Position numbers and translations under genes: made by a program
DNA from: Actinomycetes bacterium
GTDB lineage: Bacteria > Actinomycetota > Acidimicrobiia > Acidimicrobiales > Bog-793
Assembly: GCA_021797795.1 (NCBI GenBank)
Contig: JAJZZB010000001.1
Span: 10,775 to 74,774 of the forward strand
Direction of reading: 5' to 3'
Length of the DNA stretch: 64,000 bases
Shown: positions 1-64,000 of the stretch, in pieces
How positions within the stretch are numbered: the stretch's first letter is position 1
Layout of the letters: each line of letters opens with the position of its first letter
The notes under the pieces: model-generated
What the model was told of the DNA's origin: nothing
Databases searched by the model: none
Seen by the model: only the letters and a program-made list of their open reading frames with translations

Positions 1-561
1 GGGGACCCGGTCGTCGTCGACACCGACGAGGGGGTGCGCCCCGAGACGACAGCGGAGGCGCTCGGCAGGCTGAAGGGTGCCTTCGAGGCCGGCGGGACCA
101 TCACCGCCGGCAACGCCAGCCAGATCTCCGACGGGGCCGCCGCCCTCCTCGTCATGTCGCGCGAGCGGGCCGAGCGCCTCGGCGTCACGCCGCTCGGCGA
201 GATCGTCGGCTACGGCCAGGTGGCCGGGCCGGACACGTCGCTGCTCACCCAGCCCTCCCGGGCGATCCGCCAGGCGCTCGAGCGTGCCGGGGCCTCCCTC
301 GGCGACGTGGACCTGTTCGAGATCAACGAGGCCTTCGCCGCCGTCGGGGTCGCCTCGATGGACGACCTCGGCATCTCCGCCGAGGTGACGAACGTCAACG
401 GCGGTGCCATCGCGCTCGGCCACCCGATCGGGATGTCGGGTGCGCGGCTCGCCCTGACGGCCCTCACCGAGCTGCGCCGCCGCGGGGGCGGCACCGCAGC
501 CGTGGCCCTCTGCGGCGGCGGCGGCCAGGGCGACGCCGCCCTTCTTCACAGCCTGGCCTGA
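1..561 (+). CDS. acetyl-CoA C-acetyltransferase (thiolase), C-terminal part; 5' end lies outside the window
   Basis: The frame of ORF 34..561 is open back to position 1. C-terminal thiolase signatures are present: NVNGGAIALGHPIGMSGARL and ALCGGGGQG. Confidence 0.85.
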   Translation, partial: GDPVVVDTDEGVRPETTAEALGRLKGAFEAGGTITAGNASQISDGAAALLVMSRERAERLGVTPLGEIVGYGQVAGPDTSLLTQPSRAIRQALERAGASLGDVDLFEINEAFAAVGVASMDDLGISAEVTNVNGGAIALGHPIGMSGARLALTALTELRRRGGGTAAVALCGGGGQGDAALLHSLA

Positions 562-578
562 CGGCGAGGAGCCGGGGG

Positions 579-1472
579 GTGGCCGGGGCGATCGTGGACT
601 CATCTCGCCGCCGGATCGGCGACGAGATGACCTGCGGGCCGCTCGGCTTCGGCTGCTGGCGCTTCGTCCACGACGACCTGGCCGCCGCCGTCGACCTCCT
701 CGAGCACGCCGTCTCCGCCGGCCTCGACCTCGTCGACACGGCTGACATCTACGGCGATCACGTCGGCGGGGCCGAGGAGCTGCTCGGCGAGGTGCTCGCC
801 GCCGACAAATCGCTGAGGGAGCGGATCGTGCTGGCGACCAAGGGGGGAATCCGCCCCGACGTCCCCTACGACTCGAGCGCGGCGGCGCTCACGGCGGCCT
901 GCGAGGCGTCGCTGCGGCGCCTCGGGGTCGACCACGTCGACCTCTACCAGGTGCACCGCCCCGACCTCTTCGCCCACCCCGGAGAGGTGGCCCACGCACT
1001 TGCCCGCCTGCTCGCCGACGGGAAGGTGAGAACCGTCGGCGTCTCGAACTACAGCGTCGACCAGTATCGGGCGCTCGCCCACCACCTCGGCCCGGGGAAG
1101 CTCGTCACCTCCCAGCCGGAGTTCTCCGCCGCCGAGCTCGCTGCCATGCGGGACGGGACGCTCGACTGGTGCATGCGGGACGGCCTCACGCCCCTCGCCT
1201 GGTCCCCCCTCGCCGGCGGGCGGCTGGCGACCGGGGAAGGGGTCCGGCCAGAGCTCGTCGCCGTCCTCGACGGGCTGGCCACGAGAGAGGGCACCGACCG
1301 GGCGGCCGTCGCCCTCGCCTTCGTCCTCGCCCATCCCTCGAGGCCCGTCGCCCTCATCGGGACTCAGCGACCGGAACGGGTCGACGCCGCCCTCGGCGCG
1401 CTCTCCGTGCAGCTCGACCGCGCCGACTGCTACCGCATCGTGGAAGCCTCGGAGGGCGAGCCGCTCCCGTGA
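579..1472 (+). CDS. aldo/keto reductase family oxidoreductase
   Basis: 297-aa ORF with AKR-like N-terminus (LGFGCWRF), DTADIYG and LATKGG motifs. Start is GTG 579; an alternative ATG lies at 627. Confidence 0.85.
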   Translation: MAGAIVDSSRRRIGDEMTCGPLGFGCWRFVHDDLAAAVDLLEHAVSAGLDLVDTADIYGDHVGGAEELLGEVLAADKSLRERIVLATKGGIRPDVPYDSSAAALTAACEASLRRLGVDHVDLYQVHRPDLFAHPGEVAHALARLLADGKVRTVGVSNYSVDQYRALAHHLGPGKLVTSQPEFSAAELAAMRDGTLDWCMRDGLTPLAWSPLAGGRLATGEGVRPELVAVLDGLATREGTDRAAVALAFVLAHPSRPVALIGTQRPERVDAALGALSVQLDRADCYRIVEASEGEPLP

Positions 1473-2599
1473 ACCGCCCGGTGCTGCGCTACGGCATCGT
1501 CGGGACCGGGATGATGGGTCTCGAGCACGTGCGGAGCCTCTCGGCCGTGCCGGGCGCCGAGGTCGTGGCGCTCGCCGACCCCGATGGCGGCTCCCTCGCC
1601 CGGGCGCTCGAGGCGGCCCCTCCGGGCGTGGCAGCCTTCGCGGACGCAGGCGAGCTCGTCGAGGCGGGCGGCGTCGACGTGGTCGTCGTGGCCTCGCCGA
1701 ACCACACCCACCGCGAGGTGCTCGAGCACGTCTGGGGGAGGCCGGTGCACGTCCTCGTCGAGAAGCCGATGGCCACCACCCTGGACGACGCCTGCGCCGT
1801 CGCCCGGCGGGCGTCGCGCCACGGCGGGATCGTCTGGGTCGGCCTCGAGTACCGTTACATGCCGGCCGTCGCCGCCCTCCTCGACGAGGTCCGGGGCGGC
1901 GCAGTCGGGCGTGTGAGGATGGTGGCGGTGCGCGAGCATCGCTTCCCGTTCCTCGTGAAGGTCGGCAACTGGAACCGCTTCAACCGCTACACCGGCGGGA
2001 CGCTCGTCGAGAAGTGCTGCCACTTCTTCGACCTCATGAACGCCCTCACCGCCGCCCGGCCGCTGCGGGTCTTCGCATCGGGAGGCCAGGACGTCAACCA
2101 CCTCGGGGAGAGCTACGACGGGGAGCGCCCCGACGTTCTCGACAACGCCTTCGTCGTCGTCGAGTACCCCGATGGCGTCCGGGCGTCTCTCGACCTGTGC
2201 ATGTTCGCCGAAGGGTCCCGCTTCGAGCAGCAGCTGAGCGTGGTCGGCGACCGGGGCAAGGTGGAGGCGCTCCTGCCGGGCTTCATGGAGGTGGCCCGGG
2301 GCCGGTGCTCGGAGCTCGTGGTCGGTTCACGAGGCGAGGGATGGCCCGTCGAGACGAGGGAGGTCGGCCCGGATCCCACCGTCGGCTACGAGGGGTTCCA
2401 CCACGGCTCGACCTACCTCGAGCACCTCGCCCTGCGTCGGGCGATCGTCGCGGGCGAGCGCCCGACGGTCTCGGTCGACGACGGCCTCTGGTCGGTGGCG
2501 GCCGGCCTGGCGGCCCAGCAGTCCATCGCCGAGGGGCGGTGCGTCGAGCTGTCCGAGCTGCTCGGTGCTCAGTGCTCGGGCGGCGCCTGGCGGGTGTAG
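1469..2599 (+). CDS. Gfo/Idh/MocA family NAD(P)-dependent oxidoreductase
   Basis: GTG 1469 overlaps the upstream stop (GTGA). The N-terminal Rossmann motif is LRYGIVGTGMMG, followed by an EKP motif (VLVEKPMA). The upstream part of ORF 1169..2599 is Arg/Pro junk overlapping the AKR gene. Confidence 0.85.
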   Translation: MNRPVLRYGIVGTGMMGLEHVRSLSAVPGAEVVALADPDGGSLARALEAAPPGVAAFADAGELVEAGGVDVVVVASPNHTHREVLEHVWGRPVHVLVEKPMATTLDDACAVARRASRHGGIVWVGLEYRYMPAVAALLDEVRGGAVGRVRMVAVREHRFPFLVKVGNWNRFNRYTGGTLVEKCCHFFDLMNALTAARPLRVFASGGQDVNHLGESYDGERPDVLDNAFVVVEYPDGVRASLDLCMFAEGSRFEQQLSVVGDRGKVEALLPGFMEVARGRCSELVVGSRGEGWPVETREVGPDPTVGYEGFHHGSTYLEHLALRRAIVAGERPTVSVDDGLWSVAAGLAAQQSIAEGRCVELSELLGAQCSGGAWRV

Positions 2600-3318
2600 T
2601 CAGCCCACGCCCGCCCGTCCCACCAGCGGAGCGGCGCCGCTCTGGCCGGGTCCGGGTACCAGCCGGCAGGGATGGTGATCGGCGGGACGTGTCCAAGTCC
2701 CGCCGGGGCTCCGCTCGTGGCGGCCAGCTGCTCGAGCTCGCGCACCGCCGAGACCGGGCCGGAGAGGTCGACCGGACCCCGCTCCTTGCTGGCCGCGAGC
2801 ATGCGGCCGAGCAGCTGGCGGATGACGGGGTGGGTGGCGAGCTCGGCCGGGATGGCGACCTGAGCCGGCACGGGGACCCGGGAGTCCGCACGCAGCCGGA
2901 GTAGGACCGCGCCGCTTCGGGCCGCTTTCATCCAGCGCCACGGGGCCGAGAAGCCGTCCGGTCCGATCCGGATGGCGCTCACCCCGGCGAGATCGAGCTC
3001 GTGTCGCTGACTGCCGTCCAGGCGCTCGAGGCGCAGAGAGTGGTCGGTCGCCACCACGGCCGTCGGCCGCATCCGCAGGACCACCCGCCCGAGGCGCAGC
3101 GCCCAGACGGCGCCGGCGACGGCCGGAAGGAACGGAAGGCCCAGACCCGATGCCCCCGAGACGACCTCGAAGGCGGTCACGGCACAGCCGACCGCCAGGC
3201 CGAGGCCGGCAGCCACCGCCAGGCGGGCACGGGAGCGCTGCCACTCCCTCGGCGTCGGGCTCGACTTGATCACGAGCCCTTCGGCGGTCTCGAGCTGCTC
3301 GACGCTCACACCCGCCAC
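2569..3318 (-). CDS. membrane protein with C-terminal DUF2510-type GWYPDP...WWDG motif
   Basis: 249-aa ORF with two hydrophobic helices near the N-terminus. The C-terminus reads IPAGWYPDPARAAPLRWWDGRAWADY. Codon third positions are GC-rich. Confidence 0.6.
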   Translation of the reverse strand: MAGVSVEQLETAEGLVIKSSPTPREWQRSRARLAVAAGLGLAVGCAVTAFEVVSGASGLGLPFLPAVAGAVWALRLGRVVLRMRPTAVVATDHSLRLERLDGSQRHELDLAGVSAIRIGPDGFSAPWRWMKAARSGAVLLRLRADSRVPVPAQVAIPAELATHPVIRQLLGRMLAASKERGPVDLSGPVSAVRELEQLAATSGAPAGLGHVPPITIPAGWYPDPARAAPLRWWDGRAWADYTRQAPPEH

Positions 3319-3324
3319 GATAGG

Positions 3325-4281
3325 TCAGCTCCGGCGGCTGCGGACCTCGACTCGGCCGTCCCGGGCGCGGACCTCGAAGACCGGCTGCGGGCTCGCAGCA
3401 GGACCTCTCACGACGGAGCCGTCGTCGAGGCAAAAGCGGCTCCCGTGGGCGGGACAGGTGACGCACCCGTCCTCGAACTTGCCGGGGTCGAGCGCCCAGC
3501 CGGCGTGCGAGCAGCGGTTCGCCATGGCACGCAGCTCGCCCTCGCCGCGGGTGAGGAGCACCTCCACCTCGCCCGCCCGCACGAGCTTGTGGCCACCCTC
3601 GAGCACCTCCTCGGCGGCGGCGACGTCGGTCCAATCCTCGATAGGGGGCTGGAAGGCGGTGTGGTCGACGCCGATGCCGAGCACATAGGAGAGGTGGCCG
3701 CCGAGATAGCCGGTGGCCGCCAGGACGGCGAGGCCGGCGAAGGACGAGAGGCGCCCGCCCCCGTGCCGGTCCGAGGCTTTGTGCCGACGCCCGCGGTGAA
3801 GGAACGAGATGCCGTACAGCCCGAGGGCGAGCGAGTTCCCGGCGGCGTGCACGAGGCCGATGCGCCGGGCGTCGCCGTAGACGTCGATCCAGTCCGACAT
3901 CCCCGAAGCGGCGGTCGGGAGCGCCGCCGTGACGCCTGCGGCGATGAGGCGGCGGGCGATCTGGGGGTGGCGCGGGGCGAGCACGTCGACGAGGGCGGCG
4001 CCGGCGAAGGCGCCGATCGCCACATCCGTCAGCATCGGGTGGAGACGGTGCCCGAGCCACACGCCCGACAGGGCGTTTCGAAGCCCGCCTGACTCCAATC
4101 TCGGTCTCAGCAGGCGCTCGAGCTGCTCGCCGACCGCATCCAACTGCTCGAGCCGGCCGATGGCGTCGACCGCCTGGCGGACGGTCTTCTGCGATGACGG
4201 TGCAGAGGTGAGGCTCACGGTCTGTCGGTACCCGCTCCCGCTCCAAAGCGAACAGCTGCCCGGGCGCGACCCGTCAGCCAC
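3325..4281 (-). CDS. membrane-anchored Rieske [2Fe-2S] protein (DUF2231-like N-terminal domain)
   Basis: Rieske ligand motifs CSHAG...CPAHGSRF in the C-terminal domain. The N-terminal half is hydrophobic. The start overlaps the recR stop by 8 nt. Confidence 0.75.
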
Positions 4282-4873
4282 TCACCTCCCGGCGGCCGGC
4301 GAGCGCCCTGCCGAGGGTGAGCTCGTCGGCGTACTCGAGATCCCCGCCGACAGGCAGCCCGCTCGCGATCCTCGTGATGCGGATGCCGAGCGGTCCGAGC
4401 AGGCGGGCGAGGTACATCGCCGTCGCCTCTCCCTCGAGGTTCGGGTTGGTGCACAAGATGACCTCGCTGATGCGGTCGTCCGCCAGGCGTTCGAGCAGGT
4501 CCCGGACCCTCAGCTGCTCCGGCCCGACCCCCTCGATGGGGTTCAGGGCGCCCCCGAGCACGTGGTAGGTGCCGTGGAACTCCCGCGTCCGCTCGACGGC
4601 GACGATGTCACGGGGGTCCTCGACGATGCAGAGGACGGTCGGGTCGCGTCGGGAGTCGTCGCAGATGGCGCACAGCTCGCCTTCTGAGACGTTGAAGCAG
4701 CGTTCGCACAGGCGGATCCGCTCTTTCACCTCGGCGATCGACGAGGCCAGCCGCAACGCCTCCTCCTTCGGGACCTCGAGGAGGTGGAAGGCGATCCGCT
4801 GGGCGGACTTCGGTCCGACGCCAGGGAGTCGGCCGAGCTCGTCCACGAGCTCCTGGATGGGTCCGGCGAACAT
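4274..4873 (-). CDS. recR: recombination protein RecR
   Basis: N-terminus [24 protein letters not shown], a Cys4 zinc finger ([16 protein letters not shown]) and a Toprim-like C-terminus. Confidence 0.95.
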
Positions 4874-4879
4874 CTCGTC

Positions 4880-5446
4880 CTAGGAGGGGTCTTCCGACTC
4901 GTCCTCGCCGGACTCGTCCTCGCCGTCCTCGACCTCTGGGGGTCGGGCCGTGCCGAGGATCTCACCGACGAGGTTGCCGAGATCGCCGAGACCTGCGAGC
5001 GGGCCCGCCCCCGCGCTCACCCCGCCGAAGAGGCTCCCCATCATCGCCTCGAGGTCGAGCCCCGGGCCGAGAAGGCTCTCGGCGGCGCGCTCGCGCACGC
5101 CGAGCGCCTCGGCGAGTGCCTGGCGCATGGCGGCGAGGAGGAGATCCTCCAGCATGCCGACGTCGCTCGGGTCGACGACCTCCGGAGAGATATTGACCGC
5201 CGTCACCTCGAGGTCCCCGGTCAGCACCACCTCGACGGCTCCCCCGCCGGCGCTTCCTGTCACCGTGGCGTGGCCGGCCTCCTCGGAGGCCTCGTCGAGC
5301 TGCTGGCGTGCCCGCCCGAGCAGCTCCCCGAAGCCGGAGAGGTCTCCCATCGAGGGGAAGCCCCAGTCGGGCTGCTGCTGCAGCTCCGCGCCCTGCTCCG
5401 GGTCGTCTCGGCCCTCGGGCGGCGTGGCGCTCTCGTCGGCGGTCAT
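4880..5446 (-). CDS. YbaB/EbfC family nucleoid-associated protein
   Basis: The core [33 protein letters not shown]...LEDLLLAA is typical of YbaB. ATG 5446 overlaps the dnaX stop (ATGA). The C-terminal tail is acidic. Confidence 0.85.
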
Positions 5447-7239
5447 CGGTTCACCTCCTCCGCCCCGGGAAAGGCCTCCCGCAGGCGGCTCTCGGCCCAC
5501 GACGCCGAGTCGTGCGGCCCGGTAGCGGTCTGGAGCCCGTCCACAGGAGATGGCGGCTCGTCATCGGGCGCCTCCTCCTCGGCAGCCGAAGCCGCCTCCG
5601 GCGCGGCCGCCTCCGGACCAGGCCGGAGGCTGCCGGCGCCGGCGTCGGTCACGAGCTCGAGACGGAGGCGGGAGCCGAAGTGGGCGTTGATGGCGGCCGC
5701 TACGTCCGCGCTGAGGGCGGCGGCGTGCTGGACGTGGGCGGCGTTCGGCAGGGCGAAGACGGCCGCGCCGTTCTCGATCGCCAGCCACCGGCCCACCTGG
5801 TAGATCGCCCTCGCACGGGGCTTCAGCACCTTCAAGATGCTGTCGGCCCAGGCGGTGACGAGGTCCTCGCGGGAGGGCTCCGCCGCTCTCGGCTGTGACG
5901 GTGGCGGGCTCGGGACGGGAGCCGCCGGCGCCGCCGGGGGGGCTGGAGGCGTGGCCGGCTGCCGTCGCGAGAGGAAGGCGCCGAGGGCCGGGTTGCTGCC
6001 TGGCACCTCGCCGACCGACGGTCCCGGCTCGGCCACGGCGGGGGGGCCCGACGGCGCCGGCTGCCGCGACCCGCCGCCGCGCTGCTCGAGATCGGCCAGC
6101 CTCCGCTCGAGCCGCTCGATGCGGTCCGTGAGGGCGGACGCCGAGTCGTCGACGTCCGGGTTGGTCAGCCGGACCATCGCCACCTCGAGGGTGGTGCGGG
6201 GATCGAGGGCCTCCCGCATGTCGACGATCGCCGTGCCGACGACCTCGAGCGCCCGCACGCAGCGGGCTGGAGGAAGGAGCGGCCTGCCGTCGGCGGCGAG
6301 CGACTCCGGCTCGGGGCGCACGACCCGGCGGGCCACGCTCGCGAGGAACTGCTCCCGGAGCGCCTCGACGAGCTCGACGGCGAGGCGCTGGGGATCGAAG
6401 CCGGCCGTGACTGCGTCGGCCACCACCGCCAGCGAGGCGGCGGCGTCCTCCTCGGCGATGGAGGCGACCAGGCGGGCGAGGAAGCGCGCATCGTCCTCGA
6501 CGATGCCCGAGGCGGCGACCTGGTCGAGCGTGGAGAGGGCGTCGCGGGCCGAGCCGCGCCCGCGGCGCACGGCGGCCTCGATCCCCTCCTCGGGCAGCTC
6601 GAGGCCGGCGTCGGCGGCCACGTCGGCGAGCAGCTGTTCGAGCACCGGCTGCTCGAGCAGGTGGAACTCGAAGTGCTGGGTCCGGCTCCGGATCGTCGGC
6701 AGCACCTTCTGCGGGTCGGTCGTCGCGAGGACGAAGACCACGTGGTCCGGCGGCTCCTCCAGGGTCTTCAAGAGGGCGTTCGACGCCGCCGTCGAGAGCA
6801 TGTGGACCTCGTCGATGATGTACACCTTGCGCTTGCCGGGCGTGGCGAGCGAGGCCCTCGAGACGAGATCCCGCATGGCGTCGACGCCGTTGTTCGAGGC
6901 GGCGTCGAGCTCATGGACATCGAGCGACGCCCCGCGGGCGATGTCGAGGCAGGGCTCGCAGCGCCCGCACGGCTCACCCTCCTTCGGATCGAGGCAGTTG
7001 AGCGCCTTGGCGAGGATCCTCGCGGTCGAGGTCTTCCCCGTCCCGTGCGGGCCGGAGAAGAGGTACGCATGAACGATGCGGCCGTCTCTCACGGCATTGC
7101 GCAGCGTCGTCGTGGCGAGCTCCTGCCCGCGCACCTCCGAGAAGCGCTGCGGGCGGTACCGCCGGTAGAGGGACTGGTACTCGCCCGCGGGAGCACCGCG
7201 GGTCGATCCGTCGGGGGGAGGGGGAGCGGCTTGGACCAC
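5443..7239 (-). CDS. dnaX: DNA polymerase III subunit gamma/tau
   Basis: [12 protein letters not shown], Walker [10 protein letters not shown], a Cys cluster CGRCEPC, and IIDEVHMLS. The start is set at GTG 7239 because the longer ORF (to 7473) would run through the SRP RNA and tRNA. Confidence 0.9.
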
Positions 7240-7264
7240 GACGTCCGAGATTACGAGACGGCGC

Positions 7265-7370
7265 TGTCGTGCGCAGCAGCCAGGTCCCCTGCGGCACATC
7301 GGCTCGTCCGCTGAGAGCTGCTGCCTTCCGGCCCTGACTCGGTTCACGGTGGCTGATTGCGCAGAACCCG
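7265..7370 (-). ncRNA. ffs: signal recognition particle RNA (small/4.5S type)
   Basis: The reverse complement contains the conserved domain IV core GUCAGGGCCGGAAGGCAGCAGC. It is flanked by complementary arms (UGCGCAAUCAGCC / GGCUGCUGCGCA). Its position upstream of dnaX matches other actinobacteria. Ends are approximate. Confidence 0.75.
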
Positions 7371-7419
7371 GCCACTGCGCACGGCAGCGCCAAGTGCACA
7401 GAGTACCCTCACTGGCTCG

Positions 7420-7504
7420 GGAGGAGTGCGAGAGCGGCCGAATCGGCACGATTGGAAATCGTGTGACCTGCAAGGGTCCGTGGGTTCAAATCCCACCTCC
7501 TCCG
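7420..7504 (+). tRNA. tRNA-Ser (anticodon GGA)
   Basis: Hand-folded. Acceptor GGAGGAG/CTCCTCC; anticodon stem CACGA/TCGTG with loop TTGGAAA; a long variable arm; T-arm GTGGG-TTCAAAT-CCCAC; discriminator G. CCA is not encoded. Confidence 0.9.
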
Positions 7505-7888
7505 CTCGGGCCCGGCGCGGACAGGCCCGGGCAACCTTGGCGTGTCAGAGCCGCGCGCTGCGCCGTCCGTGCGAGGAGATCGGCCCGGGTGGCCCGCCCC
7601 ACCGAGTGGACAGGTCGCCGAGTGCAGGCACCAAGCCCTCCCGAACGGCAACCGTGGACGGCGGGCCCGCGAGCAGGCGGCGAGGTGGGCCCGGGCGACC
7701 TCGATCCCTCGCCTGACGCATCGTCGCCGACCCCCCAGCCGACGAGCCTCCGGCCGGTCTCCGGCAGCGTTCCAGGCGGGTGCTCGTCCCGCGAGGGCCG
7801 TTTGGGTTTCCCATCAGACGGTGCGGGTAAACCTCCGACGCCCGGGCAGCGCCGGCCGGGTGACGGGTCGAGGACGCCGGGGTGTCGG

Positions 7889-8428
7889 ATGGCAGTGCTG
7901 CAGCAATCTCACGTCGTCGACTGCGACCAAGACGACGCGATGCCGGCGCGAGACGCCGAGGCGCACCTCACCGGAGTCCTCGCCCCCGACTCCGTCGTCA
8001 TCACCTCGCCCCGGCACCCAGCTCTGCTGACTCGAGGGCTCGCCGGCCGGGAAGCCTGTCTCGCCCCTCGGCGCTCCGAGGAGCTCCTGGTCGAGGCCGG
8101 GCCGAATGGGTCGTTGGGCAGGCTCTTCGTCGACGGCGAGCTGGACGCTGCGCCCTTTGACGCCGCGACCGCCGGACTCCTCCGGCCGCTCGGTCGGCTC
8201 CCGCCACCCGGGCTCTCGGCGGGACGGTCGACGTGCTGCGGCGCCGCCGCGGGGTGCTCGCCGCCCGCCCCCTCGAGTCGGCATGGAACCATCCCCCGCA
8301 GCGGCACGGCCCCCAGGCCTGCTGCTGTGACCAGGCCGACAGCGTGCAGGGCGACGAGGAGGCGCTGGCGCGGGTGCCGGAGCTGCACCCCGGCGTCGAA
8401 GCCGCCGCCGACGCGAGCGGCTGGATGA
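7889..8428 (+). CDS. hypothetical protein (frame ambiguous in the 3' half)
   Basis: ATG 7889 opens a stretch with GC-rich third positions. The stop TGA 8426-8428 overlaps ATG 8425 of the next gene (ATGA). After about 8230 a second frame looks equally or more coding-like. Confidence 0.3.
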   Translation: MAVLQQSHVVDCDQDDAMPARDAEAHLTGVLAPDSVVITSPRHPALLTRGLAGREACLAPRRSEELLVEAGPNGSLGRLFVDGELDAAPFDAATAGLLRPLGRLPPPGLSAGRSTCCGAAAGCSPPAPSSRHGTIPRSGTAPRPAAVTRPTACRATRRRWRGCRSCTPASKPPPTRAAG

Positions 8429-8817
8429 GGTGTCGTGCGGCGAAGTGGTTCGCCCCCGAAGTCGCCTCGATCCGGGCTGCGCGACTCTTCGTCGCAGAGC
8501 TGCTCCAGGCATGGGAGGTCGATGCCGACCTCGATGACGCCGCCCTCGTCGTCTCCGAGCTTGCCACGAACGCGCTCTGCCACGTCGGCACCCCGTTCGA
8601 GGTCGTCGTGTCGAGCCGACCCGGCTGCCTGCGCATCGCCGTTCGCGACGCGAGCCCGCTGGTGCCGGTGGCGGTCGAGGCGACCTCGGATGATCCGGGT
8701 GGTCGCGGCCTCGTCCTCGTGGCAGCCCTCACCCGGGACTGGGGTGTGGATCTCGAAGGGCCCGGCAAGACGGTGTGGGCCGATCTCGCGACCTCCGTCG
8801 ACAGACCACGCGACTGA
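8425..8817 (+). CDS. anti-sigma regulatory factor-like ATP-binding protein (RsbW/SpoIIAB-type HATPase_c)
   Basis: ARLFVAELLQAW..., SELATNALCH (N-box), DDPGGRGLVLVAALTRDWGV, GKTVWADL. Typical size (130 aa) with ATG 8425. Confidence 0.75.
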   Translation: MRCRAAKWFAPEVASIRAARLFVAELLQAWEVDADLDDAALVVSELATNALCHVGTPFEVVVSSRPGCLRIAVRDASPLVPVAVEATSDDPGGRGLVLVAALTRDWGVDLEGPGKTVWADLATSVDRPRD

Positions 8818-8863
8818 CCGGGGGGCGACACCTCCCCGGCCGTGAGGGTGCCAGCCGGGGCGC

Positions 8864-9256
8864 TCACCTGCCGTCCGACGACCACGGTCGCCTCGACCGA
8901 GATCGAGGTGCGCAGGCTCGCGTGAGAGCCGCCGACTCTGCTCGGTAGACCGCCCCGGCCGTGCGCCCGACCGAGATCCACAGGCCAGCGTCCCGGCGGG
9001 CGGCGGTGGCCGGGAAGTTCACGTAGTGCTCGAGACCCGGGACGTCCCCCTCCAAGTGGACGACACCCCCGAGCAGCTCGACGGTGACCTGACCCGAGCC
9101 GGGGGGAAGCCGCTCGGTGATGGTCTGGGTGCCCTGACTCCCCGTCACGGCACCCGACGCTGTCAGCGAGAGGTGAACCCCGTTCGCCGAGTGGGTCGTC
9201 GTGGCCCGGTAGCGCAGCGACCGCTTGCCCCGCGCCCGTGCGAGAGCACCCCGCAC
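8864..9256 (-). CDS. hypothetical protein
   Basis: Codon third positions are GC-rich across KRSLRYRATTTHSANGVHLSLTASGAVTG.... Candidate start is GTG 9256. The last ~20 codons are Arg-rich, and another frame looks coding there. Confidence 0.35.
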   Translation of the reverse strand: MRGALARARGKRSLRYRATTTHSANGVHLSLTASGAVTGSQGTQTITERLPPGSGQVTVELLGGVVHLEGDVPGLEHYVNFPATAARRDAGLWISVGRTAGAVYRAESAALTRACAPRSRSRRPWSSDGR

Positions 9257-9300
9257 GAGGGTGGCCGGGGCCGCCGGCTCGGGCGCGCGAGGCTCGTCGC

Positions 9301-10116
9301 ATGCTGGCGATCCCACCGGCGGTGCTGGCCGAAGCCGAGGCGCTCGGCCTGGGCGGCTGGGCAGGCGAGCTCGAAGCCTCCCTGTCGTGGGCGCAGGCCA
9401 GCTGGGACCTCACGATCGGCAGAGCCTACGACTGCGCCACCGAGGCCTTCCTCCCAGAGGCGACGCAGCGCGACGGCCCTCCCGCAGTGCTGAAGGTCCC
9501 GCTCGCGATCGGCGCCCCCGTGCCCAACGAGATCGCCGTGCTGCAGCTGGCCGGCGGCAGGGCCGTCGCCGCGCTCCTCACCTGCGACGAGCAGCGCCGG
9601 CTGCTCCTCCTCGAGCGTCTGGGCACGCCCATGTCGGCCCTCGGCATCCCGGTCGACACCCGGCGGGAGTTGCTCTGCGGCGGCGCCAGCGGGTGGGAGG
9701 AGCTCGACCGCCGGTGCTCGTCGCGGGCGATCGACCACGCCCTCGCCTGCGCCGAGCGCCGGAACGCCGCCCACGACGGCCGGCGGGCCGTGCTCGTGCA
9801 CGGGGACGTCCACCGGTGGAACGCCCTCGGAGCGCCGGATGGCTTCAAGCTGGTCGATCCCGCCGGTCTCCTGGCCGAGCCGGAGCTCGACCTCGGCGTG
9901 ATCACGCGGGAGGACCCCCTCGAGCTCATCGTGTCCGACCCGTTCGCACGGGCGCAGCGGCTCGCTGCCTTGACCGGCCTGCAGGCGGAGGCGATCTGGC
10001 AGTGGGGCGTGCTCGAGCGGGTCTCCACCGGCCTGCTGGCCCTCCGCATCGGTCTCCAGCCGATCGGCTCGCAGATGCTGCGTGCGGCCGAGGCGGAGGC
10101 GGACGGCGCCTGGTGA
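9301..10116 (+). CDS. aminoglycoside/streptomycin 6-kinase-like phosphotransferase (APH family)
   Basis: ATG 9301. Kinase-like catalytic loop VLVHGDVHRWNAL and KLVDPAG (Brenner/DFG-like). Confidence 0.75.
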   Translation: MLAIPPAVLAEAEALGLGGWAGELEASLSWAQASWDLTIGRAYDCATEAFLPEATQRDGPPAVLKVPLAIGAPVPNEIAVLQLAGGRAVAALLTCDEQRRLLLLERLGTPMSALGIPVDTRRELLCGGASGWEELDRRCSSRAIDHALACAERRNAAHDGRRAVLVHGDVHRWNALGAPDGFKLVDPAGLLAEPELDLGVITREDPLELIVSDPFARAQRLAALTGLQAEAIWQWGVLERVSTGLLALRIGLQPIGSQMLRAAEAEADGAW

Positions 10117-11000
10117 CCCCAGGCTCGGGTGGCGACCTCCGGATCCCGGCGAACCTGGCGGGGTCGGCCAGGCGAGAGGGCCGGCTCGGCTGGCTCGAGG
10201 CGCTGCCGGCACTGGTCTCGCAGACGGCCGGGCGCCTCGGCCTCGTGCTGGGCGAGCCGTACGAGCCGGGCGGCCGCAACGCCTGGGTGGCGCCGGGGCG
10301 GACGGCGACCGGCGACGATGTCGTCGTGAAGGTGGCCTGGCGGCATCCCGAGGCGAGGGACGAGGCAGAGGGACTTCGCCTGGCCGGCGGCGAGGGAATG
10401 GTCAGGCTGCTCTCGGAGGAGTCGTGCGGCGAGAGCACGGTGCTCCTCCTCGAGCGGTGCGTCCCGGGTACGCCCCTCTCCGAGCGCCCGGAGCCGGAGC
10501 AGGATCTGGTCATCGCCGGCCTGCTGCGGCGGCTGTGGCAGGTGTCGCCCGATGCCGGCTCCTTCCGATCCCTCGAGTCGATGTGCCGCCGGTGGACCGA
10601 GGAGTACGCGGCGCGCCCCGACCACGAGAGATCCCTGGTCGACCCCGGCCTCGCGAGAGAGGGCATCGCCCTGTTCGGCTCCCTTTGCCGGCCCGCCCCC
10701 GACGACGTCCTGCTCTGCACGGACCTGCACGCCGGGAATGTGCTCGCCGCCACCCGCGAGCCCTGGCTCGGGATCGACCCGAAGCCGTACGTGGGGGACC
10801 GCACCTACGACGTCCTCCAGCACCTGCTCAATTGCCGGAGCCGGCTCGCGAGGGACCCGCTCGGCCTGGTCGGGAGGATGGCCGATCTCGCCGGGCTCGA
10901 GGCGGACCGCCTCCGGCTCTGGCTCTTCGCCCGCTGCGTCCAGCAGTCGCCCGGCTGGCCGTTCCTCGCCCCTGTGGCGCGCCGGCTCGCGCCGGGGTGA
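10113..11000 (+). CDS. aminoglycoside/streptomycin 6-kinase-like phosphotransferase (APH family), paralogue
   Basis: GTG 10113 overlaps the upstream stop (GTGA). Motifs VVVKVAW, LLCTDLHAGNVLA and LGIDPKPYVGD. Confidence 0.75.
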   Translation: MTPGSGGDLRIPANLAGSARREGRLGWLEALPALVSQTAGRLGLVLGEPYEPGGRNAWVAPGRTATGDDVVVKVAWRHPEARDEAEGLRLAGGEGMVRLLSEESCGESTVLLLERCVPGTPLSERPEPEQDLVIAGLLRRLWQVSPDAGSFRSLESMCRRWTEEYAARPDHERSLVDPGLAREGIALFGSLCRPAPDDVLLCTDLHAGNVLAATREPWLGIDPKPYVGDRTYDVLQHLLNCRSRLARDPLGLVGRMADLAGLEADRLRLWLFARCVQQSPGWPFLAPVARRLAPG

Positions 11001-11013
11001 GCGGGAGGCCTCG

Positions 11014-11243
11014 TCAGATCGAGAGCAACTGCCCCGAGGGGAAGGCGGGTCGCAAGTTCCCGACCTCGTGGCGAACAACTCGGCGTCCTCCTCGCAAAGG
11101 AGCGCCCGCTCGTGTGTCTCGAGATTGACCCACCCGACGGCACGGCCCTGCCCGGCGTGCACGTAGAGCCGGTCCGTCCCGAAGCGGCGCCACCGCTCGA
11201 CAGAGAGAGAACCGACGGGGTGCTGCTCGATGACGTCCCCCAC
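11014..11243 (-). pseudogene. orphan N-terminal gene fragment (no nearby in-frame stop)
   Basis: The first ~60 codons of ORF 9426..11243 look protein-like (MGDVIEQHPVGSLSVERWRRFGTDRLYVHAGQGRAVGWVNLETHERALL). The frame then runs antisense through both APH genes without a stop. A stop exists only in another frame, at 11014. Confidence 0.3.
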
Positions 11244-11362
11244 CGCCTGACGCCTTCGTCTCGACGTCTCTCATCGGCCCGAGGGCGGCGATACTTGAGC
11301 ACGCGGCCGCAGGGCGGCGGGCCGCCGAGCACGAGGACCGAGGAAGCATTGCAGGAGCAGGC

Positions 11363-13210
11363 GTGAACGAACGGGTGGACGAGCTGGGCTTCCGCGAACT
11401 CGTCGCACGGCTCGAGCCGCGGCTGCGGGAGGCCCTCATCGCCCTCTACGGACCCGGACGCGGCCGCGAGGCGACCGCCGCCTGCCTCGCCTGGGCCTTC
11501 GAGCACGGCGTCGGCGAGGGCGCCGAGGTCGCAGGAACGGTGCGCAGCCTGGTCGGGGTCGCCCAGCACCAGTCCTTCCTCCTCCGGACGCCTCCCCTGT
11601 TCGATCGCAGCGCCGGACGCGTGCCCTGGCTCGAACCAGGGCTCGCCTCGGCCCTGTCGGTCCTCCCGCGAGGTGACCGCGTCGCCGTCCTGCTCGTCCA
11701 CGGCGCAGGATGGACCACCGGCGAGGTCGCGGCCCTGCTCGACCTCGCCGAGGAGGCCGTCGAGAGCCGCGTCCGCCGCTGCCTGCCGAGGCTCCGCCGC
11801 TCGCTCGGACCGAGCGCGATCGCGCCGCCGGAGGAGGCCGAGGAGGCGGCCGAACGTGCCCGGCTGCTCGCCGTCGAGGAGGCGGCCCGGGACGAGGTGC
11901 TCGGGGAGCGCTTCCGCACCATGTTCCGCGACATCGTCGGTCCGGTGAGTGCCGACGAAGCCCTGCAGCCGGTCCTCATGCCGCTCGAGGAGCCCGCGCC
12001 CGGCCCGGGTCCGCGGCCATGGCGCCTCGTGGCTCTCGGGGTCGCCGTGCTCGTCCTCCTCGTCGTCGGCATCGTCATCGGCCTCGGCGCCACGCGCTCG
12101 ACGACGGTCACCGCCTACACCACCCCGGGGCCCGAGCCGCTGCCGGGTGCGCTCTCGGACTCGGTGATCGTCGTGCCCAACCCTCCCCAGACGACCGGGC
12201 CCCATCCGGCGAAGCTGCGGGCGGTCTACGAGGTGGACGCCGAGACGAACCGCACGCTGCGCACGCCCGTCGCCCTCGAGGTGCCCGCCGCGTCCAACCC
12301 CGTGGCGACCGGTCCCTTCGTCGTCGACGTCGTCTTCCACAACCTGCGCTCCCGCCCGAACGCCGGCGAGGCGATCGCCTTCCGCTCGGCCTCCACCAAG
12401 ACGGTGGACCTCGGCCCGGCCTCCATCGCCTACCCCGGCCTGCGGTCGGGCACGGTGTGGCTGCTGCTCCACAACTCGACGCTGTCGGGCGAGCGCTCAC
12501 GGCGGTGCTCGCTGCGTGAGGTGTCGCTGACGGGAGGCCTGCTGGTCCCGCCGGCACGGGTCCCGTGCGCATGGCAGTTCCTCGACGCCGTGCAAGGAGG
12601 TGTGCTCGTCCTCGCCCCGCCCGGGGTCACAGAGGTCTGGCACCCGAGGACCGGGCTCACGGCGCCTCTCCCCGGCTTCTCGGCACCGCTCGTCGAGGCG
12701 GTCGGCTCGACCGCCGTCGCCGAGCACTGGACCCAGTTCTGCTCGGTCGAGTGCCGGCTATGGGTCGCCAACCCGGTCTCCTTGCACATCGTCGACGTCC
12801 ACCTCGGCACGCCGACCGGCGTCTCGCTCACCACCTCGGCGGCGCTCTCGCCGAACGGCCGGTTCCTCGCCGTGGCCGCGCTCCCGATCGGGGTCGCCAC
12901 CACGATCGAGAACTCGCCCATCGTCTCGGCGGGCTGCTGTAACACGGGAACGCGGCGGGTGGAAGGCCGCCTCGTCATCATCCGGGTCGCCACGGGCCAG
13001 GTTGCGATGTCCCGTCCGGCAACCTTCCTCGACCCGCCGGTGGTCGAGTGGGCACCGGACGGCAGCTACGTCTTCCTCACGCGCTCGCTGCATGCCGTCG
13101 AGGCGGTGCCGGTCTGGGCGGACGGGGCCCCGGTGCACGTCATCCGCTTTCCCACCCGGGTGACCACTCCCCCCGACCCGGGCGAGCGCTTCCTCGTCGT
13201 GAACCGGTGA
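11363..13210 (+). CDS. ECF/sigma-70-like domain fused via one TM helix to a large extracytoplasmic domain
   Basis: The N-terminal ~150 aa have sigma region 2/4 character (LSVLPRGDRVAVLLVHGAGWTTGEVAALLDLAEEAVESRVRRCLPRLRRSL). TM helix WRLVALGVAVLVLLVVGIVIGLG. The C-terminal ~370 aa carry TolB-like SPNGRFLAV and WAPDGSYVFL strands. Confidence 0.7.
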   Translation: MNERVDELGFRELVARLEPRLREALIALYGPGRGREATAACLAWAFEHGVGEGAEVAGTVRSLVGVAQHQSFLLRTPPLFDRSAGRVPWLEPGLASALSVLPRGDRVAVLLVHGAGWTTGEVAALLDLAEEAVESRVRRCLPRLRRSLGPSAIAPPEEAEEAAERARLLAVEEAARDEVLGERFRTMFRDIVGPVSADEALQPVLMPLEEPAPGPGPRPWRLVALGVAVLVLLVVGIVIGLGATRSTTVTAYTTPGPEPLPGALSDSVIVVPNPPQTTGPHPAKLRAVYEVDAETNRTLRTPVALEVPAASNPVATGPFVVDVVFHNLRSRPNAGEAIAFRSASTKTVDLGPASIAYPGLRSGTVWLLLHNSTLSGERSRRCSLREVSLTGGLLVPPARVPCAWQFLDAVQGGVLVLAPPGVTEVWHPRTGLTAPLPGFSAPLVEAVGSTAVAEHWTQFCSVECRLWVANPVSLHIVDVHLGTPTGVSLTTSAALSPNGRFLAVAALPIGVATTIENSPIVSAGCCNTGTRRVEGRLVIIRVATGQVAMSRPATFLDPPVVEWAPDGSYVFLTRSLHAVEAVPVWADGAPVHVIRFPTRVTTPPDPGERFLVVNR

Positions 13211-13226
13211 GGCGGCCGCCCGGCGG

Positions 13227-13751
13227 CTACTCGGCCCAGTAGTTCGCCGGGTGCTCGAGGAACTCCTCGAGCGTCATCGGAGGACCCGGGTGCTCGCCGG
13301 GATCGAAGCCGGGCTGGGCGAGCTGGATGAGCGCGCCCCCGGCCGAGCGGGGATGGAGGAAGCACTCCTTCCAGAGCGGGACCTCGAGGAAGATCCCGAA
13401 CGGCTCGATCCCCGTCCTCCGGCAGGCGTCGATCGCCTCCTCGATGTCGGGGACGAGATAGGTGACGTGGTGGAGTCCTCCGTCGCCCATCTTGGCGAGG
13501 AAGCTGTCGAGGAAGGACGAACCCTCCGTGGGCTCGAGCAGCTCGATCTTCCCGCCGCCCTCGAAGCGGAGGTGGACGGTGCGAAATCCGACCCTCGGGT
13601 TCTCGCCGCCGCCGATGAACTCACCCCCGAGCAGGTCCCTGTACACCGGGAGCAGGCTCCTGATGGAGGAGGCGGCATGCGCCACATGGTCGTAGGTCGC
13701 CCGCAGAAGCGGGCCCCGCGGCAACTCGGTTCGCTCGGGCACGGCCGCCAA
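13227..13751 (-). CDS. VOC family protein (glyoxalase/methylmalonyl-CoA epimerase-like)
   Basis: YDHVAHA..., ELLEPTEGSSFLDSFLAKMGDGGLHHVTYLVPDIEEA is typical of the vicinal oxygen chelate fold. Confidence 0.8.
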   Translation of the reverse strand: MAAVPERTELPRGPLLRATYDHVAHAASSIRSLLPVYRDLLGGEFIGGGENPRVGFRTVHLRFEGGGKIELLEPTEGSSFLDSFLAKMGDGGLHHVTYLVPDIEEAIDACRRTGIEPFGIFLEVPLWKECFLHPRSAGGALIQLAQPGFDPGEHPGPPMTLEEFLEHPANYWAE

Positions 13752-13860
13752 ATATAGGAGCGGCGCCTCGCCGTCCGGTCCGGGCCCCTCCCCGCCCGTC
13801 GCCCCGGGTCGGGCCCAGTATGCCGAACGACCCCGGGACGAGGGCCGCCGGCGGGCGTGC

Positions 13861-14433
13861 TCAGCGGACCCTTCTGAGGGGCGTCGGCCGCTGCGAGACC
13901 TCGTCGACGAAGCCAGCGAGGTGGGCCTCCTCTGCGGTGAGGTACCTGCCCTCGGCGCACCACCGCTCCACCTCCGAGACCGGCGTGCTGCTCGAGCGTG
14001 CGAGCACCTCGTGGAACCGTCGGACCATGTCGAGATGCGAGGCGACCGTGTGCTCCAGCTGCGAGGAAGGCGCCTCGAGGGTGACCTCGGGGTCGCAGAG
14101 GCGGAACTGGGTGTGAGGAAGGGCGAGCCGGTGCGAGCAGACTGCCGCCACAGCCACCGCCGTTCCCTCGAGACGTCCGAGGCAGACGGCGTTCACGGGA
14201 ACGCCGAGCATCTCGATCACGTCGACGAGGGCGAAGGCCGAGCTGAGCGGGCCACCGGAGCTGTCGATCTGCAGCGTGAGGGCGGAGTCACCCGTCGCGT
14301 CGAGCGTCATGAGCTCGGTGGCCACCCGGGTGGCCACCGGGTCGTCGAGCGGGCCCTTCACGACCGCGATCCGCCGGTCGAAGAGGAAGCCCTCCAGCCA
14401 GTCGCCGAACTCGGGACGTGTTGTCTCCATCAC
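13861..14433 (-). CDS. ClpP-family paralogue lacking the catalytic triad (predicted inactive)
   Basis: Aligns by eye along its whole length with ClpP (LQIDSSGGPLSSAFALVDVIEML..., RYLTAEEAHLAGFVDEV). GQAASMG is replaced by GRLEGTA, IMIHQP by FRLCDP, and ERDR by AEGR. Confidence 0.75.
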   Translation of the reverse strand: MMETTRPEFGDWLEGFLFDRRIAVVKGPLDDPVATRVATELMTLDATGDSALTLQIDSSGGPLSSAFALVDVIEMLGVPVNAVCLGRLEGTAVAVAAVCSHRLALPHTQFRLCDPEVTLEAPSSQLEHTVASHLDMVRRFHEVLARSSSTPVSEVERWCAEGRYLTAEEAHLAGFVDEVSQRPTPLRRVR

Positions 14434-14699
14434 CTGTCCTCTCTGGTCAGCCGGAGCTCGAGGGAGGCCTCGAGGGCCGCCGCGTAGCGCTCGAGCGTGG
14501 AGACGCGAATGTCGGCCTCCCCGGACTCGAGCCGGGCGACGGCGGATTGGGAGGTACCCATCCGGGCGGCCACCTCGGTCTGGGTGAGGCCGAGGGCCAT
14601 CCGCTGCTCGACGAGCCGTCCGACGAACTCGCGGCGCCGGGCGGCGATCTGCTTGAAGCCCGGGAAGACCGGCTCGTGCCGGCGCTCGTCTCTGCTCAT
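14430..14699 (-). CDS. XRE-family helix-turn-helix transcriptional regulator (ClgR/HigA-like)
   Basis: LGLTQTEVAARMGTSQSAVARLESGEADIRVSTLERYAAAL. The stop overlaps the start of the ClpP-like gene. Confidence 0.85.
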   Translation of the reverse strand: MSRDERRHEPVFPGFKQIAARRREFVGRLVEQRMALGLTQTEVAARMGTSQSAVARLESGEADIRVSTLERYAAALEASLELRLTREDR

Positions 14700-14712
14700 C
14701 GCGCGTCTATCT

Positions 14713-14725
14713 TATCTATGAGATA
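14713..14725. promoter_or_regulatory. palindrome TATCT-ATG-AGATA in the AT-rich divergent intergenic region (candidate operator)
   Basis: Read directly from the sequence. It lies between the XRE gene start (14699) and the clpP start (14756). An RBS AAGGAAGG sits at 14741-14748. Confidence 0.35.
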
Positions 14726-14755
14726 CCGAAAACGATATACAAGGAAGGCCGTGAC

Positions 14756-15445
14756 ATGGACATCCGCCATTCCATCATCCCGACGGTGCTGGACCAGACC
14801 GCCCGCGGCGACCGGTCCTACGACATCTTCTCGCTCCTGCTGCGTGAGCGGATCGTCTTCCTCGGCCAGGAGGTGGACGAGCAGATCGCCAACCTCCTCG
14901 TGGCCGAGATCCTCTACCTCGAGGCCGAGGACCCGGAGAAGGACATCCACCTCTACATCAACTCCCCCGGCGGCCTCGGCTACGCCGGCATGGCGATCTA
15001 CGACGTGATGCAGCACGTGAGATGCGAGGTCTCGACCATCTGCGTCGGCATGGGGATGTCGGCCGCTGCCATGATCCTGGCCGGCGGGGCAACCGGGAAG
15101 CGCTACGCCCTCCCGAACGCGAAGATCATGATCCACGAGGGGTCGGCCGGAACGCGGGGCGCTCCGCGCGACATGGAGATCCACCTGCGCGAGGTGCTGG
15201 CGACGACCCGCAGGATGGTCGAGATCCTCGCCCACCACACGGGCCGGGCGATCGACGAGGTGGCACGCGACATCGAGCGGGACCGCTACATGACGGCCGA
15301 GGAGGCCGTCGCCTACGGGCTCGTCGACGAGATCATCGTCCCCCGCAGGGGTGTCTCGGCTCCGAGGGACCGGGCAGCCCTCTCGGAGGGGGCGCTGTCG
15401 GGCGAGCCGGCCGACGTCTCCCTCGCCGAGGCCGTCGCCTCCTGA
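14756..15445 (+). CDS. clpP: ATP-dependent Clp protease proteolytic subunit
   Basis: SYDIFSLLLRERIVFLG, YINSPGG, GMGMSAAAMILAGG (Ser), IMIHEG (His), ERDRYMTAEEAVAYGLVDEI (Asp). There is a ~35-aa C-terminal extension. Confidence 0.9.
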   Translation: MDIRHSIIPTVLDQTARGDRSYDIFSLLLRERIVFLGQEVDEQIANLLVAEILYLEAEDPEKDIHLYINSPGGLGYAGMAIYDVMQHVRCEVSTICVGMGMSAAAMILAGGATGKRYALPNAKIMIHEGSAGTRGAPRDMEIHLREVLATTRRMVEILAHHTGRAIDEVARDIERDRYMTAEEAVAYGLVDEIIVPRRGVSAPRDRAALSEGALSGEPADVSLAEAVAS

Positions 15446-15538
15446 GGCTCCGGGCGTCCGCCCGTGCCGGTAGGGTGTCGCCCGTGCGCAGCTGATCTTT
15501 CGTCGAGCCCACCTGTCCTTCGAGCTCCGGGAGACGCC

Positions 15539-17212
15539 GTGCCACTCTCGTCCAGTCCTCAGACCCTGGCGACGCTCGTCGCCCATCAGATCTCGAAGTT
15601 CCGCGGCCTCGCACCTGTGCTCGTCGAGGTCGACCTCAGCCTCGGGAGCGAACACCGCCTCGGCGTCATCGGACCGAACGGCGTCGGCAAGACGACGCTG
15701 CTCAGGATCCTCGCCGGCATGGAGGAGGCCGACTCGGGACGCCTGTCGCTGCTACCGCCGACGGCGACCGTCGGCTACCTCGCCCAGGAGCCCGTCCCCG
15801 AGGCCGGTGAGACGCTGCGCCGCGAGCTCGGGCGCCGGACGGGCGTCGACGGGGCAGAGCAGGATCTCGAGCGGGCGGCCGAGTCCCTGGCGGCGGGGCA
15901 CCCTCGTGCCGAGGAGGCCTACGCAGGCGCCCTCGAGCGGTACCTCTCTCTCGGCGCGTTCGACTTCGACGCCCGTGCCCTCGAGCTCTTCGACGAGCTC
16001 GGGCTCCCCGAGCGCCTCCTCGCGGTCCCGACGGCTGGCCTCTCGGGCGGGCAGCGGGCGAAGGCCTCGCTGGCGGCGCTGCTGCTGTCGCGCTTCGACG
16101 TCCTGTTGCTCGACGAGCCGACGAACAACCTCGACTTCGAGGGCCTCGAGCTCCTCGAGGCCTTCCTCAGGGAGCGGGCGGGGGCCCTGGCGGTCGTCTC
16201 GCACGACCGGGCGTTCCTCGAGCAGGTGGTGACCGACGTCCTCGAGATCGACGAGGGCTCGCACCGGGCCGCCCTCTACGGAGGTGGCTTCTCCGCCTAC
16301 CTGGAGGCGAGAGCGACCGCCCGGCGACATGCCACCGAGGCCTTCGAGGCCTACGTCGACGAGCGCTCCCGCCTGCGGGCACGAGAGCGGGAGCAGCGCC
16401 AGTGGGCGGCCCAGGGGGTCGGCCGCGAACGCCGCGCCCCGAAGGACAATGACAAGGCGCAACGGGACTTCCGGATCAACCGCACCGAGAAGCAGGCCTC
16501 CAAGGTGCGCATCACCGAGAAGGCCCTCGAGCGCCTCGAGGTGGTCGAGCGACCGTACGAACCCTGGCGCCTCGATCTCGACCTGGCGGCCGCCCGGCGC
16601 TCGGGCGACGTGGTCGCCCGGCTCGAGCAGGCAGTCGTCGAGCGGGGGGAGTGGCGCCTCGGTCCGGTCGATCTCGAGCTCTCCTGGGCCGAGCGGGTGG
16701 CGGTGCTCGGGCCGAACGGCAGCGGCAAGTCGACGCTCATCGGGGCGCTGCTCGGCCGTCTCGAGCTCGCCGCCGGCCGGCGCCACCTCGGGCCGTCGGT
16801 GGTCGTGGGTGAGCTCGGGCAGGAACGTGACCGCTTCGCCGGCTCGGGGCGCTCCCTCGTCGAGGAATTCCTCGCCGCCACGGCGCTCCCCGTGGCCGAG
16901 GGGCGCTCGCTGCTCGCCAAGTTCGGTCTCGGCGCCGGGCACGTCGGCCGGTCGGCCGCCTCCCTGTCGCCCGGGGAGCGGACGCGGGCCGAGCTCGCCC
17001 TGTTGGCGGCGCGGGGCACCAACTGCCTCGTCCTCGACGAGCCGACGAACCACCTCGACCTGCCCGCCATCGAACAGCTCGAGCAGGCCCTCTCGCAATG
17101 GCAGGGAACGCTCGTGCTCGTCACACATGACCGCCGTCTGCTCGAGGCGGTCACGGTCGGCCGCCACGTTCGCCTCGAGCAAGGCAGGGTCGTGGGCGAC
17201 GAGCGTGCCTAG
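15539..17212 (+). CDS. ABC-F family ATPase (two ABC domains, no TM domain)
   Basis: Walker A GPNGVGKTT and GPNGSGKST; signatures LSGGQRAK and LSPGERTR; a charged inter-domain linker. GTG 15539 follows GGGAGA. Confidence 0.85.
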   Translation: MPLSSSPQTLATLVAHQISKFRGLAPVLVEVDLSLGSEHRLGVIGPNGVGKTTLLRILAGMEEADSGRLSLLPPTATVGYLAQEPVPEAGETLRRELGRRTGVDGAEQDLERAAESLAAGHPRAEEAYAGALERYLSLGAFDFDARALELFDELGLPERLLAVPTAGLSGGQRAKASLAALLLSRFDVLLLDEPTNNLDFEGLELLEAFLRERAGALAVVSHDRAFLEQVVTDVLEIDEGSHRAALYGGGFSAYLEARATARRHATEAFEAYVDERSRLRAREREQRQWAAQGVGRERRAPKDNDKAQRDFRINRTEKQASKVRITEKALERLEVVERPYEPWRLDLDLAAARRSGDVVARLEQAVVERGEWRLGPVDLELSWAERVAVLGPNGSGKSTLIGALLGRLELAAGRRHLGPSVVVGELGQERDRFAGSGRSLVEEFLAATALPVAEGRSLLAKFGLGAGHVGRSAASLSPGERTRAELALLAARGTNCLVLDEPTNHLDLPAIEQLEQALSQWQGTLVLVTHDRRLLEAVTVGRHVRLEQGRVVGDERA

Positions 17213-17221
17213 TCTCCGGGG

Positions 17222-17707
17222 ATGACCGCACCACTCTCTGACGAGCAGGCGATGGCCATCGCCCTCGAGGAGGCCGCTCTCGCGGCTGCCGGCGGGGACG
17301 TGCCCGTCGGCGCCGTCGTCCTCCTCGAGGGACGCGTCCTGTCGCGGCGGCACAACGAGCGGGAGGCCGCCTGCGACCCGACTGCGCACGCCGAGGTCCT
17401 CGCCCTTCGCGAGGCGGCGACGATCCTCGGTTCCTGGCGCCTCGGCGGAGCCACCCTCGTGGTCTCGCTCGAGCCGTGCCCCATGTGCGCCGGAGCAGCC
17501 GTGGCCGCGCGGGTGGGGCGTGTCGTCTACGGGGCCGCCGACCCGAAGGCCGGCGCCTGCGGCTCGCTGTACAACGTCTGCGCCGATCCGAGGCTCAACC
17601 ACGAGCCCGAGGTCCTCCCCGGCGTCCTCGGGGAGGACTGCGCCGAGCTCCTCCGGGGCTACTTCGAGAGCAAGAGGGAGCCCCCGGCCCGCAAGCCGGC
17701 GGGCTGA
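17222..17707 (+). CDS. tadA: tRNA adenosine(34) deaminase
   Basis: HAEVLALREA and LEPCPMCAGA zinc-binding motifs; size 161 aa. Confidence 0.9.
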   Translation: MTAPLSDEQAMAIALEEAALAAAGGDVPVGAVVLLEGRVLSRRHNEREAACDPTAHAEVLALREAATILGSWRLGGATLVVSLEPCPMCAGAAVAARVGRVVYGAADPKAGACGSLYNVCADPRLNHEPEVLPGVLGEDCAELLRGYFESKREPPARKPAG

Positions 17708-17756
17708 GCTCCTTCCCCGGCACCGCCTCCGCCTAGCCCACCCCTCTGGAGCCGAC

Positions 17757-20177
17757 ATGGACATACGGGTCAAGATCGCCGTCATCGGCGGGGGTGCCGC
17801 CGGCTGCAGCCTGGCCTACCACCTCACCGCCCTCGGCTGCCCGGATGTCGCCATCCTCGAGGCCGACGACCTGGCGAACGGCTCGACCTGGCACGCGGCC
17901 GGGCTGTGCACCCAGTACCACAGCAGCCTCAACATGATGCGGCTCCTGCAAAAGAGCGTCGAGCTCTACGACGGCGGCCTCGGCGCCGACACCGGCGAGG
18001 AGGTCGACTACCACCGCTGCGGCAGCCTGCGACTCGCGACGACGGCTGAGCAGCTCGACGAGTTGCTGGCCCGCCAGGCGATGGCACGCTCCATCGGCAT
18101 CCCCTTCGAGGTCGTCGGGCCGGAGGAGGCGGCCGGGCTCTGGCCCCTGCTCCGGCCGGAGGGAGTCCTCGGTGCCGCCTTGATGCCCACCGACGGGTGG
18201 GTCGACCCGGCCCGGCTCACCCGCGCCTACGCCGAGGGCGCCCGAGGGCGGGGCGCCACCGTCCTTCGCCGCACGCCCGTCCGGGCGCTGTCCTTCGCCG
18301 GCGGGCTGTGGACGATCGAGAGCGACCGAGGACAGGTTGTCGCCGACCTGGTCGTCAACGCGGCGGGCCAGTGGGCCCGCTCCGTCGGGCAGCTGGCAGG
18401 CGTGGAGCTGCCGGTCGTCCCGCTGCTCCACCAGTACCTGGCGACCGTCCCGCTGGCGGCGGTCGCGGCTCTCGACCGGGAGCTGCCGGTGCTGCGCGAC
18501 CCGGCCGGGTCCTACTACGTCCGCCAGGACCAGGACGGCCTGCTCGTCGGACCCTTCGAGCAGCGGCCCCGCAGCTGGGCCCGCGAGGGCGTGCCCGAGG
18601 GGTTCCACGGTCGCCTCCTCGATCCGGACTTCGACCAGGTCGGCGAGGTCCTCCAGGCGGTGGCCCGCCGCGTGCCCGCCTTCTCCGACGCCGGGATCCG
18701 CACCGTCGTGCACGGCCCCGACGGCTACACCCCGGACGGGCTGTGCCTGATGGGTCCCGTGCCGGGGGCGCGGAACTTCCACGTGCTGGCCGGGTTCAGC
18801 ATCTTCGGGATCGTCTTCAGCGGCGGTGCCGGCAGGTACGCCGCCGAGTGGATCCTCGAGGGCCAGCCCGGACAGTCGATGTGGGACGTGGACGTCCGCC
18901 GCTTCGGCCCCTACGCCGGCTCGCTCGCCTACACCGAGGCCCGTGCCAAGGAGACCTACGAGCGGGAGTACGCCGTCCACTTCCCGAACGAGGAGCTCGA
19001 GGCCGGACGGCCGCTACGCACCGACCCCCTCTTCGAGCCGCTGGCCGGCCGTGGTGCAGCCTTCGGAGCAGCCTCGGGTTGGGAACGCCCGCTGTTCTTC
19101 ACCCCGGAGCCGGCCGAGGCAGGCGAGCTCACCTTCCGGCGGGCGAGGTGGGAGACCCGGGTCGCCGACGAATGCGCGGCGGTGGCCGGCGGGGTGGGCG
19201 TCCTTGACCAGACGAGCGTCGGCAAGTACGTGGTGAGCGGACCCGGCGCGGCGGGCTTCCTCGACCACATCTCCGCCAACCGGCTGCCGTCGGGTGACGG
19301 GCGGGTCACGCTCACCCAGCTGTGCAACGGGGCGGGAGGAGTCGAGTGTGACCTCACGGTGATCCGAGTCGCGGAGGACCGGTACTACCTCGTGTCGGCC
19401 GCCGCCACCGAGACCCACGACCTCGCATGGCTTGCCGAGCACGCGCCGGCGGGCGGGGTTGCCATCTCCAACGTCACCTCGGCGGTCGGCGTGCTGACGC
19501 TGGCGGGACCGGCAAGCCGGGCGCTCCTCGAACGGGTAGCCGACGGGGACTGCTCGGCCGCCGGCCTCCCTGACTTCCGGGCGGTCGAGACGAGAGTGGG
19601 CGCCGCGCCCGCCCGGATCGTGCGCGTGTCGTACGTCGGTGAGCTCGGCTACGAGATCCACCACCCGATCGAGTACCTGAGGTACCTCTACGACGTCCTC
19701 CGCGACGCCGGCCAAGACCTCGGCCTGGCTGACTTCGGCTACCGGGCGCTCGAGTCGATGCGCCTCGAGAATGGCCACCAGCTCTGGGGATCGGAGCTCT
19801 CCCCCGACGTCACGCCGCTCGAAGCAGGCCTTGGCCGGTTGGTCTGCCTGCAGGGCCGGTCCTTCGTCGGGAGAGATGCCCTCGTCGCCCAGGCCGAAGC
19901 CGGGCTCGCGCGGACGCTGTGCTGCCTCGTGGTCGATGCCGACGACGCCGATGCGCACCGCCACGAGCCGGTGCGCCACGACGCCACAGTGGTCGGGCAC
20001 GTGACCTCCGGCGGCTACGGGCACCGGGTCCGCCGCTCGCTCGCCCTCGCCTACCTCCCTGTTGAGCATGCCGCCACCGGCACCCGGCTCGAGGTGGACC
20101 TGCTCGGGTCTCCCCGGATCGCCACAGTCGTCGACCGACCCGTCTACGACCCCACCGGTGAGCGGGTCAGGGGCTGA
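17757..20177 (+). CDS. FAD-dependent oxidoreductase fused to an aminomethyltransferase (GcvT) domain (dimethylglycine/sarcosine dehydrogenase-like)
   Basis: ATG 17757. FAD motif IAVIGGGAAGCSLAYHL. The C-terminal GcvT-like region reads SYVGELGYEIHHP. Confidence 0.85.
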   Translation: MDIRVKIAVIGGGAAGCSLAYHLTALGCPDVAILEADDLANGSTWHAAGLCTQYHSSLNMMRLLQKSVELYDGGLGADTGEEVDYHRCGSLRLATTAEQLDELLARQAMARSIGIPFEVVGPEEAAGLWPLLRPEGVLGAALMPTDGWVDPARLTRAYAEGARGRGATVLRRTPVRALSFAGGLWTIESDRGQVVADLVVNAAGQWARSVGQLAGVELPVVPLLHQYLATVPLAAVAALDRELPVLRDPAGSYYVRQDQDGLLVGPFEQRPRSWAREGVPEGFHGRLLDPDFDQVGEVLQAVARRVPAFSDAGIRTVVHGPDGYTPDGLCLMGPVPGARNFHVLAGFSIFGIVFSGGAGRYAAEWILEGQPGQSMWDVDVRRFGPYAGSLAYTEARAKETYEREYAVHFPNEELEAGRPLRTDPLFEPLAGRGAAFGAASGWERPLFFTPEPAEAGELTFRRARWETRVADECAAVAGGVGVLDQTSVGKYVVSGPGAAGFLDHISANRLPSGDGRVTLTQLCNGAGGVECDLTVIRVAEDRYYLVSAAATETHDLAWLAEHAPAGGVAISNVTSAVGVLTLAGPASRALLERVADGDCSAAGLPDFRAVETRVGAAPARIVRVSYVGELGYEIHHPIEYLRYLYDVLRDAGQDLGLADFGYRALESMRLENGHQLWGSELSPDVTPLEAGLGRLVCLQGRSFVGRDALVAQAEAGLARTLCCLVVDADDADAHRHEPVRHDATVVGHVTSGGYGHRVRRSLALAYLPVEHAATGTRLEVDLLGSPRIATVVDRPVYDPTGERVRG

Positions 20178-20288
20178 GGGCGACGCAGCGTCGCACAGCC
20201 GGGCCATTCTCCTCGTGCGCCCCGGCTCGGACAGGGCCATAGGGCGTCGCGTAGCATGCGTCATCGTCTCGTACAGGGGGCAGAGCCG

Positions 20289-20810
20289 ATGATCGGACGG
20301 ATGGCTGTGCTGGCGACCGTCGGGCTCGCGATGGCGACCGCGTCGGGATGCAGCTCGTCGGTGGCCAACGGCCTCGATGCTCCGATCAAGGCCATCCCGG
20401 CGACTGACGTCGTGATCGAGACCAACATCCAGGCCGTCGAGCAGGCGACGCAGGCGACGCTCGAGACCACGGGCTCCTTTGTCGACTTCAACACGGCCGA
20501 CGCCGGTGGGACGGCCGTGACGACGGGCCCCTCACCAGGACCCGCCGACATCTCCTACGCCCTCGTCGGCGCCGGATCCGGCATCATCCTCGCCGGCTGG
20601 AACCACGCCGACCGCCACTGCATCGGAGTGCTCTACGTCCACCAGGCCCTCTCCACCCCCGTGCTCGGCGAATCGAACGCCGGCACGTACGACTTCGTGG
20701 CCCCGGCATCGAGCAGCGCCGCGTGCAGCGCCGTGGCCCTCGCCGCCTCGAGCGGCGCTCCTTCGGCATGGCCGGAGTCACCGTCCAGCTCAGGATGGCC
20801 GCCGGCGTGA
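20289..20810 (+). CDS. putative lipoprotein
   Basis: MIGRMAVLATVGLAMATASGCSS is a signal peptide plus lipobox Cys. An RBS AGGGGG lies upstream of ATG 20289. Confidence 0.6.
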   Translation: MIGRMAVLATVGLAMATASGCSSSVANGLDAPIKAIPATDVVIETNIQAVEQATQATLETTGSFVDFNTADAGGTAVTTGPSPGPADISYALVGAGSGIILAGWNHADRHCIGVLYVHQALSTPVLGESNAGTYDFVAPASSSAACSAVALAASSGAPSAWPESPSSSGWPPA

Positions 20811-20845
20811 TCCCGGGGCGGCAGTGATGGCCTAGGCTCTCGGCC

Positions 20846-20931
20846 GGAGGGATGCGAGAGTGGCCGAATCGGGCGGTCTCGAAAACCGTTGTACGTCCTG
20901 CGTACCGTGGGTTCGAATCCCACTCCCTCCG
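20846..20931 (+). tRNA. tRNA-Ser (anticodon CGA)
   Basis: Hand-folded. Acceptor GGAGGGA/TCCCTCC; anticodon loop CTCGAAA; a long variable arm; T-arm GTGGG-TTCGAAT-CCCAC; discriminator G. Confidence 0.9.
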
Positions 20932-20935
20932 CTCG
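20924..20935 (+). repeat. left copy of direct repeat TCCCTCCGCTCG (tRNA 3' end, attL-like)
   Basis: An identical 12-mer occurs at 22657-22668. Confidence 0.55.
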
Positions 20936-20953
20936 CTCGCTCGCCGGCCGGTG

Positions 20954-20981
20954 GTGGCTGGCTGGCGAGCCAGCCAGCCAC
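20954..20981. repeat. perfect inverted repeat GTGGCTGGCTGGC-GA-GCCAGCCAGCCAC
   Basis: Read directly from the sequence, 23 nt downstream of the tRNA. Confidence 0.7.
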
Positions 20982-21012
20982 GTGCGTGGGGTGTTGACAC
21001 ATCGATCACCAG

Positions 21013-21789
21013 GTGTTGGCTTGGCAGTTCAGCGACCCGCGGGCGGTCCGCGATGACTGGAGCCCCACGGGACAGCATTGGCTCATGCAATCCTCCAGGC
21101 GATGCGGATGGCTGGTCACGACCTCTGGCCTTCCCTGCGAGAACATCGTGGCCGAGGGGAGCACGCATTGCGCGGCGGGGCACCCAGTCGCGCCGACAAC
21201 AACAGGGCCGACATCAGGTGAACCACTCGCGAAGATGTCAACTGGTCTTCCCGACGTGGGGACTGTCCTCAGCTCTCCGGACAGGGGGTCTCGGATGGGG
21301 AAAGGCGAGCCCACCGGCAGCGCTCGGAGCCCTTCGCGCGACATCGCAGAAATGGTCGTCTCTGGTGAATTGGAACGCGTGTCACCTAACCCGAGGTACG
21401 TCGAGCAACGCCTAAGGGAGGCGGACGAGTCCCTGAAGGCAGCGCAGATGATCCGAGAGCTCGAACACAGCTCTATTACGGCAAGCTACGACGCCTCCAG
21501 GTTTGCGATCGATGCCCTAGTGAACTGGGAGGGGTATCGGGTACCCAACAGGCCTGGTGCCCATCAGTCGACGATCAAGTTCGCCGAGGCGAGGCTAAGC
21601 GGAGTCATGTCAGCAGAAGAGATAGCTGGCTTGGACACCCTCCGCACCCTGCGCCATGCCATCGAGTATCCCAACCCGACGAGACCGCCTGCGCCTGACC
21701 CGAAGGGCTCAGATGTCAGCGCCGCGATCGAGCTTGCCAGAAGAACGGTCGCCGCTGTGAAAGCGGAGATCAAAACGCCGCGTCAGTGA
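21013..21789 (+). CDS. HEPN-like domain protein with Cys/His-rich N-terminal extension
   Basis: The C-terminal ~130 aa resemble HEPN helices (ASYDASRFAIDALVNWEGYRV...GAHQSTIKF...LDTLRTLRHAIEYPN). The N-terminus has RRCGW..GLPC..(12)..HCAAGH. The start is uncertain: GTG 21013, ATG 21085, or later. Confidence 0.55.
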   Translation: MLAWQFSDPRAVRDDWSPTGQHWLMQSSRRCGWLVTTSGLPCENIVAEGSTHCAAGHPVAPTTTGPTSGEPLAKMSTGLPDVGTVLSSPDRGSRMGKGEPTGSARSPSRDIAEMVVSGELERVSPNPRYVEQRLREADESLKAAQMIRELEHSSITASYDASRFAIDALVNWEGYRVPNRPGAHQSTIKFAEARLSGVMSAEEIAGLDTLRTLRHAIEYPNPTRPPAPDPKGSDVSAAIELARRTVAAVKAEIKTPRQ

Positions 21790-22396
21790 GGCCCCTTACC
21801 GACTGCCCCTCTCCGGCAAAGGGAAGGGACAGTCTGACAAGCGGATTCTTCTTCAGCTCAGCGATGAACTGATCCGTCGAGCTCTTCCACTCGCCGGACG
21901 ACACGACATAGGGCTGCACGTCCATCAAAAGCCTCCTCGAGACAGTCGACAGAGCGGCCCCGACCTCCATGACGCTGGCAGTCCCCACTACGACGACGTC
22001 GACATCGTGCGGCACCGGACCGGTCTTGCCCGCGTGACGCGCCGCCCAAGAGCCGAAGATGTAAGCGTCCTCGACGCCGGGCACCTCTGAGAGCGCCTCT
22101 GCGACGTAGACGTAGGGCCCGTAGGTGACGTCGAGCAGGCGAGCGAGTGGGGCGACTTGAGGGTGATCCCAGTTGACACCCACGAGATGGTTTCTCCCCT
22201 GCACCGTCACGGTTAGGTAGCCGTAGCTCGCCAACCTGTTGACCTCGCGGGCGACCGTAGAGAGAGTCGCTTCGAGAGCCTGGGCGAGCTCGGATACCGT
22301 GCGCGACACACCGGAGCGACACAGCAGTTCTCCGAGGAGCCGCTCTTGGAGAGGAGAGCGGAAGATCGGTGCGATGCCCGGGGCCTTCACTCGCAT
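21770..22396 (-). CDS. winged-helix DNA-binding domain fused to a minimal nucleotidyltransferase (MNT-like)
   Basis: wHTH: RTVSELAQALEATLSTVAREVNRLASYGYL. NTase motif: IFGSWAARHAGKTGPVPHDVDVVVVG (GS...DxD). ATG 22396 is preferred, being 7 nt after a TATAGT -10. The ORF also opens at GTG 22405. Confidence 0.7.
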   Translation of the reverse strand: MRVKAPGIAPIFRSPLQERLLGELLCRSGVSRTVSELAQALEATLSTVAREVNRLASYGYLTVTVQGRNHLVGVNWDHPQVAPLARLLDVTYGPYVYVAEALSEVPGVEDAYIFGSWAARHAGKTGPVPHDVDVVVVGTASVMEVGAALSTVSRRLLMDVQPYVVSSGEWKSSTDQFIAELKKNPLVRLSLPFAGEGQSVRGLTDAAF

Positions 22397-22403
22397 ATAA
22401 TGC

Positions 22404-22433
22404 ACTATAACTGGCGTTTATCGTCACTGTCAA
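22404..22433 (-). promoter_or_regulatory. near-consensus promoter (TTGACA-18 nt-TATAGT) giving a probable leaderless MNT-like transcript
   Basis: The minus strand reads CCCTTGACAgtgacgataaacgccagtTATAGTgcattatATG. The -10 ends 7 nt before ATG 22396. Confidence 0.5.
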
Positions 22434-22656
22434 GGGAGCCGCTCGCCAAGGCCGGATGCTTATGCATCCTTGGCGGCCAGTTTCTGTGAGCCTCCTGAGA
22501 AATTCTCCACGCGATGGCGGCGAAGTTTCCACGCGCTCCTACCAGGACTTCTGTCGGAAAGGAAGCCAAACCGTGCAGCGGACGGTTCTCCGGCCGACCA
22601 GCGTCTGCCCTGGTCACGAGCGCCACTTGTCAACACCCCGCTCGGGGGTGTTTACA

Positions 22657-22668
22657 TCCCTCCGCTCG
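22657..22668 (+). repeat. right copy of direct repeat TCCCTCCGCTCG (attR-like)
   Basis: Identical to 20924-20935. It is embedded in a tandem duplication of CCGCTCGGGGGTGTTTACA (22638-22656 and 22662-22680). Confidence 0.55.
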
Positions 22669-23000
22669 GGGGTGTTTACAGGAGCGACCACCGGCGAGGC
22701 TCCCGCTGGTGGCCCCGGGCGCGGACCCTCTCGCCGCGGCGGGCCGGGGGCACGAGCAGGACGCGGCGCCCGCCCCGGGCCTCTCACCGAGAGGGTCCGC
22801 CCCTCGACCGGCGCCGGGCCGGCTCCCAGAGAGGCGGCTCGCCTCCGGCCACCGCGGGCCGGGCCGCCGCACGATCGGGCTACGGTGCCGGTCAAGCCGG
22901 TGGTTCTCCGTAGCCTCGTCGCGGTGCTGTCGAGTAACACCCTGGGCTTGGGCTCCCCGTCCCCTGATACGCCGCCATCGGGCGCGGCAGACTCGCGCAC

Positions 23001-25760
23001 GTGAGCCTTCGCTCCACGACCTCGCATCCTGCCGAGCTCGTGCTCGACGCCGTGCCCGACGCCCCGACCGCCGCCCGGCACTACGTGCGGGCGGCGCTCG
23101 CCGGCCTGTCCCAGGACACCCTCGAGTCGGCGCAGCTCATCGTCACCGAGCTGGTGGCGAACGCCTACCTCCACGGCGCCCCGCCGATCGTCGTGCGCCT
23201 CACCCGCTCGGACGGGCGGGCCCGTCTCGAGGTCGCCGACACCGGACACCTTCTCCCAGTCGAGACGCGACCGTCGCCGGAGTCGACGACAGGGCGCGGC
23301 CTCTCCCTCGTCGCTCAGCTGTCGTCGGCCTGGGGAGTCGATCTCGCTGCCGACGGAGGAAAGGTGGTGTGGGTCGAGCTCGGTGAGGCCTCCGACGCCG
23401 GGCCGCTCCCGAACGGGCCCCGGATGGACGTGCCGTCCATGCTGAACGCCCTCGCCCCGGACGCGTCGGTACCGCGCTACGTCGTCCGTCTCGGTTCGGT
23501 GCCCACCGAGCTCCTTGTCGAGGCCAAAGCCCACATGGACAACGTGGTGCGAGAGCTGCTCCTCATGCAGGCGGCCGAGTCGATCACCGGCGTCGAGCTC
23601 CCGGCTCCGATGGCAGAGCTGGCGGCGGTCGCCACCAGAGAGTTCGTCGAGGCACGCGCCGAGATCAAGCGCCAGGCACTGGCCGCCGCCGCGCGGGGCG
23701 AGGCCGTCACCGAGCTCGAGCTCCATCTCCCGCTCTCCGCCGCAGGTGCCGGTGAGCGGTACCTCGCCGCCCTCGACCAGGCCGACCGGTACGCGAGAGC
23801 GGCGCGACTGCTCACGCTGGCGCCGCCGCACTCCCACCGCCTGTTTCGTGAGTGGTACGTGCGTGCTCTCGTCGAGCAGCTGCGGGCGGCGGCCGCGGGA
23901 CAGGAGGTGCCGGTCCCGCGGCCCTTCCCGCAGCTCCTCGCCGAGGAGGCCGACCGCCTGTCGGTGTTCCAGGTCGCCTGGCACCGGCTCCAGCTGCTGC
24001 AGAAGGTGACGGCCGAGCTGACCGGCACGCGCTCGGTGCAGGAGATGGCCGAGGTCGTCACACGCGCGTCCGGCCAGCACCCGGGCGTCGTCTCGTCACG
24101 CGTCTACGTGCTCACCCGGGGGCGCATCCTCCGTTCGCTCGCCTTCAACGGCGAACCCTTCGAGGAGCGCCACTACGAGGAGTTCCTCCTCGGTGAGAAC
24201 CTCCCGGCGGCGGTGGTGGCCCGGACCGGCGTCCCCGAGTCGCTCCGGTCGCTCGCCGAGATCTACGAGCGGTTCCCGGCCCTCGACGGTTACTACCCCG
24301 ACGAGCGCAGCCTGCACGTGGTCCCCCTCGTCGTCGAAGGTCGTGTCATCGGCGTCTTCTCGCTCACCTTCGTCGGGGGCGAGATCAACGACGACGCCCA
24401 GGTCGCATTCGTCCACGCCGTCGGGAACGTCCTCTCCCACGCGCTCGGCCGAGCCCGCGCCGCCGAGCGGGCCGAGACCGAGCGGCAGCGGCGTCTGATG
24501 CTGCTCACGGCGCAGCTCGACGTGCTGACGGGAATCGTCGGCGGGCAGCCGCTCGTGGACGCCCTGGGCGCCCTGCTCGCCGCCGTCGAGGGGGTCTCCG
24601 CCGATGGCGTGCTTGCCTCGATTCTCCTCCTCTCCGAGGACGGCCTGCACCTGCAGCACGGGTCCGCCCCGAGCCTTCCCCGCTTCTACAACGCTGCGAT
24701 CGACGGTGTCGCCATCGGCCCGGCCGTCGGTTCCTGCGGGACCGCCGCCTACCGCCGCCGACGGGTGATCGTCGAGGACATCGCGACCGACGCCCTCTGG
24801 GCCGACTACCGGGAGCTGGCGGCATCCGCAGGGCTCCGGGCATGCTGGTCGACCCCGATCTTCGGTTCCCGTGGCCAGCTGCTCGGGACCTTCGCCATGT
24901 ACTACCGCCAGCCGCAGCGCCCCGCACCGGCAGATCTCGCTCTCGTCGACGTGCTGGTCCGTACTGTCGGGACCGCGATCGAGCGCTCGCGAGCCGACCA
25001 GGCACGCGAGCAGGCGATCGCCGCCGAGCGGGAGGCCGCCCTCGTCCTCCAAGAGAGCCTGGTCCCGGCGGTCCCTGCGTCCCTCGGTCCGGTCGCCCTC
25101 GAGGCCCGCTACCGCGCGGGCGACCCCGGTGTCCAGGTGGGCGGCGACTGGTTCGACGCGGTCGACGGCCCGAACGGGACGGTGCTCGTCGTCGGCGACG
25201 TGCAGGGCCACGACCTGAACGCCGCCGCGGTGATGGGCCAGCTCCGCACCGTCGCCCGGGCGGCAGCCGGCGAAGGCCAGTCGCCTGGTGCCATCCTCGC
25301 CAGCATCAACCGCTACCTCGAGCGTCTCGACTCCGACCTCCTCGCGACGGCCGTGGTCGTCCGGCTGGAGGACGACCAGGGTACGGCCACGATGGCGAGC
25401 GCCGGCCACCTGCCGCCGGTGCTCGTTCGAAGGGGGGTGTCGGGTGCCTGGCAGGCAGAGGAGGTCGTCGCCAAGACCGGCCTTCCTCTCTCGATCGGCC
25501 ACTCCTGGCCCGAGAGCGCGACCGTCCTCCCGGCCGACAGCGTGCTCCTCCTCTACACAGACGGCCTCGTCGAGACACGCTTCTGGGCTCTCGACGAGGG
25601 GCTCGGCATGCTGTGCTCCGTCCTCGAAGCCCTGCCGCCCGACGCTGGGCTCACCGAAGTCCTCGACGCCGCCCTCGACCTGCTGCCCACCGGGTCCCGC
25701 GGCGACGATGTGGCGGTCCTCGCCGCCTCGAGGTCGGGGGTCCCCGCCGTCGCCCCGTGA
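23001..25760 (+). CDS. multidomain regulator: RsbW-like HATPase_c + GAF domains + PP2C/SpoIIE phosphatase
   Basis: N-terminus TELVANAYLHG...GRGLSLVAQLSSAWGV...GKVVWVEL. The middle region is GAF-like. The C-terminus carries PP2C motifs GGDWFD, VVGDVQGHD, YTDGLVE. Confidence 0.8.
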   Translation: MSLRSTTSHPAELVLDAVPDAPTAARHYVRAALAGLSQDTLESAQLIVTELVANAYLHGAPPIVVRLTRSDGRARLEVADTGHLLPVETRPSPESTTGRGLSLVAQLSSAWGVDLAADGGKVVWVELGEASDAGPLPNGPRMDVPSMLNALAPDASVPRYVVRLGSVPTELLVEAKAHMDNVVRELLLMQAAESITGVELPAPMAELAAVATREFVEARAEIKRQALAAAARGEAVTELELHLPLSAAGAGERYLAALDQADRYARAARLLTLAPPHSHRLFREWYVRALVEQLRAAAAGQEVPVPRPFPQLLAEEADRLSVFQVAWHRLQLLQKVTAELTGTRSVQEMAEVVTRASGQHPGVVSSRVYVLTRGRILRSLAFNGEPFEERHYEEFLLGENLPAAVVARTGVPESLRSLAEIYERFPALDGYYPDERSLHVVPLVVEGRVIGVFSLTFVGGEINDDAQVAFVHAVGNVLSHALGRARAAERAETERQRRLMLLTAQLDVLTGIVGGQPLVDALGALLAAVEGVSADGVLASILLLSEDGLHLQHGSAPSLPRFYNAAIDGVAIGPAVGSCGTAAYRRRRVIVEDIATDALWADYRELAASAGLRACWSTPIFGSRGQLLGTFAMYYRQPQRPAPADLALVDVLVRTVGTAIERSRADQAREQAIAAEREAALVLQESLVPAVPASLGPVALEARYRAGDPGVQVGGDWFDAVDGPNGTVLVVGDVQGHDLNAAAVMGQLRTVARAAAGEGQSPGAILASINRYLERLDSDLLATAVVVRLEDDQGTATMASAGHLPPVLVRRGVSGAWQAEEVVAKTGLPLSIGHSWPESATVLPADSVLLLYTDGLVETRFWALDEGLGMLCSVLEALPPDAGLTEVLDAALDLLPTGSRGDDVAVLAASRSGVPAVAP

Positions 25761-26342
25761 TCACCGCCCGGTGGCGGCGTGGCCGGCGAGCGGATGGCGG
25801 AACGTGAGGCGGGCCTCACCTGGGCAGCGCGGGTAGGCGTCCGCCTCGATCGCGCGCAGTTCGCAGCCCACCTCGACGTAGAAGTGGAATGCCGCGACGT
25901 TCACGTCCTGCGTCTCGACCTCGAGACCTCGCCAGCCGGCGGCCGCCACCAGGCCGGCGGCCGCCTCGAACAGCGCCCGGCCGATACCCGCGCCTCGATT
26001 CTCGGGCCGGACTCGCAGGTCGTGGAGGATGGCCGCCCCGGCCCCGGCCGGCGGTGGGGTGACGACAGCCCCCCCGACGCGCCGGTGCCCGGCGAGGGCG
26101 GCGAGCACACGCCAGGAGGAGACGTCATGGTGCGCGGGCCACGAGGCCGGGGCGTTTCCCTCGATCGCGTCGTAGTCCTTCCACCACGCATCGGCGACAG
26201 GGCGCTCCTCGAGCCCGAGCCCGCCGAGGCAGCCGGCACGGACCACGGGCACGAGGACCCGCCGGACGAGAAAGGCGCTCGGCACCTCGCCGTAGGCCTC
26301 GAGATCAGGCGGGCGCTCTTCGACGATGTCGAGCTGGCCCAC
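25761..26342 (-). CDS. GNAT family N-acetyltransferase
   Basis: LRVRPENRGAGIGRALFEAA (acetyl-CoA binding Q/RxxGxG/A motif). Start GTG 26342. The upstream part of ORF 25761..26882 overlaps the next gene antisense. Confidence 0.75.
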   Translation of the reverse strand: MGQLDIVEERPPDLEAYGEVPSAFLVRRVLVPVVRAGCLGGLGLEERPVADAWWKDYDAIEGNAPASWPAHHDVSSWRVLAALAGHRRVGGAVVTPPPAGAGAAILHDLRVRPENRGAGIGRALFEAAAGLVAAAGWRGLEVETQDVNVAAFHFYVEVGCELRAIEADAYPRCPGEARLTFRHPLAGHAATGR

Positions 26343-26450
26343 TCGACCTCCCGCCGGTGCCGACCCCCTGTGCGCCGCGAGCCTCACGACGGTCCCATCC
26401 CTTCGAAGCCAGCCCCCAGCCGGCTCGTGCGCGCCAGCTACCGTGAGGCT

Positions 26451-26924
26451 ATGCCCGGCATCCACCCTCTTGTCGAGCCCGTCGCCTTCCTCCTCGGCGA
26501 GTGGGAGGGCGGTGGCGAGAGGCTCTGGCCTGGCGGCTTCTCGTTCACCGACCACCTCCGGTTCACGACCGACGGCCGCCCGCTCGTCGAGTACCGCCAG
26601 ACGACAGCGACGCCCGAGGGCACCCCCTCTCACGGCGAGGTCGGCTACCTCCTGTTGAAGCCGGGTGGCACGGCCCACATGACCGTCGCCCAGCCGTCCG
26701 GCATCACCGAGACGCTCGAGGGAAGCGTCCTCGAGGGCGTCCTCTCCCTCTGCTCGGTCGAGATCGGCCGCACTCCGGGAGCCAAGGCTGTGACCGCCAG
26801 CGAGCGGCGCCTCTCGCTTCGCGACGGAGTGCTCATCGCAGAGCTCGCCATCGCCATGAACGGCGAGCCGCTCGCACCCCACACCCGCTCGCAGCTGCAG
26901 CGGACCCTGCGCACCGAGACCTGA
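26451..26924 (+). CDS. FABP/nitrobindin-like beta-barrel protein (DUF1794-type)
   Basis: N-terminal LVEPVAFLLGEWEGGGE motif and a beta-rich 157-aa sequence. ATG 26451. Confidence 0.7.
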   Translation: MPGIHPLVEPVAFLLGEWEGGGERLWPGGFSFTDHLRFTTDGRPLVEYRQTTATPEGTPSHGEVGYLLLKPGGTAHMTVAQPSGITETLEGSVLEGVLSLCSVEIGRTPGAKAVTASERRLSLRDGVLIAELAIAMNGEPLAPHTRSQLQRTLRTET

Positions 26925-26983
26925 CCGGTTACGGTGGGCGGCCGTGCCGTCGACCAGTCGCTCGCCCGTCTGCGGGCTGGATC

Positions 26984-28492
26984 GTGCCTGAGCTCGATCC
27001 GAGCTTTCTCGCTCTCCCGCTCGACGCCCTGAGCACGGCCGGCCTCGAGGCGGCCGCAGCCCGCGGCTGCGAGCACGCAGAGGTGCGGACTGAGCGCGTC
27101 CGATCCCAGCTGCTCCGCCTCCGCGACGGGCAGCTCGAGACCTCCGTTGACGAGACCGAGCTCGGCTCGGCGTGCCGGGTCGTCCGGGACGGCTCGTTCG
27201 GCTTCGCGGCCACCGTCGAGCTCAGCGTCGACGCAGTGGCCGCCGCCGCCAACCAGGCGACGGAGGCCGCCGAGGTGACCAAGGACGCGCTCCGGCGTCG
27301 CCTCGAGCTCGCCCCCGAGCCCTCCCATGGCCGCGTGGAGTGGGTCTCCTCCTACGAGGTCGACCCGACGACGGTCGGCCTCGAGGAGAAGGTGGCGCTG
27401 CTCGGGGAGTGGAGCCGACGACTGCTCGCCGCAGACGGCGTCGACCACGTGACGGCGTCGCTTCTCTCGGTCGTCGAGGACAGCCATTACGCCGATTCGA
27501 ACGGGACGGTCGCCCTGCAGCGGCGGGTTCGCGTCTATCCCGTGCTCGAGGCGCTCTCGGTCGACCCGGACTCCGGCGAGTTCGAGACGATGGAGACGCT
27601 GGCCCCACCCGTCGGACGGGGTTACGAGTATCTCTGCGGGACAGGCTGGGACTTCGAGGGCGAGCTCGCCGTCCTGCCGGAGCACCTCTCGGAGAAGCGC
27701 CGGGCCCCGAGCGTGGAGCCCGGCCGCTACGACCTCGTCATCGACCCGACGAACCTGTGGCTCACGATCCACGAGTCGATCGGCCACGCCACCGAGCTCG
27801 ACAGGGTGATGGGCTACGAGGCGGCCATGGCGGGCACCTCATTCGCCACCTTCGACCGGCTCGGCTCGCTCCACTACGGCTCGGAGGTGATGCACGTCTC
27901 GGGCGACCGCACCGTCGAGCATGGTCTGGCCTCGATCGCGATCGACGACGAGGGCGTCGCGGCCGGGTCGTTCGACCTCATCGTCGGCGGCGTCCTCCAG
28001 GGCTACCAGCTCGACCGTCGCATCGCGAGGGAGATGGGCTTCGAGCGCTCGAACGGGTGCGCATACGCCGCAGGCCCGCTGTACGCGCCAATCCAGCGCA
28101 TGGCGAACGTCTCGCTGCAGCCCGCTGCCTCGGGCGACCCCTCGGTGGAGGACCTCGTCGCCGGGGTGGAGCGGGGCATCTACGTCGTCGGCAACAAGAG
28201 CTGGTCGATCGACATGCAGCGCTACAACTTCCAGTTCACCGGTCAGCGCTTCTTCGCCATCGAGCAGGGCCGGCTCGCCGGGCAGCTGCGTGACGTCGCC
28301 TACCAGGCGACCACGACCGACTTCTGGGGCTCGATGGAGGCGGTCGGAGGGCCCTCCACCTACCTGCTCGCCGGTTCGTTCAACTGTGGCAAGGGCCAGC
28401 CGATGCAGAGCGCGCCGGTGAGCCACGGCTGCCCGGCCGCACTCTTCCGGCAGGTCAACGTGCTCAACACGAGAGCCGAGGCGGGGCGATGA
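26984..28492 (+). CDS. tldD: TldD family metalloprotease
   Basis: GTG 26984. HESIGHATELD (HExxxH-type) and a C-terminal GxC motif FNCGKGQP. Confidence 0.85.
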   Translation: MPELDPSFLALPLDALSTAGLEAAAARGCEHAEVRTERVRSQLLRLRDGQLETSVDETELGSACRVVRDGSFGFAATVELSVDAVAAAANQATEAAEVTKDALRRRLELAPEPSHGRVEWVSSYEVDPTTVGLEEKVALLGEWSRRLLAADGVDHVTASLLSVVEDSHYADSNGTVALQRRVRVYPVLEALSVDPDSGEFETMETLAPPVGRGYEYLCGTGWDFEGELAVLPEHLSEKRRAPSVEPGRYDLVIDPTNLWLTIHESIGHATELDRVMGYEAAMAGTSFATFDRLGSLHYGSEVMHVSGDRTVEHGLASIAIDDEGVAAGSFDLIVGGVLQGYQLDRRIAREMGFERSNGCAYAAGPLYAPIQRMANVSLQPAASGDPSVEDLVAGVERGIYVVGNKSWSIDMQRYNFQFTGQRFFAIEQGRLAGQLRDVAYQATTTDFWGSMEAVGGPSTYLLAGSFNCGKGQPMQSAPVSHGCPAALFRQVNVLNTRAEAGR

Positions 28493-29877
28493 GCGGCGGG
28501 CTCCTTCCCGCCGGGGAGCTCGCCGAGCGGGCGCTCGAGGGCGCACCGGCCGGCGGCCGCATCGCCATCGTGGAGGAGCTCTCCGAGGCGGAGCTCCGCT
28601 ATGCCAACAACACCGTGACGACGAACGGCGTGCGCCAGAGCCGGGTGGTCACGGTCATCAGCTTCGACGCACGGCCCGACGGAGTGGCGGCGGGGGTCGC
28701 CACCGGCAGCGGCGCCCTCGACCTCGACGGTCTCGTGACGGCCGCCGACGCCGGAGCGGCCAGCTCGCCCCTGGCAGAGGACGCCTCCCCGCTCGTCACA
28801 GGCGACGCCGCCCCGGACTTCCACGACGGGCCCGGGCGCACGAGGCTCCAGCAGCTGGCCCCGGTGATCGCCGGCCTGCCGGAGCTGTTCGGGCGGGCCG
28901 AGGCAGAGGGACGGGTCATCGCCGGCTTCGCCCATCACCGCGTGCGGACGACCTACCTGGCCTCGACGACCGGGCTCCGGGCGCGCCACGTCGACCCGGG
29001 CGGCCGGGTGGAGCTCGTCGGCCGGTCCGTCGACGGCACACGATCGGCGTGGGCCGGCGCCGGTACCAACCTCTTCGACGACGTCGACCTCGCCGCGCTC
29101 GAAACGCGGCTCGTGCGCGGCCTCGGCTGGGCGCGCCGGCGGGTCGAGCTCCCCGCCGGCCGCTACGAGACGGTCATGCCCGGTGACGCCGTCGCCGACC
29201 TCGTGACGATGTTCGAGGGCCATGCCTCGGGCAAGGATGCCGAGGAGGGGGGGAGCGTCTTCTCGGGCCCGGGCGGCGGCACCCGCATCGGGGACAGGCT
29301 CTGCCAGCTCGGCTTCGAGCTGCGGAGCGATCCCGCCGACCCGGTGGTGCCGACCATGCCCTTCGTCGCCACGGCGGCTTCGCAGGCGGACATCTCCGTC
29401 TTCGACAACGGGGCGCCCATCCCACCGGTGAGGTGGTTGTCGGGCGGCGTCCTCGAGCGCCTGCGATACCACCGCGCCGGCGCCAGGCGCTCGGCGCAGG
29501 CCTTCACGCCCGACGTCGGGAACCTCGTCCTCGAGCTGCCCGGCGCAGACGGCGGCCTGGACGACCTGATCGGCCGTACCGAGCGCGGCCTGCTCGTCAC
29601 GTGCCTGTGGTACATCCGGACAGTCGACCCGGCGACGCTGCTGCTCACCGGGCTCACCCGCGACGGCGTCTACCTCGTCGAGGGCGGCGAGGTCGTGGGC
29701 GCCGTCAACAACTTCCGCTTCAACGAGAGCCCCGTCGACCTCCTCGCCAAGGCGCTCGAGGCCGGGCGCACCGAGCGCGCGCTGTCCCGGGAGTGGTCCG
29801 AGTGGTACACCCGCACCCGCATGCCACCGCTCAGGGTCGCCGAGTTCAACATGAGCTCGGTGAGCCCGGCCACCTGA
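28489..29877 (+). CDS. PmbA/TldE family protein (TldD partner)
   Basis: ATGA overlap with tldD. PmbA_TldD fold features ([23 protein letters not shown]). Confidence 0.8.
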
Positions 29878-29896
29878 CGCCTCCGAGGAGAGACCC

Positions 29897-30640
29897 GTGA
29901 CGTCGTCGCTGACGTTTCTTGGCACCGGCAACTTCCTTGCCCCTCCCGGCCGCTACTGGAACAGCTTCCTCGTCGAAACGGAGGCTCTCAGCGTCCTCGT
30001 CGAGCCCTCGCCGACGGCGCTCCCGAACCTGCGCCGGGCAGGCGGCAGCGCAGCCGACCTTGACGTCGTGATGATCTCCCACTTCCATCCGGACCACACC
30101 TTCGGCTGGCCCTTCTTGCTCCTCGAGCTCGCCGAGTCGCAGCGCTCCGAGCCGCTCGTGGTCGCCGGGCCTCCCGGCGTCGAGGCGTTCCTCTCCGAGA
30201 TGATGCAGCTCGGCTCGCTGACCGGCATCGAGGACGAGGCGCGCCACCACCCGGGGCTCGCCTTCGTCGAGGCCGACCCGTCCTCGACCGGGCAGTCGGC
30301 CGGGCCCCTGGCCTTCTCGGCGGTGAGGGTCGAGCACGTCCCGGAGCTCTCCTGCTTCGGCTACCTGCTGGAGCTCGGCGGTCACGCCCTCGGCTACACC
30401 GGGGACGTCCATCCGTGCCCCGGGCTCGACGAGCTTGCCGGGCGCGCCGACACGCTGGTCGTCGAGTGTGCCGCGATGCACGCCTCGCGCTCGCACATGG
30501 ACGTCGCCTCGTTGCGGTCGCTCGCCGAGCGCTTCCCCTCCTGCAGGATGGTCGCCACCCACCTCGGCGGGGAGGTCGAGGCGGCGATGCTGCCCGGGGT
30601 CGAGGTCCCCGACGACTTCTCCCGGATCGAGCTCGCTTGA
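29897..30640 (+). CDS. MBL-fold metallo-hydrolase
   Basis: ISHFHPDHTFG (HxHxDH) motif. Confidence 0.75.
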   Translation: MTSSLTFLGTGNFLAPPGRYWNSFLVETEALSVLVEPSPTALPNLRRAGGSAADLDVVMISHFHPDHTFGWPFLLLELAESQRSEPLVVAGPPGVEAFLSEMMQLGSLTGIEDEARHHPGLAFVEADPSSTGQSAGPLAFSAVRVEHVPELSCFGYLLELGGHALGYTGDVHPCPGLDELAGRADTLVVECAAMHASRSHMDVASLRSLAERFPSCRMVATHLGGEVEAAMLPGVEVPDDFSRIELA

Positions 30641-30761
30641 GCTCGGGGCCGGCCTGGGACGGATCTGGTCGTGCCGGGTAGATTCATGACACCGCCGGCT
30701 GGCGGCGGCACGGCAGCGAGGCAGGGCAAACGGGCCGCTCGAGGATGGGACCCCGCATTCG

Positions 30762-31538
30762 ATGATCGAGCTGAACTGGGGCGCCGTCACCGACACCGGA
30801 CTAGTACGACGGCACAACGAGGATTCGCTGCTCGCCGAGCCGCCCGTCTTCGCCGTCGCCGACGGCATGGGAGGCCACGCTGCCGGCGACGTCGCCAGCG
30901 CGATGACCATCGACGAGCTTCGGCGACTGGTCGGCCGCGACGACCTCACCCGCGGCGACGTCGAGACGGCGGTCTCGGCCGCCAACTCGGCAGTGCTCGC
31001 CAGCAGTCTCACGACCCGCTCCATGCGGGGCATGGGGACGACCCTCGTCGGCATGGTCCTCGTCGTCGACGACGGCTGCCGCCGCTGGCTCGCGTTCAAC
31101 GTCGGCGACTCACGCCTGTACCGCTTCGCCGGGGGGACGCTCTCCCAGGTCTCCCATGACCACTCCGAGGTGCAGGAGATGCTCGACGAGGGAGCCATCA
31201 GCGAGGAGGAGGCCCGGGTGGCGGCCAACCGGAACATCGTGACGAAGGCGATCGGGACCGAGAGCGGTGCCGACGCGGACTACTTCCTCCTCGACGCGCT
31301 CGGCGGGGAGCGCTTCCTCATCTGCTCCGACGGGCTCACGAACGAGCTCGAGGACGACGCCCTCGCCGCCGACCTCGGCGCGGGCGAGGACGCGTCGGCG
31401 ACCGCCCGCCTGCTCACCGAGCACGCCCTTCGCGCCGGCGGGCGGGACAACGTCACCGTCGTCGTCGTCGACGTCGTCTCGAACGACTCGGGCGGCGACG
31501 GGAAGCCATCCGAGAGCGAGGCGGCCGGGGTTGACTGA
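30762..31538 (+). CDS. PP2C-family Ser/Thr protein phosphatase
   Basis: TDTGLVRRHNEDS, VADGMGGHAAGDVAS, ICSDGLT, GGRDNVTVVVVD. Confidence 0.85.
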   Translation: MIELNWGAVTDTGLVRRHNEDSLLAEPPVFAVADGMGGHAAGDVASAMTIDELRRLVGRDDLTRGDVETAVSAANSAVLASSLTTRSMRGMGTTLVGMVLVVDDGCRRWLAFNVGDSRLYRFAGGTLSQVSHDHSEVQEMLDEGAISEEEARVAANRNIVTKAIGTESGADADYFLLDALGGERFLICSDGLTNELEDDALAADLGAGEDASATARLLTEHALRAGGRDNVTVVVVDVVSNDSGGDGKPSESEAAGVD

Positions 31539-31542
31539 CACG

Positions 31543-32391
31543 ATGCCCGTCGCCTTCATCGGGCACGGCTCGCCGATGAACGCTCTCGAGGACAACCGCT
31601 ACACCGAGTCCTGGCACGCCTTGGCCGCCGCCCTCCCCCGCCCCCGGGCGGTGCTCGTCGTCTCGGCCCACTGGTACATCAACGCGACGGCGGTGACCGC
31701 CATGGCGCGGCCGCGGACGATCCACGACTTCTACGGCTTCCCGCCCGAGCTCTTCGCCCTCGACTACCCGGCGCCGGGCGATCCCGAGATCGCCGAGGAG
31801 ATCGTCGAGGCGGTGAAGCCGGAGTGGATCGGCCTCGACGTCGACAGCTGGGGCCTCGACCATGGGACCTGGTCGGTGCTCCGCCACCTCTTCCCCGAGG
31901 CGGACGTGCCGGTCGTCCAGCTCTCGATCAACGCCTTCAAGCCGCTCGGGTACCACCTCGAGCTCGGCGCCAGGCTTGCACCGCTGCGCCGGGCGGGTGT
32001 GCTCATCCTTGGGAGCGGCAACGTCGTCCACAATCTCGGAGCGCTCCGCTTCGAGATCGGCGAGCACGCCTTCGACTGGGCCGGGCGCTTCGACGACTCC
32101 GTGCGAGAGCTCATGGAGACCGAGCCGGGCGACATCTTGAAGAGCCGGGAGCGCGCCGAGTTCCGCCTCGCCGTCCCGACGCCGGACCACTTCGTCCCTC
32201 TCCTGTACCTGGCAGCGCTCGCCGCCGAGGCCGGCGAGCGCTGCGACGTCCTCGTCGACGGTGCGCTCGGCGGGTCGCTCACCATGACCGCCTACGTCGC
32301 CGGGAGCGATGTCGCCGCCTCGGGGCACAGCCCGACCGCAGCCTCGGTCCCGCCCTGGCCGGCCGCACCCGCCGATCAGGCCGGCCTGTGA
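31543..32391 (+). CDS. LigB-family extradiol dioxygenase (4,5-DOPA dioxygenase/YgiD-like)
   Basis: ATG 31543. MPVAFIGHGSPMNALEDN, VVSAHW, GLDHGTWSVL. Confidence 0.8.
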   Translation: MPVAFIGHGSPMNALEDNRYTESWHALAAALPRPRAVLVVSAHWYINATAVTAMARPRTIHDFYGFPPELFALDYPAPGDPEIAEEIVEAVKPEWIGLDVDSWGLDHGTWSVLRHLFPEADVPVVQLSINAFKPLGYHLELGARLAPLRRAGVLILGSGNVVHNLGALRFEIGEHAFDWAGRFDDSVRELMETEPGDILKSRERAEFRLAVPTPDHFVPLLYLAALAAEAGERCDVLVDGALGGSLTMTAYVAGSDVAASGHSPTAASVPPWPAAPADQAGL

Positions 32392-32410
32392 GCGGTGCCG
32401 TGGGGCCACG

Positions 32411-33244
32411 GTGAAGGTCCGCTTCGCCGTCTCGCCGGGACCCGGTCCCTACGACTCCGGGCGCTTCGGCGCCTTCGTGGACGGGCTCGAGGCAGGCGGC
32501 TTCGACACCATGTGGTTCTCCGACATCCCGCTCGGCGACGAGGTCGAACCGATCGTCGGGCTGGCGCTCGCCGCCGAGCGCACGGCGCGTCTGATGCTCG
32601 GGGCCAACCTCGTCCCCATCGGGCGAAGCCCCGTCCAGCTCGCGAAACAGCTGGTGCAGCTGCAAGAGGCGCCGGGCGGACGGATCCTGCTCAGCCTCGT
32701 CCCGGGAACCGGGTCGGCACCCGAGCGAGCGGCGCTCGGCCTCGGCCGGGCGAGCCGCTCAGCCGCCTTCGAGGCGGCCGTCGCCGCGCTGCGCCGGGCG
32801 TGGGACACGGGCGCGGGCGGCGCTCGCCGGCCGCTCGAGCTCTGGCTCGGCGGCCACGGACCCCGGGCTCTCGAGCGGGCGGGGCGTCTCGGCGACGGCT
32901 GGCTCGGCGCCGCCATGACGCCCGAGGAGGCGGCGGCGGCCGTCGCCCGGATCACTGCAGCGGCGGCGTCAGCGGGCAGGTGGATCGACCCGGAGCACTT
33001 CGGCATGTCGATCCCCTATGCCCGCGACGACCCCGGGCCCGGGGCCTTCGAGGCACTCGCCTCCCGGCGCCCGGACGCCGATCCGCGCGAGCTCCTCCCG
33101 GTCGGCTCGAAGGCTGTTCACCGCCTCCTCGACGGCTACCTCGAAGCCGGCTGCTCGAAGTTCGTCCTCCGGCCGGTGGGGGTGGTCGATCTCGACGACG
33201 AGCTCGACTGGCTGGCGAGGACGGTGCTCCCCCGCCAGAGCTGA
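32411..33244 (+). CDS. LLM-class (luciferase-like) flavin/F420-dependent oxidoreductase
   Basis: GTG 32411. GFDTMWFSD and a TIM-barrel LLM-like pattern. Confidence 0.7.
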   Translation: MKVRFAVSPGPGPYDSGRFGAFVDGLEAGGFDTMWFSDIPLGDEVEPIVGLALAAERTARLMLGANLVPIGRSPVQLAKQLVQLQEAPGGRILLSLVPGTGSAPERAALGLGRASRSAAFEAAVAALRRAWDTGAGGARRPLELWLGGHGPRALERAGRLGDGWLGAAMTPEEAAAAVARITAAAASAGRWIDPEHFGMSIPYARDDPGPGAFEALASRRPDADPRELLPVGSKAVHRLLDGYLEAGCSKFVLRPVGVVDLDDELDWLARTVLPRQS

Positions 33245-33288
33245 CGGTGACCCTGGACAGATGTCCAGGGTGGTGGTTGACTCCCGCC

Positions 33289-34692
33289 ATGAGCAACGAC
33301 TACCCGTACGCCGGGCGCTTTGGCGTCAACCGGGTGCTCCCCGAGCAAGGCCTGCCGCGGGACCAGATCCTGGCCGAGCTGCAGGCGATGGCCGCCGGCG
33401 AGGACGCAACGTGGGAGTCGGGCAGGGTGTCGGGGACCATGTACTGCGGCGACCACGAGCACTACGCCTTCTTGAACGAGGCGTTCGGCCTGTTCGCCCA
33501 CGTGAACGCCCTCCAGCGCGACATCTGCCCGAGCCAGACGCGCTTCGAGGGGGAGATCCTCGCGATGGCGCTCGACCTGTTCCACTCCGGCGCCGTCGCC
33601 GGCACCGAGCCCGCCGGCCTCGTCACGACCGGCGGCACCGGCAGCATCTCGCATGCGATGCTCGCCTACCGCGAGCACGCCCGGGAGACGCGAGGTGTCG
33701 TCTTGCCGAACGTCATCAAGCCGGAGACGGCGCACCCGGCCTTCGACAAGGCGTGCCACCTGTTCGGCATCGAGCTCCGGCGGGCGCCCGTCGACCCGGT
33801 CACGACCCTCGTCGACCTCGACTTCGTGAGCGAGCACGTCGATGACAACACCGTCGCCCTCGTCGGATCGGCCTGCAACTACGGCTACGGCACGATCGAC
33901 CCGATCGGCGAGCTCGGGGCGATCGCCCTCGAGCGTGGCGTCGGCCTGCACGTCGACGCCTGCCTCGGCGGCTTCATCCTCCCCTTCGGCGAGGAGCTCG
34001 GCTACGAGGTGCCACCGTTCGACTTCCGGGTGCCCGGGGTCACCTCGATCTCGGCCGACACCCACAAGTACGGCTACGCCTTCAAGGGCTCCTCCACGGT
34101 GCTCTTCTCCGACAAGGCGCTGCGCAACTCGCAGTACTTCTACCTGACCGACTGGAGCGGCGGGAAATACTGCTCACCGGGGACGGAGGGCTCCCGCTCC
34201 GGCGGTCTGCTGGCGGCCACGTGGGCGTCGCTCGTCTCGCTCGGCCGGGAGGGCTACCGGCGCTACGCGAAGGAGATCTTCGAGACGGCCGGGACGATGA
34301 AGTCGGCCATCTCCTCGCATCGAGAGCTCTCGATCATCGGGCAGCCGAGCTTCCTCTTCTCCTTCACGAGCAACGAGTTCGACGTGTACCACCTGGCGGA
34401 CTTCATGAGACCCCGCGGCTGGCGCTTCAACGGCCAGCAGTACCCGAACGCCCTCCACATGGCGGTCACCCGGCCCCAGACAAGGCCCGGCGTCGCCGAG
34501 GCGTTCGCCGCCGACCTCGCCGAGGCGACCCAGTACGCCAAGGCGGAGAACGAAGCCGGCCACGCACCGGCGAGCGGCGCCATCTACGGTGGCGTCGCCG
34601 GTGGGATGACGGCGGAGGTGGACGAGCTCATCAAGCAGGTCATGGCCGAGATGATGGACCGGCAACAGTCCGTCCCCCCGCTGGAGCGGTGA
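33289..34692 (+). CDS. PLP-dependent decarboxylase/lyase (group II; sphingosine-1-phosphate lyase/glutamate decarboxylase-like)
   Basis: ATG 33289. TSISADTHKYGYAFKG contains the PLP-binding Lys motif. Confidence 0.8.
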   Translation: MSNDYPYAGRFGVNRVLPEQGLPRDQILAELQAMAAGEDATWESGRVSGTMYCGDHEHYAFLNEAFGLFAHVNALQRDICPSQTRFEGEILAMALDLFHSGAVAGTEPAGLVTTGGTGSISHAMLAYREHARETRGVVLPNVIKPETAHPAFDKACHLFGIELRRAPVDPVTTLVDLDFVSEHVDDNTVALVGSACNYGYGTIDPIGELGAIALERGVGLHVDACLGGFILPFGEELGYEVPPFDFRVPGVTSISADTHKYGYAFKGSSTVLFSDKALRNSQYFYLTDWSGGKYCSPGTEGSRSGGLLAATWASLVSLGREGYRRYAKEIFETAGTMKSAISSHRELSIIGQPSFLFSFTSNEFDVYHLADFMRPRGWRFNGQQYPNALHMAVTRPQTRPGVAEAFAADLAEATQYAKAENEAGHAPASGAIYGGVAGGMTAEVDELIKQVMAEMMDRQQSVPPLER

Positions 34693-36257
34693 GCGGCCCC
34701 GGGGGAGCCGCCGGCGGGACGGGGCTCTGCCTGGCGGTCGACCTCGGCACGGGCGGCCCGAAGGTCGGCTTCGCCCGCCTCGACGGCGAGCTCGTCTGGC
34801 TCGACCACCAGCGGGTCGAGACCCGCTGGAGCGGGGGCGGCGGAGCCACCCAGGACGCGGGCGGCTGGTGGCGGCTCGTCCGCGAGGCCGTCCGACGCGG
34901 GCTTCGAAGCGGTGCGGTCGACGTCTCGCATGTCGTGGCGGTCTCCTGCACGGGCCAGTGGGCCTCCACCGTCCCCGTCGACAGCTCGGGCGAGCCGGTC
35001 GGGGACTGCCTCATGTGGATGGACCACAGGGGCGGTCCGTACTCCCGCAAGGTCATCGGCGGCCCCGTCGCCGGCTACTCCCCCCGTCCGGCCATCCAGT
35101 GGATCCGCCGCAGCGGCGGGGCACCCTCGGTCAACGGCGCCGATCCCATCGGGCACATGCTCTACCTCCAGCACGAGGAGCCGCGGGTCACCGCCGACGC
35201 GGCCTTCTTCCTCGAGCCCGTCGACTACCTCTCGATGCGCTTCACCGGGACCGCCGCCGCCTCGCATGCCTCCATGACGGCCGCCTGGCTCACCGACAAC
35301 CGCCGCCTCGACCGTCTCGACTACGACCCGGTGCTCGTCCGCCTGTCGGGAGTGGACCGCTCCAAGCTGCCGCCGCTCGTCGCCACCGGCTCGGTCGTCG
35401 GCGAGGTGCGCCGGCAGGTGGCCGACGAGCTCGGGCTCCCCGCCGGGGTGAAGGTCGTCACCGGCATGCCCGACCTCCACTCGGCCGCCTGCGGCGCCGG
35501 CGCGGTGCGGGACTACGACACGCACCTCGCCATCTCGACGAGCGCCTGGATCGGCGCTCCGGTGCCCTTCAAGAAGACCGATGCCCTGCGGTCGATCGCC
35601 TCGGTCCCGGGCCTGACGCCGCGCCAGTACCTCATCGCCGACAACCACGAGGCGGGCGGGCTCTGCCTCGAGTGGGCGCGGGACCTCCTCTTCCCCGGCG
35701 CCTCCTTCGAGGAGGTCGTGGCCGAGGCGGAACGCTCGCCAGCCGGTGCCGGCAAGGTGATCTTCACCCCCTGGCTGACCGGCGAGCGCTCCCCGGTCGA
35801 CGACCGCTACGCCCGCGGTGGCTTCCACAACGTCTCGGTGAGCACCACCCGGGCAGACCTCGCCCGGGCGGTGCTCGAGGGCACGGCGCTCAACAACCGC
35901 TGGCTGCACGAGGCGGTCGAGTCCTTCGCCAGGCGGCGGCTCGAGCCCTTGCGCATCATCGGCGGCGGTGCCCAGTCCGACACCTGGTGCCAGATCCAGG
36001 CCGACGTCATGGGCCGTCGCCTGGAGCGTGTCGTGCGGCCGCTGCACGCCAACCTCCGGGGCGCGGCCATCTTCGCCAGCCTCTCGCTCGGCGTCGTCAC
36101 GGCTGACGAGGTCAACGAGCTCGTCCCTGTCGAGCGGGTCTTCGAGCCGAACCCGTCCCGCCGGGCGATCTACGACGAGCTCTTCGCCGAGTTCCCCCGC
36201 CTGTACAAGGCACAGCGCCACATGTTCTCCCGCCTGAACAAGCCGCAACGCCGGTGA
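34689..36257 (+). CDS. FGGY-family carbohydrate kinase
   Basis: GTGA overlap with the upstream gene. LAVDLGTGGPKV at the N-terminus and GGGAQSDTWCQIQADV at the C-terminus. Confidence 0.8.
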   Translation: MSGPGGAAGGTGLCLAVDLGTGGPKVGFARLDGELVWLDHQRVETRWSGGGGATQDAGGWWRLVREAVRRGLRSGAVDVSHVVAVSCTGQWASTVPVDSSGEPVGDCLMWMDHRGGPYSRKVIGGPVAGYSPRPAIQWIRRSGGAPSVNGADPIGHMLYLQHEEPRVTADAAFFLEPVDYLSMRFTGTAAASHASMTAAWLTDNRRLDRLDYDPVLVRLSGVDRSKLPPLVATGSVVGEVRRQVADELGLPAGVKVVTGMPDLHSAACGAGAVRDYDTHLAISTSAWIGAPVPFKKTDALRSIASVPGLTPRQYLIADNHEAGGLCLEWARDLLFPGASFEEVVAEAERSPAGAGKVIFTPWLTGERSPVDDRYARGGFHNVSVSTTRADLARAVLEGTALNNRWLHEAVESFARRRLEPLRIIGGGAQSDTWCQIQADVMGRRLERVVRPLHANLRGAAIFASLSLGVVTADEVNELVPVERVFEPNPSRRAIYDELFAEFPRLYKAQRHMFSRLNKPQRR

Positions 36258-36937
36258 CAGCGACCCCGGCCGGGGCGGGGGCGCCGAGACGCCGCTCCTC
36301 GGTCCAGCGGCGCGACGCACTCTTGCAGGCGGCGATCGAGATCGTCGGCGAGGCCGGCGCCGGCGCGGCCACCCACCGCGCCATCGCGGCGCGTGCCGGC
36401 CTTCCGCTCGCTACGACGAGCTACTTCTTCTCCTCGATCGACCAGCTGCTCGAGGAGGCCACCCGTCGCTTCACCGCCATCAGGGCGGCCGAGATCGAGC
36501 GGGTGGCCGACGAGCTGCCCGACCAGGCGAGCTTCGAGGAGGTGGCCGCCCTCTTCGCCGATCTCCTCCTCGCCGGCGAGCGCTCGATGGAGCTCGCCCA
36601 GGTGGAGGCCTACCTGCATGCTGCCCGCCGCGAAGCGCTGCGCCCGGCCGTCGGCGGCGCCATGGCGGCCTTCGAGCGGGCCGCCGAGCGCGCGTTGTCG
36701 GCAGCCGGCGCCGCCCGGCCGGCGGAGGGGGCACGCGCCTTCGTGGCGCTCTCCGACGGCTTCGTCCTCGGACACCTCGCCCGCCCGCGCGACGACGACC
36801 GCGAGGTCTTCGCCGAGGCGCTCAGGTCCCTCTTCGTCGCCTACCTCATGGAGCCCACCGAGCGCGACCGCGTCGAGGTCCGCCTCGGCGGGCGTCGGGG
36901 CGTCGGGACGCACGCCGGCGCTCCCGGGCCGGCCTGA
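36254..36937 (+). CDS. TetR/AcrR family transcriptional regulator
   Basis: RRDALLQAAIEIVGEAGAGAATHRAIAARAGLPLATTSYFF is an HTH. GTGA overlap with the kinase gene. Confidence 0.8.
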   Translation: MTATPAGAGAPRRRSSVQRRDALLQAAIEIVGEAGAGAATHRAIAARAGLPLATTSYFFSSIDQLLEEATRRFTAIRAAEIERVADELPDQASFEEVAALFADLLLAGERSMELAQVEAYLHAARREALRPAVGGAMAAFERAAERALSAAGAARPAEGARAFVALSDGFVLGHLARPRDDDREVFAEALRSLFVAYLMEPTERDRVEVRLGGRRGVGTHAGAPGPA

Positions 36938-37191
36938 GGACTTCTGCACCACCCTCCGCCACCTCCGACCCGCGCCGTGAGTGGGTCCGGCTCCCGCAAA
37001 TGCGGCTCGGGGGAGGTGGGCCACCCCGAGAAACGACAGGGCCCGCGGCCGGCGCCGCCTCTCGAGTGTGACAGGGAGTGGCGCACCGCTCACGCTGCGC
37101 GGTCGTGACGTCCTGGCTGCAAAGTTCCCCTTTCCCCAGGCCGCCGGCTGCGCGAAAGTGACGTCACCACGACAGGAGCGAGGGGGTCGCC

Positions 37192-38223
37192 ATGCGTGCC
37201 ATGCGGCGGATCTGTCGACAGCTGGTCACTGCAGGCGCGGCGGGGGTGGTGGTCATCCTCGGCGCCGGCCTGCTGCCGGCACCGAGCGCAGGAGCAGCCC
37301 CGCAGGGCGCCGCCCTCACCCAGCTCCAGATCGTGAGCGGCGGCCACTCCTTCAAGGCGGACGGCGTCTCCTGGACGGCAGCCGTCGACGCGAGTCTCTA
37401 CACCCCCACTCCGAGCGTCACCATCGGCGGGGTCAACGTCTCCGTCTCCCGCTCGACCCTCGCCGGGACCGAGAGCCACTACTGGAACCTCCAGGTCCCA
37501 GGGAGCAGCTTCACGAACAAGGGCGGGGGTTCCTGGCTCGTGGCGCCCGGCAGCTCCACGTCGCCGGTCCTCTCCTTGAGCGTCACCTTCCACCCCTCCA
37601 CGCGTGTGGCCGAGCGCTGCAAGAGCGGGAGCGCCGCGACCTACACGGGCACGCTCTCCGGGCGCCTCGTGCTGACCTCGGGTCTGAACAAGCTCGGACG
37701 AGTCGGGGCGGACCGCTGGAGTTTCGGTACGACGACCCTGTACGCCGACTACGGCTGTCTTCCGTACTCGATCAAGCGTCCCTGCCGGGCGGGGGTCCTC
37801 TACGGGACCGCCGGCACGGGTCTCGGGTCGCGCTATGCCGAGGTCTACGGCATACAGGCCGGCAAGACCGACATCGTCTCCCTGACGAGGGGAGTCACAC
37901 TCAGCGCGCCGACCAACGCCTACCGCTTCGACTACGTCACCTCGAGCGAGCCGAAGGCCACCCTCCGATACGGGGTCCTCAAGGTCGTGACCCGCACGGG
38001 TGCCCTCGTCCGCGGCAGCGCCACCTTCAAGGGCACCGGGGCAAAGCACACCTCCTACGTCTGCTACGAGAAGGGTGTGAAGCACACCGCCAGAGTGACG
38101 ATCTACTCGACCGTCGTCTTCTCGAGCCCGGGGAGGCTCACAGGTCGGACGCTGCTCACCGGCACCTTGTCCTCGCTCAAGTCGGCGAAGCACGCCTACA
38201 TGTCGGTCACGACCATCTCCTGA
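37192..38223 (+). CDS. secreted hypothetical protein (beta-rich)
   Basis: Signal peptide MRAMRRICRQLVTAGAAGVVVILGAGLLPAPSAGA. An RBS lies upstream of ATG 37192. No recognisable domain. Confidence 0.6.
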   Translation: MRAMRRICRQLVTAGAAGVVVILGAGLLPAPSAGAAPQGAALTQLQIVSGGHSFKADGVSWTAAVDASLYTPTPSVTIGGVNVSVSRSTLAGTESHYWNLQVPGSSFTNKGGGSWLVAPGSSTSPVLSLSVTFHPSTRVAERCKSGSAATYTGTLSGRLVLTSGLNKLGRVGADRWSFGTTTLYADYGCLPYSIKRPCRAGVLYGTAGTGLGSRYAEVYGIQAGKTDIVSLTRGVTLSAPTNAYRFDYVTSSEPKATLRYGVLKVVTRTGALVRGSATFKGTGAKHTSYVCYEKGVKHTARVTIYSTVVFSSPGRLTGRTLLTGTLSSLKSAKHAYMSVTTIS

Positions 38224-38236
38224 CGCCGCCAGCGCC

Positions 38237-39163
38237 TCAGGGCGCCGAGTCGCCTCGTGAGCTCGTCTCGATCCAGCGCCTCAGCCCGGCGGCGTTCGAG
38301 TGGACGCCGTTCAGGGTCTCGAGCTTCTCGCGGTACTCGGGCGGCGCCGAGTCGAATTGGCCGCCGAAGCGCTCCTCGAGGGCCGTCGCGATGTCCTCGC
38401 CGCGCTCGAAGGCACCGGTCGCCACCGCCCCCCATGCGCGCAGCGTCTCGGACGCCTCCTCGAGCAGCTCCCCGGGCGGGATCGGCACGAGCCCGTAGTG
38501 GGTGAGGGCGATTCCGACCGGGCAGTGCCCGGCGAACTTCTTGAGCGAGGTGAGGGCCTGGTCGAGGTCGAAGTCCGGCGGCGGGGTGGCCGGCCGGAGG
38601 ATGCCGCCATCGGGCAGGCGCACCCCGACGGCATCGCCGGCGAAGAGGAGCCCCGAGCTCGAGTGGAGGAAGCCGAGATGGTGCTTGGCATGCCCGGGCG
38701 AGTCGATCGCCCGGAGCGTCCGACCGTCGCCGATGTCGATCTCCTCCTCGTCATGGAGGACGTGCAGCCGCTCGGGCGGCGTCGGGTCGAGCCGCCCGTA
38801 GAGCGAGTCGAGCAGCGGGCCGTAGACGCGGGCGGCCGAGTCGACCAGGCGGGTCGGGTCGGCGAGGTGCCGGGCGCCCTTCTCGTGGACGTAGACGGTC
38901 GCCTTCGGAAAGGCGCGCGCCACGTCGCCGACGCCGCCGGCGTGGTCGAGGTGGATGTGGGTGACGGCCACCCCGGCGAGGTCGGAAGCCGCCACGCCGA
39001 GCGAGGACAGCTCCTCGAGCAGCGTGTCGACCGAGCTCTGGCTGCCGGTCTCGACGAGCACCGGCCGCGGGCCTTCGATCAGGTAGCCGGCGGTCATCCG
39101 CTCCCAGCCGCCGAGCAGGGTGTCGATCTCGATGACCCCGTCTGCGAGACGCGTCGTGCTCAT
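38237..39163 (-). CDS. MBL-fold metallo-hydrolase
   Basis: VTHIHLDHAGG motif; DSPGHAKHH. Confidence 0.8.
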   Translation of the reverse strand: MSTTRLADGVIEIDTLLGGWERMTAGYLIEGPRPVLVETGSQSSVDTLLEELSSLGVAASDLAGVAVTHIHLDHAGGVGDVARAFPKATVYVHEKGARHLADPTRLVDSAARVYGPLLDSLYGRLDPTPPERLHVLHDEEEIDIGDGRTLRAIDSPGHAKHHLGFLHSSSGLLFAGDAVGVRLPDGGILRPATPPPDFDLDQALTSLKKFAGHCPVGIALTHYGLVPIPPGELLEEASETLRAWGAVATGAFERGEDIATALEERFGGQFDSAPPEYREKLETLNGVHSNAAGLRRWIETSSRGDSAP

Positions 39164-39179
39164 GGTCTGGTCCCTCCTC

Positions 39180-40229
39180 TCAGTCCGACGACACCTGCAG
39201 GACGACCTTCACGTCGTCCGGCTCGCGCTCGAAGGCGCCGGCGAACTCCTCGATCGGCACCTTACGGGTGACGAGCTTGGCCAGCCAGTCCCGCGAGGCC
39301 GTGGCGAGGGCGTCGGCGGCCGCCTCGTAGTGCCGCCGGTTGGCGTTCACCGAACCGACGATGCCTTCGTTGGTGAGCACCATCGAGCGGTTGACGAGGC
39401 CGGCGTCGATCGAGAGAGCCCGGCCGGTCGGCGAGACGCCCGTGAGGCAGACCACGCCGCCGGAGCCGACGTGCTCGATGGCGTCGAAGACGAGGGCGGG
39501 CACCCCTGTGCACTCGATGATCACATCGGCGTCCTTCGCCGACGCCTCGATGGGGCCCGTATGGTACGTGGCCCCGAGCTCGCCCACGAGGTCGGGCTTG
39601 AGACCCTTGTCGACCTGGTCGAAGACGTGGACCTCGAGGCCCTTTTGGACGCCGATCATGGCGGCGAGGAGCCCGATCGGCCCGGCGCCCGTGACGACGG
39701 CGACCCTCGGGTGCCAGGTGGCCCGGTTGCCGACCTTCTCGGCCTGCTCCCAGGCCTTTGCCACGACGCTCGTCGGCTCGAGCAGCACGCCGAGCTCGCC
39801 GAGGCGCGAGTCGACCTTCACGAGGGCGTCCGGCGCGGCCCGGTAGCGCTCCCGCATGAAGCCGTCGAGCGACTTGATCCCGTGCTCGGTGTACTGGCCG
39901 TTGCGGCAGAAGTCCCACTCGCCGGCGGCGCAGTTGTAGCAGGGCACCGGGTCGGGGCGCCGCACGATCCCGACCACGTAGTCGCCCGCCGCCAGCCCGG
40001 AGCCCTCGGGCGCCTCGACGACGCGGCCGATCGACTCATGGCCGAGGACGAGGCGCTCATGGCCGGGGGGTGCCCAGCCGTACTGGCCGGAGACGATCTC
40101 GAGGTCCGTCCCGCAGATGCCGACGGCGATCGTCTCGACGAGGACCGGACCCTCGCTCTCCTGGGGGTCGTCGAAGTGCTCGAGACTGGCCGAGGCCGCA
40201 CTGCCTGGTACGACGGTGATCGCTTTCAC
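39180..40229 (-). CDS. zinc-dependent MDR dehydrogenase (glucose 1-dehydrogenase-like)
   Basis: GICGTDLE, GHESIG, and Rossmann VVTGAGPIGLLAA. Confidence 0.85.
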   Translation of the reverse strand: MKAITVVPGSAASASLEHFDDPQESEGPVLVETIAVGICGTDLEIVSGQYGWAPPGHERLVLGHESIGRVVEAPEGSGLAAGDYVVGIVRRPDPVPCYNCAAGEWDFCRNGQYTEHGIKSLDGFMRERYRAAPDALVKVDSRLGELGVLLEPTSVVAKAWEQAEKVGNRATWHPRVAVVTGAGPIGLLAAMIGVQKGLEVHVFDQVDKGLKPDLVGELGATYHTGPIEASAKDADVIIECTGVPALVFDAIEHVGSGGVVCLTGVSPTGRALSIDAGLVNRSMVLTNEGIVGSVNANRRHYEAAADALATASRDWLAKLVTRKVPIEEFAGAFEREPDDVKVVLQVSSD

Positions 40230-40275
40230 GTGGGCTCCTTGTCTTGGTCCGCCGGCGGCGGCGAGCCCCGGGAGG

Positions 40276-42186
40276 TCAGTGGTGGAAGGCCTTCCGGAGC
40301 AGCTTCGGGCGCCGGAGGGTGCTCCGAACGCCGTGTATGTGCGGCTTCATACCCGAGAGGCGCGCCGCGTGGCTCACCGGGTGGGGGTGCTCGGGCGCCT
40401 GGGAGAGGCCGGCTGCGGTGTTGACGAGCGAGACGTGGCTGAAAGCCTGCGGGACGTTGCCCACCTGGCGCTTTGCCACCGGGTCGTACTCCTCTGAGAG
40501 CAGCCCGAGGTCGTTGCGGAGGTCGAGCAGCCGCTCGAACAGCGTCACCGCCTCCTTGGTCCGCCCGATGAGGTGGAGCGAGTCGGCCAGCCAGAACGAG
40601 CAGGCGAGGAAGGCTCCCTCCCTGCCCGAGAGCCCGTCGACCTGCTCGGAGTGGGAGGAGTCGTAGCGCATGACGAAGCCGTCGGCGGTGAGCTCACGCT
40701 GGATGGCCTCGACCGTGCCGACCACCCGCTCGTCGCTCGGCGGGAGGAAGCCGACGAGGGGGATCATGAGGGTGCTGGCGTCGAGCTCCCGCGAGCCGTA
40801 GTACTGGGTGAAGGTGCGCCGGTCGGCGTCGTAGCCCTGCTGGCAGACCTCCCTGTGGATCTCGTCGCGCAGCCCCCGCCAGCGGTCGACCGGGCCCTCG
40901 AGGCCGAACTCCTCGATGTCCTTCACCGCCCGGTCCACCGCCACCCAGGCCATGACCTTGGAGTGGGTGAAGTGCCGGCGCGGGCCGCGCACCTCCCAGA
41001 TGCCGTCGTCGGGCTCCTTCCAGCCGGACTCGATGAAGTCCATGATGGCGAGCTCGAGGTCCCAGGCCGGCCCGGAGCTGTCGAGGCCGAGCCGGCGGCC
41101 CTCGTGCAGGGCGCCGAGGACCTCGCCGTAGACGTCGAGCTGGAACTGGTCGGCGGCCGCGTTGCCGATGCGCACCGGCGCGGCGCCTTCGTAGCCCGGC
41201 AGCCAGGTCAGCTCGCGCTCGAGCAGCGTCCGCTCACCGGCTGGGCCGTACATGATCTGCAGCTTGGAAGGCTCCCCGGCAACTGCCCGGAGCAGCCAGT
41301 CCCGCCAGGCCTGCGCCTCGTCGCTGTAGCCGGCGACCATGAGGGCGGAGAGCGTCAGGGTGGCGTCCCGCAGCCAGGAGTAGCGGTAGTCCCAGTTCCG
41401 GTTGCCCCCGAGGCTCTCGGGGAGCGAGGTCGTCGCCGCCGCGATGATGCCTCCGGTCGGGGCGTAGGTGAGCGCCTTCAAGGTGACGAGCGAGCGCACG
41501 ATGGCCTCCTGCCACTCGCTCTGCTCGATGGCGTCCATGTCGGCCCAGTTGTCCCAGAAGACGCAGGTGTGGGCGACCGCGAACATGGCGTCGACCGGGC
41601 GGGGCACCGACTCGTGCGAGGCGAAGTAGGTGAGGGTGAACGGCACCCGCTGGCCCTCGCGGATGGTGAACTCGGCGACGGTCGTCATGTCCTCGCCCCG
41701 GGTGTGCACCGGCGTCCACAGGGCCACGCCGTCGGGTCCGGCGATGGCGGTGAGGACGCCCTCGACGTGGCGGACCCAGGGGATGGCCGTCCCGTACTCG
41801 AAGCGCATGACGAGGTCCATGCGCATGGCGACCTCGCCCGACAGGCACTCGACCACCCGGACGATCTCGGGATACTGCTCCCGGATCGGCATGCAGTCGG
41901 TCACCCTGACGGTCCCCCCCGGGAGCTCCCACTCGCTCTCGAGGACGAGGGAGTTGCCCCGGTAGCGGCGTCTCGTGGCGAGCAGCGGGGCGTCCGTCCC
42001 CGGCCGCGGGCTGGCAGCTGGGGCGATCCGCCAGAAGCCGTGGCGCCCATCGCCGAGCAATTTCGTGAAGACGGCGGCCGAGTCGAAGCGGGGCAGGCAG
42101 CACCAGTCGATCGATCCGTCCCGGCCGACGAGGGCACAGGTCTGTGTGTCACCGATGAGGCCGTAGTCCTCGATGCGCAGGCTCAC
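40276..42186 (-). CDS. glycoside hydrolase family 15 protein (glucoamylase/trehalase-like)
   Basis: IEDYGLIGDTQTCALVGRDGSIDWCCLPRFDS and NWDYRYSWLRD are typical GH15 motifs. Confidence 0.85.
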   Translation of the reverse strand: MSLRIEDYGLIGDTQTCALVGRDGSIDWCCLPRFDSAAVFTKLLGDGRHGFWRIAPAASPRPGTDAPLLATRRRYRGNSLVLESEWELPGGTVRVTDCMPIREQYPEIVRVVECLSGEVAMRMDLVMRFEYGTAIPWVRHVEGVLTAIAGPDGVALWTPVHTRGEDMTTVAEFTIREGQRVPFTLTYFASHESVPRPVDAMFAVAHTCVFWDNWADMDAIEQSEWQEAIVRSLVTLKALTYAPTGGIIAAATTSLPESLGGNRNWDYRYSWLRDATLTLSALMVAGYSDEAQAWRDWLLRAVAGEPSKLQIMYGPAGERTLLERELTWLPGYEGAAPVRIGNAAADQFQLDVYGEVLGALHEGRRLGLDSSGPAWDLELAIMDFIESGWKEPDDGIWEVRGPRRHFTHSKVMAWVAVDRAVKDIEEFGLEGPVDRWRGLRDEIHREVCQQGYDADRRTFTQYYGSRELDASTLMIPLVGFLPPSDERVVGTVEAIQRELTADGFVMRYDSSHSEQVDGLSGREGAFLACSFWLADSLHLIGRTKEAVTLFERLLDLRNDLGLLSEEYDPVAKRQVGNVPQAFSHVSLVNTAAGLSQAPEHPHPVSHAARLSGMKPHIHGVRSTLRRPKLLRKAFHH

Positions 42187-42241
42187 CGTGACATCATGTC
42201 CGACGGGACCCCCGGCCGGGTACCCGGGCGCCGGTCTCTCC

Positions 42242-43426
42242 TCAACTGCCGAGGCACGTGCCGGTCCCCGAACGCGAGCCCACCGGGCGCCGCTCGGCCT
42301 CGCGCACCCGCTTCAGCACTCCGGGAGAGGCGAGCGCGTAGCCGATGTGGTCGTTGCTCGACTGGCGGGAGAAGACGATGCCGATGACGACGCCGTCCGC
42401 CTCGACGAGCGGACCTCCGGAGTTGCCCGGGCGGACGAGCGACTCGATCTCGTACATCTCCCGGGTGGTGAGGACGTTCCCGTAGATGTCGTAGCCGGTG
42501 GCGTCGAGCAGGCCGCGGACGCCCGCCGGCTGGGCGTTCAGGAAGGGTCGGCCGCCGGGGAAGCCGAGGACGGCCGCCTCGGTGCCCCGGCCGACGTAGC
42601 TCGGGTCGAGCCGGACCGCCCGGTCGGTGAGGTTCGCCACCCTCAGCACCGAGAGGTCGTAGCGGGGGTCGAACAGGACCGGGTAGGCGTTGTGGTAGCC
42701 GGCCGCGTCGGTCACCACGACGTGGTTCGACCCGGCGACGACATGGGCGTTCGTGACGACCAGTCCCGGGGCGACGACGATGCCCGAGCCCTTCTCGACG
42801 AGATCGCCGTGGTCGCACCCGAACGCCGTCACCTGAACCGTCGAGTTCCCGATCCGGGCGACCGCCTGGCGTACGAGGGCGGAGCCGGGCAGCCGGACGG
42901 GGGCGATCGTCCCCGAGTTGAGGACGATCGGGAAGATGTTGTCCCGGTTCAGCAGCTTCTCGATGGAGACGAGCTCGGAGGGGATCGGCGGCATCAGGTT
43001 CGAGAGGTTCTCGAGGATGGCCGAGTTCGCAGTCTCGTTGGAGATCGACGCCACGGGTGAGCTCACCATCACCGAGGCGAGGATCCACACGAACATGAGG
43101 GTGCCGACCATCGCGATGGCCGCACCCGCGCCGGCGTCCAGCTTGGCCATGCCCCGACCCTGGAACCTGCCCCACACCTTGGCGCCGAGCTGCCGTCCGG
43201 CGCCGCCGAGCAGGCCGCAGGGAAGGATGAGCAGCAGCAGCGAGACGAAGGTCCTCGCGAAGGTCGCCTGGATGTGGGGGCTCACCACCGAGACGACGGC
43301 GACGCCGACCACGAGGCCGAGGAGGGCGCCGGCGAAGGAGAGGAGCTGGACCGCCGCCCCGACCCGCACCCCGTGCAGAGCCGAGAGGAGGACGAGGACG
43401 ACGATGAGCCAGTCGAGCAGGTTCAT
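42242..43426 (-). CDS. MarP-like membrane serine protease (CvpA domain + trypsin-like S1C domain)
   Basis: Four N-terminal TM helices (MNLLDWLIVVLVLLSALHG...). Protease motifs TNAHVV and PGNSGGPLV. Confidence 0.8.
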   Translation of the reverse strand: MNLLDWLIVVLVLLSALHGVRVGAAVQLLSFAGALLGLVVGVAVVSVVSPHIQATFARTFVSLLLLILPCGLLGGAGRQLGAKVWGRFQGRGMAKLDAGAGAAIAMVGTLMFVWILASVMVSSPVASISNETANSAILENLSNLMPPIPSELVSIEKLLNRDNIFPIVLNSGTIAPVRLPGSALVRQAVARIGNSTVQVTAFGCDHGDLVEKGSGIVVAPGLVVTNAHVVAGSNHVVVTDAAGYHNAYPVLFDPRYDLSVLRVANLTDRAVRLDPSYVGRGTEAAVLGFPGGRPFLNAQPAGVRGLLDATGYDIYGNVLTTREMYEIESLVRPGNSGGPLVEADGVVIGIVFSRQSSNDHIGYALASPGVLKRVREAERRPVGSRSGTGTCLGS

Positions 43427-43439
43427 CGATCGGCTGCTC

Positions 43440-44024
43440 TCAGAGCGGCTCGATGCCGAGGTCCTCGTAGGTGAGGACGCGCACGTAGGGCACCGTGAGG
43501 CCGAGCTCCTCGAGGCGCGAGGACAGGTGCTCGCCCCGGTCGAGCATGGTGCAGACGCCGACGATCTCCGACGGCGTCGCGCTGACCACCTCGAGCGCCT
43601 CGAGGAGGGACCGCCCGGTCGAGACGGTGTCCTCGAAGACGACCACCCGCCTGCCGGCCGACAGCTCGGCGCCCTCGATCCGCCGAGCAGTCCCGTGCTC
43701 CTTCGGCGCCTTGCGCACCGAGAACCACGAGCAGCCGTTGAGGAGCGCCACGGCGTGGGCCACGGGGTCCGCCCCCATCGTCATGCCGCCGATGGCGTCG
43801 AAGGCGACGCCGGCGCCCTCGAGACCGGCCGCCACCGCCCGAGCGGCGAGCGAGAGGTCCCGGCCGCGGCTGACCGCTCTCCGCAGGTCGACGTAGTCGT
43901 GGCTCGACCCACCCGAGGAAAGGGCGAATGCCTGCTCCCGGCGCTCGTAGCCACGCGAGAGGACGAGACCGAGAAGGTCCCCCCTGAGCGACGAAGGTGT
44001 GGGCTCCCCTGGGATCGCGTCCAT
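43440..44024 (-). CDS. pyrE: orotate phosphoribosyltransferase
   Basis: PRPP-binding loop VVVFEDTVSTGRS; FALSSGGSSHDYVD. Confidence 0.85.
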   Translation of the reverse strand: MDAIPGEPTPSSLRGDLLGLVLSRGYERREQAFALSSGGSSHDYVDLRRAVSRGRDLSLAARAVAAGLEGAGVAFDAIGGMTMGADPVAHAVALLNGCSWFSVRKAPKEHGTARRIEGAELSAGRRVVVFEDTVSTGRSLLEALEVVSATPSEIVGVCTMLDRGEHLSSRLEELGLTVPYVRVLTYEDLGIEPL

Positions 44025-44104
44025 AGTCGGCGGCCAGTGTAGGCAACGCAGGGAGGTGCCCGAAGGTGGTCGCGCACCCCCGCGACGTGCATTAGACCAT
44101 TGGC

Positions 44105-44851
44105 ATGGCTCGCGTAGACGCCCCGGCGCGGCAGGTCCGGCGCCGGCGACCGGGGCAGGAGCACTACCACCGTGACATCCAGGGAGGGGGAGCCAGAGCC
44201 GCCGTCTTCGGCGTGAGCGACGGCCTGGTCTCCAACGTCTCGCTCATCCTCGGGCTCTCCGGCGCACACCCGGCAGGCTCGGTCATCCGCCTCGCGGGGC
44301 TGGCGGGCCTGCTCGGCGGTGCCTTCTCGATGGCGGCCGGCGAGTACATCTCCATGCGCGCCCAGAAGGAGCTCTTCGAGCGGGAGATCGAGGTGGAGCG
44401 CCGCGAGATCGAGCGGCACCCGACGGCGGAGCTGCGCGAGCTCGTCCACCTCTACGAGCAGCGTGGGATCCCGAGCGACCTCGCCGAGCAGCTGGCGAAG
44501 GAGGTGATGTCCAACCCGGTCATCGCGCTCGAGACCCACGCCCGCGAGGAGCTGGGCGTCAACCCGGACTCCCTCGGCCAGCCGATCCAGGCGGCGGCCT
44601 CCTCCTTCGTCACCTTCTCGATCGGCGCCGTCGTGCCCCTCGTCCCTTTCCTCGTCGGGGGCGGGACCGGCGCCGTCCTCGCCGCCATCCTGGCGGCAGG
44701 CATCGCCGCCCTCGTCGTGGGCGGCCTGCTGTCGTTCTTCACCGGCAGGTCCTGGTGGTGGTCGTCGATCCGCCAGCTGCTCATCTGCGTCGTCGCCGGG
44801 GCGGTGACCTACGCCCTCGGCAGTGCCATCGGCGTCTCCGGCGCCGGCTGA
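44105..44851 (+). CDS. VIT1/CCC1 family iron/manganese transporter
   Basis: AAVFGVSDGLVSNVSLILG, a cytosolic acidic helix region (EREIEVERREIE), and C-terminal TM helices. Confidence 0.8.
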   Translation: MARVDAPARQVRRRRPGQEHYHRDIQGGGARAAVFGVSDGLVSNVSLILGLSGAHPAGSVIRLAGLAGLLGGAFSMAAGEYISMRAQKELFEREIEVERREIERHPTAELRELVHLYEQRGIPSDLAEQLAKEVMSNPVIALETHAREELGVNPDSLGQPIQAAASSFVTFSIGAVVPLVPFLVGGGTGAVLAAILAAGIAALVVGGLLSFFTGRSWWWSSIRQLLICVVAGAVTYALGSAIGVSGAG

Positions 44852-44858
44852 GGCGACG

Positions 44859-45350
44859 GTGCGCCTCTACCTGGTGCGCCACGGGAAGGCGGGCGACCGC
44901 TACGAGTTCCCGGGAGACGACCTCGAGCGCCCGCTGACAGGGGCCGGCCGCCGCCAGGCCCGGGCGATCGCTCTCCAGCTCTCAGCCTGCGACCCGGTGC
45001 CGGCGGTCCTGCTCACGAGCCCGGCGGCACGCTGCCGCGAGACCCTCGAACCCCTCTCGACCCGCCTCGGGGTCGCCATCGAGACCCACCGCTTCCTCGA
45101 GGAGGGCGCCGATGTGGCCGTCGCCATCGAGCGCCTCGCCGCCCGTAGCGAGCAGGCCGTGGCGGCCTGCTCCCACGGCGACGTCATCTGGGGGGTGCTC
45201 GAGTGGCTCGCCCGCGCCGGCGTCGACCTCGGGGAGCGTCCCGATGTCCAGAAGGCGGCGACCTGGGCGATCGACCTCGCCGGCCCCGACATCCCTCTCC
45301 GTGCCGAGTACCTGCCGCCCCCGGACCGCCCCGTCCGGGCGTCGGACTAG
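44859..45350 (+). CDS. histidine phosphatase family protein (SixA-like)
   Basis: LYLVRHGKAG (RHG catalytic motif). GTG 44859 lies after a GAGG RBS. Confidence 0.7.
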   Translation: MRLYLVRHGKAGDRYEFPGDDLERPLTGAGRRQARAIALQLSACDPVPAVLLTSPAARCRETLEPLSTRLGVAIETHRFLEEGADVAVAIERLAARSEQAVAACSHGDVIWGVLEWLARAGVDLGERPDVQKAATWAIDLAGPDIPLRAEYLPPPDRPVRASD

Positions 45351-45359
45351 GCCGCACCG

Positions 45360-46058
45360 GTGAGCGTCCAGCCGAGGCCCGGCTCCACGACCGGTCCGCT
45401 CGCCCTCGTCGGGGGCGCCGAGTGGCGCGAGGGCGCCGACTTCGACGCCGAGCTGCTCGAGCGCTCCGGATCGGACGAGGTAGTCGTCCTGCCGACGGCG
45501 GCGGCCTACGAACGGCCCGAGCGCGCGGTCGAGTGGGCGACACGCTGGTTCGCCTCCCTCGGAGGCCGGGTGCGCCCGCTCATGGTCCTCCGACACGAGG
45601 ACGCCCTCGGCGCCGAGGTGGCCAAGGTCGTCTCCGAGGCCCGCTTCCTCTACCTCGGCGGAGGGTCGCCCCTGCACCTGCGCTCGGTGCTCAAGGCGTC
45701 CCCGCTCTTCGACGCCCTGGCGGCCGCCTGGCACGGCGGCGCCGTGGTCGCCGGCTCCTCAGCCGGGGCGATGGTGCTGTGCGACCCGATGGTGGACCCC
45801 CGGGGCGGCGCCTTCACCGTCGGGCTCGGCCTCGTCGAGCAGATGGCGGTCGTTCCCCACCACGAGCCCGGCGGAGGCCGCCTGCTCTGGCGGACGCTCG
45901 AGCTCGCACCGCCCGGCATCGCCGTCGCCGGCATCCCCGAGCGCACGGCACTCCTGCGGGAGCCGGGGGGCACCTGGCGAGCCTCCGGAGCGCGCGCGGA
46001 AGCGGTCTCGGTGTACCTCGACGGCGAGCTCGCCGGCCTCGAGGCCCTCCCCGGCTGA
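45360..46058 (+). CDS. peptidase S51/cyanophycinase-like (class I glutamine amidotransferase-like fold)
   Basis: YLGGGSP...AGSSAGAMVL is a nucleophile-elbow-like motif. Confidence 0.6.
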   Translation: MSVQPRPGSTTGPLALVGGAEWREGADFDAELLERSGSDEVVVLPTAAAYERPERAVEWATRWFASLGGRVRPLMVLRHEDALGAEVAKVVSEARFLYLGGGSPLHLRSVLKASPLFDALAAAWHGGAVVAGSSAGAMVLCDPMVDPRGGAFTVGLGLVEQMAVVPHHEPGGGRLLWRTLELAPPGIAVAGIPERTALLREPGGTWRASGARAEAVSVYLDGELAGLEALPG

Positions 46059-46075
46059 CCTCTCGGAGAGGAGGC

Positions 46076-46630
46076 TCAGTCGGCCTCTGAGATCGTCACC
46101 GACTCGATCACGACGCGCTCGTCCGGCCGGCCGGACGACGAGCCGACGGCGTCGATCGCCGCCAGGACGTCACGGCCGGAGACGAGCTGGCCGAACAGCG
46201 AGTACTGCGGCGGGAGCCGGACGCCGTCTGGGCCGGAGATGACGAAGAACTGGCTGCCGTTGGTGTTCGGGCCGGCGTTCGCCATGGCGAGCGAGCCGAT
46301 CTCGTAGCGGCCGGGCTTCGGGAGCTCGTCCTCGAAGCGGTAGCCGGGCCCGCCGGCACCGGTCCCCTCGGGGTCGCCACCCTGGATGACGAAACCCGGG
46401 ATGACGCGGTGGAAGGAGATCCCCTCGAAGTAGTGGTACCTCGCCAGGAAGACGAAGTTGTTGACCGTCCGGGGCGCAAGGAGCGCGTCGAGCGAGAAGG
46501 CCATCGTCCCCTTCGAGGTGGCCATCTCTGCTCCGTAGCGCTTGGTCAGGTCGATGCACATCGGAGGCGGCTGGCTGAAGTGCTGTCGCTTCTCCGATGA
46601 GCCGTCCTCTGCCGGGCAGTCGATCGTCAT
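46076..46630 (-). CDS. peptidyl-prolyl cis-trans isomerase (cyclophilin type)
   Basis: VNNFVFLARYHYFEGISFHRVIPGFVIQGGDP, GSLAMANAGPNTNGSQFF. Confidence 0.85.
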   Translation of the reverse strand: MTIDCPAEDGSSEKRQHFSQPPPMCIDLTKRYGAEMATSKGTMAFSLDALLAPRTVNNFVFLARYHYFEGISFHRVIPGFVIQGGDPEGTGAGGPGYRFEDELPKPGRYEIGSLAMANAGPNTNGSQFFVISGPDGVRLPPQYSLFGQLVSGRDVLAAIDAVGSSSGRPDERVVIESVTISEAD

Positions 46631-46642
46631 GGGCAGCTCCTC

Positions 46643-47500
46643 TCAGCTCTTCACTTGCTTCACGGTCACCTTCAACAGGTAGACCCGGACGGTGGGGGTT
46701 CCGGTGTTGTTGCCCGCCGGGGCACCATAGGAATTGATCTTGTCGACCACCGACATCCCGCTCGTCACCTGCCCGAACACCGTGTAGACCGGGTTCGAGT
46801 TGATGCCGAGGCCGCCGTTGCCGACGACCACGAAGAACTGGCTGCCGTTCGTGCTCGGGGTGCCGGTGTTCGCCATCGCCACCGAACCGGCCGGGTAGCA
46901 GTCCTTGTTTGCGATGCAGGACTTCGGCGGTGTGTTCCCGGTGAACGAGTAGCCGGGGAAGTGGAGAGGACCGCCGGTGCCCGTCCCGGCCGGGTCGCCG
47001 CCCTGGTCCATGAAGCCCTTGATCACCCGGTGGAAGAAGGTGCCGTTGTAGTAGTTCCAGCGGGCGAGGAAGACGAAGTTGTTCACGGCGGCGTACGACT
47101 TGGCGGCGTCCATGCTGACGACGAAGGAGCCGGCCGACGTCTCGAAGGTGGCGTCCCAGACCGAGGTCGGGGCGATGCAGTGCGGCGGAGCGGCCTTGAA
47201 CAGCACGACCCGCTTCGCCTCCGCCGCCGTCGGGCAGGTCGGCGCCGCGGCCGTCGTCGTGAGCGGCTGGGTGCTCGGCACCGGGAACGTGCTGGTCGTG
47301 GTCGTCGAGGCGGCGGCCACGTGGTGCTTCTTCGCCGGCGTGCCGGAGCTCAGCGCGATGACGATGCCGACGATGGCGGCCGCGATGACGAGCATGCTGG
47401 CGCCGCGGCGGATCGATCGGCGGCGCTTCAGGCGCCGCTGCTGCTCAGCCTGCTTCTGGTATCGGGCCGCGCGCTGGCGAGCTCGTTTCTCGGTGGGCAC
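46643..47500 (-). CDS. membrane-anchored cyclophilin-type peptidyl-prolyl isomerase
   Basis: GTG 47500. A basic N-terminus is followed by TM helix MLVIAAAIVGIVIAL, a Thr/Ala linker, and the cyclophilin core (NNFVFLARWNYYNGTFFHRVIKGFMDQGGDP). Confidence 0.8.
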   Translation of the reverse strand: MPTEKRARQRAARYQKQAEQQRRLKRRRSIRRGASMLVIAAAIVGIVIALSSGTPAKKHHVAAASTTTTSTFPVPSTQPLTTTAAAPTCPTAAEAKRVVLFKAAPPHCIAPTSVWDATFETSAGSFVVSMDAAKSYAAVNNFVFLARWNYYNGTFFHRVIKGFMDQGGDPAGTGTGGPLHFPGYSFTGNTPPKSCIANKDCYPAGSVAMANTGTPSTNGSQFFVVVGNGGLGINSNPVYTVFGQVTSGMSVVDKINSYGAPAGNNTGTPTVRVYLLKVTVKQVKS

Positions 47501-47590
47501 GGCGCCCCACCCTACCTGAGCCACCTGGGCCCGAGAAAGCCGAGGCGCTCCAGCCCGAGACCTGCGGCCCCGCCAGGTAGCTTGGCCGCC

Positions 47591-48808
47591 GTGACTCTCG
47601 TCGTCCAGAAATTCGGGGGGACCTCGGTCGCGGACGCCGACCGCATGCAGGCGGTCGCCGAGCACGTGGCGCGGACGAGGCGTTCGGGGGACGACGTCGT
47701 CGTCGTGGTGAGCGCCATGGGCAGGACCACCGACGACCTGCTCCACCTCGCCGAGCAGGTCTCCGGCGTCCATCCCGCCCGGGAGATGGACATGCTGCTC
47801 ACCGCCGGCGAGCGGATGTCGATGGCGCTGCTGTGCATGGCGCTCGCCGAGCGGGGGGTACCGGCCGCGTCCTTCACCGGCAGCCAGGCCGGCATCATCA
47901 CCGACACCCTCCACCGCAAGGCGAGGATCCTCGAGGTGAAGGGCGACCGGCTGCGCGCCGCACTCGCCGAGGGGGTCGTCCCGGTGGTGGCCGGCTTCCA
48001 GGGCGTCTCCTCCACCCGGGACATCACCACGCTCGGCAGAGGGGGCTCCGACGTCACCGCCGTGGCGCTGGCGGCCGCCCTCGGCGCCGCCCGGTGCGAG
48101 ATCTACACCGACGTCTCGGGTGTCTTCTCGGCCGACCCACGCGTCGTGCCGACCGCCCGCAAGCTGCCCCGGGTCTCCTTCGAGGAGATGCTCGAGATCG
48201 CCGCCACCGGCGGGCGGGTGCTCATGCTGAGATCGGTCGAATTCGCCCGCAACCACCACGTGCCGCTGCTCGTCCGCTCGAGCTTCACCTGGGAGCCGGG
48301 CACCATCGTCATCGAGGAGGACCCGTCCATGGAGCAGCCCGTCGTCTCCGCCGTCACCCACGACACCTCTCAGGCCAAGATCACCCTTTCGGGCGTGGCC
48401 GACCGGCCGGGCATCGCGGCCACGCTGTTCCGGCGCCTGGCGGAGCGGTCGGTCAACGTCGACATGATCGTCCAGAACATCTCGCACGACGGGATGACCG
48501 ACATCTCCTTCACGGCCCCGCGGGAGGACCTCGCCGCCAGCCGGGAGGTGGCCGAGTCCATGCTCGGCCCCCTCGAAGCGGCCGAGGTGATCACCGACGA
48601 GGACGTGGCGACGGTCTCCCTCGTCGGAGCCGGGATGAAGACCCATCCCGGCGTCACCGCCACGATGTTCGAGACGCTCGCCGCCGAGGGCATCAACATC
48701 GAGATGATCTCGACCTCGCCGATCCGCATCTCCTGCATGGTGAGAAGCGACCTGGCCGAGAAGGCGGTGCAGGCCCTGCACCGGGCCTTCGAGCTCGACG
48801 CCGCCTGA
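47591..48808 (+). CDS. ask: aspartate kinase
   Basis: VVQKFGGTSVADADR, VVVVSAMGRTTDDLL, and C-terminal ACT domains. GTG 47591. Confidence 0.9.
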   Translation: MTLVVQKFGGTSVADADRMQAVAEHVARTRRSGDDVVVVVSAMGRTTDDLLHLAEQVSGVHPAREMDMLLTAGERMSMALLCMALAERGVPAASFTGSQAGIITDTLHRKARILEVKGDRLRAALAEGVVPVVAGFQGVSSTRDITTLGRGGSDVTAVALAAALGAARCEIYTDVSGVFSADPRVVPTARKLPRVSFEEMLEIAATGGRVLMLRSVEFARNHHVPLLVRSSFTWEPGTIVIEEDPSMEQPVVSAVTHDTSQAKITLSGVADRPGIAATLFRRLAERSVNVDMIVQNISHDGMTDISFTAPREDLAASREVAESMLGPLEAAEVITDEDVATVSLVGAGMKTHPGVTATMFETLAAEGINIEMISTSPIRISCMVRSDLAEKAVQALHRAFELDAA

Positions 48809-48831
48809 GAGCGGCGCAGCGGCGCCCGTAG

Positions 48832-49878
<1,047 letters not shown>

Positions 49879-49922
49879 CCGCCCGCGGGGTCGCTCGGGA
49901 TCGGGCAATAGCCTCCCCACCG

Positions 49923-50765
49923 ATGGAGCTCGGTCGATTCGGCATCTGGTGGAGCGGTACCTGGCAGGCCGGCGCGACGCCCGGCGACCAGGTGGCGGCG
50001 GAGATGGAACAGCTCGGCTACGGCACATTGTGGGCCTCGGCCGGCTTCGAGCGCGGCATCCCGCGGCGTTTCGGCGACCTCCTCGAGTGGACCGAGCGGG
50101 CCGTCGTCGCCACCGGCATCCTCTCGGTGTGGCCGAACGACCCGGCCGAGGTCGCCGCCGAGGCCGCCTCGCTCGGGCCCCGTTTCCTGCTCGGCCTGGG
50201 GGCGAGCCACGCCCCGATCGTCGAGCGCTCCGGGGAGCAGTACCGGCGTCCCCGCCACAAGGTGGCGGAGTTCCTCGACGGCCTCGACGCAGCGGGAACC
50301 TCGCCTCCGAGGATCCTGGCCGCCCTCGGGGACCGGATGCTCCGGCTCGCAGGCGAGCGGTCGCTCGGAGCGCACCCCTACTTCGTCCCGCTCGAGCACA
50401 CGGCGCATGCCCGCCAGGTTCTCGGCGAGGGACCGCTCCTCACCCCCGAGCTCGCCGTCGTGCTCTCGGACGTGGCAGCCGACGCCCGGGCGCTCGCCCG
50501 CGGCTACACCACCGGCTATCTCCGCCTCTCGAACTACGCCGGCAACCTCCTCGCGCTCGGGTGGTCGCCGGACGACCTGCAGGCCGGAGGGAGCGACCGG
50601 CTCGTCGATGCCGTCGTCGCCTGGGGGACGGCCGAGCGGGTGGCCGAGCGCATACGGGAGCACCTCGAGGCGGGTGCGGATCACGTCTGCATCCAGGTTG
50701 TGCACGGGACGCGGGACGCGTTCCCGCTCGCCGAGTACAGGGAGCTGGCCGCAGCCCTCGTGTGA
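49923..50765 (+). CDS. LLM-class F420-dependent oxidoreductase-like protein
   Basis: MELGRFGIWW N-terminus and the LLM pattern. 280 aa. Confidence 0.7.
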   Translation: MELGRFGIWWSGTWQAGATPGDQVAAEMEQLGYGTLWASAGFERGIPRRFGDLLEWTERAVVATGILSVWPNDPAEVAAEAASLGPRFLLGLGASHAPIVERSGEQYRRPRHKVAEFLDGLDAAGTSPPRILAALGDRMLRLAGERSLGAHPYFVPLEHTAHARQVLGEGPLLTPELAVVLSDVAADARALARGYTTGYLRLSNYAGNLLALGWSPDDLQAGGSDRLVDAVVAWGTAERVAERIREHLEAGADHVCIQVVHGTRDAFPLAEYRELAAALV

Positions 50766-51198
50766 CACCGGGTCTCGAGGCGCACCTTCTCTCTTGCGCA
50801 GCCGGGACGCACGACGAGGAGGCCGAGCCTGCAGCCCTCCGGCCTGCGAGGGAGGTCGCAGTGCTCGACGAGCCAACGGTTCGGTCGCGCCCGCGCCAGG
50901 GGGTGATCGCCAAGATCGCCCGGGCGGGCAGCTCGTAGCGGGCACGGCGTCCCGCCCACCGCCGGCGCCGACTGTCGAACGAGCGCCGCCGACCCGGCCG
51001 GCGCGGTCGTGAGCTGGCCTGCAGATTCCGCGGCCCGGCCGACTTCGGGCGGGCCCCTGCGGGGCCTTCCGGCTCGCCGACCACGGCGTCCGGTCAACTC
51101 CGACGTCATCGCGGGCAGCTCCACGAGATGGGCCCGGCGACGCCACGCTGCGCCGCAGGGGTGCTACCCCGACGCAGGCGGACAGTCCCGGCGGCCCG

Positions 51199-51582
51199 TC
51201 ATTCGCGGGGCGGCTTCCCGGGGCGCCTGCTCTGCGCCCGTCGCTTCATCTCGTCGCGCAGCTCGTGCATCTCCTGGCGGTGGCGGTCCCGGATCGCCCG
51301 CGCCTCCCTCCTCACCTGCCGCTTGATCTCCGCCACGTCCTCGTGGAAGCGCTCCCACGCCGCCTGGCGGCTGACGCCGACGGAGCTGCCGATGGCCTCC
51401 CACGTGGCGCCGGCGGCGGCGGCCTCTCTGGCGAGCTTCGCCTCCCAGGTGGACAGCAGCCCGACGAGGGCCCGGGTCGCACCGAGCGCCGCCAGCGGGT
51501 CCGGATCCGATGTGGCGCTCTCCCAGGCGACCTGCATGAGCGGCGGGACCGGCCGGGGCGCACGGTCGTCTGAGTCAGCCAC
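51199..51582 (-). CDS. small helix-turn-helix protein (putative regulator of the adjacent exporter)
   Basis: GATWEAIGSSVGVSRQAAWERF is an HTH, followed by a basic coiled C-terminus. GTG 51582 sits 6 nt after a possible -10 (leaderless candidate). An alternative ATG lies at 51537. Confidence 0.55.
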   Translation of the reverse strand: MADSDDRAPRPVPPLMQVAWESATSDPDPLAALGATRALVGLLSTWEAKLAREAAAAGATWEAIGSSVGVSRQAAWERFHEDVAEIKRQVRREARAIRDRHRQEMHELRDEMKRRAQSRRPGKPPRE

Positions 51583-51584
51583 TC

Positions 51585-51601
51585 GTCAAGATTGCCTTGA
51601 C
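51585..51601. promoter_or_regulatory. operator-like palindrome GTCAAG-ATTGC-CTTGAC (copy 1); overlaps -35 TTGACA 51597-51602
   Basis: Read directly from the sequence. Confidence 0.5.
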
Positions 51602-51612
51602 AGCTGCGTCTT

Positions 51613-51629
51613 GTCAAGATATTCTTGAC
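51613..51629. promoter_or_regulatory. operator-like palindrome GTCAAG-ATATT-CTTGAC (copy 2); overlaps -10 TATTCT 51620-51625
   Basis: Read directly from the sequence. The two palindrome centres are 28 bp apart. Confidence 0.5.
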
Positions 51630-51745
51630 GAGCGCCCGGGTGTGCGGCCCCGAACGCCTCCGCCGGGCACCCGGTGGACCCGGCACCCGCCGGCGCTCGG
51701 GGTGCAGGATCTCGCCCGGCTGTCCCGACGGCAAAGGAGCCCAGG

Positions 51746-52768
51746 ATGACGTCGCCACGAACCGACTGGTCCGGCCCGGCCATCTTCGTCGAAGACGTCC
51801 ACAAGTCCTTCGGCGAGGTGCGCGCCCTCGCCGGGATCGACCTCGTGGTGGAGCGGGGCGAGGTGCTCGGGCTGCTCGGCCCGAACGGGGCCGGCAAGAC
51901 CACGGCCGTCAAGATCCTCACCACGCTGCTCGCACCCGACACCGGCCGGGCGCTCGTCGAAGGCCGCGACGTGGTGCGCTCGCCCGAGGCGGTGCGCGAG
52001 ATCATCGGCCTCGCAGGGCAGTCCGCCGCCATCCAGGAGGAGCTCACCGGCCGGGAGAACCTGGAGATCATGGGTCGGCTGTACCACCTCGACGCCGCGA
52101 CCCGCGCTCGGCGGGCGGTCGAGCTGCTCGAGCGCTTCGACCTCATCGAGGCGGCCGACCGGCCCACCAAGGGCTACTCGGGCGGGATGCAGCGCCGCCT
52201 CGACCTCGCGCTCAGCCTCGTGGCGACGCCCCAGGTGCTCTTCCTCGACGAGCCGACGACCGGCCTCGACCCCCGCAGCCGCATCGGGATGTGGGACGTC
52301 ATCCGCGAGCTCGTCTCGGCCGGGACGACGCTCCTGCTCACCACCCAGTACCTCGAGGAGGCCGACGAGCTCGCCGACGAGATCGTCGTCATCGACCGCG
52401 GCAAGGTGATCGCGGCCGGCACGGCCCATGAGCTGAAGAACCGGGTGGGCGGGGACATCCTCCAATTCAGCGTGGTCGAGCGGGGCCGCCTGGGAGAGGC
52501 TGCCGAGGCGGTCGGCGTCCTCTCGGACGCCGAGGCGGTCCTCGACGCCGAGTCGGGCAGCCTCGCCCTGGCGGTCGGGGGAGACGGCTCACATGCCCTC
52601 GTCGAGACCGTCCGGCGGCTCGACGCGCTCGGGATCCACACCGAAGGGCTCGGCATCCGGCGCCCCTCGCTCGACGACGTCTTCCTCTCCCTCACCGGGC
52701 ACGCCGCCGAGGACGAGGAATCGGCCGCGACCTCGCCCCGTCGACAGCGCGCCAATCGCAGGCACTGA
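51746..52768 (+). CDS. ABC transporter ATP-binding protein (DrrA/daunorubicin-resistance type)
   Basis: ATG 51746 after AAAGGAG. GPNGAGKTT, YSGGMQRRLDLA, LFLDEPTTGLD. Confidence 0.85.
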   Translation: MTSPRTDWSGPAIFVEDVHKSFGEVRALAGIDLVVERGEVLGLLGPNGAGKTTAVKILTTLLAPDTGRALVEGRDVVRSPEAVREIIGLAGQSAAIQEELTGRENLEIMGRLYHLDAATRARRAVELLERFDLIEAADRPTKGYSGGMQRRLDLALSLVATPQVLFLDEPTTGLDPRSRIGMWDVIRELVSAGTTLLLTTQYLEEADELADEIVVIDRGKVIAAGTAHELKNRVGGDILQFSVVERGRLGEAAEAVGVLSDAEAVLDAESGSLALAVGGDGSHALVETVRRLDALGIHTEGLGIRRPSLDDVFLSLTGHAAEDEESAATSPRRQRANRRH

Positions 52769-52779
52769 TCGGAGACCCC

Positions 52780-53607
52780 ATGACCACGACCACGCTGCCG
52801 CCGCTCGCCGCCCTCGACATCCCGCCGCCGCCGATGAGCCGGCGCGTCCGCCTCGGGCTGTCCGACGTCGTGACGCTGACGCGCCGCGAGCTCAGGATCT
52901 GGTTCCGCAACCCGGCCTACCTCTTCTTCACGATCATCCAGCCGATGATGTTCGTGCTGTTGTTCCGCTACGTCTTCGGCGGTGCCATCCCGGTCAACGT
53001 CCCCGGCGGCTACGTCGACTTCCTCATGCCGGGGATCATCGCCCAGTCGGCGGCCTTCGCCTCCTTCGGCACGGCCATCGCTCTCGCCCGCGGCCTGCAA
53101 AAGGGGGTGATCGACCGGTTCCGGGCCATGCCGATGGCCCGCTCGGCGGTGCTCCTCGGGCGCCTCGTCGCCGACACCCTGCGCCTCGTCGTCACGCTGC
53201 TCGTCATCCTCGCGGTGGGCTACGCCGTCGGCTTCCGGTTCCACAACGGCATCGGCCCGGCCGTGCTCATGGTGCTCCTCGGCATCGCCTTCGGGGTGAC
53301 CATCTGCACGGTGAGCGCCTTCGTCGGCCTGGCGATCAAAGACGAGGAGTCGGTCGGCTCCTTCGGCCTCGTCTGGCTGTTCCCGCTCACCTTCGTGAGC
53401 GCAGCGTTCGTGCCGGTCTCCTCCATGCCCGGATGGCTCCAGGCGTTCGCAAAGAACCAGCCGGTGACGATCGTCATCGACGAGATGCGCAGCCTCGCAC
53501 TCGGTGGACCCCTCGCTCTGCACGCCTGGCAGAGCGCGCTCTGGCTCGCCGCCATCGTGGCGGTCTTCGTGCCACTCGCCGTCCGGGCCTACCGGCGGGC
53601 CACCTGA
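52780..53607 (+). CDS. ABC-2 type transporter permease
   Basis: Six predicted hydrophobic segments. The position and size are typical of a DrrB-like partner. Confidence 0.8.
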   Translation: MTTTTLPPLAALDIPPPPMSRRVRLGLSDVVTLTRRELRIWFRNPAYLFFTIIQPMMFVLLFRYVFGGAIPVNVPGGYVDFLMPGIIAQSAAFASFGTAIALARGLQKGVIDRFRAMPMARSAVLLGRLVADTLRLVVTLLVILAVGYAVGFRFHNGIGPAVLMVLLGIAFGVTICTVSAFVGLAIKDEESVGSFGLVWLFPLTFVSAAFVPVSSMPGWLQAFAKNQPVTIVIDEMRSLALGGPLALHAWQSALWLAAIVAVFVPLAVRAYRRAT

Positions 53608-53689
53608 CGGGCTGCCGGCGGCCGCGAGGGACCTCCCGGTCAGCGCTCCCCGCGACGGGAGAAGCGAGGGCTGCCGGCAGCAGATGACC

Positions 53690-54691
53690 TCATAGCAGGT
53701 GGTAGCCGGGAACGCGCTCGTGTGCCGAGTCGAGGTAGACCTTGGCCTCGGGCGGCTGGCGGAAGCGGCCGTGGCTCCAGCGGATCTCGACGTGGCCCTG
53801 GACGACCTGCTCGCCGTCGCCGCGGCGCCGCTCGCAGAGCGCGCTCCAGGCGATCCTCGGCTGGCCGCCCTGTTCGGCCTCGACCTCGAGGCGCCGGAGC
53901 CGGAACGACCGCCGCCAGTCCCACGGCGTGTCGATCCTCAGGCGGACCGGTCCCGCTGCACCCGAACCGAGGACGAAGTAGGGCACTGAGCCGATCCGGA
54001 GCAGCCGCCACAGCACGATCTCGGCGCTCGAGTGCGCGATGTTCCGCCGCCAGGCGTCGGCCGTGCGCTCGGCGACGGCACGGCACAGGCGGCCGTAGGC
54101 CCGCTCGGCACCGCTCGGCCAGCCGGCCGTGAGTCTCGCCGAGAGCTGGCGGCGCTGTGCCGGGTTGAGGCTCATGGCGAACATCGGCAGACCCGCCCCG
54201 CCGCTCGAGTCGAGGCAGGCCTCGTACAGCTCCTGGTACTCCTCCGGCGCGATCCGGGCGTACCAGTCCCTGGCGTCGCCCACCGGGGCGTTCGACAGCA
54301 GCCCCTCGACGAGGCGCGCCGGACTCGGGTTGTGCAGGATGCGCGACTGGTACTTGCAGCTGACGAGATAGACGTGGTCGATCCGGAGATCGGCCGGCAC
54401 GACCTCGTCACCGGGCGGCCGCCGTCCGCCGGTCCACTCCACCCGCCGGGGTCTACGACCCGCCAGGGCGTCGTCGGCCAGGAGGAAGGCCCGTCCGTTC
54501 GCCCAGCCCTGGCGGAACTCCTCGGAGTGTGCGCCGTCGAGGAAGAGCCGCACCAGGCGGGTCCACTCCTCGGGGGCGAGGTCGGAGAAGGCCGGTGGCG
54601 GGACGAGAGCGCCCATCAGCTGCTCGAGTGGCGCTCCGGTGGCGCCGAGCGCCGTCGAGAGCTCGGTGACGAAGGTCCGGTCGGAGGGCAC
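53690..54691 (-). CDS. hypothetical protein; candidate restriction endonuclease partner of the upstream methyltransferase
   Basis: 333-aa ORF whose GTG start lies 3 nt after the MTase stop. Codon third positions are GC-rich. A possible PD...SxK-type motif is PADLRIDHVYLVSCKY. No domain was recognised with certainty. Confidence 0.6.
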   Translation of the reverse strand: MPSDRTFVTELSTALGATGAPLEQLMGALVPPPAFSDLAPEEWTRLVRLFLDGAHSEEFRQGWANGRAFLLADDALAGRRPRRVEWTGGRRPPGDEVVPADLRIDHVYLVSCKYQSRILHNPSPARLVEGLLSNAPVGDARDWYARIAPEEYQELYEACLDSSGGAGLPMFAMSLNPAQRRQLSARLTAGWPSGAERAYGRLCRAVAERTADAWRRNIAHSSAEIVLWRLLRIGSVPYFVLGSGAAGPVRLRIDTPWDWRRSFRLRRLEVEAEQGGQPRIAWSALCERRRGDGEQVVQGHVEIRWSHGRFRQPPEAKVYLDSAHERVPGYHLL

Positions 54692-54694
54692 GCC

Positions 54695-56152
54695 TCAGCG
54701 AGGGTCGCGGCCGGCCTCGGCGTACCGGCAGAGTCGCTCCCGGTCGGCGTCGTTCAGGAGCTCCACGACGTCGAAGACGGCGCCCGACGGTCCCCTGAGG
54801 GCGTCGAGGGCGAGGCGCCCGGCGCTGTTGCGGGAGGGGACGTCGGTCGTGAGCAGGACGAGGGCGGCGTCGGGATCGCTCGCGTGGAGCACCGCCGCCC
54901 GGCCGAGGGCACGCCAGAGCAGCTCGGCGCGCCGCAGTCCCCCCCTCGTGGCGGTGAAGGCGCCGGAGAGGTCGAAGGCCCACCTGCCGCCGGTGCGGTC
55001 GCGGGCGGTGAAGTGCAGCTCGAGACCGGCTCCGGCCACCTTCACGTCCCGGCGCACGTCGAGGAAGCCGACCTCGCCGAGAAGGGTCTCGGCGAGCTCC
55101 CTTGCGAGGCGGCCTTCGATCAGGCCGCTGGCGAAGCCTTCCCGCCCGTCGTGGTCCGGGCGCCCGGCGGGCAGCCGGACCGCCGGCCGGGCGCCCCCCT
55201 CCCGGTCGAGCCGCCGTCGCTCGTCCGCCACCCGCTGGCGGGCCTGGTCGCAGTAGGTCGCGTCGGTGTCGAAGCCGACGAAGTGGCGGCCGCGGCCGAG
55301 GGCAGCGACGGCCGTCGTACCGGAGCCCATGAAGGGGTCGAGGACGATGTCGCCCTCGTAGGTGTAGAGGTCGATCAACCGGGCCGGCAGGCCGACCGGG
55401 AACGGCGCCGGGTGGTTCACCCGCCTGGCGCTCTCGGGCGGGAGCTCCCACAGGTCCGTGGTCGCCTCGAGGAACTCGTCCCGGCCGATGGTCGCCGTCG
55501 ACGGCAGGCCGCGCCGGCGGCGCTCCTCCGGCCTGAGCGCCCGGTCGAAGCGGCCCTTGCTCGCGATGACGATGCGCTCGGTCACGTCCCGCAGCACCGG
55601 GTTGCTCGGATGCTGGAAGGTCCCCCAGGCGCACGAGCCGCCGGCCGCCCTGCCCTTCCACCAGACCACCTCCCCCCGCAGCAGCAGGCCGAGCTCCTGC
55701 AGGATCGAGGTCACGTCGCCGGCGAGCGACCGGTACGGGCGCCGGCCGAGGTTGGCGACGTTGACGGCGATGCGGCCCCCCGGCTCGAGCACCCGCTTGC
55801 ACTCCGAGAGGACGTCGCGCAGCAGGGCGAGGTACTCGAAGTAGCTCCCCGGCACCCCGTTGTGCCCGAGGCTCTCCTCGTACTCCTTGCCGGCGAAGTA
55901 CGGCGGAGAGGTGACGACGAGGGCAACCGAGCTCGCCTCGAGGGCGCTCATCGAGCGGGCGTCCCCGTGGTAGATGACGTCGAAGGCGCTCGGGAGGGCA
56001 ACGTCGTCGTCGGGGCTCAGCTCGGGCGAGACGAAGCGGTCGTAGAAGGCCGAGGCGTCGTGGCTCTCGCGCCGGGACGACCCGAAGCGGGCCGTCGAGG
56101 TCGCCCGGCGGGCGCGGGGCCGGGACGGCTGCGAGGCGGTGTCGAGGCTCAC
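54695..56152 (-). CDS. site-specific DNA methyltransferase, beta-class (motif IV SPPY before motif I), with extra C-terminal domain
   Basis: VVTSPPYFAGKEYE (motif IV) precedes VLDPFMGSGTTAVAA (motif I). NHPAPFP is also present. About 150 aa beyond the MTase core are unassigned. Confidence 0.85.
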   Translation of the reverse strand: MSLDTASQPSRPRARRATSTARFGSSRRESHDASAFYDRFVSPELSPDDDVALPSAFDVIYHGDARSMSALEASSVALVVTSPPYFAGKEYEESLGHNGVPGSYFEYLALLRDVLSECKRVLEPGGRIAVNVANLGRRPYRSLAGDVTSILQELGLLLRGEVVWWKGRAAGGSCAWGTFQHPSNPVLRDVTERIVIASKGRFDRALRPEERRRRGLPSTATIGRDEFLEATTDLWELPPESARRVNHPAPFPVGLPARLIDLYTYEGDIVLDPFMGSGTTAVAALGRGRHFVGFDTDATYCDQARQRVADERRRLDREGGARPAVRLPAGRPDHDGREGFASGLIEGRLARELAETLLGEVGFLDVRRDVKVAGAGLELHFTARDRTGGRWAFDLSGAFTATRGGLRRAELLWRALGRAAVLHASDPDAALVLLTTDVPSRNSAGRLALDALRGPSGAVFDVVELLNDADRERLCRYAEAGRDPR

Positions 56153-56295
56153 GACGGGGAGTCCCCGGGCGGGAGCTTGGCGAGGAACTCCTCGACGGCA
56201 CGGGTGACGAGGAAGTTCACCGACACCTCGCGGGCCCGGGCAGCCGCGTGAAGCGCCTCACGCAGCGACACCGGAAGGCGGATGGCCGTCGCCAT
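56149..56295 (-). CDS. small ribbon-helix-helix (Arc/MetJ/CopG-like) protein
   Basis: MATAIRLPVSLREALHAAARAREVSVNFLVTRAVEEFL fits a beta-strand/helix/helix pattern. The stop overlaps the MTase GTG start (GTGA). An alternative ATG lies at 56328. Confidence 0.55.
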   Translation of the reverse strand: MATAIRLPVSLREALHAAARAREVSVNFLVTRAVEEFLAKLPPGDSPS

Positions 56296-56345
56296 CCTCG
56301 GCTCGTCTGAACACCTCGGTCTGCCCATGACGAGACCATAACGAC

Positions 56346-56396
56346 GGGCTGTCGCGAGGTGGTGGATTATGCGCGCGTTAACGCCCGCGACAGCCC
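56346..56396. promoter_or_regulatory. 11-bp inverted repeat GGGCTGTCGCG...CGCGACAGCCC enclosing the palindrome GCGTTAACGC (56375-56384)
   Basis: Read directly from the sequence. It lies in the divergent region between the RHH-MTase operon and the peptide ABC operon. Confidence 0.5.
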
Positions 56397-56563
56397 GGCT
56401 CGATGGGCGGGCAGGCAAGCACCACTGTCGAAATTCGCAGGTCAGACCGGCGACCGCCGAAAACATGGCATGGGCATAGGCAAACGGCGATCTGCCGACT
56501 ATCTTACGACCAGGCGTAGTCCAGATGACGACTGCGTGACAACCGACCCGAAAGGGGGCCCGT

Positions 56564-58468
56564 ATGCGGGCATGGATCAAGGGCGCACGCGCCGGGGCAG
56601 CGGTCGCCGCAGGCGCGCTGGTTCTCGCCGCGTGTGGGAGCGGGACCGGCAGCGGCGGCGGAGGGACCGGCGGCGGCAACACGAGCGCCTTCAACGCGCC
56701 GGGCGGCTACGGGAAGCTCCCGACGCAGTCCGGCACGCCGAAGAAGGGCGGCATCGTCACGATCGCCGAGTCGCCCGGTGCAGGCCCGAACTACATCTTC
56801 CCGATCACGCCGGCCGCCAACGAGTCGGTGTACACGATCGACCAGTTCCAGTACTACATGTGGCGCCCGCTCTGGTGGGCTCCGCAGGGCGCGACCCCGA
56901 CCATCAACTTCCCCCAGTCCATAGCGAGCGCGCCGGCCTTCTCGAACAACAACAAGACCATCACAATCCACATGAAGTCAGGCTGGAAGTGGTCCGACGG
57001 GGCGCCGGTGACCTCGAAGGACGTCGCCTTCGACCTGTGGCTCACCAAGGCCGCCGTCAAGATCAGCCCGGCGAACGACGGGAACTACACCCCCGGCCTC
57101 TACCCGGACTTCATCACGTCGATCCAGACACCGAACTCCACGACGGTCGTGCTCAAGGTCAACAAGACCTACAACCAGAACTTCATGTTCTACAACCAGC
57201 TGGGTCAGATCGTCCCGCTGCCGGCGCAGGCATGGTCGAAGACGAGCGCGAGCGGCGCGACCATCCCCTTCGCCAACCTGGCGAACGCGGAGAAGATCTA
57301 CAAGTTCCTGAACGCCCAGTCGGGCAAGCTGGCGACGTACGCCACGAACCCGCTCTGGCAGGTGGTGGACGGCCCGTTCAAGCTGAAGACCTTCGACCCG
57401 TCGACCGACGCCAACACCCTCGTGGCGAACCCCGCCTACGGCGGGCCGGTGAAGCCCAAGATCGCCGGGATCGACAACGTCGCCTTCACCTCGACGAGCG
57501 CCGAGTTCAACCAGCTCCTGAGCGGCAACCTCGACGTCGGCTTCGTCGACTTCAGCAACCTGCCACAGGTCAACACGCTGAAGGCGAAGGGCTACAACGT
57601 CTGGGGCTACCCGGACTTCGGGTTCTCCTACATCGGCTACAACTTCAAGGACCCGACGGGCGACTTCAACAACATCATCTCGCAGCTCTACATCCGTCAG
57701 GCGCTGGCGCACCTGCAGGACGAGCCGGCGGTGATCCAGTCCAAGGGTGTGTTCGACGGAGCTGCCGGCGCGGCGTACGGCCCGGTCCCGGCCGTCCCGA
57801 AGAGCCCGTTCGCCCCGGCGAACGCTCTGACGAACCCGTACCCGTTCAGCATCTCGGCAGCCAGCAACCTGCTGACGAGCCACGGCTGGAAGGTCGTCCC
57901 TGGCGGCACCACGACCTGCCAGAAGCCCGGGACGGCTTCGAACGAGTGCGGCGCCGGCATCCCGAAGGGGACGGCGCTCACCTGGAACCTCATCTACGGC
58001 AACTCGCCGGCCGTCATCGGTGCGCAGGATGAGATCTGGGCATCCAACGCCAAGAAGGTCGGGATCACGATCAACCTGAGCTCGAAGACCTTCAACTACA
58101 TCATCTCGAACCTGTCGGACGTCTCGAACCCGTCGAACGACAAGATCTGGGCGATGCAGGACTTCGGCGGATTCACCAACAGCCTGTACCCGACGACGAA
58201 CGAGCTGTTCAACACGAAGGGCTCGTTCAACTTCGGCGGCTTCTCGAACCCGCAGATCGACAAGGCGATCCAGAACTCGATCAGCTCGCTCGACAACACC
58301 GCGGTCCAAAAGGAGATCGGGCTCGTCACCGCACAGCAGCCGGGTCTGTTCCAGCCGAATGCCGACCTCGTGTTCGCCTTCAAGAACACCCTCTCCGGCC
58401 CACCGGCGAGCTTCGCCGACGCCTCCCAGTACCAGTTCTCACCGGAGTACTGGTACTTCAAGAAGTAA
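56564..58468 (+). CDS. ABC transporter substrate-binding lipoprotein, peptide/nickel (family 5) type
   Basis: Signal peptide plus lipobox (ALVLAACGSG) and a Gly-rich linker. The size and sequence are SBP_bac_5-like. An RBS AAAGGGGG lies upstream. Confidence 0.85.
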   Translation: MRAWIKGARAGAAVAAGALVLAACGSGTGSGGGGTGGGNTSAFNAPGGYGKLPTQSGTPKKGGIVTIAESPGAGPNYIFPITPAANESVYTIDQFQYYMWRPLWWAPQGATPTINFPQSIASAPAFSNNNKTITIHMKSGWKWSDGAPVTSKDVAFDLWLTKAAVKISPANDGNYTPGLYPDFITSIQTPNSTTVVLKVNKTYNQNFMFYNQLGQIVPLPAQAWSKTSASGATIPFANLANAEKIYKFLNAQSGKLATYATNPLWQVVDGPFKLKTFDPSTDANTLVANPAYGGPVKPKIAGIDNVAFTSTSAEFNQLLSGNLDVGFVDFSNLPQVNTLKAKGYNVWGYPDFGFSYIGYNFKDPTGDFNNIISQLYIRQALAHLQDEPAVIQSKGVFDGAAGAAYGPVPAVPKSPFAPANALTNPYPFSISAASNLLTSHGWKVVPGGTTTCQKPGTASNECGAGIPKGTALTWNLIYGNSPAVIGAQDEIWASNAKKVGITINLSSKTFNYIISNLSDVSNPSNDKIWAMQDFGGFTNSLYPTTNELFNTKGSFNFGGFSNPQIDKAIQNSISSLDNTAVQKEIGLVTAQQPGLFQPNADLVFAFKNTLSGPPASFADASQYQFSPEYWYFKK

Positions 58469-58568
58469 CGAAGTAATCCGCACGACTCGGGAAGGATGCG
58501 AAACCGGGCCCACCGGCCCGGCCTAGCATCCTTCCCGAGCGGGTTCTCAGGGGAGGTGCGCCAGGAGC

Positions 58569-59516
58569 GTGACTGCTTATCTCATCCGTCGCCTGGTCAC
58601 GTCGCTGATCGTCATCCTCGGCATCGCGCTCGTGACCTTTCTCATGACCCACATCATCGCCCCCTCTCCCGGGCGGGCGATCCTCGGTGACCGTGCCAGC
58701 CGGGCCGCCGTCAACGCCTTCGACAACGCCCACGGCTACGACCGCCCCGTCTGGGTCCAGTTCGGCAGCTACCTGTGGCAGCTCGTCCACGGGAACCTCG
58801 GCTACTCATACAAGCTCAACCAGACGGTCGACTCGCTCATCGCCGAGAACGCCCCCCACAGCATGTGGCTGAGCGGCATCTCGGTCTTTCTGAGCATCGT
58901 GATCGCCATCCCGCTCGGGATCTTCCAGGCGGTGAAGCGCAACTCGGTCGCCGACCAGGCCATCACGGCCGCCGCCTTCACCGCCTACTCGATGCCCCAG
59001 AACTTCCTCGGCATCCTCCTCATCGGCTTCCTCGCCATCCAGTGGCACCTCTTCCCGGCCGAGGCAAGCCAGAGCGAGCGGATCATCCCGTACATCTTCG
59101 CCTTCCATTCGAACTTCCTGCCGATCGCGACGCTCACCATCACGGCGGTCGCCGGCTACTCCCGCTACATGCGCTCGGCCGGCCTCGACGCCCTTGCCCA
59201 GGACTACATCCGCCTCGCGCGAGCGAAAGGCCTCACCGAGCCGACGGTCCTCCGGCGTCACCTGCTCCGCAACGCCATCCTGCCCATGGTCACCCTGATC
59301 GGGCTGTCGATCCCCCTGCTGCTCGCCGGCAACCTCGTCGTCGAGTACCTGTACAACTCCCACGGCCTCGGCCTTCTGTTCATCAACGAACTCGGCAACG
59401 AGGACTTCCCGACCGTCATCGCCCTGACGCTGCTCGGAGGCATCGCGACCGTCGTCGGCAACTTCGTCGCCGACGTCGCCCTGACCGTGGCGGACCCGCG
59501 GATCCGGATCAACTGA
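58569..59516 (+). CDS. ABC transporter permease (DppB/OppB-like)
   Basis: N-terminus YLIRRLVTSLIVILGIALVTF and the EAA-loop region YIRLARAKGL. Confidence 0.85.
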   Translation: MTAYLIRRLVTSLIVILGIALVTFLMTHIIAPSPGRAILGDRASRAAVNAFDNAHGYDRPVWVQFGSYLWQLVHGNLGYSYKLNQTVDSLIAENAPHSMWLSGISVFLSIVIAIPLGIFQAVKRNSVADQAITAAAFTAYSMPQNFLGILLIGFLAIQWHLFPAEASQSERIIPYIFAFHSNFLPIATLTITAVAGYSRYMRSAGLDALAQDYIRLARAKGLTEPTVLRRHLLRNAILPMVTLIGLSIPLLLAGNLVVEYLYNSHGLGLLFINELGNEDFPTVIALTLLGGIATVVGNFVADVALTVADPRIRIN

Positions 59517-59526
59517 GGAGGCCGCG

Positions 59527-60456
59527 ATGACCGTCAGCATCGGTGAGATCTACGAGGAGGTCCAGCCCTCCGACGTCGCCCCGGAGGGAGGTCAGATACA
59601 CGGGCCGAGGGCCGGCTGGAAGCTCGCGCTCTCCTCGTTCGTCGAGAACCGGCTCGCCGTCGCCGGCGCGGGGATCGTGGTGTTCTTCATCCTCTTCTCC
59701 TTCGTCGGGCCGCTCATCTACCACACCAACCAGAACTCGACGAACCCGATCAACGCCTTCCTCCCCCCGAGCGGTGCCCATCTGCTCGGCACGGACAGCA
59801 ACGGCTTCGACGAGCTCGGCCGCATGATGAAGGGTGGACAGGCAGCCCTCGAGATCGGCTTTTTCGCCTCGCTCATCGCGACGGTCATCGGCACCCTCGT
59901 CGGTGCCGTGGCAGGCCTGCTCGGGGGCGTCGTCGACGCCTTCCTGATGCGCATCGTCGACGTCATGCTGTCGATCCCGCTGCTGTTCGTCATCCTCATC
60001 GTCGGCGACCGCTACAACGGCGCCACGGTCTTCAGCCTCTCGATCATCATCGGCATCTTCTCCTGGCTCGTCTCGGCCCGCCTCGTGAGAGGGGAGGTCC
60101 TCTCGCTCCGGGTCCGGGACTTCGTGTTCGCCTCCCGCACGATGGGGGCCAGCCGCCGCCACCTCATCTACAAGCACCTCATCCCGAACGCGCTCGGCGT
60201 CGTGATCGTCAACATCACCTTCCAGGTCGCCGACACGATCAACCTCCTCGCCATCCTCGGCTTCCTCGGCTACGGCCTCAACTACCCCCAGGTGAGCTGG
60301 GGGGACATGCTCTCGAACGCCCTCAACTACCTCTCTGACGGGTACTGGTGGGTGGTCTACCCGGTCGGGGTGTGCCTCGTCCTCGTCGTGATGGCCTTCA
60401 ACTTCATCGGCGACGCGCTGCGCGACACTGTCGACGTCCGCCTGCGGCGGCGCTGA
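59527..60456 (+). CDS. ABC transporter permease (DppC/OppC-like)
   Basis: HLLGTDSNGFDELGRMMKG and the EAA-loop region FVFASRTMGAS. Confidence 0.85.
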   Translation: MTVSIGEIYEEVQPSDVAPEGGQIHGPRAGWKLALSSFVENRLAVAGAGIVVFFILFSFVGPLIYHTNQNSTNPINAFLPPSGAHLLGTDSNGFDELGRMMKGGQAALEIGFFASLIATVIGTLVGAVAGLLGGVVDAFLMRIVDVMLSIPLLFVILIVGDRYNGATVFSLSIIIGIFSWLVSARLVRGEVLSLRVRDFVFASRTMGASRRHLIYKHLIPNALGVVIVNITFQVADTINLLAILGFLGYGLNYPQVSWGDMLSNALNYLSDGYWWVVYPVGVCLVLVVMAFNFIGDALRDTVDVRLRRR

Positions 60457-60479
60457 GCCCGGAAGGATCCGAAGCGGGA

Positions 60480-62663
<2,184 letters not shown>

Positions 62664-62712
62664 GCTGCCGTCGCCGACCGGCCGCGGGCCGTCAGGAGAC
62701 GCGGGCCGCGCC

Positions 62713-63504
62713 GTGACGGGCGGGGCCGAGGGCGGCGACCGCACCGACTACTCGAGCTACCTGCTCATCGACGACCTGCTCCGCCTCCAGCGTCCGCTGA
62801 CAGAGGGGGCCGACGACGAGATGCTCTTCATCGTCGTCCACCAGGCCTACGAGCTGTGGTTCAAGCTGCTCCTGCACGAGCTCGGGCTCGCCCGCGACCA
62901 CCTGCTCCAGGGTGCGTGCTGGCTCGCCACCCCCCGCCTGCGACGCGCGGTCGCCATCGACGAGCTGCTCCTCGGGCAGCTGAAGGTGCTCGAGACCATG
63001 AGCCCGGAGGGCTTCCTCGCCTTCCGCGACCCGCTCGCACCGGCGTCAGGATTCCAGTCCGAGCAGTTCCGCGAGATCGAGCTGCTGAGCGGGGGTGGCC
63101 CCCCAACCATCGGTGGCCTGCACCCCGGCGGGGAGACGGCCGACCGGCTCGCACGCCAGCGGGGTGGGCCCACGCTCTGGGAGGCGACACTGCGGTCCCT
63201 CGCCGCCCACGACCTGCTGGCGAGGGAGCCCGGCCCCGCGGGACAGGCTCTCGTGCGACGGGCCGTCGGCGCGATCTACCGGTCGCACGACGATCCGGTG
63301 CGCGCCCACTTCCACGAGCTGTTCGAGCTGCTGGTCGACCACGACGAGGCGCTGGCGCGCTGGCGCCACCACCACATGATGATGGCGGCACGCGAGATCG
63401 GGCGGCGACCCGGCACCGGCGGCTCGCTCGGCGTCGCCTACCTCGAGCAGACGGTGGCGCAGCGCTTCTACCCCGTGCTGTGGGAGATCCGGTCCGAGCT
63501 GTGA
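62713..63504 (+). CDS. kynA: tryptophan 2,3-dioxygenase
   Basis: DYSSYLLIDDLLRLQRPL...DEMLFIVVHQAYELWFKLLLHEL and GTGGS near the C-terminus. The GTG 62713 start is tentative. Confidence 0.8.
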   Translation: MTGGAEGGDRTDYSSYLLIDDLLRLQRPLTEGADDEMLFIVVHQAYELWFKLLLHELGLARDHLLQGACWLATPRLRRAVAIDELLLGQLKVLETMSPEGFLAFRDPLAPASGFQSEQFREIELLSGGGPPTIGGLHPGGETADRLARQRGGPTLWEATLRSLAAHDLLAREPGPAGQALVRRAVGAIYRSHDDPVRAHFHELFELLVDHDEALARWRHHHMMMAAREIGRRPGTGGSLGVAYLEQTVAQRFYPVLWEIRSEL

Positions 63505-63574
63505 TGAGAAGGCGGCGACCGCGGCGCCTCCCGGGCGCCGCGATACTGGAGTCCAGTCGACGGGAGGTGACCAC

Positions 63575-63820
63575 ATGGACGACCACGACCTCGTGCGCCA
63601 GGTCGACGAGCTCGCCGGCGAGGAACGTGCCCTGCGCCTCAGGGCCGGGGCCGGCCACCCCCTCGGTCCCGAGGACCGCGAGCGCCTGGCGGAGATCCAG
63701 GTGAGGATCGATCAGCTGTGGGACCTCATCCGTCAGCGACGAGCCCGCGAGGAGATCGGCCTCGATCCCGACGAGGTGCACGAGCGCTCCCCCGACGTCG
63801 TCGAGGGCTACGAGCAGTAG
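63575..63820 (+). CDS. DUF2630-like small protein
   Basis: 81-aa charged helical protein (IDELAGEE...L...ERL..I...LDQLWDLIRQRRA pattern). Confidence 0.65.
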   Translation: MDDHDLVRQVDELAGEERALRLRAGAGHPLGPEDRERLAEIQVRIDQLWDLIRQRRAREEIGLDPDEVHERSPDVVEGYEQ

Positions 63821-63840
63821 CAGTCTGCGACAATGGAGGG

Positions 63841-64000
63841 GTGAGCGCGCTCCCTCCAGCCGGCTGGTACCCGGACCCTTCCGACGCCTCGTCGCTGCGG
63901 TGGTGGGACGGGAAGGGCTGGACACCGCACGTGCGCCAGGACGGGGGGGCGGGCCCGAGCGTCTTCGTGCCCACCGCCGGCCAGGTGGCCACCAAGGGCG
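63841..64000 (+). CDS. DUF2510-motif protein, N-terminal part; 3' end lies outside the window
   Basis: GTG 63841 follows GGAGGG. The translation is VSALPPAGWYPDPSDASSLRWWDGKGWTPH. The frame is open to the window end. Confidence 0.55.
   Translation, partial: MSALPPAGWYPDPSDASSLRWWDGKGWTPHVRQDGGAGPSVFVPTAGQVATKG

Follow-up and report, generated by a model that had tools for sequence, protein, structure and literature searches.

A probable chromosomal Type II restriction-modification operon in Acidimicrobiia with a putative endonuclease from an unannotated protein family

The three-gene module described here, found in a 64,000-nucleotide stretch of an Acidimicrobiales genome (hereafter the window), is probably a chromosomal Type II restriction-modification (R-M) operon composed of a regulator, a DNA methyltransferase (MTase) and an endonuclease. 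The system is of an ordinary kind, whereas its conservation across Acidimicrobiia is unusual. An earlier note had proposed an R-M-like module, and this proposal is supported mainly by the genomic context and, in addition, by recurrent weak matches to a REase_II profile. As claimed there, all three genes lie on the minus strand and are tightly packed, with a GTGA overlap (56152-56149) between the stop codon of the ribbon-helix-helix (RHH)-like gene and the GTG start of the MTase gene, and a gap of 3 nt (GGC, 54692-54694) between the MTase stop codon and the start of a gene encoding a 333-aa protein. Homologues begin at equivalent positions (MGRPR..., M(S/T)LD... and MPSDRTF...), in agreement with the three starts, and the packing is not due to chance, because the MTase gene adjoins the 333-aa gene in the M-to-R order in 139 of 171 related loci. 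The module does lie between two transporter operons, an ABC-2 exporter and an Opp/Dpp-type importer (Table 1).

Table 1. Features of the module and its flanks in the window.
Feature	Position	Strand	Remark
RHH-like ORF	ATG 56328 to TGA 56149	minus	59 aa
MTase ORF	GTG 56152 to TGA 54695	minus	485 aa
333-aa ORF	GTG 54691 to TGA 53690	minus	putative endonuclease gene
MTase catalytic domain, aa 1-318	55199..56152	minus	PF01555, PADLOC MTase_II, PDB matches
MTase C-terminal extension, aa ~340-485 + stop codon	54695..55135	minus	conserved, ~150 aa, function unassigned
Candidate catalytic motif 1, P99-A-D101-L-R-I-D105-H-V-Y-L-V-S111-C-K113	54353..54397	minus	predicted beta-hairpin
Candidate catalytic motif 2, E302-I-R304-W-S-H307-G...P-E315-A-K317	53741..53788	minus	C-terminal beta-hairpin, REase_II profile region
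Candidate operator, imperfect palindrome GCGGGCGTTAACGCGCGC	56371..56388	minus	conservation only
-10-like hexamer TATGGT	56335..56340	minus	TANNNT form; T, A and final T invariant across 11 loci
ABC-2 exporter	51674-53607		flank
Opp/Dpp-type importer	56564-60456		flank

The middle gene encodes an MTase whose catalytic and AdoMet-binding motifs are intact. Motif IV (TSPPYF, aa 81-86) precedes motif I (DPFMGSGTT, aa 272-280), and this order, the S-P-P-[YF] rather than D-P-P-Y form of motif IV and a match to Pfam PF01555 N6_N4_Mtase (E 8e-37) bear out the previous assignment to the beta class. The protein also matched the PADLOC MTase_II model (E 2.6e-80) and, in the PDB, 2zie (E 6e-29) and the N4C MTase 8s9m (E 4e-18), with the N4C enzymes 8s9m/8s9n and M.PvuII among its PDB matches. 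The SPPY motif, together with the pairing of relatives of the 333-aa protein with C5-cytosine MTases, suggests that the product is N4-methylcytosine. Some homologues carry the JGI label 'adenine-specific'. Beyond the catalytic domain, the C-terminal extension is present in 118 related M-to-R loci; sequence and profile searches of this domain against Pfam, PHROG, NCBIfam and the PDB returned no match, and hhalign found it unrelated to the 333-aa family. The MTases paired with distant members of that family, which are N6_N4 enzymes of 314-329 aa at loci L087, L089 and L092, do not have it.

The family of the 333-aa protein has over 3,000 members, every one of them labelled "hypothetical", and no match to it was found in Pfam, NCBIfam or PHROGs, nor by sequence or profile comparison with the PDB. 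The co-occurrence analysis advised in the earlier note proved favorable, as a DNA MTase gene adjoins the family gene in 145 of 154 informative loci (139 M-to-R, 3 R-to-M, 1 convergent, 1 divergent and 1 C5-adjacent). This linkage holds regardless of gene order and of MTase class, the partners belonging to two chemically different classes, namely, N6_N4 MTases in varied orders and, at two loci, C5-cytosine MTases, once together with Vsr. For example, the order is reversed, with an overlap, at locus L090, and the contig of member P0142 carries a C5 MTase and Vsr beside McrB-like/HNH genes. On a viral contig (L088), two C5 MTases stand beside a decayed 333-aa copy with in-frame TAG/TGA stops; a protein search with this fragment matched only itself, and HaeIII and HhaI, the PDB relatives of these two MTases, matched generically only, no specificity being assigned from them. 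Such varied partners imply a dependence on methylation and not on one MTase protein, the pattern expected of a restriction enzyme. Furthermore, the two proteins co-diverge, with identities of 88/92, 66/79 and 50/65 % (333-aa protein/MTase) in three comparisons, the 333-aa protein changing faster; R usually diverges faster than M. An apparent MTase-nuclease fusion at locus L084 was rejected as a frameshift artefact of ORF calling.

Nine loci carry an intact solitary copy of the 333-aa gene among housekeeping genes, at a distance of at least 2.5 kb from any DNA MTase, and these copies retain all key residues where checked. This observation speaks against the R-M reading, as solitary copies would be unexpected for a toxic enzyme unless an MTase is encoded elsewhere in the genome. 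The R-M reading would give a probable function to more than 3,000 "hypothetical" proteins missed by Pfam, NCBIfam and NCBI annotation. Because the family is unannotated, methylome surveys would wrongly count the adjoining MTases as "orphans".

The MTase/333-aa pair occurs in 595 or more species genomes, almost all from Acidimicrobiia and including that of the cultured Acidiferrimicrobium sp. IK (locus L020), with identities of 59-92 % for the MTase and 48-88 % for its partner, and with local synteny with housekeeping genes within clades. A tblastn search with the 333-aa protein gave no match in plasmid and phage collections, nor did a plasmid search with the distant member P0142. The pair appears to have been inherited vertically across the class; such class-wide, vertical-looking conservation is atypical of mobile R-M systems and, with the absence from plasmid and phage collections, counts against the R-M reading. 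Each of these properties (the breadth, the high conservation of both proteins, the synteny and the absence of plasmid and phage matches) would suit a domesticated epigenetic system, in which a Dam/CcrM-like, class-wide MTase is accompanied by a methylation-reading partner such as a MutH-like, strand-discriminating nickase or a factor acting in repair or replication. The intact solitary copies among housekeeping genes also fit, as do passages of a metaepigenome study that describe CGCG and BAAAA methylation in all Acidimicrobiia metagenome-assembled genomes (MAGs) analysed and its absence in class Actinobacteria (PMC8919816). Such a system is nevertheless unlikely. Outside Acidimicrobiia, family members are found with unrelated C5 MTases and Vsr near defence genes, and in several gene orders, which fits portable R-M modules, and the decayed copy beside retained MTases on the viral contig illustrates a classic fate of restriction genes. 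Moreover, the MTase scored far under the cut-off of the CcrM equivalog (NCBIfam NF050803, 62.9 versus 830), and its classification as a CcrM-type cell-cycle MTase was rejected.

With the module taken as an R-M operon, the published methylation data offer a lead on its specificity. The same passages describe the CGCG methylation found in every Acidimicrobiia MAG analysed as m4C and name no Acidimicrobiia enzyme for it, and neither the article nor its supplement gives BAAAA MTase sequences for comparison (PMC8919816). In the window, the observed/expected (O/E) ratio of CGCG was 0.61, compared with 0.76-0.87 elsewhere, values that, without control genomes, are a lead and not evidence. By the k-mer O/E ratios, the depletion of CGCG was second only to that of CTAG, which is itself generically depleted, while BAAAA was not depleted. 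As a lead only, the MTase is a candidate writer of the Acidimicrobiia m4C CGCG mark. A bolder version, which we hold to be possible but doubtful, is that of an ancient, vertically inherited R-M system or methyl-directed nuclease that became fixed in much of Acidimicrobiia, with the MTase writing m4C CGCG and the nuclease having a fold without a solved relative, shared only with uncharacterised proteins of cyanophages and marine phages. For Acidimicrobiia, which are environmentally abundant and difficult to cultivate, the module supplies a candidate pair of enzymes behind a methylation mark seen across the class. An active endonuclease with conserved specificity would hinder transformation of these bacteria, an obstacle that pre-methylation could bypass.

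Two candidates for a PD-(D/E)XK signature on a beta-hairpin were found in the 333-aa protein, both at least 94 % conserved and both on predicted hairpins. Motif 1 is the string that the earlier note had singled out, PADLRIDHVYLVSCK, which was located at 54397-54353. Its P99-x-D101...S111-C-K113 residues are nearly invariant (P99 in 50/51, D101 in 49/51, S111 and K113 each in 48/51 members of alignment A2), and its strands span residues 102-104 and 108-114 of the structural model. Motif 2 is at least as well conserved in the same alignment (E302 in 49/51, E315 in 50/51, R304 and K317 each in 51/51). It is on motif 2 (E302...E315-A-K317), and not on motif 1, that the sole profile match to a known REase family lies. 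Weak matches to the PADLOC REase_II model PDLC03456, a REBASE-derived profile of 387 positions, were obtained from 38 of 51 diverse family members, the strongest being that of P0166 (E 2.6e-6), whose residues 221-329 are collinear with profile positions 272-375, whereas the window's own protein reached only E 0.01. The likeness thus covers the C-terminal ~110 residues, including E-x-R-W-S-H-G...P-E-x-K, but detectable similarity is restricted to this C-terminal third. These features point to a putative Type II restriction endonuclease from an unannotated family, for which we infer D101/S111/K113 and/or E302/E315/K317 as the catalytic residues. The lack of a Pfam or NCBIfam match and the weakness of the individual REase_II matches weigh against the R-M reading.

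A first AlphaFold model, built from 31 close homologues, reached a pLDDT of 78 with its worst values at the conserved motif, and was superseded by a model built from 51 diverse sequences (pLDDT 95.2). The structure comparison suggested in the earlier note did not reveal any nuclease kinship, as Foldseek searches of this confident model against PDB chains gave no significant match (best E 0.17). The structural matches were six uncharacterised phage proteins only, from cyanophages and marine phages; an HMM search covering the initial 50 kb of the cyanophage genome did not pick up the phage protein H8ZNG7. Being confidently predicted and without a solved relative, the modelled fold makes a reasonable target for structure determination.

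The proposed likeness to the SxK enzymes of the Cfr10I/NgoMIV group was not upheld. Cfr10I, NgoMIV and Bse634I have solved structures, yet no such PDB chain appeared in the Foldseek results, and the recognition motif R-(D/E)-R, located after SxK in this group, was not found. The 333-aa protein does share with these enzymes a P-x-D...S-C-K on a beta-hairpin and a mostly acidic residue (D/E129, in 41/51 members) ~16 residues downstream. However, its D-to-K spacing is 12 residues, compared with ~47-56 in that group, it has the second conserved E...E-x-K motif, and its SCK is followed by Y-x-S-x-I-L-x-N with no conserved R-D-R.

The absence of a PDB fold match and of a recognised nuclease domain in Pfam/NCBIfam would also agree with a methylation-only system, in which the 333-aa protein assists the MTase without catalytic activity of its own, for instance as a subunit for DNA binding, specificity or regulation. 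Partial Foldseek matches of the C-terminal sheet to ligand-binding folds (lipocalin, NTF2 and Bet v 1), none significant, lean the same way. We consider this improbable, since MTase partners drawn from the unrelated N6_N4 and C5 families argue against a protein-specific subunit role, and the invariant acidic and lysine motifs on hairpins and the recurrent REase_II matches are at odds with a non-catalytic protein. In addition, P0153, the single member found without E302 and E315, is also the one without a nearby MTase.

Turning to the first gene of the putative R-M operon, its described RHH character was corroborated by Pfam matches of the 59-aa protein below threshold (HicB 0.0046, Arc 0.038, RHH_1 0.053, and also CopG) and by a PHROG match to an Arc-like repressor (E 6.5e-4), with the RelB antitoxin also among its weak similarities. 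In 16 of 79 loci a conserved orthologue directly adjoins the start of the MTase gene and, because these loci are confined to one subclade, the RHH-like protein is regarded as an accessory part of the system and a candidate transcriptional controller of the operon. The imperfect palindrome GCGGGCGTTAACGCGCGC, which precedes the start codon of the RHH gene by ~43-60 nt, contains a GCGCGC hexamer (56376-56371) that is invariant in 11 of 11 aligned RHH-bearing loci, and may act as the RHH operator. A strict sigma-70 scan for a promoter upstream of the RHH gene gave no match; the TATGGT hexamer has the TANNNT form of the actinobacterial -10 element. As the ATG at 56328 starts only 6 nt beyond this hexamer, the RHH-first transcript is suggested to be leaderless. 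The upstream protein is RHH-like and not HTH, unlike in C-protein-controlled R-M systems, which are defined by an Xre-type HTH controller and a C-box; given the conserved upstream palindromic element, the control logic may be analogous. A toxin-antitoxin-like addiction cassette with the RHH-like protein as antitoxin is very improbable, for despite weak similarity to the HicB, CopG and RelB antitoxins and the tight coupling of the genes, this protein is absent from ~80 % of the loci that keep the M-R pair, no known toxin domain was found, and the mechanism is not truly distinct, since addictive behaviour is already a property of R-M systems.

Taken as an R-M operon, the module would be transcribed from a probably leaderless promoter upstream of 56328, and the RHH-like protein, made first, would bind the palindrome with the GCGCGC hexamer, immediately upstream of the -35 region, and set operon expression, in functional analogy to the controller (C) proteins of R-M systems. 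The MTase, translated by GTGA coupling, would methylate a short cytosine-containing host site, probably at N4, and the 333-aa protein, translated last across the 3-nt gap, would be the cognate endonuclease that cuts DNA without the mark.

Classical Type II (IIP-like) R-M systems with a beta-class N4-cytosine MTase include those of the PvuII, BamHI and Cfr9I/SmaI type. The present module resembles them in its separate, tightly linked and co-oriented MTase and endonuclease genes, its small upstream regulator and its S-P-P-[YF] motif IV ahead of FxGxG. In contrast, its endonuclease candidate comes from an unannotated family without a solved relative, its regulator is RHH-like and not an Xre-type HTH C protein, its MTase has an extra ~150-aa C-terminal domain, and its distribution looks vertical across a class instead of patchy. 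The nearest solved MTase is TTHA0409 of Thermus thermophilus (PDB 2zie), which, although only 297 aa long and without the C-terminal extension, aligns with aa 60-311 and shares the SPPY and DPF-G-GTT motifs.

All three minus-strand ORFs of the module are present in the window sequence exactly as the earlier note had stated, including the GTGA overlap between the RHH-like stop and the MTase start and the gap of three bases between the MTase stop and the 333-aa ORF. Their start sites are considered sound, since homologues begin at the same residues. Taken together, these genes probably constitute a Type II restriction-modification (R-M) operon with an unannotated nuclease family. The module is real and, so read, of an ordinary kind. 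Three of its features are uncommon: it is conserved class-wide, its MTase has an additional domain, and its putative regulator is RHH-like, with a conserved element resembling an operator. An ABC-2 exporter lies on one side of it and an Opp/Dpp-type peptide importer on the other, and the GC content of the module (0.72-0.77) is in line with the window average (~0.72), without GC anomaly. The importer operon itself has a GC content of 0.59-0.67, clearly below the rest of the window, and may have been acquired horizontally.

Positions of the module genes and neighbouring features in the window
Feature	Position	Strand	Remark
59-aa RHH-like ORF	ATG 56328 to TGA 56149	minus	
485-aa MTase ORF	GTG 56152 to TGA 54695	minus	
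MTase C-terminal domain	54698-55135		residues ~340-485
333-aa ORF	GTG 54691 to TGA 53690	minus	
GCGCGC hexamer	56376-56371	minus	invariant in 11 aligned loci, often within a longer palindrome
TANNNT hexamer (TATGGT)	56340-56335	minus	common to 11 aligned loci
Inverted repeat, 21 nt	56336-56406		81 % complementary, 29-nt spacer
Opp/Dpp-type importer operon	56700-61000		

The middle gene encodes a beta-class DNA MTase, as had been proposed, judging by its motif order (TSPPYF ahead of DPFMGSGTT) and the match of residues 76-305 to Pfam N6_N4_Mtase (E 8e-37). Residues 13-316 also match a PADLOC Type II MTase model (E 2.6e-80), and the closest solved chains are TTHA0409 (2zie, E 6e-29) and the N4-cytosine enzymes 8s9m/8s9n. 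Assignment as a CcrM equivalog was rejected, the score being far under the cut-off. The C-terminal part forms a separate conserved domain with the signature GF.D(V/I)...G(L/V)(E/G)V.F.A.D..G..W.FD(V/L)SGAF...R.GL.R.D.LWRALG.A.VLH...VLLTTD.P...S.G..AL, which found no match in Pfam, PHROG, or PDB and proved unrelated to the 333-aa protein on comparison. This domain is joined to the catalytic domain in 118 related loci in which the MTase gene precedes the 333-aa gene. Most Acidimicrobiia copies have it, and the 314-329-aa MTases paired with distant members of the 333-aa family do not. An 803-aa MTase-nuclease fusion ORF in one locus (L084:4582-6993) is only apparent and reflects a frameshift inside the C-terminal domain; the MTase frame itself closes with a TAG that overlaps the GTG of the next gene.

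The co-occurrence of the 333-aa gene with MTase genes was borne out in a comparison of 171 non-duplicate loci, as a DNA MTase gene adjoins it in 145 of the 154 classifiable for this neighbour. Distant members (33-42 % identity) lie downstream of short N6_N4 MTases in loci L087, L089, and L092. Another copy lies upstream of an N6_N4 MTase gene and overlaps it (L090), and others are convergent or divergent to one (L086 and L097). On the contig of member P0142 (JGI 3300059473), the family gene has a C5-cytosine MTase and Vsr as its neighbours, with McrB-like/HNH genes next to them. On a low-GC viral contig (L088:1-420, IMGVR_UViG_3300000553_003694), a C-terminal remnant (...EVRWSHGKF..NPESKLY) has decayed, interrupted by TAG and TGA stops in frame. 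A C5 MTase gene follows it directly, and a second one, in convergent orientation, is close by. Dependence on an MTase of whatever chemistry and gene order, with decay of the partner while MTases persist, is the behaviour of a restriction endonuclease. The P0142 contig is a small defence-gene cluster (C5 MTase, Vsr, an MrcB_N/HNH protein, and a 594-aa protein whose sole Pfam match is a faint AAA_22). Separately, 35 loci of one subclade (including L104 at 2190-2560, L103, L108, L110, L115, L164, L023, and L057) carry an additional ORF between the MTase and 333-aa genes, conserved and about 105-125 aa long (..AYAVV..PP.VFLAEDIE.L.RVLA.E.VA.T...R.ALLEERWGDAV..W....IDVY...DLP.DLIGAQLQFT.LF), which has no Pfam match and is absent from the window.

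The 333-aa protein itself has no sequence match in Pfam, NCBIfam, PHROG, or PDB. Its family comprises more than 3,192 matches in a collection clustered at 90 %, which fall into 498 clusters at 50 % identity. It occurs in at least 595 species genomes; these are MAGs of Acidimicrobiia in nearly every case, together with Acidiferrimicrobium sp. IK. All members are named "hypothetical protein" at source. A confident AlphaFold model built from 51 diverse sequences (pLDDT 95.2, pTM 0.90) starts with a helical region at the N-terminus, followed by a small region of hairpins (strands 84-86, 102-104, 108-114, and 118-120), a long helical insert, and a C-terminal sheet of seven strands. Foldseek returned no solved structure with E < 0.1; in BFVD, the whole fold is common to six uncharacterised phage proteins (A0A6J7XKW6, A0A7D7JQW9, A0A6J5LDP8, A0A8D9C8Y9, A0A1J0F9H5, and H8ZNG7; E 6e-9 to 1e-4, probability 1.0). 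The last belongs to Synechococcus phage metaG-MbCM1, and an HMM search for its gene in the first 50 kb of the cyanophage genome gave no signal.

Two motifs, P99-x-D101...S111-C-K113 and E302-x-R304...E315-x-K317, resemble nuclease signatures, are nearly invariant across the family as a whole, and each lie on a predicted beta-hairpin. The single member without E302 and E315 (P0153) also has no MTase nearby. The SCK string noticed earlier is real and conserved, and its position in the modelled hairpin suits a PD-(D/E)XK site. However, the features tested do not bear out the suggested kinship with the Cfr10I/NgoMIV group, since the model has no fold match to these solved enzymes and the protein lacks the R-(D/E)-R motif that follows their S-x-K. 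In addition, a single PADLOC model, PDLC03456, which carries the label "Type II restriction enzyme", is hit by 38 of the 51 diverse members; in the best match (E 2.6e-6), residues 221-329 align with profile positions 272-375 of 387. We therefore regard the 333-aa protein as a probable restriction enzyme on the basis of its MTase linkage, varied partners, profile similarity, and conserved motifs.

The 333-aa protein may, less probably, have a domesticated, methyl-directed role. In nine loci (L011, L033, L054, L070, L112, L127, L130, L139, and L150), the gene is intact and has housekeeping genes around it (such as CarD/DUF429, LytR_C/SpoU, and FAD oxidase/DUF3048), without a DNA MTase in at least the nearest 2.5 kb, and key residues are all kept in the four copies checked (the first four listed). 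Such a role would also suit a pair conserved much better than R-M systems usually are. At roughly 95/92/88, 83/79/66, and 75/65/50 % identity for neighbour, MTase, and partner, divergence of the pair tracks that of neighbouring housekeeping genes and points to long vertical inheritance; no relatives were found in plasmid or phage collections. The solitary copies could nevertheless be reconciled with the R-M reading, as lineage-fixed methylation would make separation of the two genes harmless.

The upstream gene is RHH-like, as previously described, with sub-threshold yet concordant matches to HicB, Arc, RHH_1, and CopG and a PHROG Arc-like repressor match (E 6.5e-4). Of 79 loci, only 16 have an orthologue, which in each case abuts the MTase start. 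In an alignment of upstream DNA from 11 RHH-bearing loci, the start codon lies 6-7 nt past the TANNNT hexamer, the spacing that a leaderless transcript would have in actinobacteria. The GCGCGC-containing palindrome, given its conservation, would be the RHH operator. In the window, it is bracketed by the inverted repeat.

Several observations hint at a recognition site with cytosine, of which CGCG is one possibility: the MTase has SPPY, some family members are paired with C5-cytosine MTases instead, the control region contains the hexamer GCGCGC, CGCG is depleted, and CGCG methylation has been reported in Acidimicrobiia MAGs. In passages of the metaepigenome study PMC8919816, CGCG and BAAAA methylation is reported for all Acidimicrobiia MAGs analysed and not for class Actinobacteria; these passages attribute CGCG to no Acidimicrobiia enzyme, and from the account of the MAGs we take the CGCG modification to be m4C. 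Alternatively, the window MTase could be one of the enzymes, called "orphan" there, to which BAAAA (m6A) is assigned; BAAAA shows no depletion here. Among 4-mer palindromes, only CTAG is more depleted than CGCG in each set of loci; the observed/expected ratios of CGCG, computed from these loci alone, are 0.61 in the window and 0.76-0.87 elsewhere.
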